Assembly: GCA_951813565.1 (NCBI GenBank)
Contig: OX638351.1
Coordinates: 4,128,001 to 4,192,000, forward strand
Reading direction: 5' to 3'
DNA from: an uncultured Poribacteria bacterium
GTDB lineage: Bacteria > Poribacteria > WGA-4E > WGA-3G
DNA length: 64,000 bases
Shown piece after piece: positions 1 to 64,000 of this stretch (position 1 is the stretch's first letter; each line of letters starts with the position of its first letter). The notes beneath the pieces were generated by a model. It was not told the DNA's origin. It did not search any database and saw nothing but the letters and a program-made list of their open reading frames with translations. The translations under genes were made by a program, and so were the position numbers.

Positions 1-68
1 AAGGAATTGAGGCACATGAAAAACGTAAACATGAAAAACAAAAAACTGGTTTTAATCTGTGTAGACAT
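1..68 (-). CDS. 5' end of a probable secreted protein (runs off the window)
   Basis: ATG at 68 with GGGAG upstream; reads MSTQIKTSFLFFMFTFFMCLNS, signal-peptide-like. Confidence 0.55.
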   Translation of the reverse strand, partial: MSTQIKTSFLFFMFTFFMCLNS

Positions 69-307
69 AATGAAAACTCCCTAAATTATTTTCTCCAAAG
101 ATCAAAGCAATATGCCGGATATCTCGTTCTGAGGGATGATGCTTGTAGTTGAAGTATTGCAGGTTTGCATTCAGCCACACGATAAAGACGAGGATTGGGT
201 ATTCTGGCACATTTAGCATACCTATTAAGTATCTAACATTTTGCCAAAAAAGGCAAGGAGAATCTCATCTGTTTTCTTGATTTCCTTAGAAACTCGGCGA
301 TGTGAAA

Positions 308-1312
308 TCATTCATCCCAAGGCAGCGGCACGCCGAGGCGTTCACTCGCTGCGCGTGCGGATGCCTGTTCCATTTCACCGTAGCGGATACCTTCTTGACG
401 ATGTAACGCTGTCCGTTCTACTTCAATGGCACCTGGTAACAGTGCCTGATCTGTTCCGGGCAAAGGTTCATAAGTTTCACGGACATCACGCACCAACCGA
501 TCAACTTCAGCATGGAAAAGGTCGGGTGGCACAACGGATTCAACATGTATAGCAAGTACCATGCCGCCATGACGTGCCCCACTCCATTTTGCGGTATCTT
601 CCGGTGCTGGTTCAGTGAAACCGGTCAATGCTCCACCCAGTAGGCATGCCACGGCTGTATAGCCGATACTCTTAAAGAATGCAGCAGGAATTATGGAGAG
701 TAGTTCATCAAATTCTGGACCGCGTTGGTAATCTGCCATAATACATGTCGCCGCGTCAAGCACGACTGGCGGTTCATCGCCCGAAGGGATAGCAAAACAG
801 ATAGGTGGGTTACCGTAGTAGCCAAGTTGAGGCTTTGTATCTCTATTTCCAGCATTACCATGGTTTTGATACCCTTGCACCGAAAAACCGACACAACCCG
901 ATTCATTGCATAAACGGGCATAGTGTCCTGCTGAGCCGTAGTGACCAATGTAGCGGACGAGTCCCATTCCAATGCCTACCTCCTTTGCTTTGGCGATCGC
1001 GCGTTCAGTTGCCCGTACCATCGGAAGGTAACCGAGTGTGCCGTTGCCATCAAGCACAACGGCTGTCGGTGTTTCATGGATAACACGGATATTCGGGTTG
1101 GGATTGAGACTACCGTTTTCAAAACCTCCGCAGTAGCCGCTTAGCGTCCGTGTGCCGTGGCTACGCACACCACGCAAATCGGAATTCACGAGCAGACGAC
1201 TGATAATCGCGGCGTGTTCATGTGTAATCCCTGCTTTTTCAAAGCAGGTAGTGCTAAAGTTGAGAAGTCGTTCTTCGTCAACACGGATGAATTCTTCTGG
1301 CGGTCTATTCAT
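308..1312 (-). CDS. Ldh_2 (malate/L-lactate/ureidoglycolate dehydrogenase) family oxidoreductase
   Basis: DLRGVRSHG, HYGSAGHY and GNPPICFAIP motifs. Confidence 0.9.
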   Translation of the reverse strand: MNRPPEEFIRVDEERLLNFSTTCFEKAGITHEHAAIISRLLVNSDLRGVRSHGTRTLSGYCGGFENGSLNPNPNIRVIHETPTAVVLDGNGTLGYLPMVRATERAIAKAKEVGIGMGLVRYIGHYGSAGHYARLCNESGCVGFSVQGYQNHGNAGNRDTKPQLGYYGNPPICFAIPSGDEPPVVLDAATCIMADYQRGPEFDELLSIIPAAFFKSIGYTAVACLLGGALTGFTEPAPEDTAKWSGARHGGMVLAIHVESVVPPDLFHAEVDRLVRDVRETYEPLPGTDQALLPGAIEVERTALHRQEGIRYGEMEQASARAASERLGVPLPWDE

Positions 1313-1358
1313 AATTTTCTCCTATTTCGTATTGACACTATCAATTCAATGCCATATT

Positions 1359-2513
1359 TTATGGGTCAATTTGCTGATAGAACTGCTTTTCACCGTCTTT
1401 GATAGTGAAAATCACAGCGCTTTTAGTGGGTTGGCGATTTTCGTTATAACGTGCAATGCTTGTCGCACCAACATAATTTTCTGTGACAGCAAGTTGCTCA
1501 CGTATTGCATCTGGATCAAGACTACCTGCTCGTTCTATCGCTTCAAAAAGCAATTTGACAGCATCGTAGTTTACAGCCACACCTCCAGTAGGTGTAGATT
1601 CATAGACAGACATGTAAGTGTCAACAAAAGCGCGTGCATTCGGTTCATTTGTGTCCGGTGAAAAGTGACCGCTGAAGTAACTACCTTCTATTTCAGCATT
1701 TTCGTCGTCAAACAGGAGTGTACTGTCCCAAGAATCTGCGCCAAGAAAAACTGTGGGTTCACCAGCGGCGTTTTGCAACGGAATTGCCCGTGCCTGTTGT
1801 GTAATATCTACAATGTCTTGAACAAAACCCGCTGTGAAAAGCGCATCAGGTTTCATTTCTTCGATTTGTGTTAACTGCTCTGTAAAATCGGTTGTACCAC
1901 CTTCAAAGGACGCATTTGCAACCACATTTCCACCAAGTGAGGTAAAATTAGATGCAAAAAATTCGGATATCCCTTCTGTATAGAGGTCCCCGCTTCGTGT
2001 TATAATGGCAGCGGTTGAAATACCGAGTTCCATTTTCGCAAATTGTGCCATCACAGCACCTTGAAAACTGTCCGTAAACGCTGCCATAAACACAAAATCA
2101 CCGGCTTGCGTAACATTCGGGTTCGTTGCGGTGGTCGTAACCATCGGTATCCGATGTTTTTGTGCAACGGGACCTACCACAGCAGCGTGAGAAGAACGGT
2201 TTGGTCCAATCAGCGCGACGATTTCGTCTTCAACAATCAACGACTCAGCAAGTTGAACAGAGACATCCAATATTGCTTCTTTGTTAATATGGCCAATCAA
2301 TTCAACAGGCATACCAAATAGCCCGCCGCGTTGGTTAATTTCTGTTACCGCCATTTCTGCACCGTTTGGATAGGTAACCCGTTGTCCAGCAACGATAAAA
2401 CCGATTTTCACAGTTGGCTCTGGCGTAGGGGCAAGAACCTCTTTGACATTATCACATCCTATAAATGTTAACACTAACAAACTCACGCAAATTGTTGCTA
2501 TAAATTTCTGCAT
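1359..2513 (-). CDS. Branched-chain amino acid-type ABC substrate-binding lipoprotein (LivJ/LivK-like)
   Basis: Lipobox FIGC; EINQRGG, AFTDSFQG and YDAVKLL motifs. Confidence 0.88.
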   Translation of the reverse strand: MQKFIATICVSLLVLTFIGCDNVKEVLAPTPEPTVKIGFIVAGQRVTYPNGAEMAVTEINQRGGLFGMPVELIGHINKEAILDVSVQLAESLIVEDEIVALIGPNRSSHAAVVGPVAQKHRIPMVTTTATNPNVTQAGDFVFMAAFTDSFQGAVMAQFAKMELGISTAAIITRSGDLYTEGISEFFASNFTSLGGNVVANASFEGGTTDFTEQLTQIEEMKPDALFTAGFVQDIVDITQQARAIPLQNAAGEPTVFLGADSWDSTLLFDDENAEIEGSYFSGHFSPDTNEPNARAFVDTYMSVYESTPTGGVAVNYDAVKLLFEAIERAGSLDPDAIREQLAVTENYVGATSIARYNENRQPTKSAVIFTIKDGEKQFYQQIDP

Positions 2514-2758
2514 ATAAAGCTCCTTTGTTACGACATAGGAGTATGCCGACTCCTTAATCTTATGTAAAAAAAACCTTTTCTTAGTTTCAGATTTCTGTTA
2601 AAATGAAAAACTTATGCTGATGGTTTCGCCGCCTCGTTATCCTAAAATCAGCAACGAGGATAAGGTCTGGCTAATCAAACAAACTAATATAATTAATATC
2701 ATTAATTTATGATAATAAGCAAGTTATTTCTAAGAATGTTGTATAGGTCAATAAATTT

Positions 2759-3502
2759 ATGGAAACCTTAATCACAGTGATTGGTCGTGGGCATTCTGGG
2801 ACACGCGCTATATCACATACGTTGTACGCCAGCGGTGTTTATATGGGGAGTCAATTAAACCCGTCTGGCGATAAGATTCCGCCGCACGCAATGTACGATG
2901 CATGTAGAGTGATGGCAAAATATGTCAAATGGAAAGGCGGATTATCGTGGAATTTCGATCCGTTGTGGACGATACCGATTGACCCAGAGTTTGCGCAGCT
3001 TATCCATACTTATTTGTCGGATGTGCTGGATGACAAGTCTAAAAATAAAGGATGGAAAATACCAGAGACAACACTCGTGTATCCTTGGATAGCGCGTATG
3101 TTTCCAGAGGTCCGTTTTATCCATTGGATTCGTGATCCGAGGGATTGTATCTTAGGTAGTCACAAAACAGATAATTTACGCGACTTTGGCATTGAATATC
3201 AGCAAACGGATGATATTTTTGAAAGACGAGCGATTTCTTGGTACTATCAATATCAATTGATGAAAGCGACGCCGAAACCGAAACATGTAATTCAAATCCG
3301 ATTTGAGGATTTCGTGCTGAAACAAGAGGAGACACTCAAACGGCTTGAAGCATATTTAGACATGCCGTTAGGACGAATTATAGTGCGTCCAGAAGCGGTT
3401 GCACGTTGGAAAAAAGTTGACAAACCTTGTGGACTTCCTTTTGATTTTTTACGAGAGGCTATTGTTGAAAACGGTTATGCATTAACAGCAGATTCACCAT
3501 AA
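2759..3502 (+). CDS. Sulfotransferase family protein
   Basis: GRGHSGT 5'-PSB loop, GWKIP, IRDPRD 3'-PB motif, RFEDFV. Confidence 0.85.
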   Translation: METLITVIGRGHSGTRAISHTLYASGVYMGSQLNPSGDKIPPHAMYDACRVMAKYVKWKGGLSWNFDPLWTIPIDPEFAQLIHTYLSDVLDDKSKNKGWKIPETTLVYPWIARMFPEVRFIHWIRDPRDCILGSHKTDNLRDFGIEYQQTDDIFERRAISWYYQYQLMKATPKPKHVIQIRFEDFVLKQEETLKRLEAYLDMPLGRIIVRPEAVARWKKVDKPCGLPFDFLREAIVENGYALTADSP

Positions 3503-3525
3503 AATATTACAAAAGAGGAACTATT

Positions 3526-4551
3526 ATGCCCAAAAATGGAAAATTTCAAGTTGGCTTGGTTGGAACCGGGGGAATTGCCCGTGCCCATGGCGGTGCGTGC
3601 CAAGCAGCACCAAGTGCTGAATTAGCGGCAATCCATGATGTGTCAGAAGGTGCATTAGCCGGTTTTGGTGAGCAGTTTGATGTTGCTCCCGAAAATCGAT
3701 ATCTATCTTTAGATGAGATGTTGGAATCTGAAGATTTGGATATTGCGGTCATTTGTACGTGGGGTGCGTTCCACGCCGAAGTTGGAATTCAAATTTCAGA
3801 ATCCCGTCAAGTGAAAGCGATTCTATGTGAAAAACCTTTCACATCAACAGCTGCGGAAGCAGAGGCATTCGTTGGTGCAGCACAAGAAAACGGTGTCCTC
3901 GTCGCAGAAGCGTTTAAGTTTCGCCATCATCCGATGCATATCAAGGCAAAAGAATTAGTTGATTCGGGTGCAATCGGTGAGTTTATGACGCTCCGCAGCA
4001 CTTTCTGCACTGGTGGTGGGGGTGGCGGACCCGAAACCCGTAAACCCGAAGCAAATTGGCGGTTTAATAAAGCGAAGGGTGGCGGTAGTATTTACGATTT
4101 GGCGTGTTACAATATCCACCATGCACGGTTTATGTTCGGTGCTGAACCGATTCGGGTGTCGGGCGCGTCTCAAGCAGGATTGGAAGTTGATGATGCTTCC
4201 TACCTACTCTTAGTATTCCCCGATGAAAAAACTGCCCAGATTTCTACCGGTTTCAATTGTGCTGGTGGTCAGTATGCCGAAATGACAGGGTTAGGGGGCA
4301 TGCTTCGAATTGATGCCGCATGGAATAATGGCGGTTCTCCTGTTAATATTGTTCTGCAGAACAGGGATGGTCGTGAAGTAATTGATATTGATCCTGTTAA
4401 TCAGTTTGCATTGCAGCTTGAGCACATGTGCGAATGTTTGAAAACAGGACAACCGCACCGCATCTCACCCGAAAGCTGCATAAATCAGATGCGCGTTATT
4501 GATGCTGCTTTTGAGGCTATGGCAACTGGTCGAACGGTTGAATTAGGATAA
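3526..4551 (+). CDS. Gfo/Idh/MocA family oxidoreductase
   Basis: GLVGTGGIA Rossmann motif, CEKP, GGGSIYDLACY. Confidence 0.92.
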   Translation: MPKNGKFQVGLVGTGGIARAHGGACQAAPSAELAAIHDVSEGALAGFGEQFDVAPENRYLSLDEMLESEDLDIAVICTWGAFHAEVGIQISESRQVKAILCEKPFTSTAAEAEAFVGAAQENGVLVAEAFKFRHHPMHIKAKELVDSGAIGEFMTLRSTFCTGGGGGGPETRKPEANWRFNKAKGGGSIYDLACYNIHHARFMFGAEPIRVSGASQAGLEVDDASYLLLVFPDEKTAQISTGFNCAGGQYAEMTGLGGMLRIDAAWNNGGSPVNIVLQNRDGREVIDIDPVNQFALQLEHMCECLKTGQPHRISPESCINQMRVIDAAFEAMATGRTVELG

Positions 4552-4570
4552 CAAATTTAAATGGCAATCG

Positions 4571-4653
4571 GCTTTCAGTCTTCGGCTATCAGCAGAAATG
4601 GCTATAGACTGACAACTATTATTCTAACTGCTGATGGCTGATGGCTGACTGCT
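4571..4653. repeat. Degenerate heptamer (GCTGAYR) tandem repeats with inverted copies
   Basis: GCTATCAGC upstream; GCTGATG-GCTGATG-GCTGACT-GCTG at ~4630-4654. Confidence 0.5.
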
Positions 4654-4656
4654 GTT

Positions 4657-5370
4657 ATGCTGGCAACTATTATGGCAAATCTTGCTGAAACGAAAGCACT
4701 TACCTTCGACCTATTCGGAACAATTTTAGATTTAGGCGGCAGTCTTACACCTTTCATCCGTGAATCTTTAGATGCCCACGATGCTTCCGATATATTTGCG
4801 GGTGATTTTTGGGAACAGTGGCGCTACAGGCAACGGATTGAGCAGTATCAGGACACAATCATGATGCTTGGGCATAGCGGCTACCTGGAAACGGTGCGCC
4901 GTGCATTGCACTACACGCTCAGACGAAACGGCATAAATGCTTCAAGTGCTACAGTTGAAGCATTTATGCAAGGGTGGCATCACTTGTCTCCCTTTCCAGA
5001 AGTTTTACCTGCGCTTGAACGACTACAATCTCGGTATCAATTAGTGGTATTGTCCAACGGGGATCCAGAGTTTTTAGAATACCTTGTTACAGAAAGGGTT
5101 GCATGGGATTTTGACGATGTTATCTCTGTTACATCTGTGGGGGCATTTAAACCGCATCCAGCGGTCTATCGTGGTGCTGCAGGAAAACTGGGTCTTGAAG
5201 TTAGTGAGTGCCTAATGGTATCCGCGAACTCATTTGACATTATGGGTGCGCGGGCGTGTGGATATCGGGGTGCGTTTGTCAATCGTTACAACTTACCTTA
5301 TGAGGATACGCAATTTCAACCTGATGTGACTGTGAACGATTTTACGGAATTGGCAGACGCTTTGTTATAG
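4657..5370 (+). CDS. Haloacid dehalogenase type II-like HAD hydrolase (start may be 4672)
   Basis: FDLFGT motif I, LSNG, FKPHP, VSANSFD..GA. Confidence 0.88.
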   Translation: MLATIMANLAETKALTFDLFGTILDLGGSLTPFIRESLDAHDASDIFAGDFWEQWRYRQRIEQYQDTIMMLGHSGYLETVRRALHYTLRRNGINASSATVEAFMQGWHHLSPFPEVLPALERLQSRYQLVVLSNGDPEFLEYLVTERVAWDFDDVISVTSVGAFKPHPAVYRGAAGKLGLEVSECLMVSANSFDIMGARACGYRGAFVNRYNLPYEDTQFQPDVTVNDFTELADALL

Positions 5371-5385
5371 TCACATTCATTTCTG

Positions 5386-6006
5386 CTATTTAGTGCTATC
5401 TGAAGTGGTGATGTTCCATAGGAGTATCGTTCCATCCGCACTTCCACTCACGAGCGTCCTACCATCCGTATTGAATGTGATACTATTGACATCTCCTGTA
5501 TGTTCCTTGAAGATCCGAATGTGTTTACCTGTAGCGACATCCCACAGGCGGATAGTATTGTCCGCACTACCACTTGCGATTGTTTTTCCATCCGGACTAA
5601 ACGCTACGCTTTTGACATCACCCGTATGTCCTTTGAGTGCCTGCTTTTGTTCACCTGTGCCTATATCCCATAAACGGATAGCGTAATCTGCCCAACCTTC
5701 ACCACTTGCAAATGTTTTACCGTCAGGACTGAACGCAATACAAGTAACATTTCTTGTATGACCTGTCAGTAGTGCTATTTCTTTATAGGTTGCCGTATCA
5801 TAAAGCCAAATACTGATTGAGCTTGCGACCGCGAAGTGTTTGCCATCTGGGGAATATTGTATCTGACTGATATAGCCTTTACCTAACCTTGCTGTGGCAC
5901 CTTCAGGTAAACTGAATTGCGGAGAATCTTGTGCAAAAACGTTCGGAAGATATAATATTGAGAGGATATACAATATTGAGAAAATGATAAATGATCGGTT
6001 TTTCAT
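5386..6006 (-). CDS. Short secreted WD40-repeat protein lacking the dockerin/tail of its neighbours
   Basis: Signal peptide, LPEGATARLGKG, about 3-4 GH...FSPDG...WD repeats. Confidence 0.85.
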   Translation of the reverse strand: MKNRSFIIFSILYILSILYLPNVFAQDSPQFSLPEGATARLGKGYISQIQYSPDGKHFAVASSISIWLYDTATYKEIALLTGHTRNVTCIAFSPDGKTFASGEGWADYAIRLWDIGTGEQKQALKGHTGDVKSVAFSPDGKTIASGSADNTIRLWDVATGKHIRIFKEHTGDVNSITFNTDGRTLVSGSADGTILLWNITTSDSTK

Positions 6007-6128
6007 GCGGATTTCTTATTTTTACTGTGATTGATTGTAATACGCAGCATGTATCGATTAATGTGTGCATCTTCTGTTTTATAGTATTTCACAAAGATGA
6101 TGAAATGTCAACATTCACTTAAACAAAA

Positions 6129-6213
6129 CAGGGTTATTTATAGTGAACTTATTTACATAATTTACTATAAAATGTGAAAATATAGCCGAAAAATAGAAAA
6201 CTGAATAACCCTG
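6129..6213. mobile_element. ISAs1-type MITE remnant containing a TATAGT...ACTATA element
   Basis: TIR CAGGGTTATT/AATAACCCTG; flanks AAACAAAA/AAACAGAA; related copies at 18511-18719 and 59912-60163. Confidence 0.7.
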
Positions 6214-6262
6214 AAACAGAAAAGAGGGCAGACCGTATGCCTACCCTCAATAAATCTAAATA

Positions 6263-8815
6263 TTATTTCTTTATCAACATCTTTTGTGTGGCTGTGAATT
6301 TTCCTGCTGTTAGCGTGTAGAAATAGACACCACTTGCAACTGACTCACCGATCTCGTTTTTGCCGTCCCAGTACGCTGTGCTACCTTTGTGTTGGTAAAG
6401 TCCTGCCGATTGATGTCCTAAAACTAATGTTCGAATCAGTTTAGCATCTGAAGAATGTATCTGGATTAATACATCGGCGGATTCTGCCAACTGATACGGT
6501 ATCCAAGTTTCCGGGTTGAAGGGGTTTGGATAATTAGGCAATAGAACAGTCTTTTTCGGTGTCAATGCTACCAACAACTTTTCAAGGAAACGGATACCTT
6601 TTTGTGATGTTGCATCCATCAGGTCAACCTGCTGTGCTTGTATCAACCATTTTTGCACATCGGCTCTTGTAAACGCGAACTTTAAGTCACGACCTAATCC
6701 TAAAGGTGCAGCGGCTGCATCATCTATCGCACCTGCAACCTTAATAAGATCGGCAATATTAACGACACCATCACCATTCACATCTGCAGGATTTGGACCT
6801 GTTTGCCCGAAGTTTGCGGCAACAACAACTAAATCGTTAACATCAATAACTCCATCACCATTTATATCTGCTTCATGTCGCGTAGGGTTGAATAAGGCAG
6901 CGAAATCCCACAATAGTATTATTCCTGTATCGACCGATAGTGCAAGCGTCTTACCATCGGGGCTAATTGTAAGGTTATAAAAACCTTCTGGTATACCCCT
7001 AAGCATTAATTTGAGTGCACCACTTTCCGGATCCCAAAACCGCAATGTTCTATCTTCCCAACCTCCTGCAGTTACGAGCGTTCGCCCATCCGGACTGAAA
7101 ATAACATGCTTAAACTTGCCAACATGCCCAGTGATAATTGTGTTTCTCTCGCCAGTGTGGACATTCCACAAATGTGCTTCCTGACCACTCCCACCAGCCG
7201 CAATCGTGTTCCCATCCGGACTGAATACGATATCGGTAGTTTTTGGTATGGAGCCAGTGTATGTTGTAATTAGTTTTCTACTTGCGATGTCCCACAAATG
7301 TATTCCGGCACTATCGCCATATACGAACTTGCGACTATCCGGACTGAACGTAATGTCTCCAACCCCTTTCTCAATTCCAGTGAACGTCCAAAGAAGATCA
7401 CCTGTGGCAGCATCCCAAAAAATGGGTTTTAAGTTAGTAGCGAAAGTTGTGAGAATCCGTCCATCCGGACTGAAGGTGACGCGATAGATGTCACGTTCAT
7501 GTCCAATAATCGTTGCTTTCTGGGATCCAGAGGGAACATCCCATAACCTTATCGGGTAGTCATCAGCAAACCATCTATCCTCATAAATTACGCCGCCGCT
7601 ACTGGCTATAGTTTGCCCATCTGGACTAATGGCAACCGATATGACTGGACCTATGTGTCCGAGGAAGGTTTTTATGTTTTTGCCGGATGTCGTATCCCAC
7701 AGTCGCACCGTTTTATCCCTACTTCCACTCACAATTGTGTGTCCATCTGGACTGAACGCTATCTCTGAGAAACCGGAGATATGTCCAGTGATTGTGGTTC
7801 TTTGCTCAAGCTTCTCCGCATCCCACAGAATGATAGTTCCATCCTTACTATAACTCGCAAAAGTAGTTCCATCAAGACTATATGCCACACTCGCGACGTC
7901 GTCAGTATGTGCTATGAGCGTCGTCTTATAATTACCTGTAGAAACATCCCACAGACATACTGTATTATCCATGCTACCACTTGCAAGGGTGCTACCATCC
8001 GAGCTAAACGCGACATCGTTGACACCACCTATGTGTCCTATAAGGGTGTTTTTCAGGGTGCTACTTGCAATATCCCACAGGTTGACATGTGCGGTCCATC
8101 TACCGCCACAACTTGCTATTGTGCTGCTGTCTGGACTAAATGCGATATTCGCATCATAAGGAAATCTATCTTCTGCCAATATGAAAGTTGCTTTGAGTTC
8201 AACAGTAGCAACATCCCATAATTTCATCGTAGTATTTTCCCCCTCATAACCACAACTGACAAAAACCGTTCCATCTGGACTGTAGGCGATGGTATCAACA
8301 CCACTTTTATGCCCAATTATAGTTGCTTTCAGCTCTCCGCTTGAAACATCCCAAAACTTGACTGTTCTGTCTTTATTAGATTGACTACATGTCGCGATTG
8401 TTTTTCCATTGGGGTTGAATGCTATATTTGTGATATATTTGGTATGTGCAGATATAGTTAGTTTGAGATTGCCAGTGTCAACATCCCATAAAAAAAGTTC
8501 GGAAGTATTATTACATGCAAGTTTTTTCCCATCAGGACTGAATGCAATATTGGAATAATAGTCTAAATTACTTGATAGCAAATTTAGTTCTTTACCAGTG
8601 AATCCATCATAGAGCCAAATCCCAATAGGAGTTGTGACTGCGAGTAGAGAACTATCTGGCGAGAAGGTGATATTACCAGTTATCTCTCCTTTCCCGATAC
8701 GCATTTTTGCACCTTCGGGCAAGCCCAACTGCATGTAGTTTTGCGAAAAAGCATTTGGTGTAAAGCAAATTAAAATAAGAACAAGCAGTAAAATGGTGGA
8801 TCGTATCGTTTCCAT
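6263..8815 (-). CDS. Secreted WD40-repeat protein with dockerin-like EF-hand domain and FlgD/T9SS-like C-terminal tail
   Basis: Likely start METIRS at 8815 after AGGAGA; many WD40 repeats; DINGDGVIDVNDL/DVNGDGVVNIADL; NYPNPFNPETWIPYQL...YFYTL...KMLIKK. Confidence 0.9.
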   Translation of the reverse strand: METIRSTILLLVLILICFTPNAFSQNYMQLGLPEGAKMRIGKGEITGNITFSPDSSLLAVTTPIGIWLYDGFTGKELNLLSSNLDYYSNIAFSPDGKKLACNNTSELFLWDVDTGNLKLTISAHTKYITNIAFNPNGKTIATCSQSNKDRTVKFWDVSSGELKATIIGHKSGVDTIAYSPDGTVFVSCGYEGENTTMKLWDVATVELKATFILAEDRFPYDANIAFSPDSSTIASCGGRWTAHVNLWDIASSTLKNTLIGHIGGVNDVAFSSDGSTLASGSMDNTVCLWDVSTGNYKTTLIAHTDDVASVAYSLDGTTFASYSKDGTIILWDAEKLEQRTTITGHISGFSEIAFSPDGHTIVSGSRDKTVRLWDTTSGKNIKTFLGHIGPVISVAISPDGQTIASSGGVIYEDRWFADDYPIRLWDVPSGSQKATIIGHERDIYRVTFSPDGRILTTFATNLKPIFWDAATGDLLWTFTGIEKGVGDITFSPDSRKFVYGDSAGIHLWDIASRKLITTYTGSIPKTTDIVFSPDGNTIAAGGSGQEAHLWNVHTGERNTIITGHVGKFKHVIFSPDGRTLVTAGGWEDRTLRFWDPESGALKLMLRGIPEGFYNLTISPDGKTLALSVDTGIILLWDFAALFNPTRHEADINGDGVIDVNDLVVVAANFGQTGPNPADVNGDGVVNIADLIKVAGAIDDAAAAPLGLGRDLKFAFTRADVQKWLIQAQQVDLMDATSQKGIRFLEKLLVALTPKKTVLLPNYPNPFNPETWIPYQLAESADVLIQIHSSDAKLIRTLVLGHQSAGLYQHKGSTAYWDGKNEIGESVASGVYFYTLTAGKFTATQKMLIKK

Positions 8816-8825
8816 CTTTTTTCTC

Positions 8826-11408
8826 CTATTTTCGTATGACCATGCGCCGTGTTGCAGTGAAGTTTCCAGCAGAAAGTGTATAAAAATAGATACCGCTCGC
8901 AACAGGTTCACCAAATTCATTTTTACCGTCCCAATGTGCTGCCTTATTTCGATTCTGATAGTTCCCGGCAGGCTGATTGCCTAATACCAATGCCCGAACC
9001 GACTGTCCATCAATAGAATAGATGCAAAGTGTGACATCTGCTGGGTTTGCCAACTGATAGGGTATCCACGTTTCAGGGTTAAACGGGTTCGGGTAGTTGG
9101 ATAAGAGCACTGTCTTTTCTGGAGTCAATACTGCTAAGAGTTGTTCAAGTACTGCAATGCCTTTCTGAAATGTTGGTGTATTGCTGTTAACTTGCCACGC
9201 GTGCGTTAACCAATGTTGTACTTCATCAGCAGTGAGCAATTCTATAGATTTCGATGCCACTGACGGAGCACCATTCTCATTAGCAAGCGCAGCAGCAACT
9301 AATAAGATATCCGCTATATTGATAACACCATCCCCGTTGACATCGGCAGCATTATCATCTCCCGACTGCCCAAATTGTGATGCAACAAAAATAAGGTCTT
9401 GCAAATCTACACTACCATCACGGTTCGCATCCTCAGCGAGTTGTTGTATTTCATTTTCAGTGCCTAACAACGAAGTATAATCCCATATAAGAACCGTTCC
9501 GTCCCTACTGCCACTTATAAGTGTTCTGCCATCAGGACTAAAGATTGCCTTGGATACACCATACGTGTGATCTGTGATGATTTTTTTCTGTTCACCAGTA
9601 GCAACATCCCAAATTTGTAAAGTTGAATCGCGCCAATTGCCACAACTTACGAGTGTCTTACCATCAATACTGAATGTAAGTTTATGTATCCCTTCGATGT
9701 GGTTAGTATGGATTACACTCGGATTACCAGTCGTAACATCCCATAGAATAATCGTGTTATCTTCACTTCCACTGGCGACTATTCTTTCATCAGAGTTAAA
9801 TGCCACACATTTTACCTTATTTGTATGTCCAGTGAAAGTTGCTATATTTGATCGGGAGGTAAAATCCCAAAAACGTACTGTACCATCATAACTTCCACTA
9901 ACAAGGGTGCGGCTATCACGACTAAAAACAATTGATGTCACCTCATCTGTATGCCCTATAAGCGCGTCAATATAGGTGCGCCCCATATACCATAAATGTA
10001 TTGTTTTGTCACTATGTCCTGCAGCGATGAATTGACCGTCTGGGCTGAAAGCAAGGGAATTATAACCTCCTGATAAGGCCGACGTGTTTTTTTGTCCATG
10101 ACCATACCACTTATAAATGGTATTAATTGGGGTGGTACTGGAAACGTCCCAAAGATGAATTGCCCCAAAATCCAAACTTGCAAACGTGTTGCCATCCGGA
10201 CTGAAAACTAAATCATAATGATTTGAGTGCCTTCCTCGTCCATATATAAACTTTTTGTATTCGCCTGTGATAGGATTCCACAGGTGGATATTATCCCAAC
10301 TCGAAGTGGCGAGGAGATTACCATTTGGACTGATTGTTATTCCTGCAACGCCTATTGTATGTCCAGTAATAGACAATTTGCGCGTCCTACTTTCAACATC
10401 CCATAGATACAAATCTCCGCCTCCACCACTCGCGAGTGTTTTGCCATCAGGACTGAATGCGACATAACTGCCCCCCAGTTCTCCTCCGAATTCGGTTAAG
10501 TGTGTTCCTGTAGCAAGGTCCCATAGATGCAAACCTTTAAAACCGCCGGTTGCGAGCGTGTTCCCATCTGGACTTACAGCAATACTATTGAGCGATAGCG
10601 CATCAAATTCAATTATCTTCTTTCCAGTGTTAACATCCCACACCTGAATATCGTCGTACGTATCCCCACTTATGAGCGTGTTCCCATCTGGACTGAACAA
10701 AAGATAACTTATTCCTCGCGCATACTTGGACAAAGTGGTTTTGTGTGTAGCAGTGTTAACATCCCATAGTCTTAGGGTGCGATCCGAACTTGCACTTGCA
10801 AGCGTAGCACCATCCGGACTGAAGACAATATATCCTACCCATTTAGTATGTCCTTCAAGAGTCGCATTTTGCTCTCCAGTGGTAAGGTCCCAAAGATGAA
10901 TAACTTCGTCACTGGCACCAGCCAGCATCCGCCCATCTGTACTAAAAGCGATACGGTGAATATCCGCAGTATCTCCTTTTAGTATTACTTTAACCCTACC
11001 ATTTGTTAAGTCTCGCAATTGTACTGTATCGTCTGCTTCCCTGCTAACATACATGCTGACATCCGGACTCACTCCCAATATGTTACCTGGATTCACTGCA
11101 ATTAAATCCAGTTCAACACCCGTGTGTGCATCATAGATCCAAAAACCTATACTACTTTTAACAATTACCCGATTCCCATCGGGTGAAAACGTGATATTAC
11201 CGACACTTCCCTTGCCAAGACGTAATTTAGCCCCTTCAGGCAAATCCCATCGGGTATAGTCTTGCGCAAAAGTGTTCTGTAGGAATAGGGTTGAAAGCAC
11301 TAAGAGCAATAAAATTGGATTTTTTATCTGAAATTCAAAAAGGTGTTTGTGACGTAAATTATTTTTCACGCTTTTTGTATGAGTATTTTGGGATTCAATA
11401 GCTCTCAT
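8826..11408 (-). CDS. Secreted WD40-repeat protein with dockerin-like domain and FlgD/T9SS-like tail
   Basis: Same architecture as 6263-8815; DANRDGSVDLQDL, DVNGDGVINIADI, NYPNPFNPETW. Confidence 0.9.
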   Translation of the reverse strand: MRAIESQNTHTKSVKNNLRHKHLFEFQIKNPILLLLVLSTLFLQNTFAQDYTRWDLPEGAKLRLGKGSVGNITFSPDGNRVIVKSSIGFWIYDAHTGVELDLIAVNPGNILGVSPDVSMYVSREADDTVQLRDLTNGRVKVILKGDTADIHRIAFSTDGRMLAGASDEVIHLWDLTTGEQNATLEGHTKWVGYIVFSPDGATLASASSDRTLRLWDVNTATHKTTLSKYARGISYLLFSPDGNTLISGDTYDDIQVWDVNTGKKIIEFDALSLNSIAVSPDGNTLATGGFKGLHLWDLATGTHLTEFGGELGGSYVAFSPDGKTLASGGGGDLYLWDVESRTRKLSITGHTIGVAGITISPNGNLLATSSWDNIHLWNPITGEYKKFIYGRGRHSNHYDLVFSPDGNTFASLDFGAIHLWDVSSTTPINTIYKWYGHGQKNTSALSGGYNSLAFSPDGQFIAAGHSDKTIHLWYMGRTYIDALIGHTDEVTSIVFSRDSRTLVSGSYDGTVRFWDFTSRSNIATFTGHTNKVKCVAFNSDERIVASGSEDNTIILWDVTTGNPSVIHTNHIEGIHKLTFSIDGKTLVSCGNWRDSTLQIWDVATGEQKKIITDHTYGVSKAIFSPDGRTLISGSRDGTVLIWDYTSLLGTENEIQQLAEDANRDGSVDLQDLIFVASQFGQSGDDNAADVNGDGVINIADILLVAAALANENGAPSVASKSIELLTADEVQHWLTHAWQVNSNTPTFQKGIAVLEQLLAVLTPEKTVLLSNYPNPFNPETWIPYQLANPADVTLCIYSIDGQSVRALVLGNQPAGNYQNRNKAAHWDGKNEFGEPVASGIYFYTLSAGNFTATRRMVIRK

Positions 11409-11460
11409 AGGTTTGCGTTCCTATTTGATTCGGTTCTTTTCAACAACTGTAATAGCAATT

Positions 11461-11477
11461 AGCAAATCTGATGCCAG
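11461..11477 (-). promoter_or_regulatory. sigma54 (-24/-12) promoter for the 8826-11408 gene
   Basis: Minus strand CTGGCATCAGATTTGCT = GG-N10-GC, ~50 bp upstream of the start. Confidence 0.75.
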
Positions 11478-11644
11478 TTTTGAGTTATTGTTGAAAGTAC
11501 AAATAGGTTTCGTTTAGCAGGAATTTTTTAGCATTGATGGGCGGTTATATCGTCAAAAAGCAACATCATTGCCCATAATTTGAACATTTACAGCCATTAT
11601 AGTTCAAAGGCAAGGTTAGGGTGTTCCGTGTCAAGAGGGTAGCC

Positions 11645-11690
11645 TGCACGAAAACGGGCAATTATGGTGCATGTTGCACGATATAGTGCA
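11645..11690. promoter_or_regulatory. Tandem palindromic enhancer-like sites
   Basis: TGCAC-N6-GGGCA (11645-11660) and TGCAC-N6-GTGCA (11675-11690), 30 bp apart; same layout at 53933-53978. Confidence 0.65.
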
Positions 11691-12057
11691 TTTGTGGAAA
11701 GAAGATTAGATTGTGTGGCTCATGTAAAGAATGAGTGCTAATCAAAAGGTTTAACCCGCGTGGCCATTGCCTTCATTAAAAACAACCGCACACACTTTTT
11801 ACATGAGCGGATTGTGTTATATTGAAAGTTGAAGATATGTGAACACCCTATGATAGACGCGGTTTCAAACCGTGCCTATTACAGGGTGTAAATGATTATA
11901 CGTTTTCTATAATGGATATGTGTTAAGACAGTGGAAAAATGGGCGCAGTAAAAGAGTGTAAGAAAAGAAATCAGTACGCGGACGTAAGGTAAGTCTGCGA
12001 GTTACATCTCACAATTATAGATGAACGCTGACATTGTCCCTATGCTGCGCAAACTGC

Positions 12058-14946
12058 CTATTTCAAAATAACCATTTTGCGCAGGAGCGACATATTGTCC
12101 GCCTGCAGTTGATAGAAATAGAGACCGCTGGCAACTTTTTCCCCAACATCGTTTTTACCATTCCAAAAAGCTGCGCGACTCCGATGCTGATAAAGTCCGG
12201 CAGCCTGTTGTCCCAAAAGTAGGGTCCGTATCAACTGTCCATCGGCAGAATAGATGCGGATTGTCACATTGGCGGATTCTGCCAACTGATACGGTATCCA
12301 AGTTTCCGGGTTGAAGGGATTTGGATAGTTTGGAAGAAGGGCAGTTTCTTGCGGAGTCAGTGCTGCCAGTAGTTGTTCCAAAACCAAGATGCCGCGTTGG
12401 AAAGCAGGATCGGAATGTGCAAGTTGTTTAGCATCCCGCAACCACTGTTGCACCTCTGTTTTTGTCGGAGCGTTTTCAAGGTCGTAACTCCAGATTGCCG
12501 GCGCAGCACTTGAAGAACTTGTCATAGCAGCTGCAACCAACGTAAGGTCTACGATATTGACAATTCCATCACCGTTCACGTCCGCAAGGTTTTCACCCAC
12601 CTGTGTAAAATTAGATGCGACTAAAGTCAAATCTTGTATATTTACAACGCCGTCTCCATTCAGATCCTCTTGCTGGCGTACAGGTTCCGCTACCTGTCCG
12701 GTCCTAACGCGCGCATAATAAACGTTACCAGTGCTATCAGTCAATCGCACATTAGACACAGTTAGTTTAGATGCCTTAGGCGCAAGAACTTCAAAGGTGA
12801 TGTTTGCCAACGTTCCCATCCCAAATCCTTCTCCAGCAAGAGATGTTGCAGCGAGCGTAACAGTGTTTTCCGTAATAATTGGCTGCACGGAAAATGCCCC
12901 CATTGGTAAAAAATTAGCATTTGCACTTTCGACATAACGGAGCGCTGAGGCATCATACCTAATAGTTGCCTGATATCCGGCTACGCTACCAGCGTCTTCA
13001 ATATTAAGTGAGAACGTAAGCTGCCCATCTATAGCAGGAGACTGCAGAGAAGGTGGAGATAGACTTACAGTCGCATAAGTGTTGGTTGGGGGTGTAAAAT
13101 TCCATAGGAGCGTTGTGCCATCTGAGCTGCTACTGGCAAGCGTCCTTGCATCCGGACTGAACGCTATGTCAAGGATGCCGCCTGTATGCCCAGAAAACGT
13201 TTGTATATGCTGACCAGATACCGTATCCCATAAACGGATAGTACGATCGCCGCCAGCACTGGCAAGTGTTTCACCATCGTTACTAAAAGCGACGCTCCAG
13301 ACTAAATCCGTATGTTCAGTAAAATTCTGGAGTTCTACGCCAAAGACAATATCCCATATTCGGACAGTATTATCGTCACTACCGCTGGCAAGCATGTCGC
13401 CATTTGGACTAAAAGCGACGCTCCTCACGAAATCCGTATGCCCAATAAGTGTTTGCTGGGGTTCACCGGAAGCGGTATCCCATAATATGATAGTGTCATC
13501 TGCGCTACCACTTGCAATCGTCTCTCCATCTTCACTGAAAGCAACGCTTAGTACCGCATTTGTGTGTTCATCGAATGTTCTCAGTTCTTCTGCAAGAGCA
13601 GTATCCCATAATTTGATAGTACCGTCTTCACTACCGCTCACAATCTTGGACCCGTCAGGACTGAAGGCAATGCTCCAAACCCAATCTTCGTGTCCAATAA
13701 GCGTGTCAATGTGTTCACCGGTAAAGGCATTCCATAACCGGATAGTCCCATCGTCACTACCACTTGCCAGTGTGTTTCCATCAGGACTGAAGGCAATGCT
13801 CCATATCCAATCCTCATGTCCTATTAACATCTGTTGGTGTTGCCCTGTGGTAGCATCCCATAGATTAATCGTATTATCTGCACCACCTGTTGCTACTACG
13901 TTTCCATTAATGTTGAAGCCAACACTTAAAATATAATTTGTATATCCAGTAAGTACCTGTCGCTGTCCTCCAAAGACAGGATCCCACAACCGAACAGTCC
14001 CATCGGCACTGCCACTTGCAAGCGTTCCTCCACTTGAATTGAACGCTACACTTAAAACAACATTTGTATGTCCAGGGAGTTCCTGCTGAGGTTGCCCAGT
14101 AACAGCATCCCACAAAAGGATAGTCCCATCGGCACTGCCACTTGCAAGCGTATTTCCATTTGGACTATATGCCACACTATAGACGGTACCCAGATGTCCG
14201 GGTAGAGTCTGCTTTGATACACCGAAGGCAGTATACCAAAGTCTTACAGTACCATCTCGACTGCCACTTGCGAGTGTTCCTTCATTTGGACTGAACGCTA
14301 CACTGTAAACAGAATCTTCATGCCCGGTCAGGATGTGTTGTTGTTCACCAGTTGCAACATCCCACAGTTGGACAGACCCGTCTAAACTGCCACTTGCGAG
14401 CGTTTCTCCACTCGTACTAAAAGCAACGCTCGTAACAGCATCAAAATGTCCGGGAAGTGTCTGCAGATTTTCACGAGTAATATAATTCCAAAGTTGGATT
14501 GTGCTGCCACCATGGCCACTGGCAAGTGTTTGACCATCTGAACTAAATGCCAAACTCAAGACTACGTCTGTGGGGCCTGTAAGATCCTCTTGATGTTCGC
14601 CAGTTGTTGCATTCCAGAGTTTAATTGTTCCATCATCATGGCCACTGGCAAGTGTCTGACCATCCGAACTAAATGCAGCACAGTAAACAGTCTGTGTATC
14701 TTCAGTGAGCAATCTTATTTCTTCATAGGTTTGTGCATTATAGAGCCAAATACCGATGGAACTGACTACCGCCAAACGTGTGCCATCTCGCGAATATGTA
14801 AGCTCAGCTATCCTTCCCTTTCCGAGACGCGCTTTCGCGTTGTCGGGTAAACTAAATTGTGAGGCGGTTTGAGCAAAGGTTTCGGTAAGAAAAAATGACA
14901 AAACAAGAAGTTGGGTAAAAAAAATAAAAAATAACGTCTTTTTCAT
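12058..14946 (-). CDS. Secreted WD40-repeat protein with cohesin-like, dockerin-like and FlgD/T9SS-like domains
   Basis: Likely start MKKTLFF at 14946 after AGGAGA; about 13-14 WD40 repeats; cohesin-like VAGYQATIRYD...GTLANITFEV; DLNGDGVVNIQDL; NYPNPFNPETW. Confidence 0.9.
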   Translation of the reverse strand: MKKTLFFIFFTQLLVLSFFLTETFAQTASQFSLPDNAKARLGKGRIAELTYSRDGTRLAVVSSIGIWLYNAQTYEEIRLLTEDTQTVYCAAFSSDGQTLASGHDDGTIKLWNATTGEHQEDLTGPTDVVLSLAFSSDGQTLASGHGGSTIQLWNYITRENLQTLPGHFDAVTSVAFSTSGETLASGSLDGSVQLWDVATGEQQHILTGHEDSVYSVAFSPNEGTLASGSRDGTVRLWYTAFGVSKQTLPGHLGTVYSVAYSPNGNTLASGSADGTILLWDAVTGQPQQELPGHTNVVLSVAFNSSGGTLASGSADGTVRLWDPVFGGQRQVLTGYTNYILSVGFNINGNVVATGGADNTINLWDATTGQHQQMLIGHEDWIWSIAFSPDGNTLASGSDDGTIRLWNAFTGEHIDTLIGHEDWVWSIAFSPDGSKIVSGSEDGTIKLWDTALAEELRTFDEHTNAVLSVAFSEDGETIASGSADDTIILWDTASGEPQQTLIGHTDFVRSVAFSPNGDMLASGSDDNTVRIWDIVFGVELQNFTEHTDLVWSVAFSNDGETLASAGGDRTIRLWDTVSGQHIQTFSGHTGGILDIAFSPDARTLASSSSDGTTLLWNFTPPTNTYATVSLSPPSLQSPAIDGQLTFSLNIEDAGSVAGYQATIRYDASALRYVESANANFLPMGAFSVQPIITENTVTLAATSLAGEGFGMGTLANITFEVLAPKASKLTVSNVRLTDSTGNVYYARVRTGQVAEPVRQQEDLNGDGVVNIQDLTLVASNFTQVGENLADVNGDGIVNIVDLTLVAAAMTSSSSAAPAIWSYDLENAPTKTEVQQWLRDAKQLAHSDPAFQRGILVLEQLLAALTPQETALLPNYPNPFNPETWIPYQLAESANVTIRIYSADGQLIRTLLLGQQAAGLYQHRSRAAFWNGKNDVGEKVASGLYFYQLQADNMSLLRKMVILK

Positions 14947-15100
14947 TGTAGTATTCTCCTTTTGAAGGTAATTGGCTGCTATATGTTGCATGCAAACAAT
15001 TTGATTGATGTCTTTTTCTAAAGTATACCACAAAGACGGTGAGAATGCAATTTTACGTGGGAATGGGTGTAGGTTAGAATATTGGTAGGCATCAAATTAC

Positions 15101-15292
15101 TACAGTCTATCTCATAAATTGTTAAATACGGTTCCTTACACAGGATCTACATTCATCGTAGGGGCGGGTCCCCGGTGAATGCCAAAAGGCATTCGGACCG
15201 TTGATTTGGTGCCCGCCCATTGTTTACACTTATGAGAGAGATGGCGAGGCACAGAGACCTCGCCCTACAAATGATTTATGAGATACGCTCTA
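15101..15292. mobile_element. MITE with TA-bounded imperfect TIRs carrying an inverted GTAG-REP pair
   Basis: TACAGTCTATCTCATAAAT...ATTTATGAGATACGCTCTA; near-identical copy at 49906-50484, same ends at 59097-59277. Confidence 0.75.
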
Positions 15293-15337
15293 ATGCTTTG
15301 GCTGCTTGATTTTGGTTTTTGTCAGTGTGATAAGAGT

Positions 15338-16237
15338 TTATGACCAGACAAACACTTCGTTATCATCTGGGGAATATCCGATGAATACAGCCAAAACAAT
15401 TCTTGCACGTGTGCCCTGAACAGCTGGTACTTCGTGGATGCAACGGGTGTTGAAAAAGTATAGGTCCCCTTGTTCCAAATTGACCTGACAGTTTTCTATT
15501 CTGTTCTCGGCTGCGTAGCTATCAAACGTTTCTGCTGCAATATGTGGTTGAACGTCTTCAGACCAAAGGCATCGGTGTAGGATAGCTTGTGTTCCTTTTC
15601 CGGTTGCATCCGCATTTTGCACACACAACACACCTGCAAACTGATGTTCAAAGCGATAAACAGCGTAATCGGCCCGTTGTTCACGATATTTGACACTGTC
15701 AATGTGCGGTTTATAACTATGTGTTTCGTAGTGAACGCGGAAGATAGCTGGACCATAAAGTGACCCGTCAGGTTCACGCGCGACTTTAACCTCTTTTCCG
15801 GGAGAAAGCGCAGCAAGAGTGTCATAAATCAAGTCAACAGGGTTTTTGAAGCCATCAAATAAGAATTGAAATAGATGATGCGTTGCTTCAGCATGTGCTA
15901 AAAAACGGGTTTTTTCGCTACCACGATTACCAAGACTCGTGCCGATGTCGATACGGGTACGTTTGTCGGCAGAGTTGATGTCCGCTTCGTCTCGCATCAG
16001 TCCCATGTTGGTGAATCTATTGATGAGTCCATGACATTGTGCGGGGGAATAGGCATTACGTAAAATAATGGCAGGTATTTCCGCTTGTGATAGCGAATAG
16101 ATCGGGTCCTTATATTTTTCGCAAACCGCTTTGAGATTAGGCTCTGCTGGAAGCCAATTTGTGTTATTTTGCATAAGATACTCACTTTGTAAATCCGCGT
16201 GATTCACTTCATTTGCGGTGATCAGCGATATAGACAA
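15338..16237 (-). CDS. Fe(II)/2-oxoglutarate-dependent oxygenase-like protein
   Basis: H-x-D (PHID), GDLYFFN..CIHEV, distal Arg; true start uncertain. Confidence 0.7.
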   Translation of the reverse strand: MSISLITANEVNHADLQSEYLMQNNTNWLPAEPNLKAVCEKYKDPIYSLSQAEIPAIILRNAYSPAQCHGLINRFTNMGLMRDEADINSADKRTRIDIGTSLGNRGSEKTRFLAHAEATHHLFQFLFDGFKNPVDLIYDTLAALSPGKEVKVAREPDGSLYGPAIFRVHYETHSYKPHIDSVKYREQRADYAVYRFEHQFAGVLCVQNADATGKGTQAILHRCLWSEDVQPHIAAETFDSYAAENRIENCQVNLEQGDLYFFNTRCIHEVPAVQGTRARIVLAVFIGYSPDDNEVFVWS

Positions 16238-16251
16238 TTTTATGCAGCGAT

Positions 16252-17079
16252 TTAGAATTTCGGATTGAAAAGGTAATCATCCATTTTCTCATTTACGAAT
16301 TCTGCATTATGGTCAAGTTCGCTATTTTCAAAAGCGGCTTCACATCCGGTTTGGTACTTCAGTCGTCTGCCAGAACGGAGCCAACGGATACGGTGGATCA
16401 TCGCTATCATGTGGCGTGGTTCATCGGATAGGTTTGGGACGCCGCGGTGCCAGAGCCGCATGTCTCGAATCAACACGCTTCCCTTTTTCGCATTCCCACG
16501 GATAGGCGGCGCGATTTCACGTCGTTCTGCCTCATGTTCTTCGTCTATGTGTCGATCACTGACATCCAGATGCGATCCGGGCCAGAGTTCTACACTGCCG
16601 TTCTCTTCTGTTGTATCCTGAGGTGAGATATTCACAACCACTTCAGCTGCTGGGTGTGCAACTTGCTGATTTAACCAGAGATGATCACCGTCTCTGTGGA
16701 GCGGTTGCGTGCCGCTACCAGGACAGTTGGTGTTGCCGTTATAGAAATTATTGTAGACCCCAGCACCGAGCAGTTCCTGTGTTATCTGCACGACGTAAGG
16801 ATTGGCAACGATGTCGCTAAAAATATATGGCGCAAACGGTGGCGGTCCCTGCTGAAGATGTCCCTTGAGCATTCCTGCACCACCCCATTTTCCTGCCTTA
16901 ATCAACTTTTGCGAATCAGCATCCATCCGTTCGCGAAGAATATCCAAATGTTTATGGTTAACAATGTTTTCTATGACGACACATCCATCAACACGGATAG
17001 CTTCAATCGCTTTTTTGAGGTGCGTTTCTGAGAACTTGCCTGCGGTTAATTCTTTAGGTTGAGCTTTTACCACTACCAT
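16252..17079 (-). CDS. Phytanoyl-CoA dioxygenase (PhyH) family protein
   Basis: QPLHRD, ENGSVELWPGSH, RDMRLWHRG..N. Confidence 0.9.
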   Translation of the reverse strand: MVVVKAQPKELTAGKFSETHLKKAIEAIRVDGCVVIENIVNHKHLDILRERMDADSQKLIKAGKWGGAGMLKGHLQQGPPPFAPYIFSDIVANPYVVQITQELLGAGVYNNFYNGNTNCPGSGTQPLHRDGDHLWLNQQVAHPAAEVVVNISPQDTTEENGSVELWPGSHLDVSDRHIDEEHEAERREIAPPIRGNAKKGSVLIRDMRLWHRGVPNLSDEPRHMIAMIHRIRWLRSGRRLKYQTGCEAAFENSELDHNAEFVNEKMDDYLFNPKF

Positions 17080-18427
17080 TGAAAAATTCCTTGTAGAGTG
17101 CTTGAACTGCAGTGTCCATATCCGTTGACTTTACACCGAACATCATGCTGACTTCATTTGAACCTTGGTTGATCATCTCTATATTGACTTTTGCGCCTGC
17201 TAACGCCCCTGTTGCTCGTGAAGCAATGCCAACAGTATGCCGCATACCTTCACCGACAACCATGATGAGAGATAACTCGCGTTCTACAAAAACATCTTCT
17301 GGCGCAAGCGTTTGCCGAATCTTTTCCACAACCCTTTTCTCTTTGTCCGCAGGTAAGTTTTCTTCGCGAAGGATGACAGACATGTTGTCTATGCCAGAGG
17401 GGATATGTTCAAAAGAGATGTTTTCGCCTTCCAAAATCTGTAGCAGCCGTCTGCCGAATCCGATTTGCCGATTCATTAGATATTTGCTAAGGTAGACACA
17501 ACAAACATTGCTCATCGCAGCAATCCCAACAACAGGCATTTCCGTTGAAGTACGATGTGGAACAATCAGGGTGCCGGATGCTTTTGGGTTATTGGTATTT
17601 CGGATGTGGACTGGTACCATTGCACGATATACGGGTTCAAGTGCCTCATCGTGAAATACTGAGAAGCCGGCGTAAGAGAGTTCGCGCATCTCACGGTAGG
17701 TTAGTTCCGAAATTGGGACAGGATTTAATACTATTGACGGATTTGCAGCGAATACGGAGTCAACATCTGTGAAATTTTCGTAAACTTCTGCTCGAACCGC
17801 ACTGGCAAGAATCGCACCTGTAATATCTGAACCGCCGCGAGAGAAGGTAACAATGTGATCTTCTTTGGAATAACCGAAAAATCCTGGAAAAATTGTAATG
17901 CCGGGACGTTCGCTTAGACTTCGCAAGCGACTGTATGCTTCGGGTAAAACCTGGGCATTGCCAGGTTCATCTGAGAGTAGTAAACCTGCATCTTTCGGAT
18001 TCACATAGTGTGCTTCTACGCCTCGCGCCTGCAGCACCTGTGCAATTAGACGAGCGCAATTGTCTTCTCCACCTGCTTTCATCGTATCCATATAGAGGTC
18101 AGCATCATCTGTGCTGTTTTCAAGACGTTGTGTTAAGTCGCGTGCAATAGGGTCAACGACCTCATCAGGGAGTTCCAATTCAGAAGCAATATTCCGATAA
18201 CGTTCAATAGTCTCAGCACATTCCGAAGCACCGATTTTTCCCATCAGCCGCTCCGATGCTGCTGCAATCAGCAGGTCGGTTACTTTTATATCTTCACTGT
18301 GACGTTTTCCGGGTGCTGATACGACAATTAACCTTCGTGCTGGGTCAGCTGTGATGATGTCACATACTTGGCGAACCTGCTCTGCTGTCGCGAGGGAACT
18401 CCCCCCAAACTTTGATACTTTTAACAA
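17054..18427 (-). CDS. lysC: Aspartate kinase
   Basis: KFGGSS, VVSAPGK, FSRGGSDITG, ENFTDVD, two C-terminal ACT domains. Confidence 0.95.
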   Translation of the reverse strand: MLKVSKFGGSSLATAEQVRQVCDIITADPARRLIVVSAPGKRHSEDIKVTDLLIAAASERLMGKIGASECAETIERYRNIASELELPDEVVDPIARDLTQRLENSTDDADLYMDTMKAGGEDNCARLIAQVLQARGVEAHYVNPKDAGLLLSDEPGNAQVLPEAYSRLRSLSERPGITIFPGFFGYSKEDHIVTFSRGGSDITGAILASAVRAEVYENFTDVDSVFAANPSIVLNPVPISELTYREMRELSYAGFSVFHDEALEPVYRAMVPVHIRNTNNPKASGTLIVPHRTSTEMPVVGIAAMSNVCCVYLSKYLMNRQIGFGRRLLQILEGENISFEHIPSGIDNMSVILREENLPADKEKRVVEKIRQTLAPEDVFVERELSLIMVVGEGMRHTVGIASRATGALAGAKVNIEMINQGSNEVSMMFGVKSTDMDTAVQALYKEFFNGSGKSST

Positions 18428-18510
18428 TCCATATCCTCCAATCCAATATTGTATGTTCAGGACAATTATATCACAGTTCTAATTTAAATGAAATAGATTC
18501 CAAATCAAGG

Positions 18511-18719
18511 TAGGGTTATTCAGTTTTCGAAATTTTTTTTACAAGTGTTTATTTTTTATGAAAAGCAGATATAGCGTGTTTTTTTACAACATATCTGCTA
18601 TAGTTCACCTTAAAACGACCTATTTTGAGGTGAATAATGACAAGAAGAAAATCTTGCCACTTAATAGAAACTCGCAGTTAACCTTATAAAATGAAAATTT
18701 ATAAAACTGAATAACCCTG
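18511..18719. mobile_element. ISAs1-type MITE
   Basis: TAGGGTTATTCAGTTTT...AAAACTGAATAACCCTG terminal inverted repeats. Confidence 0.7.
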
Positions 18720-18800
18720 ATACCAAAACAACTTGACACTTTCCTGCTTTGCATGGTATTTTTTAACATTCTAAACCTATTTTTTAGGCGAGGTGAAATC

Positions 18801-20549
18801 TTGAGTATTGTTGTCCACGTCACGCACGAAGCCATCCAAAAAATGGGAGGCATCGGTGCTGTTTTAGAAGGGTTGCTGACAACCCGCAGCTACAACGAAG
18901 CGATTGAGCGAACCTTTCTTGTCGGTCCTCTTTTTTCCGGTGCCGATTTGGAAGCATTGGATTCGGTGTTGTATCACGCTGCCGAAGGGACAAAAACAAC
19001 ACCCCACGCAGCGGCACTCAGCGAGATTGAAAAGACCTATCATGTTGAACTTATCTACGGACAACGGCGATTTGAAAATAAAGATCAGAACGTTACCACA
19101 TTGACAGATGTAATCTTAGTCAATGTCTCGAACAGCAATGAAGACATGACAGGACAGTTTAAGTGGCAACTTTACGAGCATTTTGGTATTGAATCAACTC
19201 GTTATGAGAGTGAATGGGAGTTTGAGGAGTATGTGCGCCTTGCCGAACCTGCTTATGAAGCACTGCAAGTACTGATCGGTGAAGCAACAGAAACGCCTGT
19301 ATATATTATCTCGCATGAGTTTATGGGGATGCCGCTTGCGCTCAAAACTCAGATTGAACGTAAAAATGGTAACGGCGCGGCAAATATACGCACTGTCTTT
19401 TATGCTCATGAAGTGGCAACGATACGTCCTATTGTTGAAGGACATCCCGGACACGATGTCCGTTTTTACAACGCGTTAGATCAGGCAAAATCACAAGGCA
19501 TGCTAATCAGTGATGTATTCGGTGATCCGTTCTGGTATTTTAAGCATGCGTTGATTGACAAAGCACATCTCTGCGATACGATCTTTGCTGTTGGGGACCT
19601 TGTTGTAGATGAACTCCGCTTTTTGGCACAACCTTTTGAAGCGTTTCCGATTAACCTCGTCTATAACGGAATTCCTGCGTTTGAGATGAGCTTAGAGGAT
19701 AAGTTAGCATCGAAAGCACGGCTCCAAAAATATGCAAGAACGCTGCTTGACTATCGTCCTGATTATGTGTTTACGCATGTTACACGGCTTGTTAAAAGTA
19801 AAGGATTATGGCGCGATTTGCAGGTACTAACACATCTGGATTCGCTGCTTGCTTCTAATGACAAGACTGCTGTGCTGTTTATCCTCTCTACAGAAATTGC
19901 CACAGGACGACCCCACGAAAACATTCATGAAATGGAACGCGAATACGGCTGGCCTGTGTTTCACAAAATTGGTTATCCAGATTTGGTCGGAGCAGAAATT
20001 GAGTTGAACAACGGTGTTTCTGCCTTCAATCTGCAGTCTAAAGCAATAAAAGTCGTGTTTGTGAATCAGTTCGGGTGGAGTCAGACCTCTTGCGGCAGTC
20101 GAATGCCGATAGAGATGGAATTTATGGATATCCGTAAAGGAAGTGATGCGGAATTTGGGCAGTCAATTTATGAACCTTTTGGGATTGCACAGGTGGAGCC
20201 GCTCAGTTTCGGTGCGATTTGTGTTGTTAGCAATGTGTGCGGATGTTGCGGTTTCATTCAACGTGCAACTGACAATCGCGAAGTTCCGAATGTTGTAATT
20301 GCTGACTATACGCACCTTAATGCCGCACCGAAATCGTTAGGAGATGTGCTGAACATCGGTTTAGCAGAACGAACGCAGATTGAAGTGGAAAATAGCCGGG
20401 ACATCGCTGCAAAACTGCTTGGTCGTCTACCGCGGAAACCGCGTGATGTTGAGGATATGATTAAAGAAGGATATGAAATTGCCTCTCGTATGAGTTGGGA
20501 GGTTGTTGTTAAAGATTATTTTTTGCCTGGATTGAAACAGGCATTGTAA
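18801..20549 (+). CDS. GT-B glycosyltransferase, glycogen synthase (GT3)-like
   Basis: Likely TTG start at 18801 after GAGGTG; HEAIQKMGGI, VYNG, KSKG and SIYEPFG motifs. Confidence 0.7.
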   Translation: MSIVVHVTHEAIQKMGGIGAVLEGLLTTRSYNEAIERTFLVGPLFSGADLEALDSVLYHAAEGTKTTPHAAALSEIEKTYHVELIYGQRRFENKDQNVTTLTDVILVNVSNSNEDMTGQFKWQLYEHFGIESTRYESEWEFEEYVRLAEPAYEALQVLIGEATETPVYIISHEFMGMPLALKTQIERKNGNGAANIRTVFYAHEVATIRPIVEGHPGHDVRFYNALDQAKSQGMLISDVFGDPFWYFKHALIDKAHLCDTIFAVGDLVVDELRFLAQPFEAFPINLVYNGIPAFEMSLEDKLASKARLQKYARTLLDYRPDYVFTHVTRLVKSKGLWRDLQVLTHLDSLLASNDKTAVLFILSTEIATGRPHENIHEMEREYGWPVFHKIGYPDLVGAEIELNNGVSAFNLQSKAIKVVFVNQFGWSQTSCGSRMPIEMEFMDIRKGSDAEFGQSIYEPFGIAQVEPLSFGAICVVSNVCGCCGFIQRATDNREVPNVVIADYTHLNAAPKSLGDVLNIGLAERTQIEVENSRDIAAKLLGRLPRKPRDVEDMIKEGYEIASRMSWEVVVKDYFLPGLKQAL

Positions 20550-20553
20550 TATT

Positions 20554-21447
20554 TTGTACAGTTTGTCTATAAAGGATTTGATTATTATGCAAGAAGTACG
20601 TAATTCTAATGATCCAATACCGTTGTCTCCAGGAGAGAAGTTGATGACTCCAGAACAGAAGTTTTTCTTTGACTTACGGGGTTGGCTTCTGCTACCATCG
20701 GTATTGTCAGAGTCGGAAATCGAAGAGATGAAAGCGGAAGTGTATGCAGGTGCAAGGCAGAGTTATCAAGGTGCTTTACAGAATTTACTTGACCATCCGG
20801 CAATTGTAGGTATTCTAAGCGAAATCCTTGCTGATGAACGATTTATCTTTGACGATTGCTACGGCTTTCGGTGTGAGAATTCGATTACGACGGTCAGAAA
20901 ACCCGGCTGGAGCACTTCTTCTAATAGTGGTACTGCGGTGCCGCATGTCGTACGACCTCCACAACAAGCAAATGCGATGCGGTATCAGGTGGCAGGTGGA
21001 AAGATATTCGCAGGACTCACACGTGTGATTTGGGAACTTGAGGAGGTGAAAGCTGGACAGGGAGGGACTACTTTTCTGAGTGGGTCTCATAAGGCACATT
21101 TCAACTACGGTGGACCGGACCCAAACCGCCCGAATATTAGTGAATCTCCTTGGGAAAATAAAATAAAGGATATGATGGAGGATTATAGTTGTCCCCCTGG
21201 GTCAGTACTTATTTTCACTGAAAGCCTTATCCATGCTACCAACAACTGGACGAACCCTGACAATCCGCGTTGTGCTGTGTTTAATTGTTACAACTCAATA
21301 TGGGCGCAATGGTTTCGGTTGAATCTAAGTCATGAAATTATTGAAACGATGCCGCCGAAACGGCAATCTTTATTCCGTGGAACTTGGGCAATAGGTGGGG
21401 GTCCTGGCGGAAACCGTCAGTATTCGTTGGATAATACTACCAAATAA
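20554..21447 (+). CDS. PhyH-like dioxygenase, paralog 1 (true start probably 20587)
   Basis: FFFDLRGW, GGTTFLSGSHK, PGSVLIFTESLIH. Confidence 0.85.
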   Translation: MYSLSIKDLIIMQEVRNSNDPIPLSPGEKLMTPEQKFFFDLRGWLLLPSVLSESEIEEMKAEVYAGARQSYQGALQNLLDHPAIVGILSEILADERFIFDDCYGFRCENSITTVRKPGWSTSSNSGTAVPHVVRPPQQANAMRYQVAGGKIFAGLTRVIWELEEVKAGQGGTTFLSGSHKAHFNYGGPDPNRPNISESPWENKIKDMMEDYSCPPGSVLIFTESLIHATNNWTNPDNPRCAVFNCYNSIWAQWFRLNLSHEIIETMPPKRQSLFRGTWAIGGGPGGNRQYSLDNTTK

Positions 21448-21471
21448 TTTTAAAACTATAAGGAGATATTA

Positions 21472-22311
21472 ATGTCAAAAGAAACGTTAAACGGTGAACC
21501 AAAACCAATGACTCCAGAACAGAAGTTTTTCTTTGATCTTCGCGGTTGGATTTTATTACCATCAATATTATCGGACTCAGAAATCGAAGAGATGAAAGCG
21601 GAAGTATATGCGGGCGCAAGGCAAAGTTATCAGGGTTCACTGCAGAACCTCCTTGATCATCCTGCAATTGTAGGTGTTCTAAATGAAATTCTGTCCGAAG
21701 ATCCGTTTGTACACGATGATTGCTACGGATTTCGATGTGAAGGGTCTTTTACCACAGTCCGTGAATCTGGTTGGAGTGTAACATCACGTGGTGACAACGG
21801 CTTACCACACGTTGTGCGACCACCGCAACAAGCAAATGCGATGCGGTATCAGGTTGCTGGTGAAAAGATATTCGCTGGACTTACTCGTGTCGTATGGGAA
21901 CTTGAGGAGGTAAAGGCCGGACAAGGCGGCACCTCTTTTCTGAGTGGATCGCATAAAGCGCATTTCAACTATGGAGGCCCCGACCCTTATCGTCCGAATA
22001 TCGGCGAGTCGCCTTGGGAGAATAGCATGCGGGATATGATGGACGACTATAGCTGCCTACCGGGTTCTGTCGTCATTTTCACTGAAAGTCTTGTGCATGC
22101 GGCAAACGACTGGACGAATCCGTCAAATCCGCGCTGTGCTGTCTTTAATTGTTACAACTCTATCTGGGCACAGTGGCATCGGTTGAATCTGAGCCATGAA
22201 ATCATTGAAACGATGCCGCCGAGACGACAATCATTATTCCGCGGGACGTGGGCAATTGGCGGTGGTCCTGGTGGGAATCGTGAGTATTCACTGGAAAATA
22301 ATACTACGTGA
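21472..22311 (+). CDS. PhyH-like dioxygenase, paralog 2 (tandem duplicate)
   Basis: Highly similar to the preceding ORF; AGGAG RBS. Confidence 0.87.
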   Translation: MSKETLNGEPKPMTPEQKFFFDLRGWILLPSILSDSEIEEMKAEVYAGARQSYQGSLQNLLDHPAIVGVLNEILSEDPFVHDDCYGFRCEGSFTTVRESGWSVTSRGDNGLPHVVRPPQQANAMRYQVAGEKIFAGLTRVVWELEEVKAGQGGTSFLSGSHKAHFNYGGPDPYRPNIGESPWENSMRDMMDDYSCLPGSVVIFTESLVHAANDWTNPSNPRCAVFNCYNSIWAQWHRLNLSHEIIETMPPRRQSLFRGTWAIGGGPGGNREYSLENNTT

Positions 22312-22319
22312 TAATAAGC

Positions 22320-22347
22320 GTATGCGGGATTGTCTAATCCCGCATAC
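22320..22347 (+). terminator. Hairpin after the PhyH pair
   Basis: GTATGCGGGATT-gtct-AATCCCGCATAC, perfect 12-bp stem, no clear U-tract. Confidence 0.6.
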
Positions 22348-22782
22348 AGACACACATGTGAAAACTATTCTAAAGCTACTGATAATACGATTCACTTGAT
22401 TCACAGAATTTCCCGATCACATGCGTCTCCACTGTCAATGACAAATAAACCTATCAAACAACCCATCTCGTCTTAAATAACCCGCCTTATCCTTTATCAA
22501 CACGAATCATCTCTATAATTTCATACGTATGCTGTATTTTGCTTTCCATATCCTCGCTGGAAACTGCTAATATCACAATATTAATGTGTGAATTTAGAAG
22601 GCGTTTCATAATTTTGAAATCCAACACGAAATTTATGGATAGAATTACGAATTAATTTTGATTTATACGTCTTTAATTTACATATTTCTGAAGAAGTATT
22701 GTATAATTTAGTGTGAATTTTACCTGAATTATGTAAAATTTAAGATTAAACCTGATTTTTTAGATAGAATCTAATATTTAGT

Positions 22783-22811
22783 TTGACATTATTAAAAATA
22801 TATAGTATACT
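22783..22811 (+). promoter_or_regulatory. sigma70-type promoter
   Basis: TTGACA-17-TATACT upstream of AAGGAGG-ATG at 22844. Confidence 0.75.
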
Positions 22812-22843
22812 TTACGTATTACCTATTAAGTAAGGAGGGAAAA

Positions 22844-23326
22844 ATGAATTCGGTGAAGGAAAAATTGGAAAAGTGGTTGAAGGAGAATCCTGAAGGTTGG
22901 CTAACAGAATCTGACCAATCCATTTCGGATCAGGCAGGAGTCTCGACAGGATCGGTAAGTAGACATTTGCATATGGTTGTTGCAAAGCGGAATGGTGTTA
23001 TGCCATCTGAGGTTAGAAAGCAGAGACAAGAGACTAGACCTATTTCGCGTAGAACAAAAGTGGATTTGAATAAAATTCGTGAAATCATTGCAGCGAATCC
23101 TGATATGCCTGTTTGTGATCTGGCATTCATGGCTGATTGCTCTGAGGCAACAATTGAGCGATTATTGAAGGCAATTGGTCATGGCACTGATGAGAGTCAA
23201 GAAGATGATGATGATGATGACCAAAACTCCAATTCTAAGATCATATCGATTCGTTCAGATCTGGAAAACATCAAAGTGGGAATGGAGACAGTTTTAACAC
23301 GTTTAGATGAACTATTAAACGATTAA
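22844..23326 (+). CDS. Hypothetical DNA-binding protein with two HTH-like motifs
   Basis: SISDQAGVSTGSVSRHL and CDLAFMADCSEATIERL; acidic linker; C-terminal coiled coil; strong RBS. Confidence 0.7.
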   Translation: MNSVKEKLEKWLKENPEGWLTESDQSISDQAGVSTGSVSRHLHMVVAKRNGVMPSEVRKQRQETRPISRRTKVDLNKIREIIAANPDMPVCDLAFMADCSEATIERLLKAIGHGTDESQEDDDDDDQNSNSKIISIRSDLENIKVGMETVLTRLDELLND

Positions 23327-23382
23327 ACGGTGTTTATTAAAACATATCGTTTTTATTTGAGTTGTTTGTCTAAGGCAAAAGC

Positions 23383-23417
23383 TTGAAACCTCGGATCGCC
23401 ATAATCCGAGGTTTCAA
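23383..23417. terminator. Perfect 14-bp inverted repeat, probable terminator
   Basis: TTGAAACCTCGGAT/ATCCGAGGTTTCAA. Confidence 0.6.
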
Positions 23418-23797
23418 AAGACTACCTGCTGTGGAAACGAGAGTTTCCATCATATATTCAACATTTCTGTTTTAATTACAGAAATGTTGAAAAGAAAACG
23501 GTGAATTGTGTGATTGGTCAACAAGATAAACCATCAAAAACTTTATCTTGAATTGAACCATTTTCTTTTAAAATTATCCAACAGGTGCTATTAATTGTGT
23601 CATATCAAATGAAAATTGTCAAGCAAAACAAAAATATTTCTAAAATTCAGTAAAACAAATGTGTTTTTGAATTTGATTGCACTTATGATGTACTTTATGC
23701 TTTTTTGTGTTACTTGCATTTAATTGGCACAATAACGGTGTTGAGTTAACGCAACTCTTCTGTTGGGTATTAAACATACCTCAATGGAGGATTCGAC

Positions 23798-24022
23798 ATG
23801 GGAAATAAGAAATACCCATCTCGGCAAGTTAGAAGGGCAGCTAAACGTAAGGCGGAGAAATATCAATCAAAAAAAAATAGTCGGAAAACTCGTAAGTCAG
23901 AAAAGTCTGGCAACATGCAGTTCAAGGATAATTTGAAGTTTGTAATTTGTATTATCGTTCGTCTTATAAGTCCGCACCTGAAGGACATTTTCGAAAAGCT
24001 CAAAGAAATATTTTTAATCTAA
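23798..24022 (+). CDS. Small basic protein with hydrophobic/amphipathic C-terminus
   Basis: GGAGG RBS; K/R-rich first half; downstream hairpin TGCCAGAG/CTCTGGCA at 24033-24055. Confidence 0.6.
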   Translation: MGNKKYPSRQVRRAAKRKAEKYQSKKNSRKTRKSEKSGNMQFKDNLKFVICIIVRLISPHLKDIFEKLKEIFLI

Positions 24023-24191
24023 GACTTCAAAATGCCAGAGTGTCTGGCTCTGGCAACCCAACATAGACATACCATAGTGGTAGAGGTCACGGTTGGCTGT
24101 CCCTAGCTTTTCCGGAGAAAAGCACCGTCCTTATGGCACGTATTCGGGCAAAGGAATAATTATAAAGTGTGCGTTACCTGCTGCTATACCT

Positions 24192-24428
24192 TCAATCTGC
24201 GACTTTATCTTCGGATGATTCAAGGGATATAGGCTTCTCTGCAGGCGGTTCTGGATCAACAAACTTATACTTACCTGTTTTCCGCAATCTTTTCCCTACC
24301 TCTTGGTAATGAGCGAGTAATCGATAAAGATCATGCCCACATTCTTCTGAAATTTTCATACGCATTTCACGAACTTCCTTAACGACTTCATTCATTTCTG
24401 GGCGTAAAAGATCCTCGCGCGTTACCAT
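24192..24428 (-). CDS. Small hypothetical protein (possible orphan antitoxin-like)
   Basis: AGGAGG RBS and consensus promoter; EVVKEVREMR..ISEECGHDL pattern. Confidence 0.65.
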   Translation of the reverse strand: MVTREDLLRPEMNEVVKEVREMRMKISEECGHDLYRLLAHYQEVGKRLRKTGKYKFVDPEPPAEKPISLESSEDKVAD

Positions 24429-24449
24429 TTATGCAGTGCCTCCTAAAAT

Positions 24450-24478
24450 ATTATACCATGCAAAGATCCAATTGTCAA
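24450..24478 (-). promoter_or_regulatory. Consensus sigma70 promoter
   Basis: Minus strand TTGACA-17-TATAAT with extended TG. Confidence 0.85.
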
Positions 24479-24488
24479 AACAAGATAT

Positions 24489-26540
24489 TCATGAATTTGA
24501 TACCATTTGAGGAGCTAACACCAGCGCGCTTCGGGCAGGAACATAAAGTTGAATAGACTGTGTATGCCCTTCTGTCGCTACGTCTTGCCACGGATAATGA
24601 ACCCCTTCTACAGCACCGTAACCGCCAAATTCAGTGTCGTCCGTGTTGAGAATGAGACGGTAATCTGCTTTTTCAGGCACAGGGATACGCCAATCCGTGA
24701 CAGATGCTGTCGGATGGAAGTTAAAGGCAAACACAAGTCCTCCGCGCGTGTATACAATTTGTTTTGCGTCCTCGTGAATCAATAGAAGCTGAATGTTTTC
24801 ATCAGTGAGAATATGATACGTTGTATCAAGATGTTGCATGGATCGGTCAAAATCGTTTAGATGCCGATAATAGAGCGTCCCATCATCTACGAGGTGCCAC
24901 TGCCTGCGCGCATACCAATAAGAATTGTTGTTTCCTGCCCGGGGAAAATCAATCCACTCAGGATGTCCAAACTCATTGCCCATAAAGTTGAGATACCCTT
25001 CACCACCTAAACTAAACGTGAGCAGGCGAATCAACTTGTGTAAAGCAACACCGCGAGCAATCCTTAAGCTTGGCGTGCAAACACTCATTTTTGTGTAGAG
25101 TTCGGCATCCATCAGTTGCATCGCAAGTGTTTTGTCACCGACAATGCTTTGGTCGTGGCTTTCGACGTAAGCAATGTGTTTTTCACCTGCGCGGCGGTTG
25201 CGCAACATGCCGTAAATTTCTCCGATGCGCCAATTCTCGTCCTTTTTCTCTTTCAACAACCGAATCCAATAGTCTGGAATGCCCATGGCAAGGCGATAAT
25301 CAAAACCAAATCCGCCTTCTTCAATAGGACGTGCAAGACCGGGCATTCCGCTCATATCCTCAGCAATAGAAATCGCGTTTGGGTTGACAGCATGGATAAC
25401 TTCATTTGCTAACATCAGGTAAGCGATGGAATCTAACTCCACTTTAGGGCTAAAGTAATCATCGTAACCTGTGAACTCCTGACCAAGACCATGGTCACTG
25501 TAGAGCATACTCGTAACACCATCAAATCTAAAGCCGTCAAAACGATAAGTTTCCAGCCAAAATCGGATATTGCTCAGTAAAAACCGCTGCACCTCGTATT
25601 TGCTGTAATCGAAACAACGAGAGTCCCAGGCGATGTGTTCGCCTTTTTCACCTGCATGAAAATAGTGATACTCCGTGCCATCAAAGCGGTTCAACCCTTC
25701 ATTGATGTTTTTCACAGCATGGCTATGCACCAAATCCATAATCACCAGCAATCCCATTTCGTGTGCAGTGTCTATGAGTTCCTTAAGTTCTTCAGGTGTT
25801 CCAAAACGACTTGATACTGCGAAAAAGTTGCTTACATGATACCCGAAACTTGCATAATAGGGATGCTCCATTATTGCCATCAGTTGCACTGCGTTGTAAC
25901 CTAAATTGGCAATTCGGAGCAACACGTTTTGCGTAAACTCTGCAAACGTTCCGACTTTTTCTCCTTCTTGCGCCATGCCGACATGTGCTTCGTAGATGCG
26001 CAACCCCTGTTTGTGTGCGTTAAAATTTGGTGCTTGATTCTTCCATTGATACGAATCCGACGGCGACCAATATTGTCCTGTGAATTCAGTTTCGCTTTCC
26101 TGAATGACGCGCTGAATATAGGCGGGAATTCTATCAAGTGCCCCCAGTTCTGATTTGACATGCACTTTTACTCGGCTACCGTGTGTGAACCGATCTGCAT
26201 AATCTTTATCCGACAAAAAAAGATGCCATATTCCCCATTCATCAATAGACATTGGGTTGGCATCACGATTCCAGTCGTTAAAATCGCCTATAAGGGAGAG
26301 GGACTGTGCGCCCGGTGCCCACTCGCGGTACCAAACACCGCTTTCACCTGCATTTTCGCCTCGGTTGAAACCGAAATAACGATGCCCTTGGCTAATCTTG
26401 CCTAATATACTACCAGTTTTTTCAATCTGGGCTTTGAAACGTTGATAGTGCGCGAACCTTTCGCGTAATTGAGGGGCATAAGGCTTTAACAAAGGATCGC
26501 GTTTGATGAGGCGTGTGCCATCAGCTTTGTGTTTCTCCAT
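24489..26540 (-). CDS. glgB: 1,4-alpha-glucan branching enzyme (GH13_8-like)
   Basis: YREWAP, IYEAHVGM, MEHPYYASFGY, FDGFRFDGVTSM, AED, YVESHDQ, NFMGNEFGHPEWIDFPR. Confidence 0.95.
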   Translation of the reverse strand: MEKHKADGTRLIKRDPLLKPYAPQLRERFAHYQRFKAQIEKTGSILGKISQGHRYFGFNRGENAGESGVWYREWAPGAQSLSLIGDFNDWNRDANPMSIDEWGIWHLFLSDKDYADRFTHGSRVKVHVKSELGALDRIPAYIQRVIQESETEFTGQYWSPSDSYQWKNQAPNFNAHKQGLRIYEAHVGMAQEGEKVGTFAEFTQNVLLRIANLGYNAVQLMAIMEHPYYASFGYHVSNFFAVSSRFGTPEELKELIDTAHEMGLLVIMDLVHSHAVKNINEGLNRFDGTEYHYFHAGEKGEHIAWDSRCFDYSKYEVQRFLLSNIRFWLETYRFDGFRFDGVTSMLYSDHGLGQEFTGYDDYFSPKVELDSIAYLMLANEVIHAVNPNAISIAEDMSGMPGLARPIEEGGFGFDYRLAMGIPDYWIRLLKEKKDENWRIGEIYGMLRNRRAGEKHIAYVESHDQSIVGDKTLAMQLMDAELYTKMSVCTPSLRIARGVALHKLIRLLTFSLGGEGYLNFMGNEFGHPEWIDFPRAGNNNSYWYARRQWHLVDDGTLYYRHLNDFDRSMQHLDTTYHILTDENIQLLLIHEDAKQIVYTRGGLVFAFNFHPTASVTDWRIPVPEKADYRLILNTDDTEFGGYGAVEGVHYPWQDVATEGHTQSIQLYVPARSALVLAPQMVSNS

Positions 26541-26889
26541 AATGTATCAGTTTAACACAAGATGGTTGGCGATTCAAGTATGATGTCTGCTAAGCACGCC
26601 TATAGGCAGATGTTCACCTATTTTTTTTCTAATATAATTCGGTTTGTTTAACATAAAATACACGTTAATATCAAATATTGAGTTATTTTGAAAATTAATT
26701 TGACTAATTTAGTCAGGTCTAGTATATTTATAATCATGTGTTCGGTAGAAACAATTTTTGGGAATTGGTCCGATGAATCAACGCCAAGTGCCATAAGACA
26801 CTTGGCGGGAAACCGAACTTATCGTGGTCGTAAGAGTAGAATTCAAAGCATAGAGAGCTTCATATCTCTTACACCGAACTGACGTTGTA

Positions 26890-27386
26890 TCAGTTTTCAA
26901 CACCTGATTCATTCCATTGTGCGTGGCGCTGAAGGGTACGGATATCAATCCCTAACGATTCAGCTGCTTCACGTAAGGATGTAAACTTCTCAATACGCAT
27001 CTGCGCAACAGCGCGTAGAATTTGATTTTGATTCATTTTTCCTATGTTAAGTGCTTCCGCTTCTTCTGCAGTTTTTGCATTGACGGAATTTCTCACGCTA
27101 TACCACGGTTGCGGTGTTTGCGTGGAGAGTTCATGCATAATTATATGCTGCGTCTCTGGATGGAGTGCTTCCCATATCGCGTGCTGCGTATCAGAGGCAA
27201 GTGTTCCCCATATAGAGATTAGAGTCTGTAAGAACTCAGGATATATATTTGGAAAATCTTTTGGTTCAAGAGTATCAGTAGTGGCGAGCGCAATAGCAGT
27301 TTGAATAGTACTTCTGAGCTGCCGAATATTGCCGGGCCACGCAGCTTGTTCAAGACGAGTGAGTGCCTCTGGACTAATGCCTTTAA
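26890..27386 (-). pseudogene. C-terminal remnant of a sigma54-dependent (NtrC-family) activator
   Basis: Frame upstream of the listed 82-aa ORF reads KGISPEALTRLEQAAWPGNIRQLRSTI; ends in Fis-type HTH (SLREAAESLGIDIRTL); no AAA+ core upstream. Confidence 0.85.
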
Positions 27387-27803
27387 CGCTCCCCCGTCAA
27401 ATCCCCATGCTTTAGCTTGTGGGATGTCCACGGCTAACAATGTGATGGACAGCACGAAATGTCCAGCGAAAGCGGAATAAAACCCATCGCTATAACGAAA
27501 TCTATAAAGTTGGTGGATAGCGTCCATATCAAGCCACTGCAGCACTGCAGCACTGCAGACTGGAATGCGTGAGCGGAGGCAACCCCTCCCGAAGTCTAAG
27601 GACTTGTCGCGTGGCGTGCCTGGTAGAAAGGGCAGCTATAAAATGGGTGGAAACAGAGCCAACCCACGACATTGCGAAAAATAAATCAAACGGGCAGGCT
27701 TGGCTGCCTAAAGTGGAGCGACACTAAGACGGTGGACGCTAAGCGAAAACCGCAGTCGCGAGGAAGCACAAGCCCCTACCTTTAGGTAGTGGGTACCTAT
27801 GAC
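27387..27803 (+). mobile_element. Non-coding IS200/IS605-family derivative with TnpB omega-RNA-like right end
   Basis: Left hairpin GTCAAATCCCCATGCTTTAGCTTGTGGGA; right end GAAGCACAAGCCCCTACCTTTAGGTAGTGGGTACCTATGAC; no TSD; follows TTTAA; no tnpA/tnpB ORF. Confidence 0.75.
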
Positions 27804-27910
27804 TTATCTTTTGCTAATTCCTATAGTAGCTTATGTTTTTAACACATTGCGGTAACAGGTATTCCAAAATCTTAGCAATTGAAGCGTGAAATATTAGACC
27901 CGTAAAGAAT

Positions 27911-27927
27911 TTGGCATGGAATTTGCT
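27911..27927 (+). promoter_or_regulatory. sigma54 (-24/-12) promoter
   Basis: TTGGCATGGAATTTGCT = GG-N10-GC. Confidence 0.75.
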
Positions 27928-27937
27928 TATTTTCTTA

Positions 27938-28146
27938 AGTTGCAATGTAACTCTTTCGCAAATATTTGGAGTGTTTAGTTAGACATAGGACTTTATGACA
28001 TAGGCACATACCAAGTGCCTTAATGCTGTAGGCGCGCCTGTCCCTCTCCCCTAAAGGTGCGCTTACAAAATCGCGATTTGGGTAGGCGCGCTAATCAAAT
28101 CGCGATTTATGGTGGTAGCGGTCTTCGGATCGCTACTGTCTTTTTT
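27938..28146 (+). ncRNA. Candidate sigma54-dependent structured sRNA
   Basis: Lies between the sigma54 promoter and an intrinsic terminator; no ORF; three consecutive hairpins; start is estimated from promoter geometry. Confidence 0.5.
28115..28146 (+). terminator. Intrinsic terminator with UUCG tetraloop
   Basis: GTAGCGGTC-TTCG-GATCGCTAC then TGTCTTTTTT. Confidence 0.8.
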
Positions 28147-28219
28147 ATAGTAGATTTTATACCATTTCCATGTGATTATATTGCATTGTGTCTTAGGTCA
28201 AGTTTCACTATGCCCTACC

Positions 28220-28467
28220 CATAGGTGTCAACTTAAGAAAAAAATGATGGATTTTCTCTTGTGGGAGGGAAACTTTGTCCGCCCGATTTTGTGAGACTCA
28301 AACTGTTAAATCCAAATCAACGATGAATGCGCCTATGGCATTCATCCAAATCAACGCAGCATGCGCGTCCGACATGCTGCCAAATCAACGCTGAATGCGC
28401 GTGTAGGCATTCAGCGGGGTTGAAAACCCCTCCCACAAGAAGGTGTATCCTTAAGTTTACACCTATG
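28220..28467. mobile_element. IS4/IS231-like MITE
   Basis: TIR CATAGGTGTCAACTTAAG...CTTAAGTTTACACCTATG; relatives at 34007-34242, 38495-38764, 43770-43951, 49986-50354, 50574-50921, 59522-59796. Confidence 0.75.
28313..28415 (+). repeat. Tandem array of three CAAATCAAC-hairpin units (34, 34, 35 bp)
   Basis: Constant CAAATCAACG followed by three different stem-loops. Confidence 0.9.
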
Positions 28468-28729
28468 GGTAGAGTGAAGCGAAACCCAATTCAACCGTCT
28501 TGACAGTCCTAAAGAGTTGGGTTTCACTTATTTTCAGAAATATAGACCTCAAATGGGTCAACAACCTCTCTTTAGGGTTTGTTTTTATTGTCCATTTCCG
28601 TTCTACTTCACCGAATGGCATAGGCGCATTCGGTGTTGATTCCCTACCGGATTTATCAAACTCACGTTACATTAACGACTTGTGCCAGTTAACATTTTGT
28701 TTTGTTGGTTTTCACATATATTTGCATTT

Positions 28730-28915
28730 GTGCTATAAACATATCGTCCCTACCAAATCAACGCCAAATGCGCCAAATCAACGGTCCGAATGCCTTTTGG
28801 CATTCCCCGTATGGCATTTGGCGGGACTAAAGAGTGCTCGTCCAATCATTTTCTATAAACATATCGTCCCTACCAAATCAACGCCAAATGCGCTTATGGC
28901 ATTTGTCGGACTGAA
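28730..28915. repeat. Two REP-like CTATAAACATATCGTCCCTAC-GGGACT units, each with AATCAAC-hairpin insertions
   Basis: Compare the uninterrupted CTATAAACATATCGTCTCTACGAGACT at ~59689-59715. Confidence 0.8.
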
Positions 28916-29055
28916 GAACATATAAATATATGATAATGACTTACAAACATTTTCTTTTGTGAAATAAAGTTCTACATATGGTTATTTAGCACAACTCGTT
29001 ACACTAACAAACAACTGAGTAAAGAAAAACCTTTAACTTTCATCTTAAATTCCTC

Positions 29056-29826
29056 CTAAGGGTTTAAGCCTAAAAATTCATACACATCAAATCCACTTGA
29101 GTCGTAATCAAGGATACGAATCCCTGGCGTTTTCTCTCCTGCTCGAATTTTTGCTTGGGCTTCTGAAGACAAGACATTAGAATCTCCAACAAAACTGACT
29201 ATTTTAGATGTTCCGTTAGCTGTTTTCGTCTCTTTGGTCCGAACATATACCGTATTCGGTGTAACGACATATATTTTCTGAGTATGACGATCTAAACTAA
29301 GTTTAACATCAGTTTGCCCTTGTTTCCATAATTTAATACGGACGCGATCAAGCAACTCCCTTGGCCGAAGGGTATCATGATGACCCTCTCGGTCAAGATC
29401 GAAAGTCCAAAACGGCCGATACGCATCAGGATAATCCGATGGAATTTGAGGATAGGCACCAAACCCATAGTCTGACTCACCATAGGAAGCAATTCGCCAA
29501 TCATTGGGATCTGCTGCAAGTTTTGCCACGTCCTCAATATGTTCTAAGGGTACACCTTTCTCAGAAGATTCAAGTGGTGTTTCGGAAGTTTCGTTTGCAG
29601 GATCCAGTGGTTTTTCCTCTGGGGTTTCTGTGTTCTCTGCAACGGTTTGTTCCGTTGGTGTTTTACCATCTTTACTGGACGCATCCTTACGAACCTGACT
29701 AAAGTCTGGTACATTATAGACTTTTTTCTCAGCGGTAGGAGGCTTAGGTTTCAAGAGAATAAACCCACCAACGCCAATAACAACAATAAGTACCAGCAGC
29801 CAATGCCAATTTTTGCGCCAATACAT
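29056..29826 (-). CDS. Membrane-anchored hypothetical protein, paralog of 37396-38226
   Basis: N-terminal TM; YGFGAYPQIPSDYP, ELLDRVRIKLW, FDVYEFLGL. Confidence 0.8.
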   Translation of the reverse strand: MYWRKNWHWLLVLIVVIGVGGFILLKPKPPTAEKKVYNVPDFSQVRKDASSKDGKTPTEQTVAENTETPEEKPLDPANETSETPLESSEKGVPLEHIEDVAKLAADPNDWRIASYGESDYGFGAYPQIPSDYPDAYRPFWTFDLDREGHHDTLRPRELLDRVRIKLWKQGQTDVKLSLDRHTQKIYVVTPNTVYVRTKETKTANGTSKIVSFVGDSNVLSSEAQAKIRAGEKTPGIRILDYDSSGFDVYEFLGLNP

Positions 29827-30065
29827 TGTTTCACCTCCCGTAGGTTGTGACTTCCTTGTCAGGGAAGTCAGTTGTAAATAAATAACGCACTACAACGTCA
29901 GTCGTTTAGGCACTTTGAATGTGAGTTAGCGTTCACTATCATGAGGTCTATTGACTTCACCGGTATGCTTACAGATAAAATATAGATTAAATAGCGAACA
30001 ATGTTAATTTTTTGCTAAAAATGCACAAAACATCAAGATATTTTACAATATCTGTCTATGATTGT

Positions 30066-30080
30066 ACACACACACACACA
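30066..30080. repeat. (AC)7-8 microsatellite in a divergent promoter region
   Basis: ACACACACACACACA. Confidence 0.8.
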
Positions 30081-30299
30081 ATTTTTGTCAACTGTTTTTT
30101 AATTATTGTAGAGATATTTAGTTTTTGCTCACTTTAGTGAGAAATTGTAACCGGGGATCGCTTTTAAGGTGAAGAAATCTTGAGCAGACAGTAAAACTAA
30201 CGGAGAATTGAACGGGTCTGACAAAAGGAGTTGACAAACATCTATATCTTTAGGTAGAATTACAATAATAAGTTAATACTTCTGCAAAAGGAGACAAAA

Positions 30300-30665
30300 A
30301 TGGCAGACGAAAATGGTAATAACGAACTTGCTGAAAATACAGATCATAACGCTTCAGGAAGCGGATTTATTGTAAACGTCAATCAGCTGCAATCCATGGA
30401 TATTCCGCTGCGATTTAACCGCGTCAAAACAGATAATGGTTGGATTATCAATGTGCAGGAAGCAGGAAGAGTAACAGTAAACTTTTTAACCAGTATGAGA
30501 AAATTGGAGACTGCATTGGTCGCGGGTGATAGCATTGAGCGGGATGGTGACGACCTTATAATCATGCGAAGCCAGCCAGCCGATGCATATCGCTCACAGC
30601 GAGGCACTTCCCCGTTAACGCTTAGTCGTGAGGAGTTGTTGTCAACTACCCCATCAGCGAAGTAA
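30300..30665 (+). CDS. Hypothetical protein
   Basis: AAGGAG RBS; TTGACA-18-TAGAAT at 30231-30260. Confidence 0.7.
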   Translation: MADENGNNELAENTDHNASGSGFIVNVNQLQSMDIPLRFNRVKTDNGWIINVQEAGRVTVNFLTSMRKLETALVAGDSIERDGDDLIIMRSQPADAYRSQRGTSPLTLSREELLSTTPSAK

Positions 30666-30888
30666 GACAGAATTCTAAATAGTGTAAATGGATTTAGTTA
30701 TATTTTAAGCGTAGATTTAGTAAAGCATATAATTACTTGCACACTTTCATAATAGCGCTCTGACCAGTAATGTTGACTGCACCTAATAACAACGGGTCGC
30801 GAGCTGGAGCTCGCTCCTACAGGAAGAGGTAGGGCGGATAAAGCACCTACTAACAGATGTCTACATAATTGTATATTTCACTATATTT

Positions 30889-31040
30889 ACGCAAGTTGCT
30901 ACTTACAAAATTTTGAACAAAAAGACGATGTTTTTCCTAAAAAACAAGGGTTTTTCGTTGATTCTGGATGTCTTTTGTTATAAATCGGGGTTAGAAACCC
31001 CTCCTACAAGAGAATTTACGAAATCGGTAGCAACTTGGGT
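30889..31040. mobile_element. IS982-family MITE (152 bp) with 7-bp TSD
   Basis: Ends ACGCAAGTTGCTAC/GTAGCAACTTGGGT match the IS982 TIRs at 60824/61749; TSD TATATTT. Confidence 0.85.
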
Positions 31041-31164
31041 TATATTTCAGAAAGATTTACTTAACCGAACTATTTTTATAAGCCATATTAATTTTCGTAT
31101 TAGGAGGTACCAGACCATTTTAGAACGTATCTACAGACTTATTTCAAGTTTAAAAGGTGGAACA

Positions 31165-31635
31165 ATGGTGCCGACAGCTGTAGTGCTGAGTCCCGATAGT
31201 TACGCGGAAGTTGTTGCTGAACTATTTGAAACATCCGAATCGGAAGGTGATGAAGCACAGGGACTTGAGCATCAACTGGGATTACCTCCTATTTCAGTTC
31301 GGTCAGATGATACGGATATTGTCGTTGTAAAGGAATTGGTGCCGAACCCGTGTCCAATTTGCCATCATCCGCTTAAGTTTCTCCGAGAATTGATTGAACG
31401 GTTTGAGAAGGAAGAAACCAATTTGATTAGGTGTCCGCTTGGACACCGCTATTCCGGGATGATGAAGGTTTACCATTTGAACATTTTTCAGCAATCGGAA
31501 AACTCCGAAACGGTGAAAAAAGTTACTGAATGCCCAGCATGTGGCGGTAAAAAAATCCAGTACTTAGGTCCAGCGGAGATGTTTTGTTTAGATTGTGACT
31601 GGGATAGTGGTATGGTTGCTCGGTATAAAATGTAG
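31165..31635 (+). CDS. Hypothetical protein with two zinc-ribbon-like motifs
   Basis: Likely start 31165 after AAGGTGG; CPIC...CPLGH and CPAC...CLDC. Confidence 0.7.
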   Translation: MVPTAVVLSPDSYAEVVAELFETSESEGDEAQGLEHQLGLPPISVRSDDTDIVVVKELVPNPCPICHHPLKFLRELIERFEKEETNLIRCPLGHRYSGMMKVYHLNIFQQSENSETVKKVTECPACGGKKIQYLGPAEMFCLDCDWDSGMVARYKM

Positions 31636-31675
31636 TATTTTCTGGATTTACGCAAATTTCGGCAGAATAGGTGTT

Positions 31676-31935
31676 TATAGTGAAATCCATAATTTTTTGG
31701 ACATTCTGTTCTTATGCAGATTCAAACATACCATAAATATCCGAGGCGACAAGTCATGGCGAATACCACACGCGTATTCGCCCAAGTGCGCTTGGCGTTG
31801 ATTTGGCAATGAATTGCGCTTGGTGAATGCGCCAAATCAACGGTCCGAATGCCTTTTGGCATTCCCCGTATGGCATTCACATTAAACGCCGCTAACCTTA
31901 AGAATAATGTAAAGGTATTTTTAGATTTTACTATA
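31676..31935. mobile_element. TA-bounded MITE (IS630/Tc1-like ends) with nested hairpin units
   Basis: TATAGTGAAATCCA...TAGATTTTACTATA; same ends at 38989-39102. Confidence 0.65.
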
Positions 31936-31987
31936 ATAGGATTTAAAGTTTCATAGCAAACAGTCAGGAAGAAAGTGCTGGAGTGTG

Positions 31988-32014
31988 TAAGCGCGTTTTA
32001 GGAAAACGCGCTTA
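31988..32014. terminator. Hairpin between convergent genes
   Basis: TAAGCGCGTTTT-agg-AAAACGCGCTTA then TTTT. Confidence 0.7.
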
Positions 32015-32083
32015 TTTTGCGTTCGTTGTTGAAAGCGTACGCCCGCAATAGATGTGTGAGATTCCGCTTTGATTTACCAAATA

Positions 32084-33718
32084 TTAGTACATGTGGTCGT
32101 CATGCGGGTCTGCAGCTTCAGAGAAGTCGGGTGGTTCTTCAATCTCCGTGATCAACGTCTCTGTAGTCAAGAGCAATCCGGCAATACTTGAAGCATTTTG
32201 TAGTGCCGACCTGACAACCTTTGTTGGGTCAATAACACCGTATTCAAACATATCACCGTATTCTTCAATAGCTGCATTGAACCCGTAGTTACCTTCACCG
32301 TCCTCAACCTTTGCGAGGACAACGGCACCTTCTAATCCAGCATTTTCCGCTATTGCACGGATAGGTGCGCGTAAAGCCGCTCGGACGATGTTAAGACCTG
32401 TATTTTGGTCGCCTTCAAGCTCAAGTGCTTCAATTGCTGAAATAACGCGCAAGAGTGAGGTTCCACCACCGGCGACAATACCTTCTTCAATAGCGGCACG
32501 AGTTGCAGAGAGCGCATCCTCACATCGTGCCTTTTTCTCTTTCATTTCTATTTCAGTCGCTGCACCGACGTTTACAACGGCGACCCCACCAGCCAGTTTT
32601 GCAAGCCGTTCCTCAAGTTTTTCACGGTCATATTCAGAGGTTGTGTCTTCAATCTGCATGCGTATTTGTTTTATTCTACCTTCAACACTTTCTTTTACAC
32701 CACTACCACCGACTATAGTCGTATTCTCTTTATCAATTGTAACGCGCCGAGCGGTACCCAACATGCCAACTACGATATTTTCTAAACGAATACCGGCATC
32801 TTCAGAGATTACCTGACCAGCTGTTAAGATAGCAATATCTTCAAGCATTTCCTTGCGTCTATCCCCGAATCCAGGTGCTTTTACAGCTGCTACTTGTAGG
32901 ATGCCTCGGAGTTTGTTTACCACTAAAGTAGATAACGCTTCCCCTTCTACATCCTCAGCAATAATTAACAGAGGGCGCCCGAGTTGCATTACCTTTTCCA
33001 TAATCGGGGCAATGTTTAATATTGAACTGATTTTATCGGTGTTAATGAGAATCAATGGGTTCTCAAAATCAACGACCTGTGCTTCCATGTCTGTAACAAA
33101 ATTAGGCGATAGGAATCCTCTGTCAAACTGCATTCCTTCAACAATGTCAACAGTGGTTTCAGAGGTTTTACCTTCCTCAATGGTGATGGCACCATCATTT
33201 CCAACTTTCTCTATTGCGTCTGCGATAAGAGTGCCGATATTGCTGTCATTGGCGGGATCGTTGGCTGCAATTGATGCTACCTGCACAATTTCGTCATGTG
33301 TGTTTACTTCGCGGCTTTGGACAACAATTGCATTGACAGCAGCATCTACAGCTTTGTCGATACCAATTTTTAACTGCATTGGGTCAGCCCCAGCAGTAAC
33401 GTTTTTAAGACCTTCGTGAAGGATTTCTTGTCCTAATAGCGTAGCAGTAGTTGTTCCGTCCCCCGCAACATCGTTTGTTTTGGTAGCAATAGATTCAAGT
33501 AATTGGGCGCCCATATTTTCATAAGGGTCTTCAAGTTCAATTTCTTTAGCGACGGTGACGCCATCGCATGTTATCAGCGGCGCACCGAAAGATTTTTGGA
33601 TAACTACATTACGTCCACGTGGACCGAGAGTAACTTTTACCGCGTTAGCGAGTGTATCCGCGCCGCGTTTGAGCGCTACCCTCGCGTTCTCTTCGAAGAT
33701 TAATTGCTTTGCTGGCAT
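32084..33718 (-). CDS. groEL: Chaperonin GroEL
   Basis: [37 protein letters not shown]; start MPAKQL at 33718 after GAGGAGG. Confidence 0.98.
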
Positions 33719-33776
33719 TAAATTCCTCCTCAAGTGATTTTAAAATAGTTTGTATGATGTTTTATTGATATATTTA

Positions 33777-33805
33777 ATTATAACATGCACAATGTCCAAA
33801 GTCAA
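33777..33805 (-). promoter_or_regulatory. sigma70 promoter of groEL
   Basis: Minus strand TTGACT-17-TATAAT. Confidence 0.8.
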
Positions 33806-33822
33806 CTTTTTGACATTTCATA

Positions 33823-34359
33823 GGGTGTGTGAAGTTTTTGTATAAATCCGCACAACTCCTATTGTAGGGGCGGGTCTCCGGGGAATGCCAAAAGGCATTC
33901 GGACCCGGTGAATGACTAAATGTCGTTCATACCGTTGATTTCTTGATTTAGTGCCCGCCCGTTGGATGGCACGTCCTGTGCAGTGGCGGGGCACAGAGAC
34001 CCCGCCCATAGGCGTCAATTTAAACACACAATTACCAGATTGCCTCTTGTGGGAGGGCTTTATAAGCCCGATTTATATGTATTTATCGGGGTTGAAAACC
34101 CGCCAAATGCCAAAAAGCGCATTTGGCGTTGATTTGGCAGCATGCCAAACGCGCATGCTGCGTTGATTTGGCAGCATGCCAAACGCGCATGCTGCGTTGA
34201 TTCACTCCCACAAGAGGGTATATCCTTAAATTGACGGCTATGGGGCACCAAATCAACGGTATGAATGCCTTTTGGCATTCCCCGGGACCCCGCCCTAAAG
34301 TGGAAAACGCCGCGTAATCATTGTAAATTGAACCTATGTAACCAAATATTTACACACCC
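33823..34359. mobile_element. Composite MITE with IS256-like ends, copy 1
   Basis: GGGTGTGTGAA...TTTACACACCC; 9-bp TSD CATTTCATA/CATTCCATA; contains REPs, an IS231-like MITE and hairpin units. Confidence 0.8.
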
Positions 34360-34488
34360 CATTCCATAATAAAACTTAAGAATCTAAAATAGGTGTTTTC
34401 TGTAGGTGTGGTTTAGAAGTTACTTTAAGCAACAAAATGTATTTTCACACCTACAGATATGATTAGTGAACTTAAGAATTGAAACTTA

Positions 34489-35217
34489 TTAATATCCAAA
34501 CGAATGCTTCAGGTTTCCCCATGTAAGCGTCATTTTTTGAACAGGGTGTACATCAAGTGATCCTTCACCCAATGAAATTGCAGTAATAATAGGTACCGCT
34601 CCCGTTTCCAAAGAGATTGCATCAATTGAAACAATCTCTGTATTCGGATGCGGATTTTCCCATTTCGTGGTAATCAATCCAGCTTTGTTGCAAGCCGGTT
34701 TTTCGTTTGCTGTCCAGCCCCATACAGAATTTTTATCAGCGAAATTTTTCTCTATATGGCACCAATCATGGGAATTATGACCTGTAATCATCTCAAGAGT
34801 TTCCTGTATTCCACCTTGATAATTCATGACAAATTTGTAACTTGGTCCGCCACCATGTGACCAACCTGTTGCATGGAAAAAATAGATGGATTTTGCGACA
34901 CCTTCCACAGCAATATCATTAACAGCCTTGGGCCACCTCTGCGCGTTAGTCCCAAAGAGAACGATGCCGCCATCGAAAATCTGGAATTTCACTTTTTTGT
35001 CGGGGCCCTCAAACTCTGCAATTTCACCTATCGGTAGGAGAGAATAGGTATTATCTCCTGCATTAAGTGTCCACCATTGATGTCCCACCAGTTTAGTGTT
35101 TGAGTAGGGTTCAAGGTCAATAGGCACAAATTCTTGTAATGCAAGTGTTTGTCCAGCACAAAAAAACGTAACCGCACAAAGCACTGCGATTATTAGAAAC
35201 AACTTAGCCAACTTCAT
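34489..35217 (-). CDS. Secreted beta-sandwich-like protein with C-terminal 'VxPxxKxxxTWGxLK' motif
   Basis: Signal peptide; IYFFHATGW, WENPHP; ends DVHPVQKMTLTWGNLK. Confidence 0.8.
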   Translation of the reverse strand: MKLAKLFLIIAVLCAVTFFCAGQTLALQEFVPIDLEPYSNTKLVGHQWWTLNAGDNTYSLLPIGEIAEFEGPDKKVKFQIFDGGIVLFGTNAQRWPKAVNDIAVEGVAKSIYFFHATGWSHGGGPSYKFVMNYQGGIQETLEMITGHNSHDWCHIEKNFADKNSVWGWTANEKPACNKAGLITTKWENPHPNTEIVSIDAISLETGAVPIITAISLGEGSLDVHPVQKMTLTWGNLKHSFGY

Positions 35218-35350
35218 AACGAATTCCTCCAGTATTTTGTTTTTTATTGCAGTATAGTCAATATTACAAATAGTGTCAACAATCTAATAAGGTTGCTTTT
35301 TTTATTTTAATATGGGAAAATGATAGTTAATAATTTCTTAGGGGGAAACC

Positions 35351-35857
35351 ATGAATTCAAATAATTTTCGCTTAGCATTATCAAAATCTAAAGATATTAC
35401 ACTAAATTTTTTTGGTCGCGTTTTATCAAGCACACGTGTTGAACCAATTCGTGATGAAGAAGGTGCTAAAGGTGTTAAGGCATGTTGGGTAGGGGAACAA
35501 GGTGGAAGCAGTATTGCAGTGGATACTGGTGAATGGAACGCTAATGTTACAATGGAAGCAGACGAACCACCTACTGTAGAATATGTTCAATACGGGGACA
35601 CGCGCAGTGTTACAATCAAAAATATCAATAATATATCTTGTTCTGTAGACCGTGAGACATTAGACCAGTTTGCAACACCGAGAGGCGCGGCGATTGCAGT
35701 TTGCGCTGGAGCTGCCGCTGGATTAGTTGGTTGGTTTGTCGTTTCTGTGATGCGTGCTCTTGCAGTGCCCAATAGAGAGGAGGATGCCCCTTCAATAGCT
35801 GCTGTATCTTCTGAGGAAGTCGAGACCGAACAAGAAAATCCATCCATAGAAGAATGA
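35351..35857 (+). CDS. Hypothetical protein with C-terminal TM helix
   Basis: AGGGGG RBS; overlaps the next gene by ATGA. Confidence 0.7.
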   Translation: MNSNNFRLALSKSKDITLNFFGRVLSSTRVEPIRDEEGAKGVKACWVGEQGGSSIAVDTGEWNANVTMEADEPPTVEYVQYGDTRSVTIKNINNISCSVDRETLDQFATPRGAAIAVCAGAAAGLVGWFVVSVMRALAVPNREEDAPSIAAVSSEEVETEQENPSIEE

Positions 35858-37047
35858 AAATCGTATCGGTAGATCCTTTCTATTTGCGGATGCCAGAGCT
35901 CACCGATGCAGCGGATGGAACACAGGATACGCTTTTAGTACGTGTTCGCACAGATGCAGGATTTGAAGGGTGGGGAGAATGTGATGCTTCACCTTTGGTC
36001 AGCATTGCTGTTTATTGCTGTCCGATGTCGCACGGCAATATTATTAATATCCGCACTTCGCTAATTGGTGAAACGCTTGATAGTCCAGACGATGTGCTTC
36101 GCTTGAGTGAAAAGGTGCTGCGGAACGGCTTGGACATTCAGCAGATACAGCATGCTTATAGCGGAGCAGAGATAGCGTTGTGGGATATTATCGGAAAGAA
36201 GTTTGAAAAACCCGTTTACCATTTTCTCGCTGAAATCTCTGGAACATCTGACATAGCACATCCGAAACTGCCGTATGCGTCTGTTCTTTTTGGTGATACA
36301 CCTGAAGATACCTATCAAATCGCAGTGGGATTGCGCGAACAAGGGTATCGTGCTGCGAAGTTCGGTTGGGGACCGATGGGAAAATTCGGTCAGGAAAATG
36401 ACATTGCACTTGTACGTGCGGCGCGCGAGGGTATGGGTGTTGACGCACAAATTATGATTGATGCGGGTGTTGTTTGGGGAACAGATTACGAAACCGCTTA
36501 TCAGCGTGCTGAAGCGTTTGCCGAATTTTCTCCCACGTGGTTGGAAGAACCGCTTACCCCCGATGCGATTGATGCTTATAGTTCGTTAACCCAAAAGAAT
36601 CCGCGTGTTCCCATCGCAGCAGGCGAAGGTTCAAATACCTATCGCATGGCAGAAGACTTGATCATTCATGGCGGTGTCCAGTTTGTTCAGATTGACACAG
36701 GACGCATTGGCGGCATTATGCCCTCTTTTCAGGTACGTCAACTTGCTGAGCAGCGCGGTGTTCAATATGTCAATCACACCTTTAAAAGCCATCTCAGTCT
36801 TGCCGCTGCACTTCACGTTTTTGCCACTAACCCAGATTTCAATTTATTAGAATATCCGGCTGCAGGTTCAAAACTATCGCAGCAAATTGTAAAAATTCCC
36901 TATCAAGTTGATCAAGATGGTATGGTTCGCGTTAATGATTTACCTGGACTTGGTGTACAAGTGAATACGGATGCAATTTGTCCATATTTAGTCTCAGTAA
37001 ATATCCACGTTGGTACTGAAAAGGTTTTCCAAGATGCATTTCTTTAG
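35854..37047 (+). CDS. Mandelate racemase/muconate lactonizing enzyme family (enolase superfamily)
   Basis: GWGE, EIALWDI.GK, IMIDAG, WLEEP, IAAGE. Confidence 0.92.
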   Translation: MKIVSVDPFYLRMPELTDAADGTQDTLLVRVRTDAGFEGWGECDASPLVSIAVYCCPMSHGNIINIRTSLIGETLDSPDDVLRLSEKVLRNGLDIQQIQHAYSGAEIALWDIIGKKFEKPVYHFLAEISGTSDIAHPKLPYASVLFGDTPEDTYQIAVGLREQGYRAAKFGWGPMGKFGQENDIALVRAAREGMGVDAQIMIDAGVVWGTDYETAYQRAEAFAEFSPTWLEEPLTPDAIDAYSSLTQKNPRVPIAAGEGSNTYRMAEDLIIHGGVQFVQIDTGRIGGIMPSFQVRQLAEQRGVQYVNHTFKSHLSLAAALHVFATNPDFNLLEYPAAGSKLSQQIVKIPYQVDQDGMVRVNDLPGLGVQVNTDAICPYLVSVNIHVGTEKVFQDAFL

Positions 37048-37077
37048 TCAGTACCCTTACTTATTCCGACCCATTCA

Positions 37078-37395
37078 CTATATCTCTAACCAGTATTTAT
37101 ACGATATTATCTTACCATCTTTGTTAATTAACCACTTAGATGGCATACCACTAACACGGCACAGTTTTTTTTTAGAGGACCTTCTTTTCCATCAAAAATC
37201 TGCCGCCAAGGTAAGCTGCACACATTTAGGTATTCGGACATATCTGATTCTTCCGTATCTCGGTTAATACCGATAACATCAAAACCGAAATCTCTATTAG
37301 CATCATATACCTTTTTCACGATTGGCATATTACCAATACAAGGTCCGCACAAAGTTGCCCAAAAATAGAGTAACACAACTTTTCCTCTATAGTCT
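37078..37395 (-). pseudogene. TlpA/peroxiredoxin-like thioredoxin fragment, frameshifted
   Basis: DYRGKVVLLYFWATLCGPC; frameshift in an A9 run (37165-37173), then SGMPSKWLINKDGKII; no N-terminus. Confidence 0.85.
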
Positions 37396-38226
37396 TTAAC
37401 GGTTAAGCCCCAGAAACTCATAGGGATCAATACCATCTTCATAAGATCTTATCTCAATCCAATCAGGAATCGGTTCGTATCCCATTCGTTGCTCTATAGA
37501 TAACAATCCGACTGCTCCGGTCGCACTTGATATATAACGCCTTACTTGACCATTTGCATCTGTCGTCTCGTCCCACTCTACATAGATAACATTGGGCACA
37601 GTGGGGTAAAACAGACCGTTCCCATCGAGATTTGTTATTCCAGAAACATCAACACCTTCGTTAAAAAGCTTGATTCCGACACGCCCCAACAGCTCACTTA
37701 TTCTCAGATGATCATTAAAAGTGATACCTCTTAATTTAAGACCATCACTCATAACATCTTCCAGTTTCGCAATGAATTCTTCGGTCCAGAGCCATGAGGG
37801 TGTCATAGGATAACCCTCTGGCACTTCGGGATACGGTCCGAAGCCAAAAGGCGAGACAGGCACATCTTCTGCCGGTGCATCTTCAGGTAAAGACGCATCC
37901 GCAGTGTCAAGCATTTCGGAGGCATTATCTACCGGTGACACAACCGTGTCGTCAGGCATTTGTGTGTCCCCGGTTTCAAGTAACTTTTTAGCCTGTTCAG
38001 AATCCACCAGGATTGTATCAACGGTGTCCTGGGCATCGCGTGTTTCATCATCATTCTTCCATGAATGCAGCATCGCATCGGTTTTTGCCAACTCCGCATC
38101 AATAGTGCGTTGAACATGCCAACTATAGAACCAGCAAGCACCCGCAACCACAAATAAGATAACAAGCCCAGCAAGAATTAATCTACTGGAAAGTAATGCA
38201 CGTAACATACTATTTACCTCCTTCAT
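37396..38226 (-). CDS. Membrane-anchored hypothetical protein, paralog of 29056-29826
   Basis: N-terminal TM; SPFGFGPYPEVPEGYP, ELLGRVGIKLF, GIDPYEFLGL. Confidence 0.8.
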   Translation of the reverse strand: MKEVNSMLRALLSSRLILAGLVILFVVAGACWFYSWHVQRTIDAELAKTDAMLHSWKNDDETRDAQDTVDTILVDSEQAKKLLETGDTQMPDDTVVSPVDNASEMLDTADASLPEDAPAEDVPVSPFGFGPYPEVPEGYPMTPSWLWTEEFIAKLEDVMSDGLKLRGITFNDHLRISELLGRVGIKLFNEGVDVSGITNLDGNGLFYPTVPNVIYVEWDETTDANGQVRRYISSATGAVGLLSIEQRMGYEPIPDWIEIRSYEDGIDPYEFLGLNR

Positions 38227-38313
38227 TCTGAAATAACGATCCCATGGAGAAAATCATTAATACGATATAATTATACAAAAAAAACACTTTTTGTCAAGAA
38301 TTTGTCAAGAAAA

Positions 38314-38917
38314 GGGTGTGTAAAGTTTTTGTAGAAATCCGCACAACTCCTATTGTAGGGGCGGGTCTCCGGGGAATGCCAAAAGGCATTCGGACCGTTG
38401 ATTTGGTGCCTGCCCGTTGCATGGCACGTCCTGCGCAGTGGCGGGGCACCAAATCAACGGTATGAATGCCTTTTGGCATTCCCCGGGACCCCGCCCATAG
38501 GCATCAATTTAAGCACACAATTACCAGATTGCCTCTTGTGGGAGGGCTTTATAAGCCCGATTTATATGTATTTATCGGGGTTGAAAACCCGCAGCATGCC
38601 ACACGCGCATGCTGCGTTGATTTGGACAAATGCCAAAAGCAGAATCAACGCCGAGCGCGCGTATGGCACTCGTCGCATTTGGCGTTGATTTGGCAGCATG
38701 CCATACGCGCATGCTGCGTTGATTCGCTCCCACAAGAGGGTATATCCTTAAATTGACGGCTATGGAGCACCAAATCAAGAAATCAACGGTATGAATAACA
38801 TTTAGTTATTCACCGGGTATGAATGCCTTATGGCATTCCCCGGGACCCCGCTCTACAGTGGAAAACGCCGCGTAATCATTGCAAATTGAACCTATGTAAC
38901 CAAATATTTACACACCC
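38314..38917. mobile_element. Composite MITE with IS256-like ends, copy 2
   Basis: Collinear with 33823-34359 but with different hairpin-unit content. Confidence 0.8.
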
Positions 38918-39123
38918 AATTGAAAAGAATCCGCATGATGTTCAAGCAAAAGTATCTGAACACCTATAATCGGGCAATTCGCGTAATTTATAGTAAAATT
39001 CACAATTACCTTTACATTGGCGAGGTTAGGAAACCTCGCCAGCGCATGCGTGTGGGAATTGCTGTTCATTGAAATGTGAACATATTATTGGATTTTACTA
39101 TAATATGGAGACCTGATCGCAGG

Positions 39124-40179
39124 TTAAAATTGACCAGAAACAGAAATACGTTGCGAGCCGCCGAGTGTATGTGTGTTGAAAGCGTAATCAACAAAAAAGG
39201 TCATGGTGCTGACTCGCAATTGGAGTCCGGTGCCAGCAGAAAATCCATGCCCATTCCAGCCACAACGTAAGGCAAGCGTGTTAAAGAGCCAGTATTCCGC
39301 GCCTGTGCGAAAGAGAAGTCCGCCGGAGTCTGTGCCTTCTTCTAAATCCGCTTGATCGGTTTCAAAGTCAGCACCGATGCTACCTTTGCCGAAGCTTGGA
39401 AAGGTGAATTGGTAAGCACCCCCAAATCGTAGTCGCCGCCCGCGAGTGAAAACGGGTTTATCCGCTGTGTCCCACCGAATTTGCGTGCCAGTGGCATCAA
39501 GTAACATAGTGCCGAACCGTAAACCTTTGTAAGGAGCGAGAATAAGACCGATGTCAATGCCGAAACCTCTTCCACTATTTTCAAAAATAGATTGACTCAG
39601 GAGTTTGAGGTTACCACCGACAGCCGCGATCGAATGGATTTGACGCGCATAAGAGATGAGCAAAGCGTTGTCGGTATTGCTAAAATATTCCGCAACTGTG
39701 GGGCGGTCGATATAGGGTTCACCTTCATCTTTAGTGCCGTTCCCGTTTATGTCCTGAAAATCGCCGAGGAAACCGTTATTATCAACATCAATGAAGGTAG
39801 TGCGTGGTATGTCGTCAATTCCGAGACGAATCCAACTCAAACCGAGGCTACCAATATCCTCAATTTGATGGACATAGTTGACAAAATTGTAATTTACCAA
39901 ACCTTTACTAAAAAAACTGCCATCGCCAGTACTGAATGTATCTGAATACATTGCTGAAAAACTATGTTTTTTGACATTCGTCAGACCGGCAGGATTCCAA
40001 TAAGTTGCGGTAGCATCGTCAGCGATTGCAACGAATGCACTTCCCATTCCGAGTGCGCGTGCCCCGACGCCATGGCTAAGAAACTCTGCCGCGTGTGATC
40101 CTTCATCAGCAGCAAAAGCGGTTAAAGGTAAGATGAAACCTATTGCGAGTACAAAGAGAGAGATTTTTGTTGTATTCAT
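39124..40179 (-). CDS. PorV/PorQ-like outer-membrane beta-barrel
   Basis: FL..GVGARALGMGSAFVAIADDATATYWNPAGL; GAEYW..LALR; terminal Phe; likely start 40179. Confidence 0.82.
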   Translation of the reverse strand: MNTTKISLFVLAIGFILPLTAFAADEGSHAAEFLSHGVGARALGMGSAFVAIADDATATYWNPAGLTNVKKHSFSAMYSDTFSTGDGSFFSKGLVNYNFVNYVHQIEDIGSLGLSWIRLGIDDIPRTTFIDVDNNGFLGDFQDINGNGTKDEGEPYIDRPTVAEYFSNTDNALLISYARQIHSIAAVGGNLKLLSQSIFENSGRGFGIDIGLILAPYKGLRFGTMLLDATGTQIRWDTADKPVFTRGRRLRFGGAYQFTFPSFGKGSIGADFETDQADLEEGTDSGGLLFRTGAEYWLFNTLALRCGWNGHGFSAGTGLQLRVSTMTFFVDYAFNTHTLGGSQRISVSGQF

Positions 40180-40186
40180 GATGTTT

Positions 40187-42160
40187 TTAGCCTGGTGCGA
40201 AGTCGTAGATCGGTTCACGGATAATGACGCTTAAAACGCTCCAGAACGCACCTACGCAGTATTCACCGAGGATAACTCCAAAGAAGAAGAAAATCATTTT
40301 TTGATATGTGCTGGGACCCCCAAATCGGAGTGCCATCCACTTAAGAAATGTACTAATAACGAGACAACTCCAAAAATAACCAACACCGAACGTCATGGAG
40401 ATGGGATAGCCTGCAGGATGGAGCGGCCACCAAATAAACCGCATCCGCATAAACATCAGTAAGAAAGTGAAGCCCATGCCACCTGCCATAAAACTCATGG
40501 CGGGGACGTTCGGATCGCGCGGGAAAGCAAAAAGACCAGCAAGCCATCCGAATTGGCCGATATGTCCAACTGACGGACCAATTCCGCCACCTGCGCCTGT
40601 GATTGCTCCACCGAGGCGATAGAGTTCACTCAGCGTTGCCCAGAATGCTGAGAGTGAGCCAAGCACAACAGCAATAATCATTGCCAACACCAATTTTTTC
40701 GTGTTCATGTTGGCGCGTTCAGCCATCTTGAAGGATTCAAGTTGATGTGGCATGATGTGTTCACGATAGCCGCGCCCACTAAAAAACCAAAAATACGGAA
40801 ACACTGTTAGGTTGTTAGGTCCGATGCGTCGCGTGCCCAAAATATTCACTAAAAATTGCTGCGCGTTGCACATCCCTGCCATCTCATGTGCGGGAGGACC
40901 CAATTCAGCACGAACACGTGTGATAGCGATTGAGATTGCGTAGAAAAATCCGAAGAAGGGAAGAATAATTGGGAGTGTCATCCCTGCCTTTAGACAGAAC
41001 CAGATAATATAGAGACTGGCGAGGATTATCAAGAAAAATGCTGTTCGATATCGTATCGGTTCCTGTGCATCGTCAATACCTCCTTGCATACCTAAGATCG
41101 TTCGGGCAACCTTTGCAATATGTCTACGCGTTACCAGCAGCGCGATGATGAAAATTGCCATCCATCCTCCTATGGACTGCTCACTACCATACGGAAAAGG
41201 TGCAGGAATTCCGACAGCACTCCCGAAAACACGTTGTATTTTCTCGAAAAGATAGAAGAACCATAGGGAAAAAGATAGGTCAAGTGGTAAAAGAAAGCCT
41301 AAACCGATTACAAATGGATATAGCGGAACAGGGATATTCCCAACAGCGTTCCACGGTTTTTCAGTGAAAAATGTCCCCCAATTACGCGCGTTATGTCGCA
41401 CACTGAAATCTGGAAGTATTGGGAAAAAATGAGCCAATCCGTGCCAAACATTCAGTATAGCTGCAGCAATAAAACCGTACCACAATAGTCGATTTCGGAA
41501 AAGTTGTGCTCTGCCACCGCCTTCTGTGATTGCCATCGGCAGTTGAATGATGGGATATGCCAGTTTCTCGTGTTCTGTCCACTGTTTACGAATAAGCACA
41601 TTTAGACAGATCATGATGGCACCGAGTGCAAGGATAAAAGATGTCCACCACAAGGTCGGCATAACCCATGCCCCACCTATCTGTGCGTTGTAGAACGGGG
41701 TATCGCCTTCGTAGAATCCACGAATAATTTCTTTATCGGCAACTACGAGGTGTTGTGGTATATAACTGTGGAATGTGCCAGCCCAATCATTTTCTATGGT
41801 AGCGAACCAAAAGGCATGTGGTAGTGCGGGGATAGTTAAAGCCAACATATCGTGTCCTGCCAAACCAGATGCAATAGAAAGCATAGCGTAGATGGTAATC
41901 ATCTCGCCTTGTGTCAATGCTGATTTTGGTGCTACGCGTTTGAGGAAAAGGTTTATTAGGATTAAGAAAAAGATGTTGAGAACGACATTCCAAAACAGAG
42001 AGATTGTTGTAGGATGTCCAGAGTGCCATACACACTCAACTTCAATGATCCAAAATACATTGGGTGGGATTAGGAAAATCGCAATGAGTATCGCACGCCA
42101 TGTGACACCGGACTCACGATTTTTGTTCAGTTCGCTGAGGTTTTGTACTGATGATTCCAT
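40187..42160 (-). CDS. Large multi-pass membrane protein, putative transporter (DUF6785-like)
   Basis: Many TM helices; TWRAILI, RKQW..EKL.YPI..LP, WWPLHP.GY. Confidence 0.65.
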   Translation of the reverse strand: MESSVQNLSELNKNRESGVTWRAILIAIFLIPPNVFWIIEVECVWHSGHPTTISLFWNVVLNIFFLILINLFLKRVAPKSALTQGEMITIYAMLSIASGLAGHDMLALTIPALPHAFWFATIENDWAGTFHSYIPQHLVVADKEIIRGFYEGDTPFYNAQIGGAWVMPTLWWTSFILALGAIMICLNVLIRKQWTEHEKLAYPIIQLPMAITEGGGRAQLFRNRLLWYGFIAAAILNVWHGLAHFFPILPDFSVRHNARNWGTFFTEKPWNAVGNIPVPLYPFVIGLGFLLPLDLSFSLWFFYLFEKIQRVFGSAVGIPAPFPYGSEQSIGGWMAIFIIALLVTRRHIAKVARTILGMQGGIDDAQEPIRYRTAFFLIILASLYIIWFCLKAGMTLPIILPFFGFFYAISIAITRVRAELGPPAHEMAGMCNAQQFLVNILGTRRIGPNNLTVFPYFWFFSGRGYREHIMPHQLESFKMAERANMNTKKLVLAMIIAVVLGSLSAFWATLSELYRLGGAITGAGGGIGPSVGHIGQFGWLAGLFAFPRDPNVPAMSFMAGGMGFTFLLMFMRMRFIWWPLHPAGYPISMTFGVGYFWSCLVISTFLKWMALRFGGPSTYQKMIFFFFGVILGEYCVGAFWSVLSVIIREPIYDFAPG

Positions 42161-42190
42161 ATTTTTAGATATGACAATAGTTTCTTCAAG

Positions 42191-43657
42191 TTAAAAGTGT
42201 GTTAGCGGTTCGTTCTCTTTTAATTCCCATAGAATATGTCCGAATTCACAAGCACCGGGTGTGGAACCGCTGAAGATTTCTGTTTGGATACCCCAAGCTA
42301 ATTTATAGGCGGAGATAATTTGTGTCAACGAAGTGGAGACATCACCATAGCAGAGAATAGCCGCGGTCCCGCCGCCACCACCGCCAGTAATTTTAGCACC
42401 GTAGATCCCGCCCTGCTCACCAATTTTTTGTGCGATGTTGACAATTCCATCAATTTCGGGAGAACCGAGTCCGGCTAAATCACGATAGCTTGCATTTGAT
42501 TCGTACATGAGGCTCCCCGCTATTTTGAGAAAATCACGTGCGCGGTCCGGAAATTCATGAACATTTTTGAGGGCATTTATAAATTGTTTAACCCGTTCGT
42601 TTTCATAAATCGGATGTTTCACACAATTTCTAACCATGTATACTTTATGAGGGTCTACCTGTGTAACGGAATCAACGGTCTCACCGTATTTATTGAGAAA
42701 ATCGCTGCCTTGCATCTGTTCGGGTAAAAGCGTTTCACAATGCTCACGAAATTCTTGAACAGATAAATTACAGAGATAGTTATCTTTTAACTTTTCCCAT
42801 CCGAGTTCCTTTTTTAAGATTGATAACCCCATAAATGCTGCGGTACGTGTGTTGATGTACGCGTCACTTTTTGTGCTTCGCGGTGCTTTGGTGTGGATAC
42901 CAATAAAACTCACTTCTGACGGACATTCAACGAATTCAAGGATTTTATCCGGTTGGCAGAGGATAGAAAGTATTTTATTCCTCGCGCCAGCTGCGGAAGT
43001 CACTTGGTCCATGATCCCGCATGGCGCCCCAACGATTCGGTTTTCAACAATTTGTGCAATCCTCGCGATTTCCATCGCGTCCAAATTCAAATCGTAGAAT
43101 TGATTGAGTGCAGTTAACGTTGCGACTTCGATCGCGGCAGAGGAAGCGATACCTGCTCCCATCGGAATATCGCTTTTGAGAACAATCACTACACCGTGCG
43201 GAAACTTTTCAATTTTTTCTTCCTTTAACAGTGTAAACAAACAGCCGAGTATATATCCTGTCCACGTTGTTCGCGTATCCTTGTTAAAAAGATTTTTGAC
43301 CTGTGTGTACGATTTAAGAGCGCCATCAGCATAGAGATCATCAAGCGATATCTGAAAACTCGGTTTTAGTCGAGTATCGGTTTGAAGTGTCAGGACACAG
43401 AGATTTCTGTCTTCCCTTGCCTGGCACGCTACGACAGCAGCACGGTTTAGCGTCATTTCAAAGACGTTTGATCCACAATAATCTGCGATGCCACCCATTA
43501 TGTCAAGCCTTGCGGGGGCACGTGCAACTGTTATCCGCCCTTCATTCCGTAAACCGTGCGGACACAAAATATCTGGCGAATCACATTGTAAAAGATATTC
43601 AAGTTCAACAACCTGAAGCGTTTTTTCTTTGGGACCGTGAATCTGCTCAACTTTCAT
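42191..43657 (-). CDS. GHMP sugar kinase (galactokinase/L-arabinokinase-like)
   Basis: APARLDIMGGIADY, PMGAGIASSAA, GAPCGIMDQ, GAKITGGGGGG. Confidence 0.9.
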   Translation of the reverse strand: MKVEQIHGPKEKTLQVVELEYLLQCDSPDILCPHGLRNEGRITVARAPARLDIMGGIADYCGSNVFEMTLNRAAVVACQAREDRNLCVLTLQTDTRLKPSFQISLDDLYADGALKSYTQVKNLFNKDTRTTWTGYILGCLFTLLKEEKIEKFPHGVVIVLKSDIPMGAGIASSAAIEVATLTALNQFYDLNLDAMEIARIAQIVENRIVGAPCGIMDQVTSAAGARNKILSILCQPDKILEFVECPSEVSFIGIHTKAPRSTKSDAYINTRTAAFMGLSILKKELGWEKLKDNYLCNLSVQEFREHCETLLPEQMQGSDFLNKYGETVDSVTQVDPHKVYMVRNCVKHPIYENERVKQFINALKNVHEFPDRARDFLKIAGSLMYESNASYRDLAGLGSPEIDGIVNIAQKIGEQGGIYGAKITGGGGGGTAAILCYGDVSTSLTQIISAYKLAWGIQTEIFSGSTPGACEFGHILWELKENEPLTHF

Positions 43658-43769
43658 TTTGTATCTTTGGTCGCACGGTTTCCGGTGTGAATGTCCTTTT
43701 TAAAGTTTGCTACTATAACGTGAGTTTGGCATAAGCAATTTTGAGAATAGGAGCGGTTAGAAACCGCTC

Positions 43770-43951
43770 CATAACTGTCAATTTAAGGGTTTATTTCAGG
43801 TATCACACATTTTAACCCAAACAACACCGTAACCCGATTGTAGGGGTGGGTCTCTGTGCCCACCCGTTGTTTGAATACATCAGCAATGGCGGGCACAGAG
43901 ACCCCACCCTACAAGGTTTGAAGGGATTTATCCCCTAAATTGACGTCTATG
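43770..43951. mobile_element. IS231-like MITE carrying an inverted GTAG-REP pair
   Basis: CATAACTGTCAATTTAAGG...CCTAAATTGACGTCTATG; flanked by a degenerate 19-bp duplicated REP hairpin. Confidence 0.7.
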
Positions 43952-44056
43952 GTGCGGTTAGAAACCACACCTACCGCGTCTATGAGAGTAGAATTCAAAG
44001 CATTAAGAACTGCATATTTCTTACACCGAACTCAGGTTCTTATAACTAACAAGGCA

Positions 44057-45664
44057 TCAAGGATTAACAACCCTGACACTTTCTCCTACTTTGAGAGAAT
44101 GTTGTCCAGCAACGATGACGGAGTCTCCTTCACTCAGTCCGCCTCGTATTTCTACTTCACCGCCACGAGAAAGCCCTATTTCCACAGGACGACGTTTGCT
44201 CATGCCGGCTTCAACGACGAAAACATTTTGCGTTTTCGTTTCAGCATCTTCAATCAGTGAAACACGGGGAACCAAAATGGTACCTGTACGGATTTCGATA
44301 GGCACAGTGACTTTTGCGAACATTCCGGGTTTAAGAATACTTTCAACGTTATCAATATGAAATTCAACTTTTGCGGTGCGTTGCATCGGTTGTAAAGTCG
44401 GGCTAATGTAAGTAATCTTACCTATTATCGGCATGTTGATTCCCTCAACAATGATTGATGCTTGTTGATTAAGTGTCAATTGCGCCAGCTGGACTTCAAT
44501 CACATCTGCAGTAGCTTTGACTGTGTCAATATCTACAATTTCAAACAAGGGTGCTGTTGGAACTGCCATACCACCCTCATCTAAATAACGTTGTGAGACA
44601 ATACCAGCAATAGGTGCTTCAATTGTGGCATCTCTAAGTCGTTTTTTGGCAAGTTTAAGGGCAATGCTGGCTTGTGTACGAGCAGTCTTTGCAGTCGTAA
44701 TCTCTGCTTCCCAACTTTTTGCTTTTTCTAGTGCCTTTGCAGATATAAGACCTGCACGTGCTGTTTCAACTTGAGATTGTGCGAGTGCGATATCTTTTTC
44801 CCAAGTTTTTGTGGTGGCTTGTGCTTGTGCAAGTCTTAAACCAGCTTTTGCTTGTTCCACTTGTGCTTCCATCGCCTGAATGTCTTCTTCCCGCGCGCCG
44901 TTATCTATAAGTTGAAGTTGTTCTGTGGCGATTTTATGTTGTGCTTTTACAATATCTAACTGTGTTTGGCTGTTTTCAAGAGATTGCTGGCTAATAGCTC
45001 CGTTTTTGAAAAGTTGTTCCATACGGGCATAGTTATTTTGAGCGTTAAGTAGGTTCGCCTTCGCCTGATTCAAACCTGCTTCAGCTTGCCGTCGGTCTTC
45101 ATCGCGTGCCCCTGTTTTTATTTTTTCCAGATTTGCCACGAGAGATTTTAACCCTGCTTCAGCTTGGTCTATTTGCGTGGTTGTGCGAATTTTAGCAAGT
45201 TCTTGGACCTGTTGTAATGATACTTCAGCAGCATTGAATTGTGCCTTTACCTGCGCTACCTGTGAATGTACGCGGACTTCGGCGAGTTGCTGTGCCTGAG
45301 AGTACCCAGTTTCAGCGGATTCGAGGGTTGCTTCTGCTTGTTGGACTGCAAGTTTTAACTCCTCATGCTCAATGACCGCGAGTGTTTCGCCATTTTTCAC
45401 ACGGTCACCTTCAGTTACAAAAATTTGAATAATGCGCCCAGAGGTTTTGGGAATTACGCTCACACGGGATGCCGCTTCAATTGTCCCTGACAACTGAAGT
45501 TCTGAGCGGATCTCCCCACGTTTGGCTTTCGCGATTTCTACAGGTTTAGAAACATCGGTTTGTGCTGTTTCTTCGGTTATCGGTTGTTCAGGTTTTAAAA
45601 ATCGAAACATCGCGATAACCGCTATTACGGCAATTATGATAATGGCAATCCATAATTTTTTCAA
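44057..45664 (-). CDS. Efflux periplasmic adaptor (membrane fusion protein) with long coiled coil
   Basis: SGRI..IFV.EGDRVK.G, IEAPIAGIV, LKPGMFA, GLSEGD.VIV.G. Confidence 0.92.
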   Translation of the reverse strand: MKKLWIAIIIIAVIAVIAMFRFLKPEQPITEETAQTDVSKPVEIAKAKRGEIRSELQLSGTIEAASRVSVIPKTSGRIIQIFVTEGDRVKNGETLAVIEHEELKLAVQQAEATLESAETGYSQAQQLAEVRVHSQVAQVKAQFNAAEVSLQQVQELAKIRTTTQIDQAEAGLKSLVANLEKIKTGARDEDRRQAEAGLNQAKANLLNAQNNYARMEQLFKNGAISQQSLENSQTQLDIVKAQHKIATEQLQLIDNGAREEDIQAMEAQVEQAKAGLRLAQAQATTKTWEKDIALAQSQVETARAGLISAKALEKAKSWEAEITTAKTARTQASIALKLAKKRLRDATIEAPIAGIVSQRYLDEGGMAVPTAPLFEIVDIDTVKATADVIEVQLAQLTLNQQASIIVEGINMPIIGKITYISPTLQPMQRTAKVEFHIDNVESILKPGMFAKVTVPIEIRTGTILVPRVSLIEDAETKTQNVFVVEAGMSKRRPVEIGLSRGGEVEIRGGLSEGDSVIVAGQHSLKVGESVRVVNP

Positions 45665-45742
45665 TTGTGTAATTCTCCTTCCAATGGCAGATAAAATATC
45701 CGCCTTTATATTCCGATCAATATATTTTGGGGTAAAAGTTTT

Positions 45743-47131
45743 CTATTGTATTTTTTGTCCTATTGCTTTTTCCAGTCGTGCTAAACCCACAACATAGTCA
45801 TATTGAGCTTGCAGACGATTGACTTTTGCCTGCATCAATGCAAGTTGCGTGTCAGTAAGTCCGACAGTGGTAATAATGCCATTCTCGAATTGGATAGTTG
45901 CAATTCGAACACTTTCTTCTGCCTGTGCAATGGTTTCGCGCTGAACGTCAATGAGAGTTTTTGCTTCAAGTAGGGCAAGATAGGCATTACGCACCTCAAA
46001 CTCAACAGTTGACATAACTTGTTTTGTACCCAATTGGAGCTGCTTCAGAACCGATTCGCTCTGTTCTACCCCCGCACGAGAAGCAAACCCATCGAAAATG
46101 GGGATATTGATTTGCAATCCAAGGCTCCAGATTCGGTTCATTTCAGTGAGTCTTTCGTTATGAGAAATTTGGTAATTGGAGAAAAAAGCAAGGTCAGGGA
46201 GGTTCCGAGTCTTCGCGACACTCAGTTGTTTTTGCCCTGCTTGTTCGTTGAGTTGAGATCGACTAATTTCTGGACGTGTCTCAAGAGCCAATTTAATTAA
46301 TTCGTCCAGTTGAACTTCGATTTTAGGTATTTCAAAAGAACCCTCAACTGAAACCTCCTCAGAAAACGGAAGATTAAGTAAGGTTTTGTAGGCGTTTTGT
46401 GCTGTTTTGACTCCGTTTTTGGCACGAATTAATTGTGATTCTGCATTTGCAAGTTGCACGTTCGCACGAAGCACATCGAAATTAGTGGTTGCTCCTGCAT
46501 CAAAGGATGTTTGTGCGATACCGAGTTGTTTTTTTACTAACGCAACACTTTGTTCTGCAACTACCACGAATTCTTGTGCTATTAACACACGATAAAATGC
46601 CTCAATAACATCTAAACGGAGTTTTTCATAAGCAGCGTTTAACTCTTTTTTCGCTGCTTCGTATTGAATTTTCGCTGCTTGATAACCGTAGTAGTAACGT
46701 CCCCAAGCAAAGACAGGTTGTGTCAAATTGACTGCGCCTTGGACATTATGATGTGCCCCAAACTCCAACTCAATTAGATCAACCTCATTATCTACACTTG
46801 GTGTTGACATTTCATTCATATCTTCCCCAGGTATAGGGAATCCGAAACCACCTTCCGCCTGAATTACTGATTTTTGTACATCTTTAAAATAGGTATAGTT
46901 TCCATTTGCTGCGAGTCTTGGTAGCATTGTAGCGCGAGCAGTACTAATTTGTGCTTCAGCAGATTTTAGATTTTGTTCAGCAGTCTGAATAACAAGATTG
47001 TTCTGTTTAGCAACTTGTAAACTATCTTCAAGGTTAAAAACTTTAGCTTCTTCAGCGGATGCTGACAAAGTTAGCAATAGTAGTAAAATGGTTCCAACCC
47101 AACTTGGGTAATGGAACCGTAATGTATTCAT
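45743..47131 (-). CDS. TolC-family outer-membrane efflux protein
   Basis: Likely start 47131; two OEP repeats, LTQPVF, IPIFDG. Confidence 0.9.
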   Translation of the reverse strand: MNTLRFHYPSWVGTILLLLLTLSASAEEAKVFNLEDSLQVAKQNNLVIQTAEQNLKSAEAQISTARATMLPRLAANGNYTYFKDVQKSVIQAEGGFGFPIPGEDMNEMSTPSVDNEVDLIELEFGAHHNVQGAVNLTQPVFAWGRYYYGYQAAKIQYEAAKKELNAAYEKLRLDVIEAFYRVLIAQEFVVVAEQSVALVKKQLGIAQTSFDAGATTNFDVLRANVQLANAESQLIRAKNGVKTAQNAYKTLLNLPFSEEVSVEGSFEIPKIEVQLDELIKLALETRPEISRSQLNEQAGQKQLSVAKTRNLPDLAFFSNYQISHNERLTEMNRIWSLGLQINIPIFDGFASRAGVEQSESVLKQLQLGTKQVMSTVEFEVRNAYLALLEAKTLIDVQRETIAQAEESVRIATIQFENGIITTVGLTDTQLALMQAKVNRLQAQYDYVVGLARLEKAIGQKIQ

Positions 47132-47200
47132 GTATAATGTTTCCTCCAAATGAGGTAGTACCAAATTCATTTGATTCATTGTCTTCACATGCCGCGCCGC

Positions 47201-47780
47201 ATGAAGATTAAGAAAATATTTCGGTAATTCTAATTTGTCCCAAACCCGGTAGGTGCGATTTCCCAACCGCACTAAATCTTTCTCCAAAATTACCGAATTA
47301 ATAAATTATAGTAAAACCTATAATTAATGGGACACTTCTGTAGTACAACCTTTTAGTTTGCGTCTCATAAGGCACAAACTAAATGAAGTTTAAAAAAATA
47401 AATCGGTAATTTAGCGAGGTTAGGAAACCTCGCCAGCAGGTGGGTACACCTGCCTTGTGCGGACAGAAAATTACCGAATTAAAAAATTAATCTTCATAAA
47501 GTTTGTGCTACAGCTTCTATTGTCCATTATCTTTCCAAGACAAGTGTACTATAAACATACCGCTCCGCTGGAGCGGAAGACGGAAAAAGCACTGGGGAAC
47601 AAGACGAATTACGTTAATTTTGGTATAAATTGAATCTTGTCCCTCATCAAATTAATGTGTTATACCAATTCTATAAATGAATTTCCCTTTTAAATTAGAA
47701 TATAAGAGGCGCAATAAATTGCGCGACTACGAACCAGCTATTTCTTAAAGGGTATGTTATTTTATAGAAATGGTATTAGA
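47201..47780. repeat. Cluster of nested MITE ends and REP hairpins
   Basis: ATGAAGATTA...TAATCTTCAT, TTCGGTAATT...AATTACCGAA (x2), ATACCAATTCTATAAA...TTTATAGAAATGGTAT, GCGAGGTTAGGAAACCTCGC, GCGCAATAAATTGCGCGACTAC. Confidence 0.7.
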
Positions 47781-47842
47781 TGTTATCTCATAATGGATAA
47801 TAGGAACTTCTAAAGCGTGCCTACTGGGTAATGAAATTGCTT

Positions 47843-49714
47843 TTAGTAGCGTAGAATTGTCGTAGAATCACCGACGATCCACAACGTCCCATTTGGGGTT
47901 TTTATAATATCTCTAAGGTTGTTTGTGGTTGGTGAGTTACGTTGCAACCATGTGACACCACCATCAGTTGTGCGTAGAATTGTCCCTTTATCACCAACTG
48001 CCCATCCAGATTTTTCGTCTATAAAGAGGATGGCATTGATGTTTTCTTCAGTTGGAACAGTTTGGTCAATCCATGTCTCACCACCATCAGTTGTTACCAT
48101 GATAGTGCCTTGATTACCAGCAGCCCACGCAAGTTCTGAACTAATTGCATAAATGTCCTGCAATTCAGCATAACCTATTGTGATGCTCCATGTATCGCCT
48201 CCATCAGTTGTCTTGGCAACTGTTCCGCCAAAACCGACAATCCAACCGACTTTTTCGTCAACAAAATGAACACCAAAAAGGTTATTAAAACCTGCTCCGC
48301 TGAAACCGGGATCTATGTCTACTCCAACCCATGTTTTACCACCATCGCTGGTTCGCATAACCTTTCCTGTTTCACCAACTGCCCATGCGTGCGTAGGATT
48401 GCCAAAACTCATGGCATAAGACGCCATGGCACTTTTCCAGCTCATGTCGCCACCAAATTTTATCCGCTTGGCTCTACCGTGTCCTTCATCGCCAGGGTCA
48501 CTGACACTTTTCCAAGTTGTTCCACCATCAAGTGTCTCAAGTAAGGCTGCGTTACTACCAACGATATAACCTTTCATTTCGTTAACAAAACCGACACCGA
48601 ACAGTTCAAAAACATCACCACTATTTTGAGGTCTCCATGTGTCACCGCCATCGCTCGTATGCATAACACTTCCAGCTAAACCAACTGCCCAACCGAGTTC
48701 GTCGTTAAAAAAGTGAACAGCACGTAATTCATTTGCATTAGAGACAACATCCCATGTGTTTCCGCCATCGGTCGTGTGAAGAATTGTTGCTTTATCGCCG
48801 ACGATCCATGCTTCTGAATCACTAATCATATGAACACCCTGCAGGCGTGCAGCGACTGGCCGATGCTCAAGAGGTTTCCATGTTATTCCGCCATCCATTG
48901 TGGTCAGAATTACCCCGAATTCGGCTGCAGCGATTCCCACATTTTTGTCGGCAAAATGCACATCCCAAATTGGCTCTGGCATTCCGTTAGAATTGGGTAC
49001 ATTACTCTGTTGGACTTCCCAATTCCTTCCATCTACTGTTGAAACGACGGCACCACCTGCACCGACTGCCCAACCATTTGCGTGGTCAAGCATGGAAATA
49101 GCATCAAGCGTGTTAACCGTTGCGCTGGTCTGAAACTGCCAATTGTTTCCGCCATCGGTTGTATGAAGTAAGGTTCCGCCTCCACCTGCTGCCCAACCAA
49201 TTTGAGGTGTAACGAAATGAACACCCTCAATCGTATTGTTAGTATCAATGGGTTGTGGTGTCCAAGTGGCCCCTCCATCTGTGGTATGCATGATGAATCC
49301 ACCATCACCACATGCCCAACCGTTCTGTTCATCTACGAATGAAACACCCAACAGCGCAACAAGGGTTCCAGTGGATAATTTCATCCAACTTTTTCCGCCA
49401 TCAAGCGTTTTTAAAACAGTCCCGTTTTCACCGACAACCCACCCAGTTTTAGCATTGATAAACCGGATTTTCTTAAATTCAGTGTTGAAAGGTAAGGGTT
49501 GATGAGTCCAAGTTTTACCACCATCCGTGGTATTTAAAATAGTTGCATTACTCCCAACGATCCAGCCATTCTGAGCGTCAAAGAAAAAGACATCAGAAAA
49601 GGAACCTTGCCACTGCGATTCGCTGACTGTAACCCACTCTTTTTGAGCAAGCACGAACGATGTTGTGATGAGCAAAAAAGTTAATATGATCGAAAAAAAC
49701 ATTCTCCGCTTCAT
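47843..49714 (-). CDS. Secreted YCF48/BNR-repeat (Asp-box) beta-propeller protein
   Basis: About 13 GW.VG..G.IL.T.DGG.TW repeats; start MKRRMFF at 49714 after AGGAGG; TTGACG-17-TATACT at 49824-49852. Confidence 0.9.
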   Translation of the reverse strand: MKRRMFFSIILTFLLITTSFVLAQKEWVTVSESQWQGSFSDVFFFDAQNGWIVGSNATILNTTDGGKTWTHQPLPFNTEFKKIRFINAKTGWVVGENGTVLKTLDGGKSWMKLSTGTLVALLGVSFVDEQNGWACGDGGFIMHTTDGGATWTPQPIDTNNTIEGVHFVTPQIGWAAGGGGTLLHTTDGGNNWQFQTSATVNTLDAISMLDHANGWAVGAGGAVVSTVDGRNWEVQQSNVPNSNGMPEPIWDVHFADKNVGIAAAEFGVILTTMDGGITWKPLEHRPVAARLQGVHMISDSEAWIVGDKATILHTTDGGNTWDVVSNANELRAVHFFNDELGWAVGLAGSVMHTSDGGDTWRPQNSGDVFELFGVGFVNEMKGYIVGSNAALLETLDGGTTWKSVSDPGDEGHGRAKRIKFGGDMSWKSAMASYAMSFGNPTHAWAVGETGKVMRTSDGGKTWVGVDIDPGFSGAGFNNLFGVHFVDEKVGWIVGFGGTVAKTTDGGDTWSITIGYAELQDIYAISSELAWAAGNQGTIMVTTDGGETWIDQTVPTEENINAILFIDEKSGWAVGDKGTILRTTDGGVTWLQRNSPTTNNLRDIIKTPNGTLWIVGDSTTILRY

Positions 49715-49905
49715 TAGAATTCCTCCTACATTAGAATCTGCATAACATTCACACAAATTCTGTGGTGCGTGCCTGATTCCCACGCTGTCTATATTATGAG
49801 ATAACATCTATATATCCTTTTAAAGTATAGCACGTTCCGAATTTTACGTCAACGTGAATTTGGGGTTGAACCAGGGCAATTTCGTTTTAAGAATTATCAG
49901 TTGAT

Positions 49906-50484
49906 TACAGTCTATCTCAGAAATCGTTAAATACGTTTCCTTACACAGGATCTACATTCATCGTAGGGGCGGGTCCCTGTGCCCGTATAGGTGTCAATTT
50001 AAGAACAAAATTGCTAAATTTTCTCTTGTGGGAGGGAAACCTTGTCCGCCCGATTGAACGAGATTCAAGCAGAAAATCCAAATCAAGAAATCAACGGTAT
50101 GAACGACATTTAGTCATTCACCGGGTATGAATGCCTTATGGCATTCCCCGTATGGCATGCTGCCAAATCAACGCTGAATGCGCGTGTAGGCATTCATCCA
50201 AATCAACGCAGCATGCGCGTATGGCATGCTGCCAAATCAACGCTGAATGCGCGTGTAGGCATTCATCGGGGTTGAAAACCCGCCAAATGCCAAAAAGCGC
50301 ATTTGGCGTTGATTCACTCCCACAAGAGGATATATCCTTAAATTGACACCTATGGGGCGGGTCCCTGTGCCCGCCCATTGTTTCCACTTATGAGAGAGAT
50401 GGCGAGGCACCAAATCAACGGTCCGAATGCCTTATGGCATTCCCCGGGACCTCGCCCTACAAATGATTTATGAGATACGCTCTA
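49906..50484. mobile_element. Composite MITE: TA-bounded element > REP > IS231-like MITE > hairpin-unit arrays
   Basis: Same outer element as 15101-15292, interrupted at 49986-50354 with an exact 19-bp duplication. Confidence 0.85.
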
Positions 50485-50976
50485 GTGTTACTGAGAGTTT
50501 ATATTCTCCGTTAGTAAGTGTTTGCGAAACCCAACAATTGCCTATATGTGTCGGGTTTCGCTATCGCTCTACCCTTATGTGTCAACTTAAGGATTTTCCG
50601 AATATGAATAATGTTCTTGAATCCCATAGGGATGCTATGTTTATAGCACGCTGTAAAGCGCCTCTTTAGCACCAGCGGTGGCAGCAAGCGCGTGTGGCAT
50701 GCTGCATGAGGTGTATCCTAAACAAACATATACACCTTTCGCCCCTCTGGGGCTTTGTGAATGGGTGTTAAGACTGTTCTGGACACCTTTCGCCCCTCTG
50801 GGGCTGAAACACACTTAAAAATACAGGTTAATTTCCTTAAGTTGACACCCGTCAAATGCCACAAGCGCATTTGGCGTTGATTTGGCTGAATGCCATAAAG
50901 CATCCACAGCGTTGATTTATAGGTTTCGCTGCCGCTCTACCCAACGGACATTTATATTTGGATTTTATTATAGAAC

Positions 50977-51648
50977 TCACGTCATACTACGTTCAATTGA
51001 CCAGTGCCGATCAGTACTTTGGACGACAACTGCGCCGGGCATGCCCATCTGTATCAACATTTGATTGACTTCGGCAAGTGTGAAGGCAGCAAGGAAGGAA
51101 TCGTAATAGAGTTTCTGTTGATACGGGGTATCATCTGCGGCATAACGGTCGACAAAAGCTTGTGCATCTGCTGGCGTTTCTGGACGAATGAGGTCGCGAA
51201 TTAAAACCACCCCGTTCTGCTTCACAACTCTGCCCATCTCTTGGAGTGCTTTCATAGCATCATGAATATGATGTACAATGCTGTTGGAGATGAGTCCGTC
51301 AAAAGTATTGTCGGGATAGGGTAATGTTTTGGCATCAACATGTTTAAGCGTTATCTGATCGGTGAGATCGGCATCCGAGACATGGCGTTTCGCTATTTTT
51401 AACATCTCCTCGGATAGGTCTATGGCGGTGATGTGGATATTTGGACAACGTTGTGCGAGTAGGATGGGGATTTGGGCAGGTCCAGTGCCGACATCAAGAA
51501 AATGTCCTGTGTCTGCCCCGAGTTCAATAACCCGATTAACAAAGGCATCATCAACCTCTCCATGCTCCATCGCATCGTAAGCCTCGGCGGCTTCCGCTGT
51601 GTCCATGACTTCTGGTTCTACAATTCGTTTCATTTTCGGTTCTTTCAT
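50977..51648 (-). CDS. Class I SAM-dependent methyltransferase
   Basis: LDVGTGPA, AIDLSEEML, DAKTLPYPDNTFD. Confidence 0.92.
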   Translation of the reverse strand: MKEPKMKRIVEPEVMDTAEAAEAYDAMEHGEVDDAFVNRVIELGADTGHFLDVGTGPAQIPILLAQRCPNIHITAIDLSEEMLKIAKRHVSDADLTDQITLKHVDAKTLPYPDNTFDGLISNSIVHHIHDAMKALQEMGRVVKQNGVVLIRDLIRPETPADAQAFVDRYAADDTPYQQKLYYDSFLAAFTLAEVNQMLIQMGMPGAVVVQSTDRHWSIERSMT

Positions 51649-51659
51649 GCATTGCGCGC

Positions 51660-52454
51660 TTAGTAAAGTGCGCTTACCAGTGGTGTGGATAAGTTAGCGA
51701 CAGTCAGTGCGTTTTGGCGAATCTGGTCAGGTTGGAATTGGGTGGACATCCCGACTGCCATAGCGTCAATTGGTTTTATATTTTCGAGTGCAAACTGAAA
51801 AGCTCCATGTGGTTCATTTCTACCTGCCGCTAATACCTTTATAGCAATTATAGGCATCGGCACCGCTTGAATAGCAGCGACTGCAGCATCACGGTCATCT
51901 GGCAGATATAGTTCTCTGTGCCGTGTATGATTATACAACGCACAGACATAAAAGTCAACATCATATCCTTCTGTGTAGCAGTATTTTAGGATTTGTGGGT
52001 CGTGCGTGCCGATACCGACTGCACATCCGAGGTCACGGATACGTTTGAGACTATCGTTCAATGAATTGAGTTGTCCTTGAGCATATAACTCATCAGTGGT
52101 GCCGCCGTGATGATAGATTGCAATTGGTTTGTAGCAAGCGATAATTTTGAGGTAGTCGTTGAGGTCACTATATTCTGTTGGCTTCGGTGTTTGCGCAATC
52201 CACTGAATTGTGCCACCTGCGTTCCAGTATTCATTGAGCGTGCGCATGATATGCTTATCTGCCCGCGCAAGCACGGTGTTAATACCGCTCTGTTCCGCTT
52301 GTGAAAGGTCCGCCATAATTTGATGTGTCGTATAGTAATCCTCCATCGCTTTTGATGCAGCAGGAGATTGATGCGAGATGCCGCTATACGGATTACCACC
52401 AATAATGAGGCGTGTGATGTTATGGGATGCGATGGAAATTGCTGGTATTTTCAC
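51660..52454 (-). CDS. Aldo/keto-reductase-like TIM-barrel protein
   Basis: ITRLIIGGNP, VGIGTH, IAIKVLAAGR, AVGM. Confidence 0.65.
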   Translation of the reverse strand: MKIPAISIASHNITRLIIGGNPYSGISHQSPAASKAMEDYYTTHQIMADLSQAEQSGINTVLARADKHIMRTLNEYWNAGGTIQWIAQTPKPTEYSDLNDYLKIIACYKPIAIYHHGGTTDELYAQGQLNSLNDSLKRIRDLGCAVGIGTHDPQILKYCYTEGYDVDFYVCALYNHTRHRELYLPDDRDAAVAAIQAVPMPIIAIKVLAAGRNEPHGAFQFALENIKPIDAMAVGMSTQFQPDQIRQNALTVANLSTPLVSALY

Positions 52455-52488
52455 AGGACGTTTCCTTAATCATTAGAACGGACATCAA

Positions 52489-52563
52489 TACACAACTAAA
52501 CACAAAGTTTCATTACACAACTAAACACAAAGTTTCATTACACAACTAAACACAAAGTTTCAT
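52489..52563. repeat. Perfect 3 x 25-bp tandem repeat
   Basis: TACACAACTAAACACAAAGTTTCAT x3, overlapping the stop codon of 52560-53774. Confidence 0.95.
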
Positions 52564-53774
52564 TTTTGTGACTCTTCAGGCGTTGCTAACACGTAGGCGT
52601 AGTTTTTTCCAACGGCTATGCTGATCGGATGTTGCTCCTGAAGTGTTGTAGCAGATATAAAACGATGTTTTGCTTGCGCATCGAGGTCAATAACAGAAAG
52701 AAAACCCTTTGCGTTTACTACGTAAAGCAAATTCTGAGAAATTTGGAAATCAGTGATCGGTCCTAATAGATTATTTTCTTCAATGTCTATTGTTTCGGAC
52801 CATTGGTCTTGCATGGCGAACTGAATCTTGTTTGAACGTTCAACATAAGCATCTGTAGGTTTTCCTCGGGTGAGCGTCTTTTTCCCTGTCAAGTAGAGAT
52901 AAGCGAGATAGTTCCCCTCTAAGTTGTAGTGTTCAAGCCACTCCCACATATAAGGACGAACTTGGTTCTTTCCCCAGACGATAGTAATATCGCGATTTGG
53001 ATATCTATAACTTATCAATACCAGATTGTTATCGGTAACGCGGACCTTCTCATATCTACCACTTATCTCTAAGAGGTCGGTTCTATCTGAAAGTGCTGCC
53101 CAACCAGGGTCAGTAGAGTGTCTATGCTGCATCAGAATCTGTTCTACTTCTGTTCCTTTAGCTCTAACACCTACTAACGATGAAGGAGATATTGTCCCAA
53201 CAGACTCAACGAATTGAGCATTCCCGTTGTCTAAGGAATAAATGTGCAGATAGTCATGGATATCCATAATATATAGGTAGGATTTATGGATATCGAATTC
53301 TCTTATTACGTTTGCCTGGTGTAGTTTCACCATAGATTGATTCACTGGTTGAAGTCGATTGGAAACGTCTACGAGATAAATCTTCTGCTTGCTTGCAACA
53401 TAAACATGATTTCCAGATACGCGTGCCTTACCGATTCTGTCGGGGAACGCTATTGATGCCATATATGATGGTTGTTGTGGGTTGGAAACATCAATGACGT
53501 GTAGATGATTTTCAGATGTGACATAAGCGTGTTTCCCTGAAAGGACAACATTGTTGTTTTGACTAACACGAAACGGTAGGTTGATAGAAGTCATGAGTGC
53601 TGGATTTTTCGGATCTGTCGTGTCTACAACCGTGAAAATGTTCTCTTGCGGTTTTGCCTCGGCAACCGTATTTTGACTCTGCTCAAGAATACTCAGGTTA
53701 CACCCAATATTAATAATTGCGATTAACGTTATTATGACAAAAGTATAAGTTGACTTTGCAAAATCTATTCGCAC
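52560..53774 (-). CDS. LVIVD-repeat beta-propeller lipoprotein
   Basis: Lipobox-like NIGC; HAYVT..LHVIDVSNPQQP-type repeats. Confidence 0.78.
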   Translation of the reverse strand: MRIDFAKSTYTFVIITLIAIINIGCNLSILEQSQNTVAEAKPQENIFTVVDTTDPKNPALMTSINLPFRVSQNNNVVLSGKHAYVTSENHLHVIDVSNPQQPSYMASIAFPDRIGKARVSGNHVYVASKQKIYLVDVSNRLQPVNQSMVKLHQANVIREFDIHKSYLYIMDIHDYLHIYSLDNGNAQFVESVGTISPSSLVGVRAKGTEVEQILMQHRHSTDPGWAALSDRTDLLEISGRYEKVRVTDNNLVLISYRYPNRDITIVWGKNQVRPYMWEWLEHYNLEGNYLAYLYLTGKKTLTRGKPTDAYVERSNKIQFAMQDQWSETIDIEENNLLGPITDFQISQNLLYVVNAKGFLSVIDLDAQAKHRFISATTLQEQHPISIAVGKNYAYVLATPEESQK

Positions 53775-53866
53775 TGTTTATCTCCTCTGTAATGATTACG
53801 CTAACGATATTACGTCACTTTACTGGTTTGCACATAGGCTTTGCCATTTACTATTGTCTATGTATG

Positions 53867-53883
53867 AGCAATTTCTGTGCCAG
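53867..53883 (-). promoter_or_regulatory. sigma54 (-24/-12) promoter for the LVIVD gene
   Basis: Minus strand CTGGCACAGAAATTGCT, consensus GG-N10-GC. Confidence 0.82.
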
Positions 53884-53932
53884 TGCCGAACATAGTAAAT
53901 ATGCGGATAAGCGCGCAGATTGAGGTTTGAAT

Positions 53933-53978
53933 TGCACAAAAAGGGGCAAAAGTGAAATTATATGTACAATTTTGTGCA
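53933..53978. promoter_or_regulatory. Tandem palindromic enhancer-like sites
   Basis: TGCAC-N6-GGGCA (53933-53948) and TGTAC-N6-GTGCA (53963-53978), 30 bp apart. Confidence 0.65.
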
Positions 53979-54035
53979 GATGTGGAAAGAAAAATGAAGA
54001 GATTGTGGGACAGCAGAGATGCTGTCCCGTGAGGA

Positions 54036-54983
54036 TTATCGGATAGCGATCGGATTACCGGGTGAACCCGTAGCACCTTTCAGACGAAGCGGCGCGAAAC
54101 TGAAGGCAAATTCATAGACCTCGTCCGCTGCTAATTCCTCTGTGATGATGTTCTCAAGATTGTAAATACCGTGTTTGACGATAAACAGCTGATGTACTGG
54201 AAACGCAAGAGATTCATCCGGATTAGGGACAACCTCAATGCCCCAGTTATCACAACATGCCATCACAATCTTTTGTTCGACGAGGTATTGTCCTGCTTCT
54301 AAGCCGATGCCGGGTTCTGTTGCACTATAACGTTCATTATCTGTCATCCAGTATTTTCCCCAGCCAGTATGAATAACCACAACGTCGCCAGGGGTAATTT
54401 TTACGCCTTGCTTTTTCAATGCGCCCTCTAAATCAGCGCGCGTAATTTCATAACTATCGCCAAGCACTTCAACACCTTTAAAGCCAGCAACATCAATCAG
54501 GACACCGCGGGTTACGATGGGTCCCACATTTTCAACACCGAGTTCTGTCAATCCTTCTGCTTTGGCAAAATCGTGTTGATCCAATCCGTTGTAAAAATGG
54601 TCACCGATCCCGATGTGACCGAGTCCATCAAATTGAGTGCCGATCTGCCCGATTTCACCACTGAAAATCTCCTCAAACCAAGTTGTTTTATTTTCACCGA
54701 GTGGACCGGACATCGCTGGAATCCGAAGGCTATAATGCCGCGTGCCGAAAACAGGAATACCGCTTTCATAGACTCTGCCGAGTTGATATACTTCGCCAGT
54801 TTTGATCAGGCTTGCAGCTTGTAGCACTTTTTGCGGTGTTAATCGGTTTGCTGCCCCGCGCCTATCATCTGCTCCCCATTCGGATGGAAACCATGATTCT
54901 TGGGTTAGGGTAACGGTTGCTGTCAATGCAACTAATCCAAATGCAATCACAAATATTAAGATACGTTTCGGTTTGTTAAACAT
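54036..54983 (-). CDS. Secreted cyclase-family (kynurenine formamidase-like) metal hydrolase
   Basis: GTQFDGLGH, TRGVLIDV, GDVVVIHTGW, LEN, GATGSPGNPIAI. Confidence 0.9.
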   Translation of the reverse strand: MFNKPKRILIFVIAFGLVALTATVTLTQESWFPSEWGADDRRGAANRLTPQKVLQAASLIKTGEVYQLGRVYESGIPVFGTRHYSLRIPAMSGPLGENKTTWFEEIFSGEIGQIGTQFDGLGHIGIGDHFYNGLDQHDFAKAEGLTELGVENVGPIVTRGVLIDVAGFKGVEVLGDSYEITRADLEGALKKQGVKITPGDVVVIHTGWGKYWMTDNERYSATEPGIGLEAGQYLVEQKIVMACCDNWGIEVVPNPDESLAFPVHQLFIVKHGIYNLENIITEELAADEVYEFAFSFAPLRLKGATGSPGNPIAIR

Positions 54984-55002
54984 TGTTGCCTCCTTTTCAT
55001 AA

Positions 55003-58000
55003 TTAATTGTTGCCTAAAATGCTTGCTAAAATAGCACGCTGTAACTTAGTCGTCTCTGTCTTTTTAGTGATACGAACGCTTGCATCCCTTGTCGTTGGTG
55101 GATTTTCGACAACTCCACTTAGCGTAATTGGTAGAGTGAGCGTTTCCTCATTTTCTATGATTGTTACCGTTAGTTCGTCACCAGATTTCCACGTTTTAGC
55201 GTTCTCGCGAAGGTCAGCAAACTTTTCGACTTTCGTACCGTTTAGAGAAATCAGACGCCACTTTTCTTTCTGTAAACTGGTTTTAAGAACGTCAATAATA
55301 TAATCGGTTGTTGGTAATTCTTCGCTGTATTCTATCTGAACATCTAAGCCAGCATAGTTAAAATATTCAGAGATCGGAAGTCTCTCTTTTCCTGTGACGT
55401 ATTTTTCAAAAAATGGGTCAAAATCTTTACCTGTGACTTTATTGACAGTTCTAATGATGTCGCGCTGTGTATATTCTATAGAATTATCAGGAAACTTTCG
55501 ATACATCTGCTGCATAACGTGATTAAAATTTTTTCTGTTTTTTGTGAGGTGGCGAATTTGTAAGTCTAATGAAGCTGCGACAAGACTACCGCCTTCATAT
55601 AGAAGACGGCTATCCCTAAAATCATCACCGATTGCATATTCGTGAGAAACCGCCAGATATTTTTCGCATGCATCCTCAATTCGCTCAAAAAATTCACTTT
55701 CAGATAGATAGTTGAGTTGCTTTGCTGTAATATCAGAATAGTAATTCGTTACCCCTTCAGTGAACCATCTTTCCTTTGATGTAAAAGGATTAAGTGCCGT
55801 GAGTCCATTCCAGATATGAAATACTTCATGCCCAAGAAAAGGTGCCCATTCATGTTTTGTTTGTGCATGCAAAGTTTCATCCATCAAGATACTAACACTG
55901 TGCCTGCGACCGTGCCCTTCCATCCGTTTTTTGCCTTCTCCTTCATACGGATTTACGAAAAACACCACGCGACCTTCTGGACCCCCTTTAAAAACCTTTG
56001 AATAAGCGTGTAGAAACTTTTCAACAGTACGCTGCATCTCATCTTTTGATGCTTTTAGACTACCACCCATGCCAATCACAACCTCAGTCTTGTCTGATTG
56101 TGCTACAACTTCAACGTGTTCACCTATTAGTAAATAGTTCAGAGTTAATTCTTCTTGATTTTCAACAGAGAACCGATGTCCCGTAATTCCGATTCGTTTC
56201 CAAGGTGTTAGTACTTTCCAACCATCAGGAAGTTTAAACTCTACATCAATGCTGTCGTTTTTTCCACCAACAATAAATAAATCACCACTTGACCAAAGCA
56301 TGCAATCATCTCGGAAATAGGGACGTGTCTTTGAGTATGATCCATGTCCGTACCGTTTAGTTTGGAAAGCCTTGTAATCTTCAGCATATTTTTGCGATAT
56401 TTCGTAGTTTAAAGTAATAGGACTTTTGTTACCGTGTTTAAAAAATTTAATATTCCAAACTGGGTAAGGGGATTTCGTAAAATGAGGAAATCCAATTGGT
56501 CGGGGTTCAACGTTTAAGCCACGCATGGCTGGGTGATTCATTGAAGTATATTCACTGTCATCAGGGACATACTGATTATGCTGTGGAATATAATTACTAT
56601 CACCGTTGAGACGTAACTGCAACTTTTCGAGACTCGGGTCTTTGGGAGTTAATCTGTAACTTATTTGCATTTCCCCTCGCTCCTTCGGATCATCAATAGT
56701 TACGACGTAGGTTGCAATTTTGAGAGGCGTTTCTGGTTGAATATTTGGGTCACTGACAAGAAGCTTCTCAATAAGCGGTTTAGGTTGGTAATTGTTATGC
56801 CATCTATAAGTCCAGGTTGTATCAACATTCAAAGGGAAATACTCGTTACTTTCTCCTGGTACATTGTAGTCTATCAATTCAGCTTCTGTAACAACGCCGT
56901 TTGAATGTTCGTAACGCATCTTCACCAGTCCGACTCCTTTTGCAAACCATAGATACCGCGTCCCATTAATCAGCTCACTTTTCAATTCAGTGTCAGCCTC
57001 AGCACCTGTGAAGACAGTTTTGTGTTTGAGGCACTTCTGGAAATCGCCTGCAGCACACTTAACCGCTTCATAATCTTCTATGGTTGTCTGTACCTGTGAG
57101 TTCCATAAACCTTCTTTACGCCACGTTTTTCCAACAGTCAATGGAAACTGGAATAATTCTGGCCAGTGGCCTTCAATATTATCTGAAAATATGCTTGTGG
57201 GATATTCTATAACTGAAGTAGACTTTACTATAGGTCGTGAACTTGCTTGTCTGATTGTCAGTGCTGATCTTGTATTTTTGATGTAAAAATCTCTTTTGCC
57301 TAACTCTTGACCAGATTCCGATTTAACTTTTACAGTGAGATGTAGGGAACCTTTATGCCGTTCCCTATTGATATGATTAACGTCCAGATGTGCTTGTTCA
57401 AAAAAGACTTCGTTATGATAATCGTTTTTCCACCGATACGTCCATGTTGAACCGATATTTAGTGGGAAGTATTCGTTACTTTCACCCGATAATTTGTAAT
57501 CGACTAATTCAGCGTAGGTATTAATTCCGTTTGAATGTTCATAGCGCATCTTTACCAATCCGACACCCTTTGCAAACCATAAATAACGTGTCCCGTTAAT
57601 TATCTCTTTTTCCAATCTGCTTCCAATGTGAGCACCGGTGATGACTGTTTTATGTTTGAGACAATCTGTGAAAGTGGCAAGTGCAATTTCTACCGTTTCA
57701 TAGCCCTCCAGAGTTGTTTCTTTTTTGGAATTCCATCTATATTCCCAGGTTTTTCCTATTGTGATAGGATATTGCAACAGTTCACCATCTGTCTCCAAAG
57801 AAATGTTTTCAAAAAGTAGACGCATAGGATCGACAGCACGATTGAAAGACGATAAATGTGAAAATCGTAAGGTCAAAAAATCGTCAGTTTTGTGGGCGTA
57901 AAGACCCCCTTCGGCAAAATCGTGTCCAATTTCTGTGGCAACTTTGATAGAAATTTTACGTGCCACTTTTTTGGGTGACTCATCGGATGGACTACAAGAT

Positions 58001-58056
58001 GTTAAGACTAAAATCACACAGCAAACTGATAATAAAATTCTCATTTTATTCTCCAT
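55003..58056 (-). CDS. M61-like gluzincin metallopeptidase lipoprotein with duplicated N-terminal domain
   Basis: Lipobox LTSC; two GTRYLWFAKGVGLVKMRYEHSNG modules; GHEVFHIWN...WFTEG; PDZ-like tail. Confidence 0.82.
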   Translation of the reverse strand: MENKMRILLSVCCVILVLTSCSPSDESPKKVARKISIKVATEIGHDFAEGGLYAHKTDDFLTLRFSHLSSFNRAVDPMRLLFENISLETDGELLQYPITIGKTWEYRWNSKKETTLEGYETVEIALATFTDCLKHKTVITGAHIGSRLEKEIINGTRYLWFAKGVGLVKMRYEHSNGINTYAELVDYKLSGESNEYFPLNIGSTWTYRWKNDYHNEVFFEQAHLDVNHINRERHKGSLHLTVKVKSESGQELGKRDFYIKNTRSALTIRQASSRPIVKSTSVIEYPTSIFSDNIEGHWPELFQFPLTVGKTWRKEGLWNSQVQTTIEDYEAVKCAAGDFQKCLKHKTVFTGAEADTELKSELINGTRYLWFAKGVGLVKMRYEHSNGVVTEAELIDYNVPGESNEYFPLNVDTTWTYRWHNNYQPKPLIEKLLVSDPNIQPETPLKIATYVVTIDDPKERGEMQISYRLTPKDPSLEKLQLRLNGDSNYIPQHNQYVPDDSEYTSMNHPAMRGLNVEPRPIGFPHFTKSPYPVWNIKFFKHGNKSPITLNYEISQKYAEDYKAFQTKRYGHGSYSKTRPYFRDDCMLWSSGDLFIVGGKNDSIDVEFKLPDGWKVLTPWKRIGITGHRFSVENQEELTLNYLLIGEHVEVVAQSDKTEVVIGMGGSLKASKDEMQRTVEKFLHAYSKVFKGGPEGRVVFFVNPYEGEGKKRMEGHGRRHSVSILMDETLHAQTKHEWAPFLGHEVFHIWNGLTALNPFTSKERWFTEGVTNYYSDITAKQLNYLSESEFFERIEDACEKYLAVSHEYAIGDDFRDSRLLYEGGSLVAASLDLQIRHLTKNRKNFNHVMQQMYRKFPDNSIEYTQRDIIRTVNKVTGKDFDPFFEKYVTGKERLPISEYFNYAGLDVQIEYSEELPTTDYIIDVLKTSLQKEKWRLISLNGTKVEKFADLRENAKTWKSGDELTVTIIENEETLTLPITLSGVVENPPTTRDASVRITKKTETTKLQRAILASILGNN

Positions 58057-58104
58057 GTTAGAGTTTAGCAGGGTGCAGAGACCTGCCCTTTAAATTTATT
58101 GTCG

Positions 58105-59079
58105 CTATTGGAAAGAGACACCCAATTTGACACTCCGTTCAGGATGATTGTCCATCTCTATGTAAGCCTCAACAGAATCTTCAAACGGCACAACTGGATC
58201 AACAACATCTTCACATTCAAATCGTCCTTCAACAAGCCACTTCCAACAAGTATTGATGATACGCCGGAAATCCCAACGTGGATGATCGCGATTGGGATCG
58301 CTGTTGGCGCGTGCAAAGATGATGTTCGGAATATTGACATGCGCGACAGCACCGAGGTCAAGCCCGCCAGTACATTCTTTCGCTCGTCCTGCGTAGACGA
58401 TTGTTCCTTCAAAAGTGACGCTGCGAAGTGCATCATCAAGTGCTTTGTAAACTGCACTTGTTTCTACAGCCACATCAACGCCAAGCCCACCGGTCGCTTC
58501 TTTGAGGACTTCTCCGACATTGCAGGCAGTTGGGTCAATGACAAGTTCCGCTCCAGTCTTTTCAGCAACTTTCCGCCGTCTTTCCAGCGGGTCTACGGCA
58601 GCGATGAAGTCAGCTCCAGCGATTCGCGCCATCTGCACTGTCATCAACCCAATAGCACCAAGCCCAAAGACAGCAACACGCTCGCCAACGCGGACTTTTC
58701 CATCACGAATTGCGGACATTGCAAAGTGCGCTGGATCATAACAGACTGCCTCTTTCCACGTCATCTGGTCTGGCATCTTGAGGACACTGCCCGCGCGCCA
58801 CGTGTGCGTCTCTTTGAGATGTCCGTGGTTAGCAACGCGTTCGCCTATCTCAAAGGCTTCCACATCATCGCCGATTTCAGTAATTCTTCCGACGCACATA
58901 TTCCCAAGTCTCAGTGGAAATTTTGGGTTGTTGTATCCGTAGTATGCTGTCAGTTCGGTGCCGCGTTTGGGCGCACCGAATTCAACTTGGACACGAACAC
59001 TGTCTGCGGGAACGGGACCATCTTCATATTCTCTTAAAACAGGTTGTCGAGGGGCAACTGCTACTAATTCTTTTGGCAT
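58105..59079 (-). CDS. MDR (zinc-binding alcohol dehydrogenase-like) oxidoreductase
   Basis: Start MPKEL at 59079 after AAGGAG; GTE, VAVFGLGAIG, GVDVAVE. Confidence 0.9.
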   Translation of the reverse strand: MPKELVAVAPRQPVLREYEDGPVPADSVRVQVEFGAPKRGTELTAYYGYNNPKFPLRLGNMCVGRITEIGDDVEAFEIGERVANHGHLKETHTWRAGSVLKMPDQMTWKEAVCYDPAHFAMSAIRDGKVRVGERVAVFGLGAIGLMTVQMARIAGADFIAAVDPLERRRKVAEKTGAELVIDPTACNVGEVLKEATGGLGVDVAVETSAVYKALDDALRSVTFEGTIVYAGRAKECTGGLDLGAVAHVNIPNIIFARANSDPNRDHPRWDFRRIINTCWKWLVEGRFECEDVVDPVVPFEDSVEAYIEMDNHPERSVKLGVSFQ

Positions 59080-59096
59080 TTTTTCTCCTTTAAAAG

Positions 59097-59796
59097 TAGA
59101 GTGCATCTCATAAATCGGAATTTGTTGTTTCACTACGCTCAATCCAAGCCGTAAAATACTAATGCAAATGTCCGAGGCGCAATAAATTGCGCGACTACAA
59201 ACGCGTTTCTACTGAAGTAAACATTTCTTGAAGATCGCGTTTACAAAGCCCTCCCACGATTTATGAGATAGGTTGTAGTAGGCACACGCCGTGTGCCGTA
59301 ACCTTATTCAGGTAAAATGTAAGAGCCTCAATGAATTGCGCGACTACGAACGCGTTTCTTCCTAATTGCGATTCGGATAGATATACAATTATCGGGCTTG
59401 GAAAGCCCTCCCACAAGAATATCTATCACTAAATTGACACCAACGGTACGGTTAGGAAACCGCACCTACCAAGGCTGGAGAACTACTAAATTTGCACCTA
59501 TGGTAGCTAATGCGGAATACCCATAGGTGTAAACTTAAGGATTTTCCGAATATAAAAATGCTCTTCAGTCCCGTGAATCAACGCCAAATAAGCGTTTGGT
59601 ATTTGTCGGGGACGATATGTTGTCGTATCCATCTACCCATCAGAATATGTCGCTCCTACGGAGCTAAATAGGGGTGGTAATACATGGGCTATAAACATAT
59701 CGTCTCTACGAGACTAAATATGGGACAGTCTCAATAATCATGCGTATTTAGAGATGTTTACAATAACACAGATATTTTCTTAAGTTTACACCTATG
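59097..59796. repeat. Cluster of MITEs and REP hairpins
   Basis: TA-bounded element 59097-59277, IS231-like element 59522-59796, several GTAG/GTGG hairpins. Confidence 0.75.
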
Positions 59797-59911
59797 GGTA
59801 GAGCGAAGCGAAACCCAACAATTTAACCGTCTTGAGAGTCCTAAAGAGTTGGGTTTCACTTATTTTTCGGAAATATCGACCTCAAATAGCTCAACAACCT
59901 CTCTTTACGGT

Positions 59912-60163
59912 CAGGGTTATTTAGTTTTCGATTTTTCGGCTATATTTTTCACATTTTAATATAAACTAATACGTATGCAAAGTAGTAGGCACACGGCGTG
60001 TGCCGCACACCCAAAATGTAAAGCGGACGGCACGCGGAGTGTGCCTACTACCTTTAACAACGCTAAGTGATACATAAGGGTAGAGCACAAGCGAAACCCG
60101 ACGGACGATATAAACTAACAGTAATATTCATTAACTGAAAATTCTTAAAACTAAATAACCCTG
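59912..60163. mobile_element. ISAs1-type MITE with exact 9-bp TSD
   Basis: CAGGGTTATTTAGTTTT...AAAACTAAATAACCCTG; TSD CTTTACGGT (59903-59911, 60164-60172). Confidence 0.88.
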
Positions 60164-60288
60164 CTTTACGGTCTGTTTTTATTGTCCATTTCCGTTCTAC
60201 CCCACCGAATGCCGTAGGCGCATTCGGTGTTGATTCCCTACGGGATTTATCAAACTCACGTTATTCTTAAATTGACGGCTATGGGGAT

Positions 60289-60732
60289 TTACATAGAGTA
60301 GTAATAGATTATACCAATAATGATAGACACGACCAATATGACTGCGGCAAAACCGATCCCAATCCATCTACCTACAGTTTTTGCTTTTCCCCTCGCTTCT
60401 TTTTCCCATTGGCGTTCATATTCCAAAGTTTCCTCAACGGTTCCATCAGTCTTATCCTGTTCAATGATTGCAAGGGGGTCTGGCATGCTATAAGTAGAAC
60501 CCGATCCCATTGACCCCATCAAATCTTTATACACCCACTCGGCGTGACGTTTACACACATATTCCCCAAGTGTGATCACAATAGGTTGAATATCTCTATT
60601 CTTGATATAAGGCCGTCTTCCTACAATACGATGTTTATTCTTTAGAGAACCTCTCCTTAGTAAGGATTGTATCTCAATAGACTCAAATTCATTGAGATTA
60701 ACCATCTTACCATCGGTATCTTGGATGTACAT
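60289..60732 (-). CDS. Hypothetical protein with C-terminal TM helix
   Basis: GAGGT RBS; hydrophobic C-terminus. Confidence 0.7.
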   Translation of the reverse strand: MYIQDTDGKMVNLNEFESIEIQSLLRRGSLKNKHRIVGRRPYIKNRDIQPIVITLGEYVCKRHAEWVYKDLMGSMGSGSTYSMPDPLAIIEQDKTDGTVEETLEYERQWEKEARGKAKTVGRWIGIGFAAVILVVSIIIGIIYYYSM

Positions 60733-60823
60733 AATAACCTCACTGTTTTGGGTGCCAACTACGATTTGTGAATATTGTGTTCACAAAGCATGTGCCAGCA
60801 CCTTTAAATTAAAGTAAACATTA

Positions 60824-61749
60824 ACCTAAGTTGCTACCTATAATATACTTTTAATTCCATGGGATTTGCTCTATAATGTTTTTATTCCAACAAAACAAAA
60901 GGAGAAACCCCATGGAATTAACCATTGTAGCAATTTATACGATTTGTGACGATCTTTTAATTTCACTCGGTCATCAAACGCATCCACAAGCACAAATGAC
61001 AGATGCTGAAGTGATGACAACTGCGATTATCGCAGCACAATATTTTGGAGGCAATCATCGAAGAACTTGCTGTGTTCTGAAAACTCTCGGATACATCCCG
61101 AATATGTTAGGACACTCCCGATATAATCGTCCACTTCATCGGATACCTCATTTGTTTCAAATACTTTTTGAGTATTTCGCAGAAGTCTCTAAATCTAATA
61201 ATCCGAATGGTATTTATGCGATTGACACCTATCCCGTTGCTGTATGTGACAACATTCGTATTAGTCGGTGTCGCCTCTATCAAGGTGAAAAGTGGCGTGG
61301 TCCAATCGCAAGTAAACGCCGCCACTTTTATGGTCTCAAAGCGCATCTAATGGTCACTGAAAGTGGACACATTGTTGAAGTTTTCTTCACCCCTGGCAAG
61401 TGGAACGATGTATTAGGAATGCGATATTTCCCATTTGATGTGCCGCAAGGTTCTGTAGTATATGCGGATAAAGCATATTGCAACTACGGTATTGAAGATG
61501 CGCTAAAGGAAGTAGGGATTACTTTCAAACCGCTTCGGAAGAAAAACCTCAAGCGTCAGTTTCCACCTTGGGAAGTTTATCTGCAACACTTTTACAGAAA
61601 ACGGGTTGAAGTGACAAATAGTCTGATTACACAACTATTACCGAAGTCAATACACGCAGTGACTGCGTCAGGTTTTGAGTTGAAACTATTTTTATTTATC
61701 ATCGCAACCAATATAAAACAACTTTATGGCGATAGGTAGCAACTTGGGT
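60824..61749 (+). mobile_element. IS982-family insertion sequence (926 bp)
   Basis: TIRs ACCTAAGTTGCTACCTAT/ATAGGTAGCAACTTGGGT; 9-bp TSD TAAACATTA (60815-60823, 61750-61758). Confidence 0.95.
60912..61739 (+). CDS. IS982-family DDE transposase
   Basis: Start MELTIV after AGGAGA; IDTYPV.VC, FYGLKAH, ND, ADKAY, RKRVE. Confidence 0.93.
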   Translation: MELTIVAIYTICDDLLISLGHQTHPQAQMTDAEVMTTAIIAAQYFGGNHRRTCCVLKTLGYIPNMLGHSRYNRPLHRIPHLFQILFEYFAEVSKSNNPNGIYAIDTYPVAVCDNIRISRCRLYQGEKWRGPIASKRRHFYGLKAHLMVTESGHIVEVFFTPGKWNDVLGMRYFPFDVPQGSVVYADKAYCNYGIEDALKEVGITFKPLRKKNLKRQFPPWEVYLQHFYRKRVEVTNSLITQLLPKSIHAVTASGFELKLFLFIIATNIKQLYGDR

Positions 61750-61755
61750 TAAACA

Positions 61756-63999
61756 TTAATGCGGGATACCTAATTGATGCATCCGACGATGAATCGCCTC
61801 CCGTGCTTCTTGGAAGGGACGAGATAGGTATTCCAGATGATTATCCTCACCGTGATGGTGCGTTACAGTGCCGGGTTCATGATGCCGTGCCGATTGCTGG
61901 ATGTAGGATAATCCACCTTCAATCAAGGTTAGCATATAGTTTGCCGTTTCTGGATCAAACATCCACCACTCACCACCGACAGCAATGTAAATTGGGGAGG
62001 TATGCGCAATGATACCGCGCCGCCATCCATCATGGTGTGGCACTGCTTGTGCATAGTTAGGTCCACCACACCGCGCAGCTATCCACGAATGTTTATCCAC
62101 TTTTAGATTTGCTTTGAGGTGTAGCTGGTGTGATCCATTGTTTTCTTCTGTTGAGGCAACAACTTGTCCTGCTTGCACAATCTGCAAGGTATGGATTGGA
62201 AAGATAGAATCAGCGGATGCCTCTACTTCAACAGTGCCGCCGTTACCGGGTAAGTTTATAGTACTACCTATTGGTCGTCCATTTACAGTAAGACGAATCA
62301 TCGGACCACCACTGAGGAAGGTGTTTCCCGCACTCATGTATTTACACCAATTATCGTAGTTGAATTCCTCGTTTTCTGGGATGTGGACGTACGTTCTATA
62401 GACACCTACAGGCACATCACTTGTCATCTTATCTGTACCGCCGACAAGAGGTAATTTATACCCACAGTTGAGATAGCGATAGTATTCTATATGACCATAC
62501 ATCGCGTTAGTGAGATACTCGACGGCATCAACGCGCCCTGTGGCAATTAACGTTGCAGGTTCGCAATTCGGATTTGGAATATGCGGTAAGACGACGGTGC
62601 CTCCCTGTGCATGACACGCATCTGCCCAGTGTGAAAGCGTTACCTCCATGTTCCCGCCAAGTTCTGCTTCACCCGGTCCATCGGAACACCACGGCGCAAC
62701 TTGTTCCTTTAATCCGAGCAGCGTGAGATGTCCAAGCACATGTTGTCTGTTTTCCTGTGTGGCGTAGACGATACTCCTGCCATCAGCAGACACTGTGGGT
62801 CTTCCGATGAATTCCTCTGTATCGGTAAAGAGATGTCCCCACTGTGAAAGGAGAAGGTTTACTACGCCGAGGTCTTCGCCTTGTGCTTCGGTATGTGCAC
62901 CTTGTGTTGAAAGGAAATGGACATGCGTGTCGCCGCTGAAATAACGTTCAGCATTCATATTGCACCACCGCTTTATCCGTAGCGTCAACTCACGTTGTCC
63001 GGGCTTTATATTTACAGTGGTTCGCAAGGGCGTATATTCAAAACCGCGAGCAACATCAACGATTACATCACCGCGAGGCAACCATCCTTGACATGTTCCA
63101 TCAATATAAGCATAGCTAATCTGTCCCAATCGCACATCGCCACCGATATCTATGTGCCATGTGCCCATGTTTGAGTTGACATGCGCGTGGTGTCCATGCG
63201 GGGCGTACGGCACACCGTGTGGTGAACGAAAATGGATACGGCATGGGACTGGTTTGTTCGTGTCTTCGTCAATCACGGTGGTATGTACCCAGTTTCTGCC
63301 TGTGTCAATGACTTCTACCTTGACATGTTCATTCGGTTGGACAACGCCTTTTTCTTGGAGTTCTCCCCAATTGACCTCGCCAAGCGTTTCACCTTGATTT
63401 TTGACCTCAACGGTTGCAGATGGCGTGGCGGATATCTCTGTGTAGGCAGGGCTGCTTTTGTTGTTTAGAGATTCTCCCCACCCTTTGAAGTCGTCAGTCA
63501 TAAACGCATCGGGTGGATTTTCTGGCAACGGATAGGGATAGGTCGCAGTGCCACGGTCAACATTGACCTCCATGTCAAAGGGTTTGTCAGCATCTTCTGC
63601 TTGTGGGAGTGTGATTTTAACCTCACGGTTGGGATGCCGTGGGATTGGGGCTTCGTCAAGATAACCGAGTGTGATGGCTGCAATAATAAACTTACGTTCT
63701 TGTGGACGAATTTCGATATAGGAAATTTCTTTATCAGGATTAGGATTCTTCCATATATAAAGGTAATAGTTGCGTGGCACACATTGCATCGCCTCTGTTT
63801 GACGATTCCCTGCTGAACCCCACGGTCCTTGATGACGGGCATGCAAACTTTCCTTTGTATCAGGGACAGCAATGAAAGTCTGTTGTCCCCATCCTTGCGG
63901 CACACTGCCAATCTCAAACCGTTCTCGGATTGGGACACTCATTGACATTCCATCTGCATATTGGACAACATAGTTGGCAATCAGTTTTCCGATCGGTTC
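61756..63999 (-). CDS. CehA/McbA-like PHP-fold metallohydrolase (start lies beyond the window)
   Basis: SGDTHVH, QENRQH.LGHL, GGTD, AHTSPIY; frame stays open to the window edge. Confidence 0.85.
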   Translation of the reverse strand, partial: EPIGKLIANYVVQYADGMSMSVPIRERFEIGSVPQGWGQQTFIAVPDTKESLHARHQGPWGSAGNRQTEAMQCVPRNYYLYIWKNPNPDKEISYIEIRPQERKFIIAAITLGYLDEAPIPRHPNREVKITLPQAEDADKPFDMEVNVDRGTATYPYPLPENPPDAFMTDDFKGWGESLNNKSSPAYTEISATPSATVEVKNQGETLGEVNWGELQEKGVVQPNEHVKVEVIDTGRNWVHTTVIDEDTNKPVPCRIHFRSPHGVPYAPHGHHAHVNSNMGTWHIDIGGDVRLGQISYAYIDGTCQGWLPRGDVIVDVARGFEYTPLRTTVNIKPGQRELTLRIKRWCNMNAERYFSGDTHVHFLSTQGAHTEAQGEDLGVVNLLLSQWGHLFTDTEEFIGRPTVSADGRSIVYATQENRQHVLGHLTLLGLKEQVAPWCSDGPGEAELGGNMEVTLSHWADACHAQGGTVVLPHIPNPNCEPATLIATGRVDAVEYLTNAMYGHIEYYRYLNCGYKLPLVGGTDKMTSDVPVGVYRTYVHIPENEEFNYDNWCKYMSAGNTFLSGGPMIRLTVNGRPIGSTINLPGNGGTVEVEASADSIFPIHTLQIVQAGQVVASTEENNGSHQLHLKANLKVDKHSWIAARCGGPNYAQAVPHHDGWRRGIIAHTSPIYIAVGGEWWMFDPETANYMLTLIEGGLSYIQQSARHHEPGTVTHHHGEDNHLEYLSRPFQEAREAIHRRMHQLGIPH

Positions 64000-64000
64000 A

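Follow-up and report, generated by a model that had tools for sequence, protein, structure and literature searches.

The question that this locus raises is whether a non-coding DNA hairpin of about 34 nucleotides can move through a bacterial genome as a single unit and, if so, what moves it. We put at nearly four in five the probability that the hairpin units found here are very small mobile DNA elements that are non-coding and non-autonomous, as set out in the account of their structure, insertion, and trans-acting machinery that follows. The stretch of DNA that was analyzed, 64 kb and hereafter the window, covers positions 4,128,001-4,192,000 of a 5.43-Mb genome of 43% G+C that is assembled in one contig. 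The nearest relatives of its GroEL are those of Candidatus Poribacteria MAGs (82-91% identity), and the public runs that contain the stretch are sponge or sponge-metagenome samples. A cyanobacterial origin, and with it a direct identity of the units with the small dispersed repeats (SDRs) of Nostoc, was ruled out because HIP1 is not enriched (50 copies in the genome, estimated to be approximately the chance level) and GroEL places the organism in Poribacteria.

The window contains 47 copies of the heptamer AATCAAC, a number reached in none of 100 shuffles (expectation, 15.5 +/- 3.8), and with 2358 sites genome-wide, the heptamer ranks top among all 105 permutations of the word. At 815 of these 2358 sites, a strict hairpin scan found a hairpin following the heptamer, which provides the genome-wide count of units. 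Two types were defined, the A-type by the leader, a 9-bp stem, and a 7-8-nt loop, and the B-type by the leader AATCAAC followed by GGTNN and a 7-8-bp stem. The unit as a whole reads CA or TG, then AATCAAC, the 9-bp stem, and its 7-8-nt loop, for an A-type length of 34-35 nt. Pattern counts in the genome are 521 for the strict A-type, 242 for the B-type, and 58 for a related GCTAYRAAT-stem form. The window holds 27 clean units (17 A-type and 10 B-type) and approximately six further interrupted or nested ones, and the original prediction of about 35, counted by eye, was a fair estimate.

Among 20 aligned window units, the leader AATCAAC never varies, next to no variation is seen at three loop positions and at the top of the stem (T-G-C / G-C-A), and the lower stem is variable, differing among A-type units by subfamily with complementarity kept. 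The 9-bp stem is paired in 92% of the cells of this alignment, registers slid along it pair in only 24-44%, and seven of the nine stem pairs show changes on both sides, with a covariation score that was reached by none of 500 shuffles. All five stem pairs that had been quoted in support of covarying arms are present, and the predicted covariation is upheld. Folded as single-stranded DNA, each unit yields a free 9-nt leader and a 9-bp hairpin of -7.8 to -10.5 kcal/mol (z -2.6 to -3.6), and a three-unit array yields three separate hairpins. A frequent stem mismatch is C.T at the second pair, the 3' end of the unit is ...GGC(G), usually with GGG next, and no T-run was found 3' of the unit hairpins. 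The leader has no inverted or complementary partner after the hairpin, and an integron attC reading of the units was dropped on this point. Stem subfamilies in the genome include GCAGCATGC (190 copies), GCCAAATGC (188), GGTATGAAT (157), GGTCCGAAT (58), and GCTGAATGC (45). The exact leader is carried by 348 of 480 hairpin cores in the genome, and most of the remaining 132 are apparently members of a distinct family that has a 3' tail, or else other hairpins without a leader, truncated units being rare.

That single units are mobile and insert inside other repeats is well supported by the comparison of filled and empty sites. Each of the 815 units was excised with 120-nt flanks, and the flanks were compared against the genome for contiguous copies. 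For 187 of the 815, there is at least one paralogous site that lacks exactly the unit, giving 1404 pairs and 83 distinct flank pairs, and these represent 51 independent contexts after the junctions were refined and similar contexts collapsed, in which 25 or more of the 28 flank bases match (all 28 in 16 of the 51). The missing piece is 33-35 nt long in 37 of these contexts, the 5' boundary falls 0-3 nt before AATCAAC in 33, and the 3' boundary is the last stem base. In most clean events, the junction can be placed to within 0-2 nt, which means that there is no target duplication beyond 2 nt, although 1-2 nt may be duplicated. From roughly half of the first-pass pairs, it is also apparent that 1-6 target bases were replaced, as recurs in GTAG-tagged REPs, where it is the A of GT[A]GG that is replaced. 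The filled and empty pairs thus bear out what had been proposed from the sequence alone, namely that the units move singly, lie within other repeats, and make no target-site duplication. Precise excision instead of insertion would yield identical pairs, and the units are mobile DNA either way. Many of the filled sites may be descendants of a few composites that spread together with the host repeat, so that independent events may be far fewer than the copy number. At 34 bases, non-coding, and present in hundreds of copies within other repeats, the unit is among the smallest mobile DNA elements seen.

In the target logo of the 51 empty contexts, position +1 is G in 35 and position +2 in 28, and the left side shows no preference. 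The original prediction pointed out that the reverse complement of the leader contains TTGAT, the target of ISDra2; the logo shows the 3' G-run alone, with no conserved word in the left flank. The insertion point lies just 5' of the G-run, often at the first bases of a host hairpin stem, or within a hairpin loop. There is modest support for the right flank of the target being a hairpin stem, as found in 15 of the 51 contexts versus 16% in shifted controls when perfect stems of at least 4 bp are counted. The dominant hot spot is GTGGGAG^GGGTTTTCAACCCC, the tag/stem junction of a GTGG-tagged host repeat, where 92 sites are filled, by units with six different stems, and 44 are empty. At the other foot of the GTGG-tagged host hairpin, 31 units lie directly 5' of it, and the RAYT-cognate GTAG REPs are filled at GT[A]GG in 18 copies and empty in 231.

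Several arrays are found in the window. At 28313..28415 (+), three A-type units stand head to tail (28313-28346, 28347-28380, and 28381-28415) with stems ATGAATGC, CAGCATGC, and CTGAATGC, adjoining the host hairpin GGGGTTGAAAACCCC. On the - strand, three A-type units at 34102..34204 (34171-34204, with a TG leader, 34137-34170, and 34102-34136) sit between GTGGGAG and GGGTTTTCAACCC of a GTGG-tagged host REP, and the three-unit array at 38591..38726 has a middle unit (38625-38692) that holds in its loop a fourth unit of opposite orientation, composed of AG, AATCAAC, and a GCCGAGCGC stem (38641..38674, +). Three more A-type units form an array at 50164..50267 (+; 50164-50198, 50199-50232, and 50233-50267), a single A-type unit with a TG leader occupies the GTGGGAG^GGGTTTTCAACCC hot spot at 50282..50316 (-), and a two-unit array at 50851..50919 (-; 50885-50919 and 50851-50884) is found upstream of GGGTGTCAAC. 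Tandem Repeats Finder, applied to the window, returned arrays of period 34-35 at 28310-28413, 34107-34202, and 50149-50262, and the arrays at 38591-38726 and 50851-50919 were read directly from the sequence.

Units of either orientation are found inside the loops and leaders of others, and window cases of nesting are found at 28754-28822, 31833-31867, and 38625-38692. In the first of these, an A-type unit at GTCCCTAC^GGGAC (28754..28822, +) has its loop split by a 35-nt B-type unit (28774-28808), and in a second copy of the host repeat, the same target, GTCCCTAC^GGAC, carries an uninterrupted A-type unit (28874..28907, +). The B-type unit at 31833..31867 (+) lies in the loop of the leaderless hairpin GGTGAATGCGC^GTATGGCATTCAC, and that at 33905..33942 (-) lies within the leader of another B-type unit (signature AATCAAGAAATCAAC), all of it inside a GTAGGGGCGGG host REP. 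B-type units also occupy the leaders of other units at 38779..38816 (+) and 50087..50124 (+). Further B-type units are located at 15172..15208 (-), where AATCAAC, GGTCC, and a GAATGCC/GGCATTC stem sit in the GGGCAC^CGGGG.CCCGCCC host REP, at 34249..34285 (+) in a GGGCAC^CGGGACCCCGCCC host, and at 38369..38405 (-), 38450..38486 (+), and 50411..50447 (+). An A-type unit at 59574..59607 (+) replaces the A of GTCCCGT[A]GGGAC, and a divergent unit at 26774..26806 (+) consists of TG, AATCAAC, and a GCCAAGTGC stem with one mismatch. The A-type unit at 28610..28643 (-), composed of GG, AATCAAC, and a ACCGAATGC stem, is fixed within a larger composite repeat, a second copy of which places the same unit at 60204..60237 (-); this leader-and-stem class has 27 copies in the genome, and only one empty copy was found.

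Across the genome, 64 arrays of 2-9 units contain 162 of the 815 units. Internal units of arrays are preceded by CCA in 98 of 98 cases (the last C of the previous stem plus CA), and first units by CCA in 25, GTG in 18, and GCG in 15, from which it follows that the 5' dinucleotide depends on the flank, being CA after a C and TG or CG after a G. Neighboring units share the same stem in 21 of 98 pairs compared to the 30% that the pool would predict (in 4951 of 5000 shuffles, the count is as high as or higher than that observed), and most arrays are therefore not local duplications. In clean event 581, a unit has been added between the host hairpin and an older one, and repeated insertions of this kind at one hairpin foot would build head-to-tail arrays. 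Local duplication is also seen, in one homogeneous array of nine units and in one threefold repeat of a two-unit block. Head-to-tail arrays are present at all five places where the original prediction located them, but a purely insertional origin for arrays does not hold, given that these homogeneous and dimer-periodic cases point to local duplication as well. An attempt to derive the direction of array growth from copy-number proxies was dropped, as the values for first versus last units (15 versus 38) are confounded by a recurrent two-unit composite, and a CRISPR reading was abandoned for want of unique spacers in the arrays.

The units are strongly intergenic, with 393 of 457 good units lying outside crude ORFs, which make up 83% of the genome. 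Their orientation to flanking genes is co-directional in 108 cases and opposite in 142, a bias that is weak at best. Strand use is even (422 + and 393 -), and the genome shows no usable GC skew that would relate it to replication. A covariance model of the unit found matches in 24 of 24 genomes of the same genus and one weak match in 16 genomes from other genera of the order. With the strict pattern, copies are most numerous in this genome (521), number 2-375 per genome in 39 of 39 other genomes of the genus and 1-41 in 55 of 65 genomes of the sister genus, and come to 0-4 per genome in other Poribacteria families, compared to 0-1 per genome for a reversed-pattern control. Among the genomes searched, the unit family is confined to one family of Poribacteria, and copy number within the genus spans 2-521, or approximately 250-fold. 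The dominant subfamilies differ by species, as GCCGAATAC leads in genomes G010 and G023 and is not among the common stems here. In 11 syntenic groEL-region loci of other species, one strong and one partial unit were found, compared to many in this genome, indicating that unit positions are not fixed between species.

As for what moves the units, it appears that only variants that keep the hairpin propagate, in which case the hairpin and leader would be what the mobilizing machinery reads, most likely on single-stranded DNA; as the unit has no coding capacity, this machinery would act in trans. The leading candidate is a REP-associated Y1 HUH transposase (RAYT), an attribution that we make tentatively and at odds well short of even. 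It is suggested by the capacity of HUH enzymes to read a hairpin and 5' tag and to join single-stranded DNA without target duplication, as described in Messing 2012 (PMC3479197), by the presence of RAYT REPs among the targets, and by copy number, which leans the same way, with a median of 61.5 units in RAYT-positive versus 22 in RAYT-negative genomes of the genus (Mann-Whitney p ~0.001, uncorrected for kinship). A RAYT-type enzyme would nick and join single-stranded DNA at hairpin feet, its own GTAG REPs being among the targets.

The genome contains ten matches to Y1_Tnp (PF01797) above the cut-off. Three of these are RAYT genes, with NF047646 scores of 132.5, 116, and 80.4 bits (cut-off 80), one of which carries an in-frame TAG; the two intact genes lie at 1420-1908 of locus L010 and 1402-1881 of L008. 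A GTAG-tagged REP of the GTAGGAGCGAGCTCC type stands on either side of the RAYTs at loci L010 and L009 in inverted orientation, and GGCGAGGTTTCCTAACCTCGCC does so at L008. An AATCAAC unit is found 65-110 nt upstream of two of the three, on one side only, and at L010, the unit is inserted into the RAYT's own upstream REP. A RAYT flanked by units, for which the original prediction suggested looking, was not encountered: other hairpins border all three, and in no case are there units on both sides. In the genus at large, a unit occurs within 1.5 kb of only 8 out of 26 RAYT loci, and at no locus do units occur on both sides. The HUH/RAYT mechanism that had been inferred is also not established by phyletic distribution: units are more numerous in RAYT-positive genomes, but the presence of RAYT or Y1 genes does not consistently track that of the units. 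RAYT was found in 20 of 40 genomes of the genus and units in 40 of 40, RAYT homologues occur in four unit-less genera (g3, g5, g6, and g8), RAYT was not found in genome G055 with its 220 units, and Y1_Tnp of any kind was not found in G023, G001, G010, and G024, the first of which nonetheless keeps its units.

Four further Y1_Tnp matches belong to a 1.73-kb IS605-like element that is present in 4 full and at least 13 tnpB-only copies. This element was rejected as the source of the units, as its ends are hairpins of the CCCCTACCTTTAGGTAGTGGG type that are unrelated to them. TTGAT is absent beside the left ends of the four full copies, which have a defined left boundary, and the specific HUH logic finds no support in the resident element either. 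The 5' junction of the units depends on context (CA, TG, CG, or G) and is occasionally accompanied by the loss of 1-6 target bases, features that are untidy for a site-specific HUH reaction.

A different and rather improbable reading is that the units move without a Y1/HUH transposase or a reverse transcriptase, as a hairpin cassette inserted in a structure-directed manner at the 5' foot of DNA hairpins. Either another enzyme or host replication and repair proteins would then insert the 34-nt cassette. This reading is prompted by the fact that no RAYT is flanked by units and by genome G023 (a single contig, 92% complete), in which neither PF01797 nor PF00078 (RVT_1) is matched and which carries 41 well-formed units (38 of 41 with at most one stem mismatch), some in mixed arrays and again 5' of GGG. 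If true, this would make the units bacterial mobile DNA of a new class, to which the SDRs of Nostoc would in principle belong too.

Copy-choice or template switching that involves no dedicated enzyme is, in our estimation, quite unlikely. A replicating 3' end would stall at the foot of a host hairpin, jump through 1-3 nt of microhomology to another unit or to a small nucleic acid whose ends are defined, copy one unit, and return at the G-run. Insertion just before G-runs or hairpin stems fits this proposal, as does the 3' end of the unit, GGC(G) and then usually GGG, by which the return microhomology would be built in; the variation of the 5' junction with the flank, the loss of 1-6 target bases in about half of the first-pass pairs, and the persistence of units in genomes without Y1 and reverse transcriptase matches are consistent with it too. 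However, unguided copying should take variable lengths of source flank, whereas the 5' boundary hardly varies (0-3 nt before AATCAAC in 33 of 51 contexts) and the insert measures 33-35 nt in 37 of 51, and the invariant leader beside a covarying stem indicates recognition that is sequence-specific.

We consider RNA-mediated retro-insertion, in which the unit would exist as a small hairpin RNA and be inserted by target-primed reverse transcription from a nick at the G-run with imprecise 5' joining, to be very unlikely. The precise 3' end at the G-run, ragged 5' end, and small target deletions do resemble the products of target-primed reverse transcription, and genome G000 has RVT_1 matches at two or three places. 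Scored as presence per genome, however, RVT_1 (PF00078) occurs in only 10 of 24 genomes of the genus and is absent from the complete unit-bearing genomes G005, G017, G021, and G023; at this per-genome level, no reverse transcriptase flanked by units came to light. Copies truncated at the 5' end are rare, with 348 of 480 cores having the exact leader, and the units have no orientation bias with respect to flanking genes (108 versus 142), both of which argue against an RNA intermediate.

It is scarcely credible that the units are not mobile at all and are instead functional cis-elements, such as terminators, mRNA stabilizers, or protein-binding sites, that are maintained under selection and owe their numbers to local duplication and gene conversion. 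REPs elsewhere have been proposed to act in supercoiling, transcription termination, and mRNA stabilization (PMC3733652), the units are strongly intergenic, and some arrays are homogeneous or dimer-periodic in a manner that indicates local duplication. Set against this are the precise presence and absence of single units in 51 unrelated contexts, the nesting of units in one another's loops in either orientation, the lack of an orientation bias to genes and of a T-run after the hairpin, positions that are not conserved in 11 related species, and a copy number that differs 250-fold within the genus. An artefact of long-read metagenome assembly is next to impossible: short-read contigs of four public runs do end at these repeats instead of reading through the arrays, and where joints skip 35-37 nt, their sides measure 19-30 nt and may derive from other genomic copies, but the family is present in 40 of 40 genomes of the genus and 55 of 65 of the sister genus across many assemblies, and the unique flanks recur at no less than 99% in runs from four studies.

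Tagged REPs and RAYT transposases were reportedly treated by Nunvar in 2010, and we know of no enzyme for the CGTC REPs or for the SDRs. Our results support placing the units in a REP-like class whose tag differs from both GTAG and CGTC. Like REPs, they are extragenic hairpins of 20-40 bp with an unpaired, conserved tag at the 5' foot, high copy number, and lineage-specific subfamilies, RAYT genes are present in the genome, and the C.T mismatch at the second pair recalls the imperfect stems of REPs. They differ from REPs in that the tag is AATCAAC, not the GTAG or CGTC of the two superfamilies distinguished in Di Nocera 2013 (PMC3733652). REPINs are inverted doublets tied to a flanking RAYT, as portrayed by Bertels and Rainey 2011 (PMC3116915), whereas what is present or absent here is a single hairpin. 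The arrays are head-to-tail, unlike BIMEs, which alternate, and unlike in a REPtron, none of the RAYTs is flanked by units on both sides. In E. coli, TnpA-REP cleaves at a CT dinucleotide (PMC3479197), and no CT is found at the unit boundaries. The general plan of tag and hairpin is shared, and the tag itself, the doublet, and the REPtron are what set the units apart.

Elements of the IS200/IS605 group, such as IS608 and ISDra2, require a different hairpin at each end and integrate 3' of a set tetra- or pentanucleotide. The units share with them a hairpin and adjacent short motif, the absence of target duplication, and a plausible insertion into single-stranded DNA, but have one hairpin each, and the 3' G-run is the only target signal. 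A MITE consists of the terminal inverted repeats of an insertion sequence and creates a target-site duplication, whereas most clean events show an overlap of 0-2 nt at the junction, and the leader lacks an inverted partner. Hairpin elements of 30-50 nt that nest and form tandem arrays are also known in the mobile G+C-rich clusters of yeast mitochondrial DNA and the palindromic repeats of algal organelle genomes (Volvox), and for these, to our knowledge, no enzyme is known. They differ in being organellar and unrelated in sequence, and the likeness is one of description only.

Judged by description rather than by sequence, the nearest published analogue in behavior would be the small dispersed repeats (SDR4-6) of Nostocaceae. 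Elhai et al. in 2008 are said to have described SDRs of 21-27 nt that form a hairpin with compensatory stem changes. SDRs are described as very small (~20 nt), non-coding, dispersed, sometimes tandem, and thought to be mobile (PMC2884548); SDR5 is placed precisely within HIP1, after its third base and before its fourth (PMC4390886), and SDR-like repeats were reportedly not found outside Nostocaceae among HIP1-rich cyanobacteria (PMC5861425). The likeness lies in behavior and not sequence, both being tiny repeats inserted precisely into other repeats without target duplication, and the difference is that the units here are longer (34-35 nt), have a 9-nt single-stranded leader, and target G-runs at hairpin feet. 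The hosts also differ, Nostocaceae in one case and Poribacteria without HIP1 enrichment in the other.

Among the papers listed by literature searches, none was found to describe REP, RAYT, MITE, palindromic, intergenic, extragenic, hairpin, or inverted-repeat elements of Poribacteria, and the 64-kb window has no match to any Rfam family at the gathering score, in keeping with the earlier suggestion of an undescribed REP-like class. Leaving the HUH mechanism aside, the class is undescribed as far as we have searched, and its kin are the REP- and SDR-like miniature hairpin elements. It has long been a question by what means REP-type and smaller hairpin repeats propagate, and REPINs are thought to need both the doublet and a RAYT. 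This genome is an unusually clean natural experiment in this respect, with one well-defined 34-nt unit in hundreds of copies, at least 51 independent filled and empty pairs with junctions at base level, a hot spot that is filled in 92 copies and empty in 44, and 40 related genomes in which copy number differs 250-fold. These data suffice for the design of cleavage and strand-transfer assays with defined oligonucleotides and for a comparative-genomic search for the responsible gene. On a practical level, the units fill and fragment intergenic DNA, break short-read assemblies, and spawn spurious ORFs, and they should therefore be masked in the annotation of Poribacteria genomes.

The second stem pair of the AATCAAC hairpin units is frequently a C.T mismatch (GCC...GTC), both across the Poribacteria genome studied here (G000) and in G023, a genome of the same genus, with 27 of the 41 G023 units and 6 of 20 window units carrying it. 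By analogy with E. coli REPs, whose stem contains a bulge, this mismatch could be a recognition feature and the possible counterpart of that bulge. The upper stem and loop of the unit (ATRCGC...GGYAT) are common to a second hairpin family, present in 116 copies throughout G000, which lacks the AATCAAC leader and has a 3' tail, CATGATT, in its place. Most copies of this family are set within larger composite repeats; example copies are found at C1:143650, 502215, and 3743533, and a related hairpin lies at window 31821-31880. The window also contains a perfect 25-nt tandem repeat (TCATTACACAACTAAACACAAAGTT; 52485-52564, 3.2 copies, 98% matches), which bears no relation to the AATCAAC units.

Repeat clusters will give rise to spurious ORFs from ORF callers, as exemplified by a 141-aa ORF running across the cluster at window 28500-28925. 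Crude ORFs contain 64 of the 457 good AATCAAC units of G000, probably because spurious ORFs span repeat clusters. A GTAG-type REP tandem array directly 3' of the RAYT gene at locus L010 (1905-2270; C1:242493-242858), consisting of approximately eight REPs, with GTCGCGAGCTGGAG.. units and AAGAAAAAGACGGAAGA spacers between them, is likewise read through as two spurious ORFs of 100-118 aa. Among the three RAYT genes of G000, only that at locus L009 (1534-1968, minus strand; C1:3549545-3550027) contains an in-frame TAG, and it is probably a pseudogene.

G000 also harbors a 1.73-kb IS605-like element encoding tnpA and tnpB (C1:3744522-3746253, 228278-230009, 2158638-2160368, and 4319136-4320868), with CCCCTACCTTTAGGTAGTGGG-type hairpins as its ends, along with at least 13 copies of 1.25-kb tnpB-only derivatives at 90-97% identity. 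G009, another genome of the genus, has approximately nine copies of an IS200-type tnpA (for example, C1:783886-784240), and in every one of them an identical in-frame TAG, located between profile positions 62 and 55, divides the gene. This tnpA is either a pseudogene that is spreading or a gene expressed through stop-codon read-through or recoding.

Follow-up and report, generated by a model that had tools for sequence, protein, structure and literature searches.

Nested hairpin units in a Poribacteria genome: probable non-autonomous mini insertion elements joined into C|G steps

The closest published parallels to the repeat family reported here appear to be the cyanobacterial SDRs, with respect to behavior, and the REPs, with respect to shape. 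SDR1-8, reportedly described by Elhai and colleagues in 2008 from Nostoc punctiforme and its relatives, are said to be 21-27 nt long and to occur as dispersed, tandem, and nested copies. The units in our study behave likewise: they are dispersed, arranged in tandem, and nested, and filled and empty versions of one site exist. Like SDRs, they are very small, far below MITE size, and non-coding, with no known enzyme. Compared by description only, SDRs differ from the present units, which are 34-36 nt long, combine a fixed 9-nt tag with a covarying hairpin, have a defined C|G target, and reside in the phylum Poribacteria.

Other families of mobile DNA share particular features with the units. IS200/IS605 elements, such as IS608 and ISDra2, move by single-strand "peel and paste" and possess two subterminal hairpins and a specific 4-5-nt left target. 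HUH Y1 transposases cut and rejoin the single-stranded hairpin DNA of IS200/IS605 ends and of REPs. The units resemble IS200/IS605 elements in that there is no target duplication and no terminal inverted repeat, a hairpin is needed, and insertion occurs after a short fixed sequence. They differ in having one hairpin and one fixed base on each side of the cut, and the ends of the IS605-type copies in the present genome are unrelated to the units. DDE-type MITEs are characterized by terminal inverted repeats and target-site duplication, whereas the units have a tag at one end and no duplication. Integron attC sites carry paired RYYYAAC ... GTTRRRY sites at the hairpin base. The units' AATCAAC matches RYYYAAC at 6/7 positions, but the complementary copy is missing from single units.

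In two accounts (Bertels and Rainey 2011, PMC3116915; Di Nocera et al. 2013, PMC3733652), REPs are portrayed as clustered, lineage-specific, extragenic imperfect palindromes of 20-40 nt that have a conserved tag at the hairpin foot, with certain REP families located inside other palindromes. Our units are also extragenic, foot-tagged, clustered, and lineage-specific, and at 34-36 nt their palindromes fall within the REP size range. Unlike REPs, their tag is CAAATCAAC rather than GTAG or CGTC, they form direct tandems, they nest in each other's loops, and no RAYT gene is flanked by them. In the present genome, GTAG REPs are the targets and the units are the inserts. Our search of the literature yielded no description of such repeats in Poribacteria.

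The genome under study, that of a sponge-symbiont Poribacteria bacterium, is assembled as one contig (5.43 Mb, 43% G+C). The window, meaning the whole stretch of 64,000 nt that was analyzed, is 4128001-4192000 of that contig. Each unit begins with a 9-nt tag, (C, rarely T/A/G)AAATCAAC, and continues as a 25-27-nt hairpin body whose first base is G, whose last base is C, and whose stem is 7-9 bp, for a total of 34-36 nt. Single units carry the tag at one end only and contain one hairpin each. The motif CAAATCAACG has 550 copies in the genome, and C precedes 519 of them. In the window, with one mismatch or fewer, it occurs 30 times versus 7.8 +/- 2.6 times (maximum 16) in 100 shuffles. Similarly, NAAATCAAC (reverse complement GTTGATTTN) is found 1253 times genome-wide versus 175-404 times for four scrambled motifs; it is present in all parsed units, where its conservation follows from the construction of the search. 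A genome-derived library of tag plus hairpin identifies 454 uninterrupted units, versus 0, 0, and 0 for three scrambled tags. For the genome parse, units were peeled in three rounds, giving 453 + 41 + 8 = 502 units; the 762 tag matches outside the parse are chance matches mixed with composites. Unit ends were finally called by the restoration test, described below, and by the library-based parse. Energy-based end calling was dropped: it ended the GG subtype 1 nt too early and carried one unit too far, into the adjoining flank. Across 90 distinct 25-nt bodies, stem positions 3, 4, 5, and 8 each display two to three Watson-Crick pair types, a pattern indicating that hairpin pairing is maintained by compensatory change while stems differ among subtypes. 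Rfam has no match anywhere in the window, and Pfam assigns no family at cut-off to five neighboring ORFs.

The site that anchors our analysis lies in a MITE-like, non-coding dispersed repeat of ~330 nt (28668..29001, plus strand), which contains two GTAG-type hairpin sites, GTCCC TAC|GGGAC, and has more than 10 copies by self-BLAST. An outer unit of the GCCAAATGC subtype (28754..28822, plus strand) is inserted at GTCCCTAC|GGGAC; its own 34 nt are bases 28754-28773 and 28809-28822. The loop of this outer unit harbors, at GC|GTATG, an inner 35-nt unit of the GG subtype (GGTCCGAATGCC..CCCC; 28774..28808, plus strand), which is entry 4156753 of the restoration test. The complete layout is GTCCCTAC / CAAATCAAC GCCAAATGC GC / CAAATCAAC GGTCCGAATGCC TTTT GGCATTCCCC / GTATG GCATTTGGC / GGGACT. 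An initial annotation, made from the letters of the window, had described this nested pair as two clean insertions at C|G, and direct reading bears it out: the coordinates of the 34+35-nt outer and 35-nt inner units are exact, and the C|G junctions are clean. A further unit (28874..28907, plus strand) occupies the second GTCCCTAC site of the repeat, where the right flank, GGACT, is one G short.

Copies of this locus elsewhere in the genome carry different loads. The outer site, GTCCCTACGGGAC, is empty in 21 instances and filled in 33. Among nine two-anchor copies of the ~330-nt repeat, the second GTCCCTAC site is empty in two and filled in seven; the copies that start from 2404282 and 2818465 in genome numbering have the empty second site. 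In the same nine copies, the loop of the site-1 unit is intact in two, holds a GG-subtype unit in three, and holds a deeper composite in four. Paralogues of the inner unit's locus display no inner unit, a GGTAT variant, or deeper composites. The nested stack is predicted to fold into a single coaxial hairpin in which the tags form 5' bulges (-19.6 kcal/mol, z = -4.2).

Many further units populate the window. GG-subtype units reside in REP loops at 34249..34283 (plus strand; GGGGCAC|GGGACCCC, with paralogous MITE copies empty and showing the loop CACAGGGA), at 38371..38405 (minus strand; ..GGCAC|GGAGACCC in the minus-strand reading), at 38450..38484 and 50411..50445 (both plus strand), and at 15174..15208 (minus strand; CAC|GGGGACCCG), the last having the 3' end CACC. 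Another GG-subtype unit (31833..31867, plus strand) sits at GC|GTATG in the loop of a tagless hairpin, GGTGAATGC..GCATTCAC. A direct tandem array of three units, 34, 34, and 35 nt long with the stems GATGAATGC, GCAGCATGC, and GCTGAATGC, occupies 28313..28415 (plus strand) between the flanks ..TTAAATC and GGGGTTGAAAACCCC. Tandem arrays of three also lie at 34102..34204 (minus strand), where the last unit has a degenerate tag, and at 50164..50267 (plus strand), and a tandem pair, in which the tag of the first unit is TAAATCAAC, lies at 50851..50919 (minus strand).

One array of three units (38591..38726, minus strand) holds the unit that the initial annotation described as nested in the opposite orientation. 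This arrangement is real. Specifically, the middle unit, 38625-38692, is split by an opposite-strand 34-nt unit with the tag AGAATCAAC (38641..38674, plus strand), located at ..AAAAGC|GCATTTGG; the plus-strand unit occupies the other CG of the loop of its minus-strand host. The nested unit has 12 identical genome copies, at least 11 of which share the same composite context. Thus, this nesting was probably one event, later copied with the host MITE.

The 71-nt composites demand a more guarded interpretation. One occupies the loop of a GTAG-type REP at 33880..33950 (minus strand; GGGCGGGCAC|..|GGAGACCCGCCCC) and consists of a double tag, a GGTATGAACGAC hairpin (G subtype, ~33905-33941), and a GG-subtype body. 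Another, in a REP loop at 38771..38841 (plus strand), reads CAAATCAAG + AAATCAAC + GGTATGAATAAC hairpin (38779-38815) + GG body. A composite like the latter spans 50079..50149 (plus strand; G subtype at 50087-50123) and is followed by an orphan 3' half of a GCAGCATGC unit at 50150-50163. The G subtype had been interpreted as an insert in the leader of other units at these three places. The positional pattern holds, in that GAAATCAACG follows CAAATCAA in 125 of 148 cases. The idea of clean insertion does not: removal of the G subtype yields no canonical tag, leaving CAAATCAA-GGTATG or CAAATCAAG-GGTATG, versus the canonical CAAATCAAC-GGTATG, the C having disappeared or given way to G. The pattern is read equally well as an 8-nt duplication of the tag and a subsequent insertion, at the tag/body C|G, of a tagless hairpin of 28 nt. 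Among 120 double tags, the next element is an intact GGTATGAAYRAC hairpin in 20, an interrupted version of it in 68, and a GCTACAAAT hairpin in 18; the rest comprise seven directly on an ordinary GG body, six other variants, and one triple tag. Given the seven double tags on ordinary GG bodies and the triple tag, the 8-nt tag duplication can arise alone. At composite levels 4-5, CATGG.. inserts are present within the G-subtype hairpin.

Comparison of occupied and unoccupied sequences demonstrates that whole units have been joined into C|G steps, mostly in or beside other hairpin repeats (GTAG-type REPs, MITEs, and units), and almost always in non-coding DNA. The restoration test examined 32 simple nested cases, in which a second tag lies 20 nt downstream, and tried all cuts from offset 16 to 24 with lengths of 30-40 nt. 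The exact 32-mer of an uninterrupted unit was regained in 23 of the 32, the main site included. Success was limited to offsets 19 and 20, and the removed piece was always 35 nt long, except for one case with 36 nt. Offsets 19 and 20 represent one event, since C is the last base of the left flank as well as of the unit. A second comparison concerns occupied top-level sites, 155 of 382 of which have exact 22-mer empty twins at the called ends, with an equal count at -1. When both ends are moved, twins remain for three sites at +1 and four at +2; when the right end alone is shifted, there are seven at +1 and none at -2, -1, or +2. The sites with empty twins span 36 flank families, which include GTAG-type REP hairpins, the ends of other units, and the MITE sites CAATTCATTGC|GCCTC.. 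and AAATC|GGGGTTGAAAACCCC. In both the empty twins and the restorations, target duplication is absent, and only the flanking C is shared, producing the 1-nt ambiguity.

The parse contains 50 nested units, all in the orientation of the host, at offset 20/21 in 39 and at offset 8 in 11. They represent 38 distinct events and 27 host-flank pairs. Nesting can be traced through clean junctions to a depth of at least three levels, and further inserts exist inside those stacks. Only 8 of the 502 units lie under long ORFs, even though long ORFs cover 78% of the genome.

Insertion of units into each other, often at C|G, was the central proposal of the initial annotation, along with a suggestion that target dinucleotide and structural context be tabulated for each subtype genome-wide. 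That tabulation has now been performed, and the targets are non-random. Specifically, the rebuilt junction is C|G for 359 of 428 units without a following tag, and for 168 of 229 after flank de-duplication; the CG dinucleotide has a frequency of 4.8% genome-wide and 4.1% outside long ORFs. A second junction type, A|G, accounts for 29 of the 229 de-duplicated sites, mostly at units with T- or G-initial tags. Conservation of the left flank is confined to -1, where 78% of 198 de-duplicated solo sites have C; position -2 shows no more than a scarcity of C. The same preference is evident in other species, where C precedes the unit at 47 of 59 distinct GG-subtype sites and G follows it at 55. The starting set was 84 usable matches; 17 were dropped for a 3' arm that was non-canonical by regex, and 8 because their flanks were duplicates.

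CG itself is a real requirement at the target. Loops that start with GCG are hosts in 38 of 168 instances, versus 0 of 138 for loops that start with GCT or GCC (p = 2e-11). In one GTAG-REP family, 31/31 filled loop matches are CAC|GG, versus 127 of 133 empty loops with no CG there (mostly CACAGAGA or CACAGGGA) and six with CG, both totals being inflated by overlapping regex matches. At the base that follows the unit, the filled loops, CAC|GGAGA and CAC|GGGA, differ from the empty CACAGAGA and CACAGGGA. Most simply, only rare CG variants of the loop would have been hit and would then have spread with the MITE. The second of these filled/empty pairs (CAC|GGGA versus CACAGGGA) differs additionally by one missing base. 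CG alone is insufficient. In TGC|GC|GTATG, same-orientation insertion uses the second CG only, and the tag-to-tag offsets are 20 (33 cases), 21 (1 case), and 28 (56 cases), but never 18. Moreover, no case was found of the CG between tag and body serving as the target of a tagged unit, and CAAATCAACCAAATCAAC has 0 copies in the genome.

Subtypes differ in the sites they occupy. Of the 144 parsed units of the GG..GAATGCC..CCCC subtype, 35 lie in unit loops and 37 in REP loops; others come after a partial tag, and none follows another unit in tandem. GC subtypes (GCAGCATGC, GCCAAATGC, GCTGAATGC, and others) occupy tandem arrays and MITE and REP-edge sites, and almost never loops. Following de-duplication, unit loops account for 13/69 GG-subtype sites versus 4/203 sites of other subtypes (Fisher p = 7e-6), and positions in tandem after another unit account for 0/69 versus 33/203 (p = 6e-5), p-values that overstate independence because copies are related. 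In other genomes of the genus, 12 nested examples from 11 loci were read; the inner unit is of the GG subtype in 12/12, and the host stems are of several kinds. The loop of the GG subtype itself lacks CG and, consequently, this subtype is never a host at offset 20. The notion put forward for the window was that targeting is both subtype-specific and guided by structure. Its first half is upheld by the contrasts above. Its second half is plausible only, as judged from predicted folds: of 48 de-duplicated GG-subtype sites outside units, 19 fall in the loop of a predicted hairpin. Among 162 sites of the other subtypes, 70 are without a predicted hairpin of -3 kcal/mol or better, and the rest are in stems, beside hairpins, or in loops.

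To judge from motif counts, the family is confined to one Poribacteria genus, in which copy number spans a ~40-fold range with its maximum in the present genome. The tag motif CCAAATCAACG has 519 matches here and 13-297 in 18 other genomes of the genus. In 12 genomes from three other families of the order, it has 4-12 matches; the reversed control has 0-8. Offset-20 nesting is present in 17 of 40 genus genomes, and the reversed control pattern has 0 matches; another one-contig genome of the genus contains 50 such nests. When an exact 21-mer of the GG subtype was sought in public genome records, 79 of 80 among the matches listed belonged to Candidatus Poribacteria bacterium (MAGs). Gene identity to the nearest species representatives is ~85%. 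An intergenic region was compared across eight relatives; its REP-type host lacks units in four of them (L021, L022, L023, and L029), at a site that is not strictly identical. The stretch itself is present in eight public runs from four studies, and short-read contigs of four runs end at unit clusters. Contigs of two runs skip exactly 38371-38405; the match covers only 26 nt on one side at 90% likeness, possibly stems from a paralogue, and is not counted as evidence.

The reading that we favor, with a probability of roughly 0.68, is that the units are non-autonomous mini insertion elements, inserted at C|G and moved in trans as single-stranded hairpin DNA. At 35 nt, a unit is too short for coding, for a double-stranded circle or synapsis, or for two transposase-binding ends; thus, its mover would have to read the tag and the hairpin on single-stranded or extruded DNA. 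The lack of target duplication, the compensated hairpin, and a tag fixed at the 5' foot are consistent with enzymes by which single-stranded hairpins are cut and joined again. We infer that the units may move as single-stranded hairpin DNA and that a trans-acting, nicking-joining enzyme in the HUH style would read the tag plus hairpin, cut, and rejoin. Insertion recreates C|G at the right end of the unit, and the GC-subtype loop offers another C|G. Together, these two properties account for direct tandem arrays and for coaxially foldable hairpin-in-hairpin stacks. Host MITEs multiply together with their cargo units; a large share of unit copies is attributable to MITE spread, and many copies are not independent. 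With regard to orientation bias relative to the replication fork, a feature of IS200/IS605 elements, none was seen under two uncertain ori/ter guesses, unit orientations being split 205 versus 177 or 186 versus 196; the GC skew and gene-strand curves have no clean origin or terminus.

Which enzyme could move the units bears directly on a competing idea, namely, that the units are ordinary REPs (REP, BIME, or REPIN) moved by the genome's own RAYT-like Y1 transposase. The units' REP-like size, hairpin shape, extragenic position, and clustering agree with this idea, the genome encodes three RAYT-like genes with units near two of them, and work by Ton-Hoang and by Messing in 2012 reportedly showed that RAYTs cleave and rejoin REP single strands in vitro. 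We nonetheless consider it distinctly improbable. The tag is CAAATCAAC, with no GTAG or CGTC; the arrays are direct tandems rather than inverted doublets; and the repeats on either side of the three RAYT-like genes are GTAG REPs, which differ from the units in sequence. The genome's ten PF01797 hits are IS605-type copies or RAYT-like genes, and at 10/10 no units flank the hit. As mobilizers, these Y1 genes were rejected: they have no flanking unit pairs, and the AAAATCAAC matches near three hits lie within a TnpB gene. Across the genus, a RAYT family query finds no member in 15/40 genomes (E <= 1e-10), and PF01797 has no hit in two unit-bearing genomes, one with 102 tag motifs (97% complete) and the other with 62 (94% complete). 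One genus genome has 21 PF01797 hits and only 13 tag motifs, and of the 12 relatives outside the genus, none of which has units, 9 possess Y1 genes. The presence of Y1/RAYT genes does not track the family, and those of the present genome are, on this genomic evidence, poor candidates. An autonomous parent was sought as a tag plus arm whose complementary arm lies 120-6000 nt further downstream. No parent was found among the 38 hits, nearly all of which were downstream inverted units, and the nine inspected intervals contained ordinary genes (e.g., a GroEL-like ORF).

The most serious challenge to the mini-element reading is that the pattern is a fossil, in which a few old insertions were followed by amplification of composite MITEs, gene conversion among paralogues, and slippage in arrays, the units being now immobile or only rarely ever having been mobile. 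The 12 identical copies of the opposite-orientation composite would be expected in that case, as would recurrent composites with 33 and 30 identical 44-mers and an array containing five identical units. Likewise, the CG loop variant is common to filled REP loops and absent from empty ones, so the filled loops may descend from few events. Arguing for repeated insertion instead are the exact empty twins in 36 flank families, the nested units in 27 distinct host-flank pairs, the stepwise differences in load within one MITE family (site 2 empty in 2/9, filled in 7/9), and the operation of the same rule on different host stems in 16 other genomes. Furthermore, slippage between 1-nt repeats cannot remove a tag plus a hairpin. 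We regard the fossil scenario as unlikely. Far less probable still is the possibility that the units are selected functional modules (terminators, RNA stabilizers, or protein-binding sites) whose spread reflects function. The units are intergenic and form stable predicted hairpins (z = -4.2 and -4.8), and such roles have been proposed for REPs (Di Nocera 2013, PMC3733652). Set against this are a 40-fold variation in copy number within one genus, the location of units inside other selfish repeats and inside each other to a depth of at least three, the lack of an Rfam match in the window, and the exact C|G junctions, which function leaves unexplained. Function and mobility are mutually compatible.

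A bolder version of the mini-element reading is possible, if doubtful: the units may constitute a self-contained minimal class of mobile DNA whose needs in cis are the 9-nt tag and the hairpin only, with a non-Y1/RAYT enzyme acting on CpG steps of extruded hairpins, and with foot and loop encoding each subtype's choice of site. If true, this would amount to a new transposition system in which target choice is built in and sequence-coded.

Here, we have contributed a genome-wide tabulation of the units, a C|G requirement with controls, a subtype rule, and a negative result concerning Y1 genes. The units rank among the smallest mobile DNAs seen. The one-contig genome supplies filled/empty pairs by the hundreds, two natural controls exist, and the target is a single step (C|G); the enzyme question can thus be tested with oligonucleotides. 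From the practical side, the units are the reason that short-read assemblies of these sponge symbionts break between genes. From the side of genome biology, they show repeats building long coaxial intergenic hairpins, and the subtype rule, if real, hints at a compact, sequence-coded aiming of DNA insertions.

The genome encodes three RAYT-like genes, which specify Y1 (PF01797) transposases, and each possesses its own type of REP. Downstream of one of these genes lies a tandem run of ~60-nt repeats (genome 242500-242900), and each repeat contains a GTAG-type REP (GTCGCGAGCTGGAG..CTCCTAC). The three genes and their REPs are typical REP-RAYT pairs. The genome also harbors IS605-type elements, at 228440, 2158799, 3745735, 4320373, and 2036476, in which a Y1 TnpA gene overlaps or abuts a TnpB-like ORF. 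Recurrent genomic matches to the AAAATCAACTGTATAGATAC "tag" are explained by ~17 copies of TnpB.

In the assemblies from four public sponge short-read runs, every cluster of units (the 34-36-nt tag-plus-hairpin insertions) or of MITEs (the larger repeats that carry them) between window positions 28200 and 48199 coincides with a break in the contigs, as at 31813/31875, 33870/34332, and 38339/39078. Summed depth at these breaks is 20-100x that of unique DNA. Near genome position 1285263, a pentanucleotide microsatellite (tatta/tattg repeats, >60 nt) adjoins one copy of the MITE that ends in TTTACACACCC. For the genome in its entirety, the cumulative GC skew fails to close, amounting to +7700 across the contig, with its minimum at 0.50 Mb and its maximum at 5.06 Mb. 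The gene-strand curve has its turning points at 1.29 and 4.47 Mb. Together, the two curves provide no clean definition of origin and terminus.

At several genome loci, two or three GG hairpins lacking the tag (GGGTATGAATGCC....GGCATTCCCC) follow a G-subtype hairpin, the distinct form that separates tag from GG body in 71-nt composites, in direct tandem. The interior of the G-subtype hairpin, again at several loci, contains further putative CATGG.. inserts, representing levels 4-5.

Genome-wide, every filled loop in one family of GTAG-REPs, hairpin repeats that serve as targets, reads CAC|GG.. after the unit (the bar marks the junction), whereas CACAGAGA or CACAGGGA is found in ~95% of the empty loops. 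One of the filled forms, CAC|GGGA, is in addition shorter by a single base than the corresponding empty loop. Window examples lie at 34249-34283, 38371-38405, and 38450-38484. Either rare CG variants are the sole targets, or insertion changes the next base. Finally, a hairpin at window 31823-31880 (GGTGAATGC GCGTATG GCATTCAC) possesses no CAAATCAAC tag, yet it hosts a GG-subtype unit at GC|G in its loop. Thus, what a host must supply is the loop sequence, not the tag.
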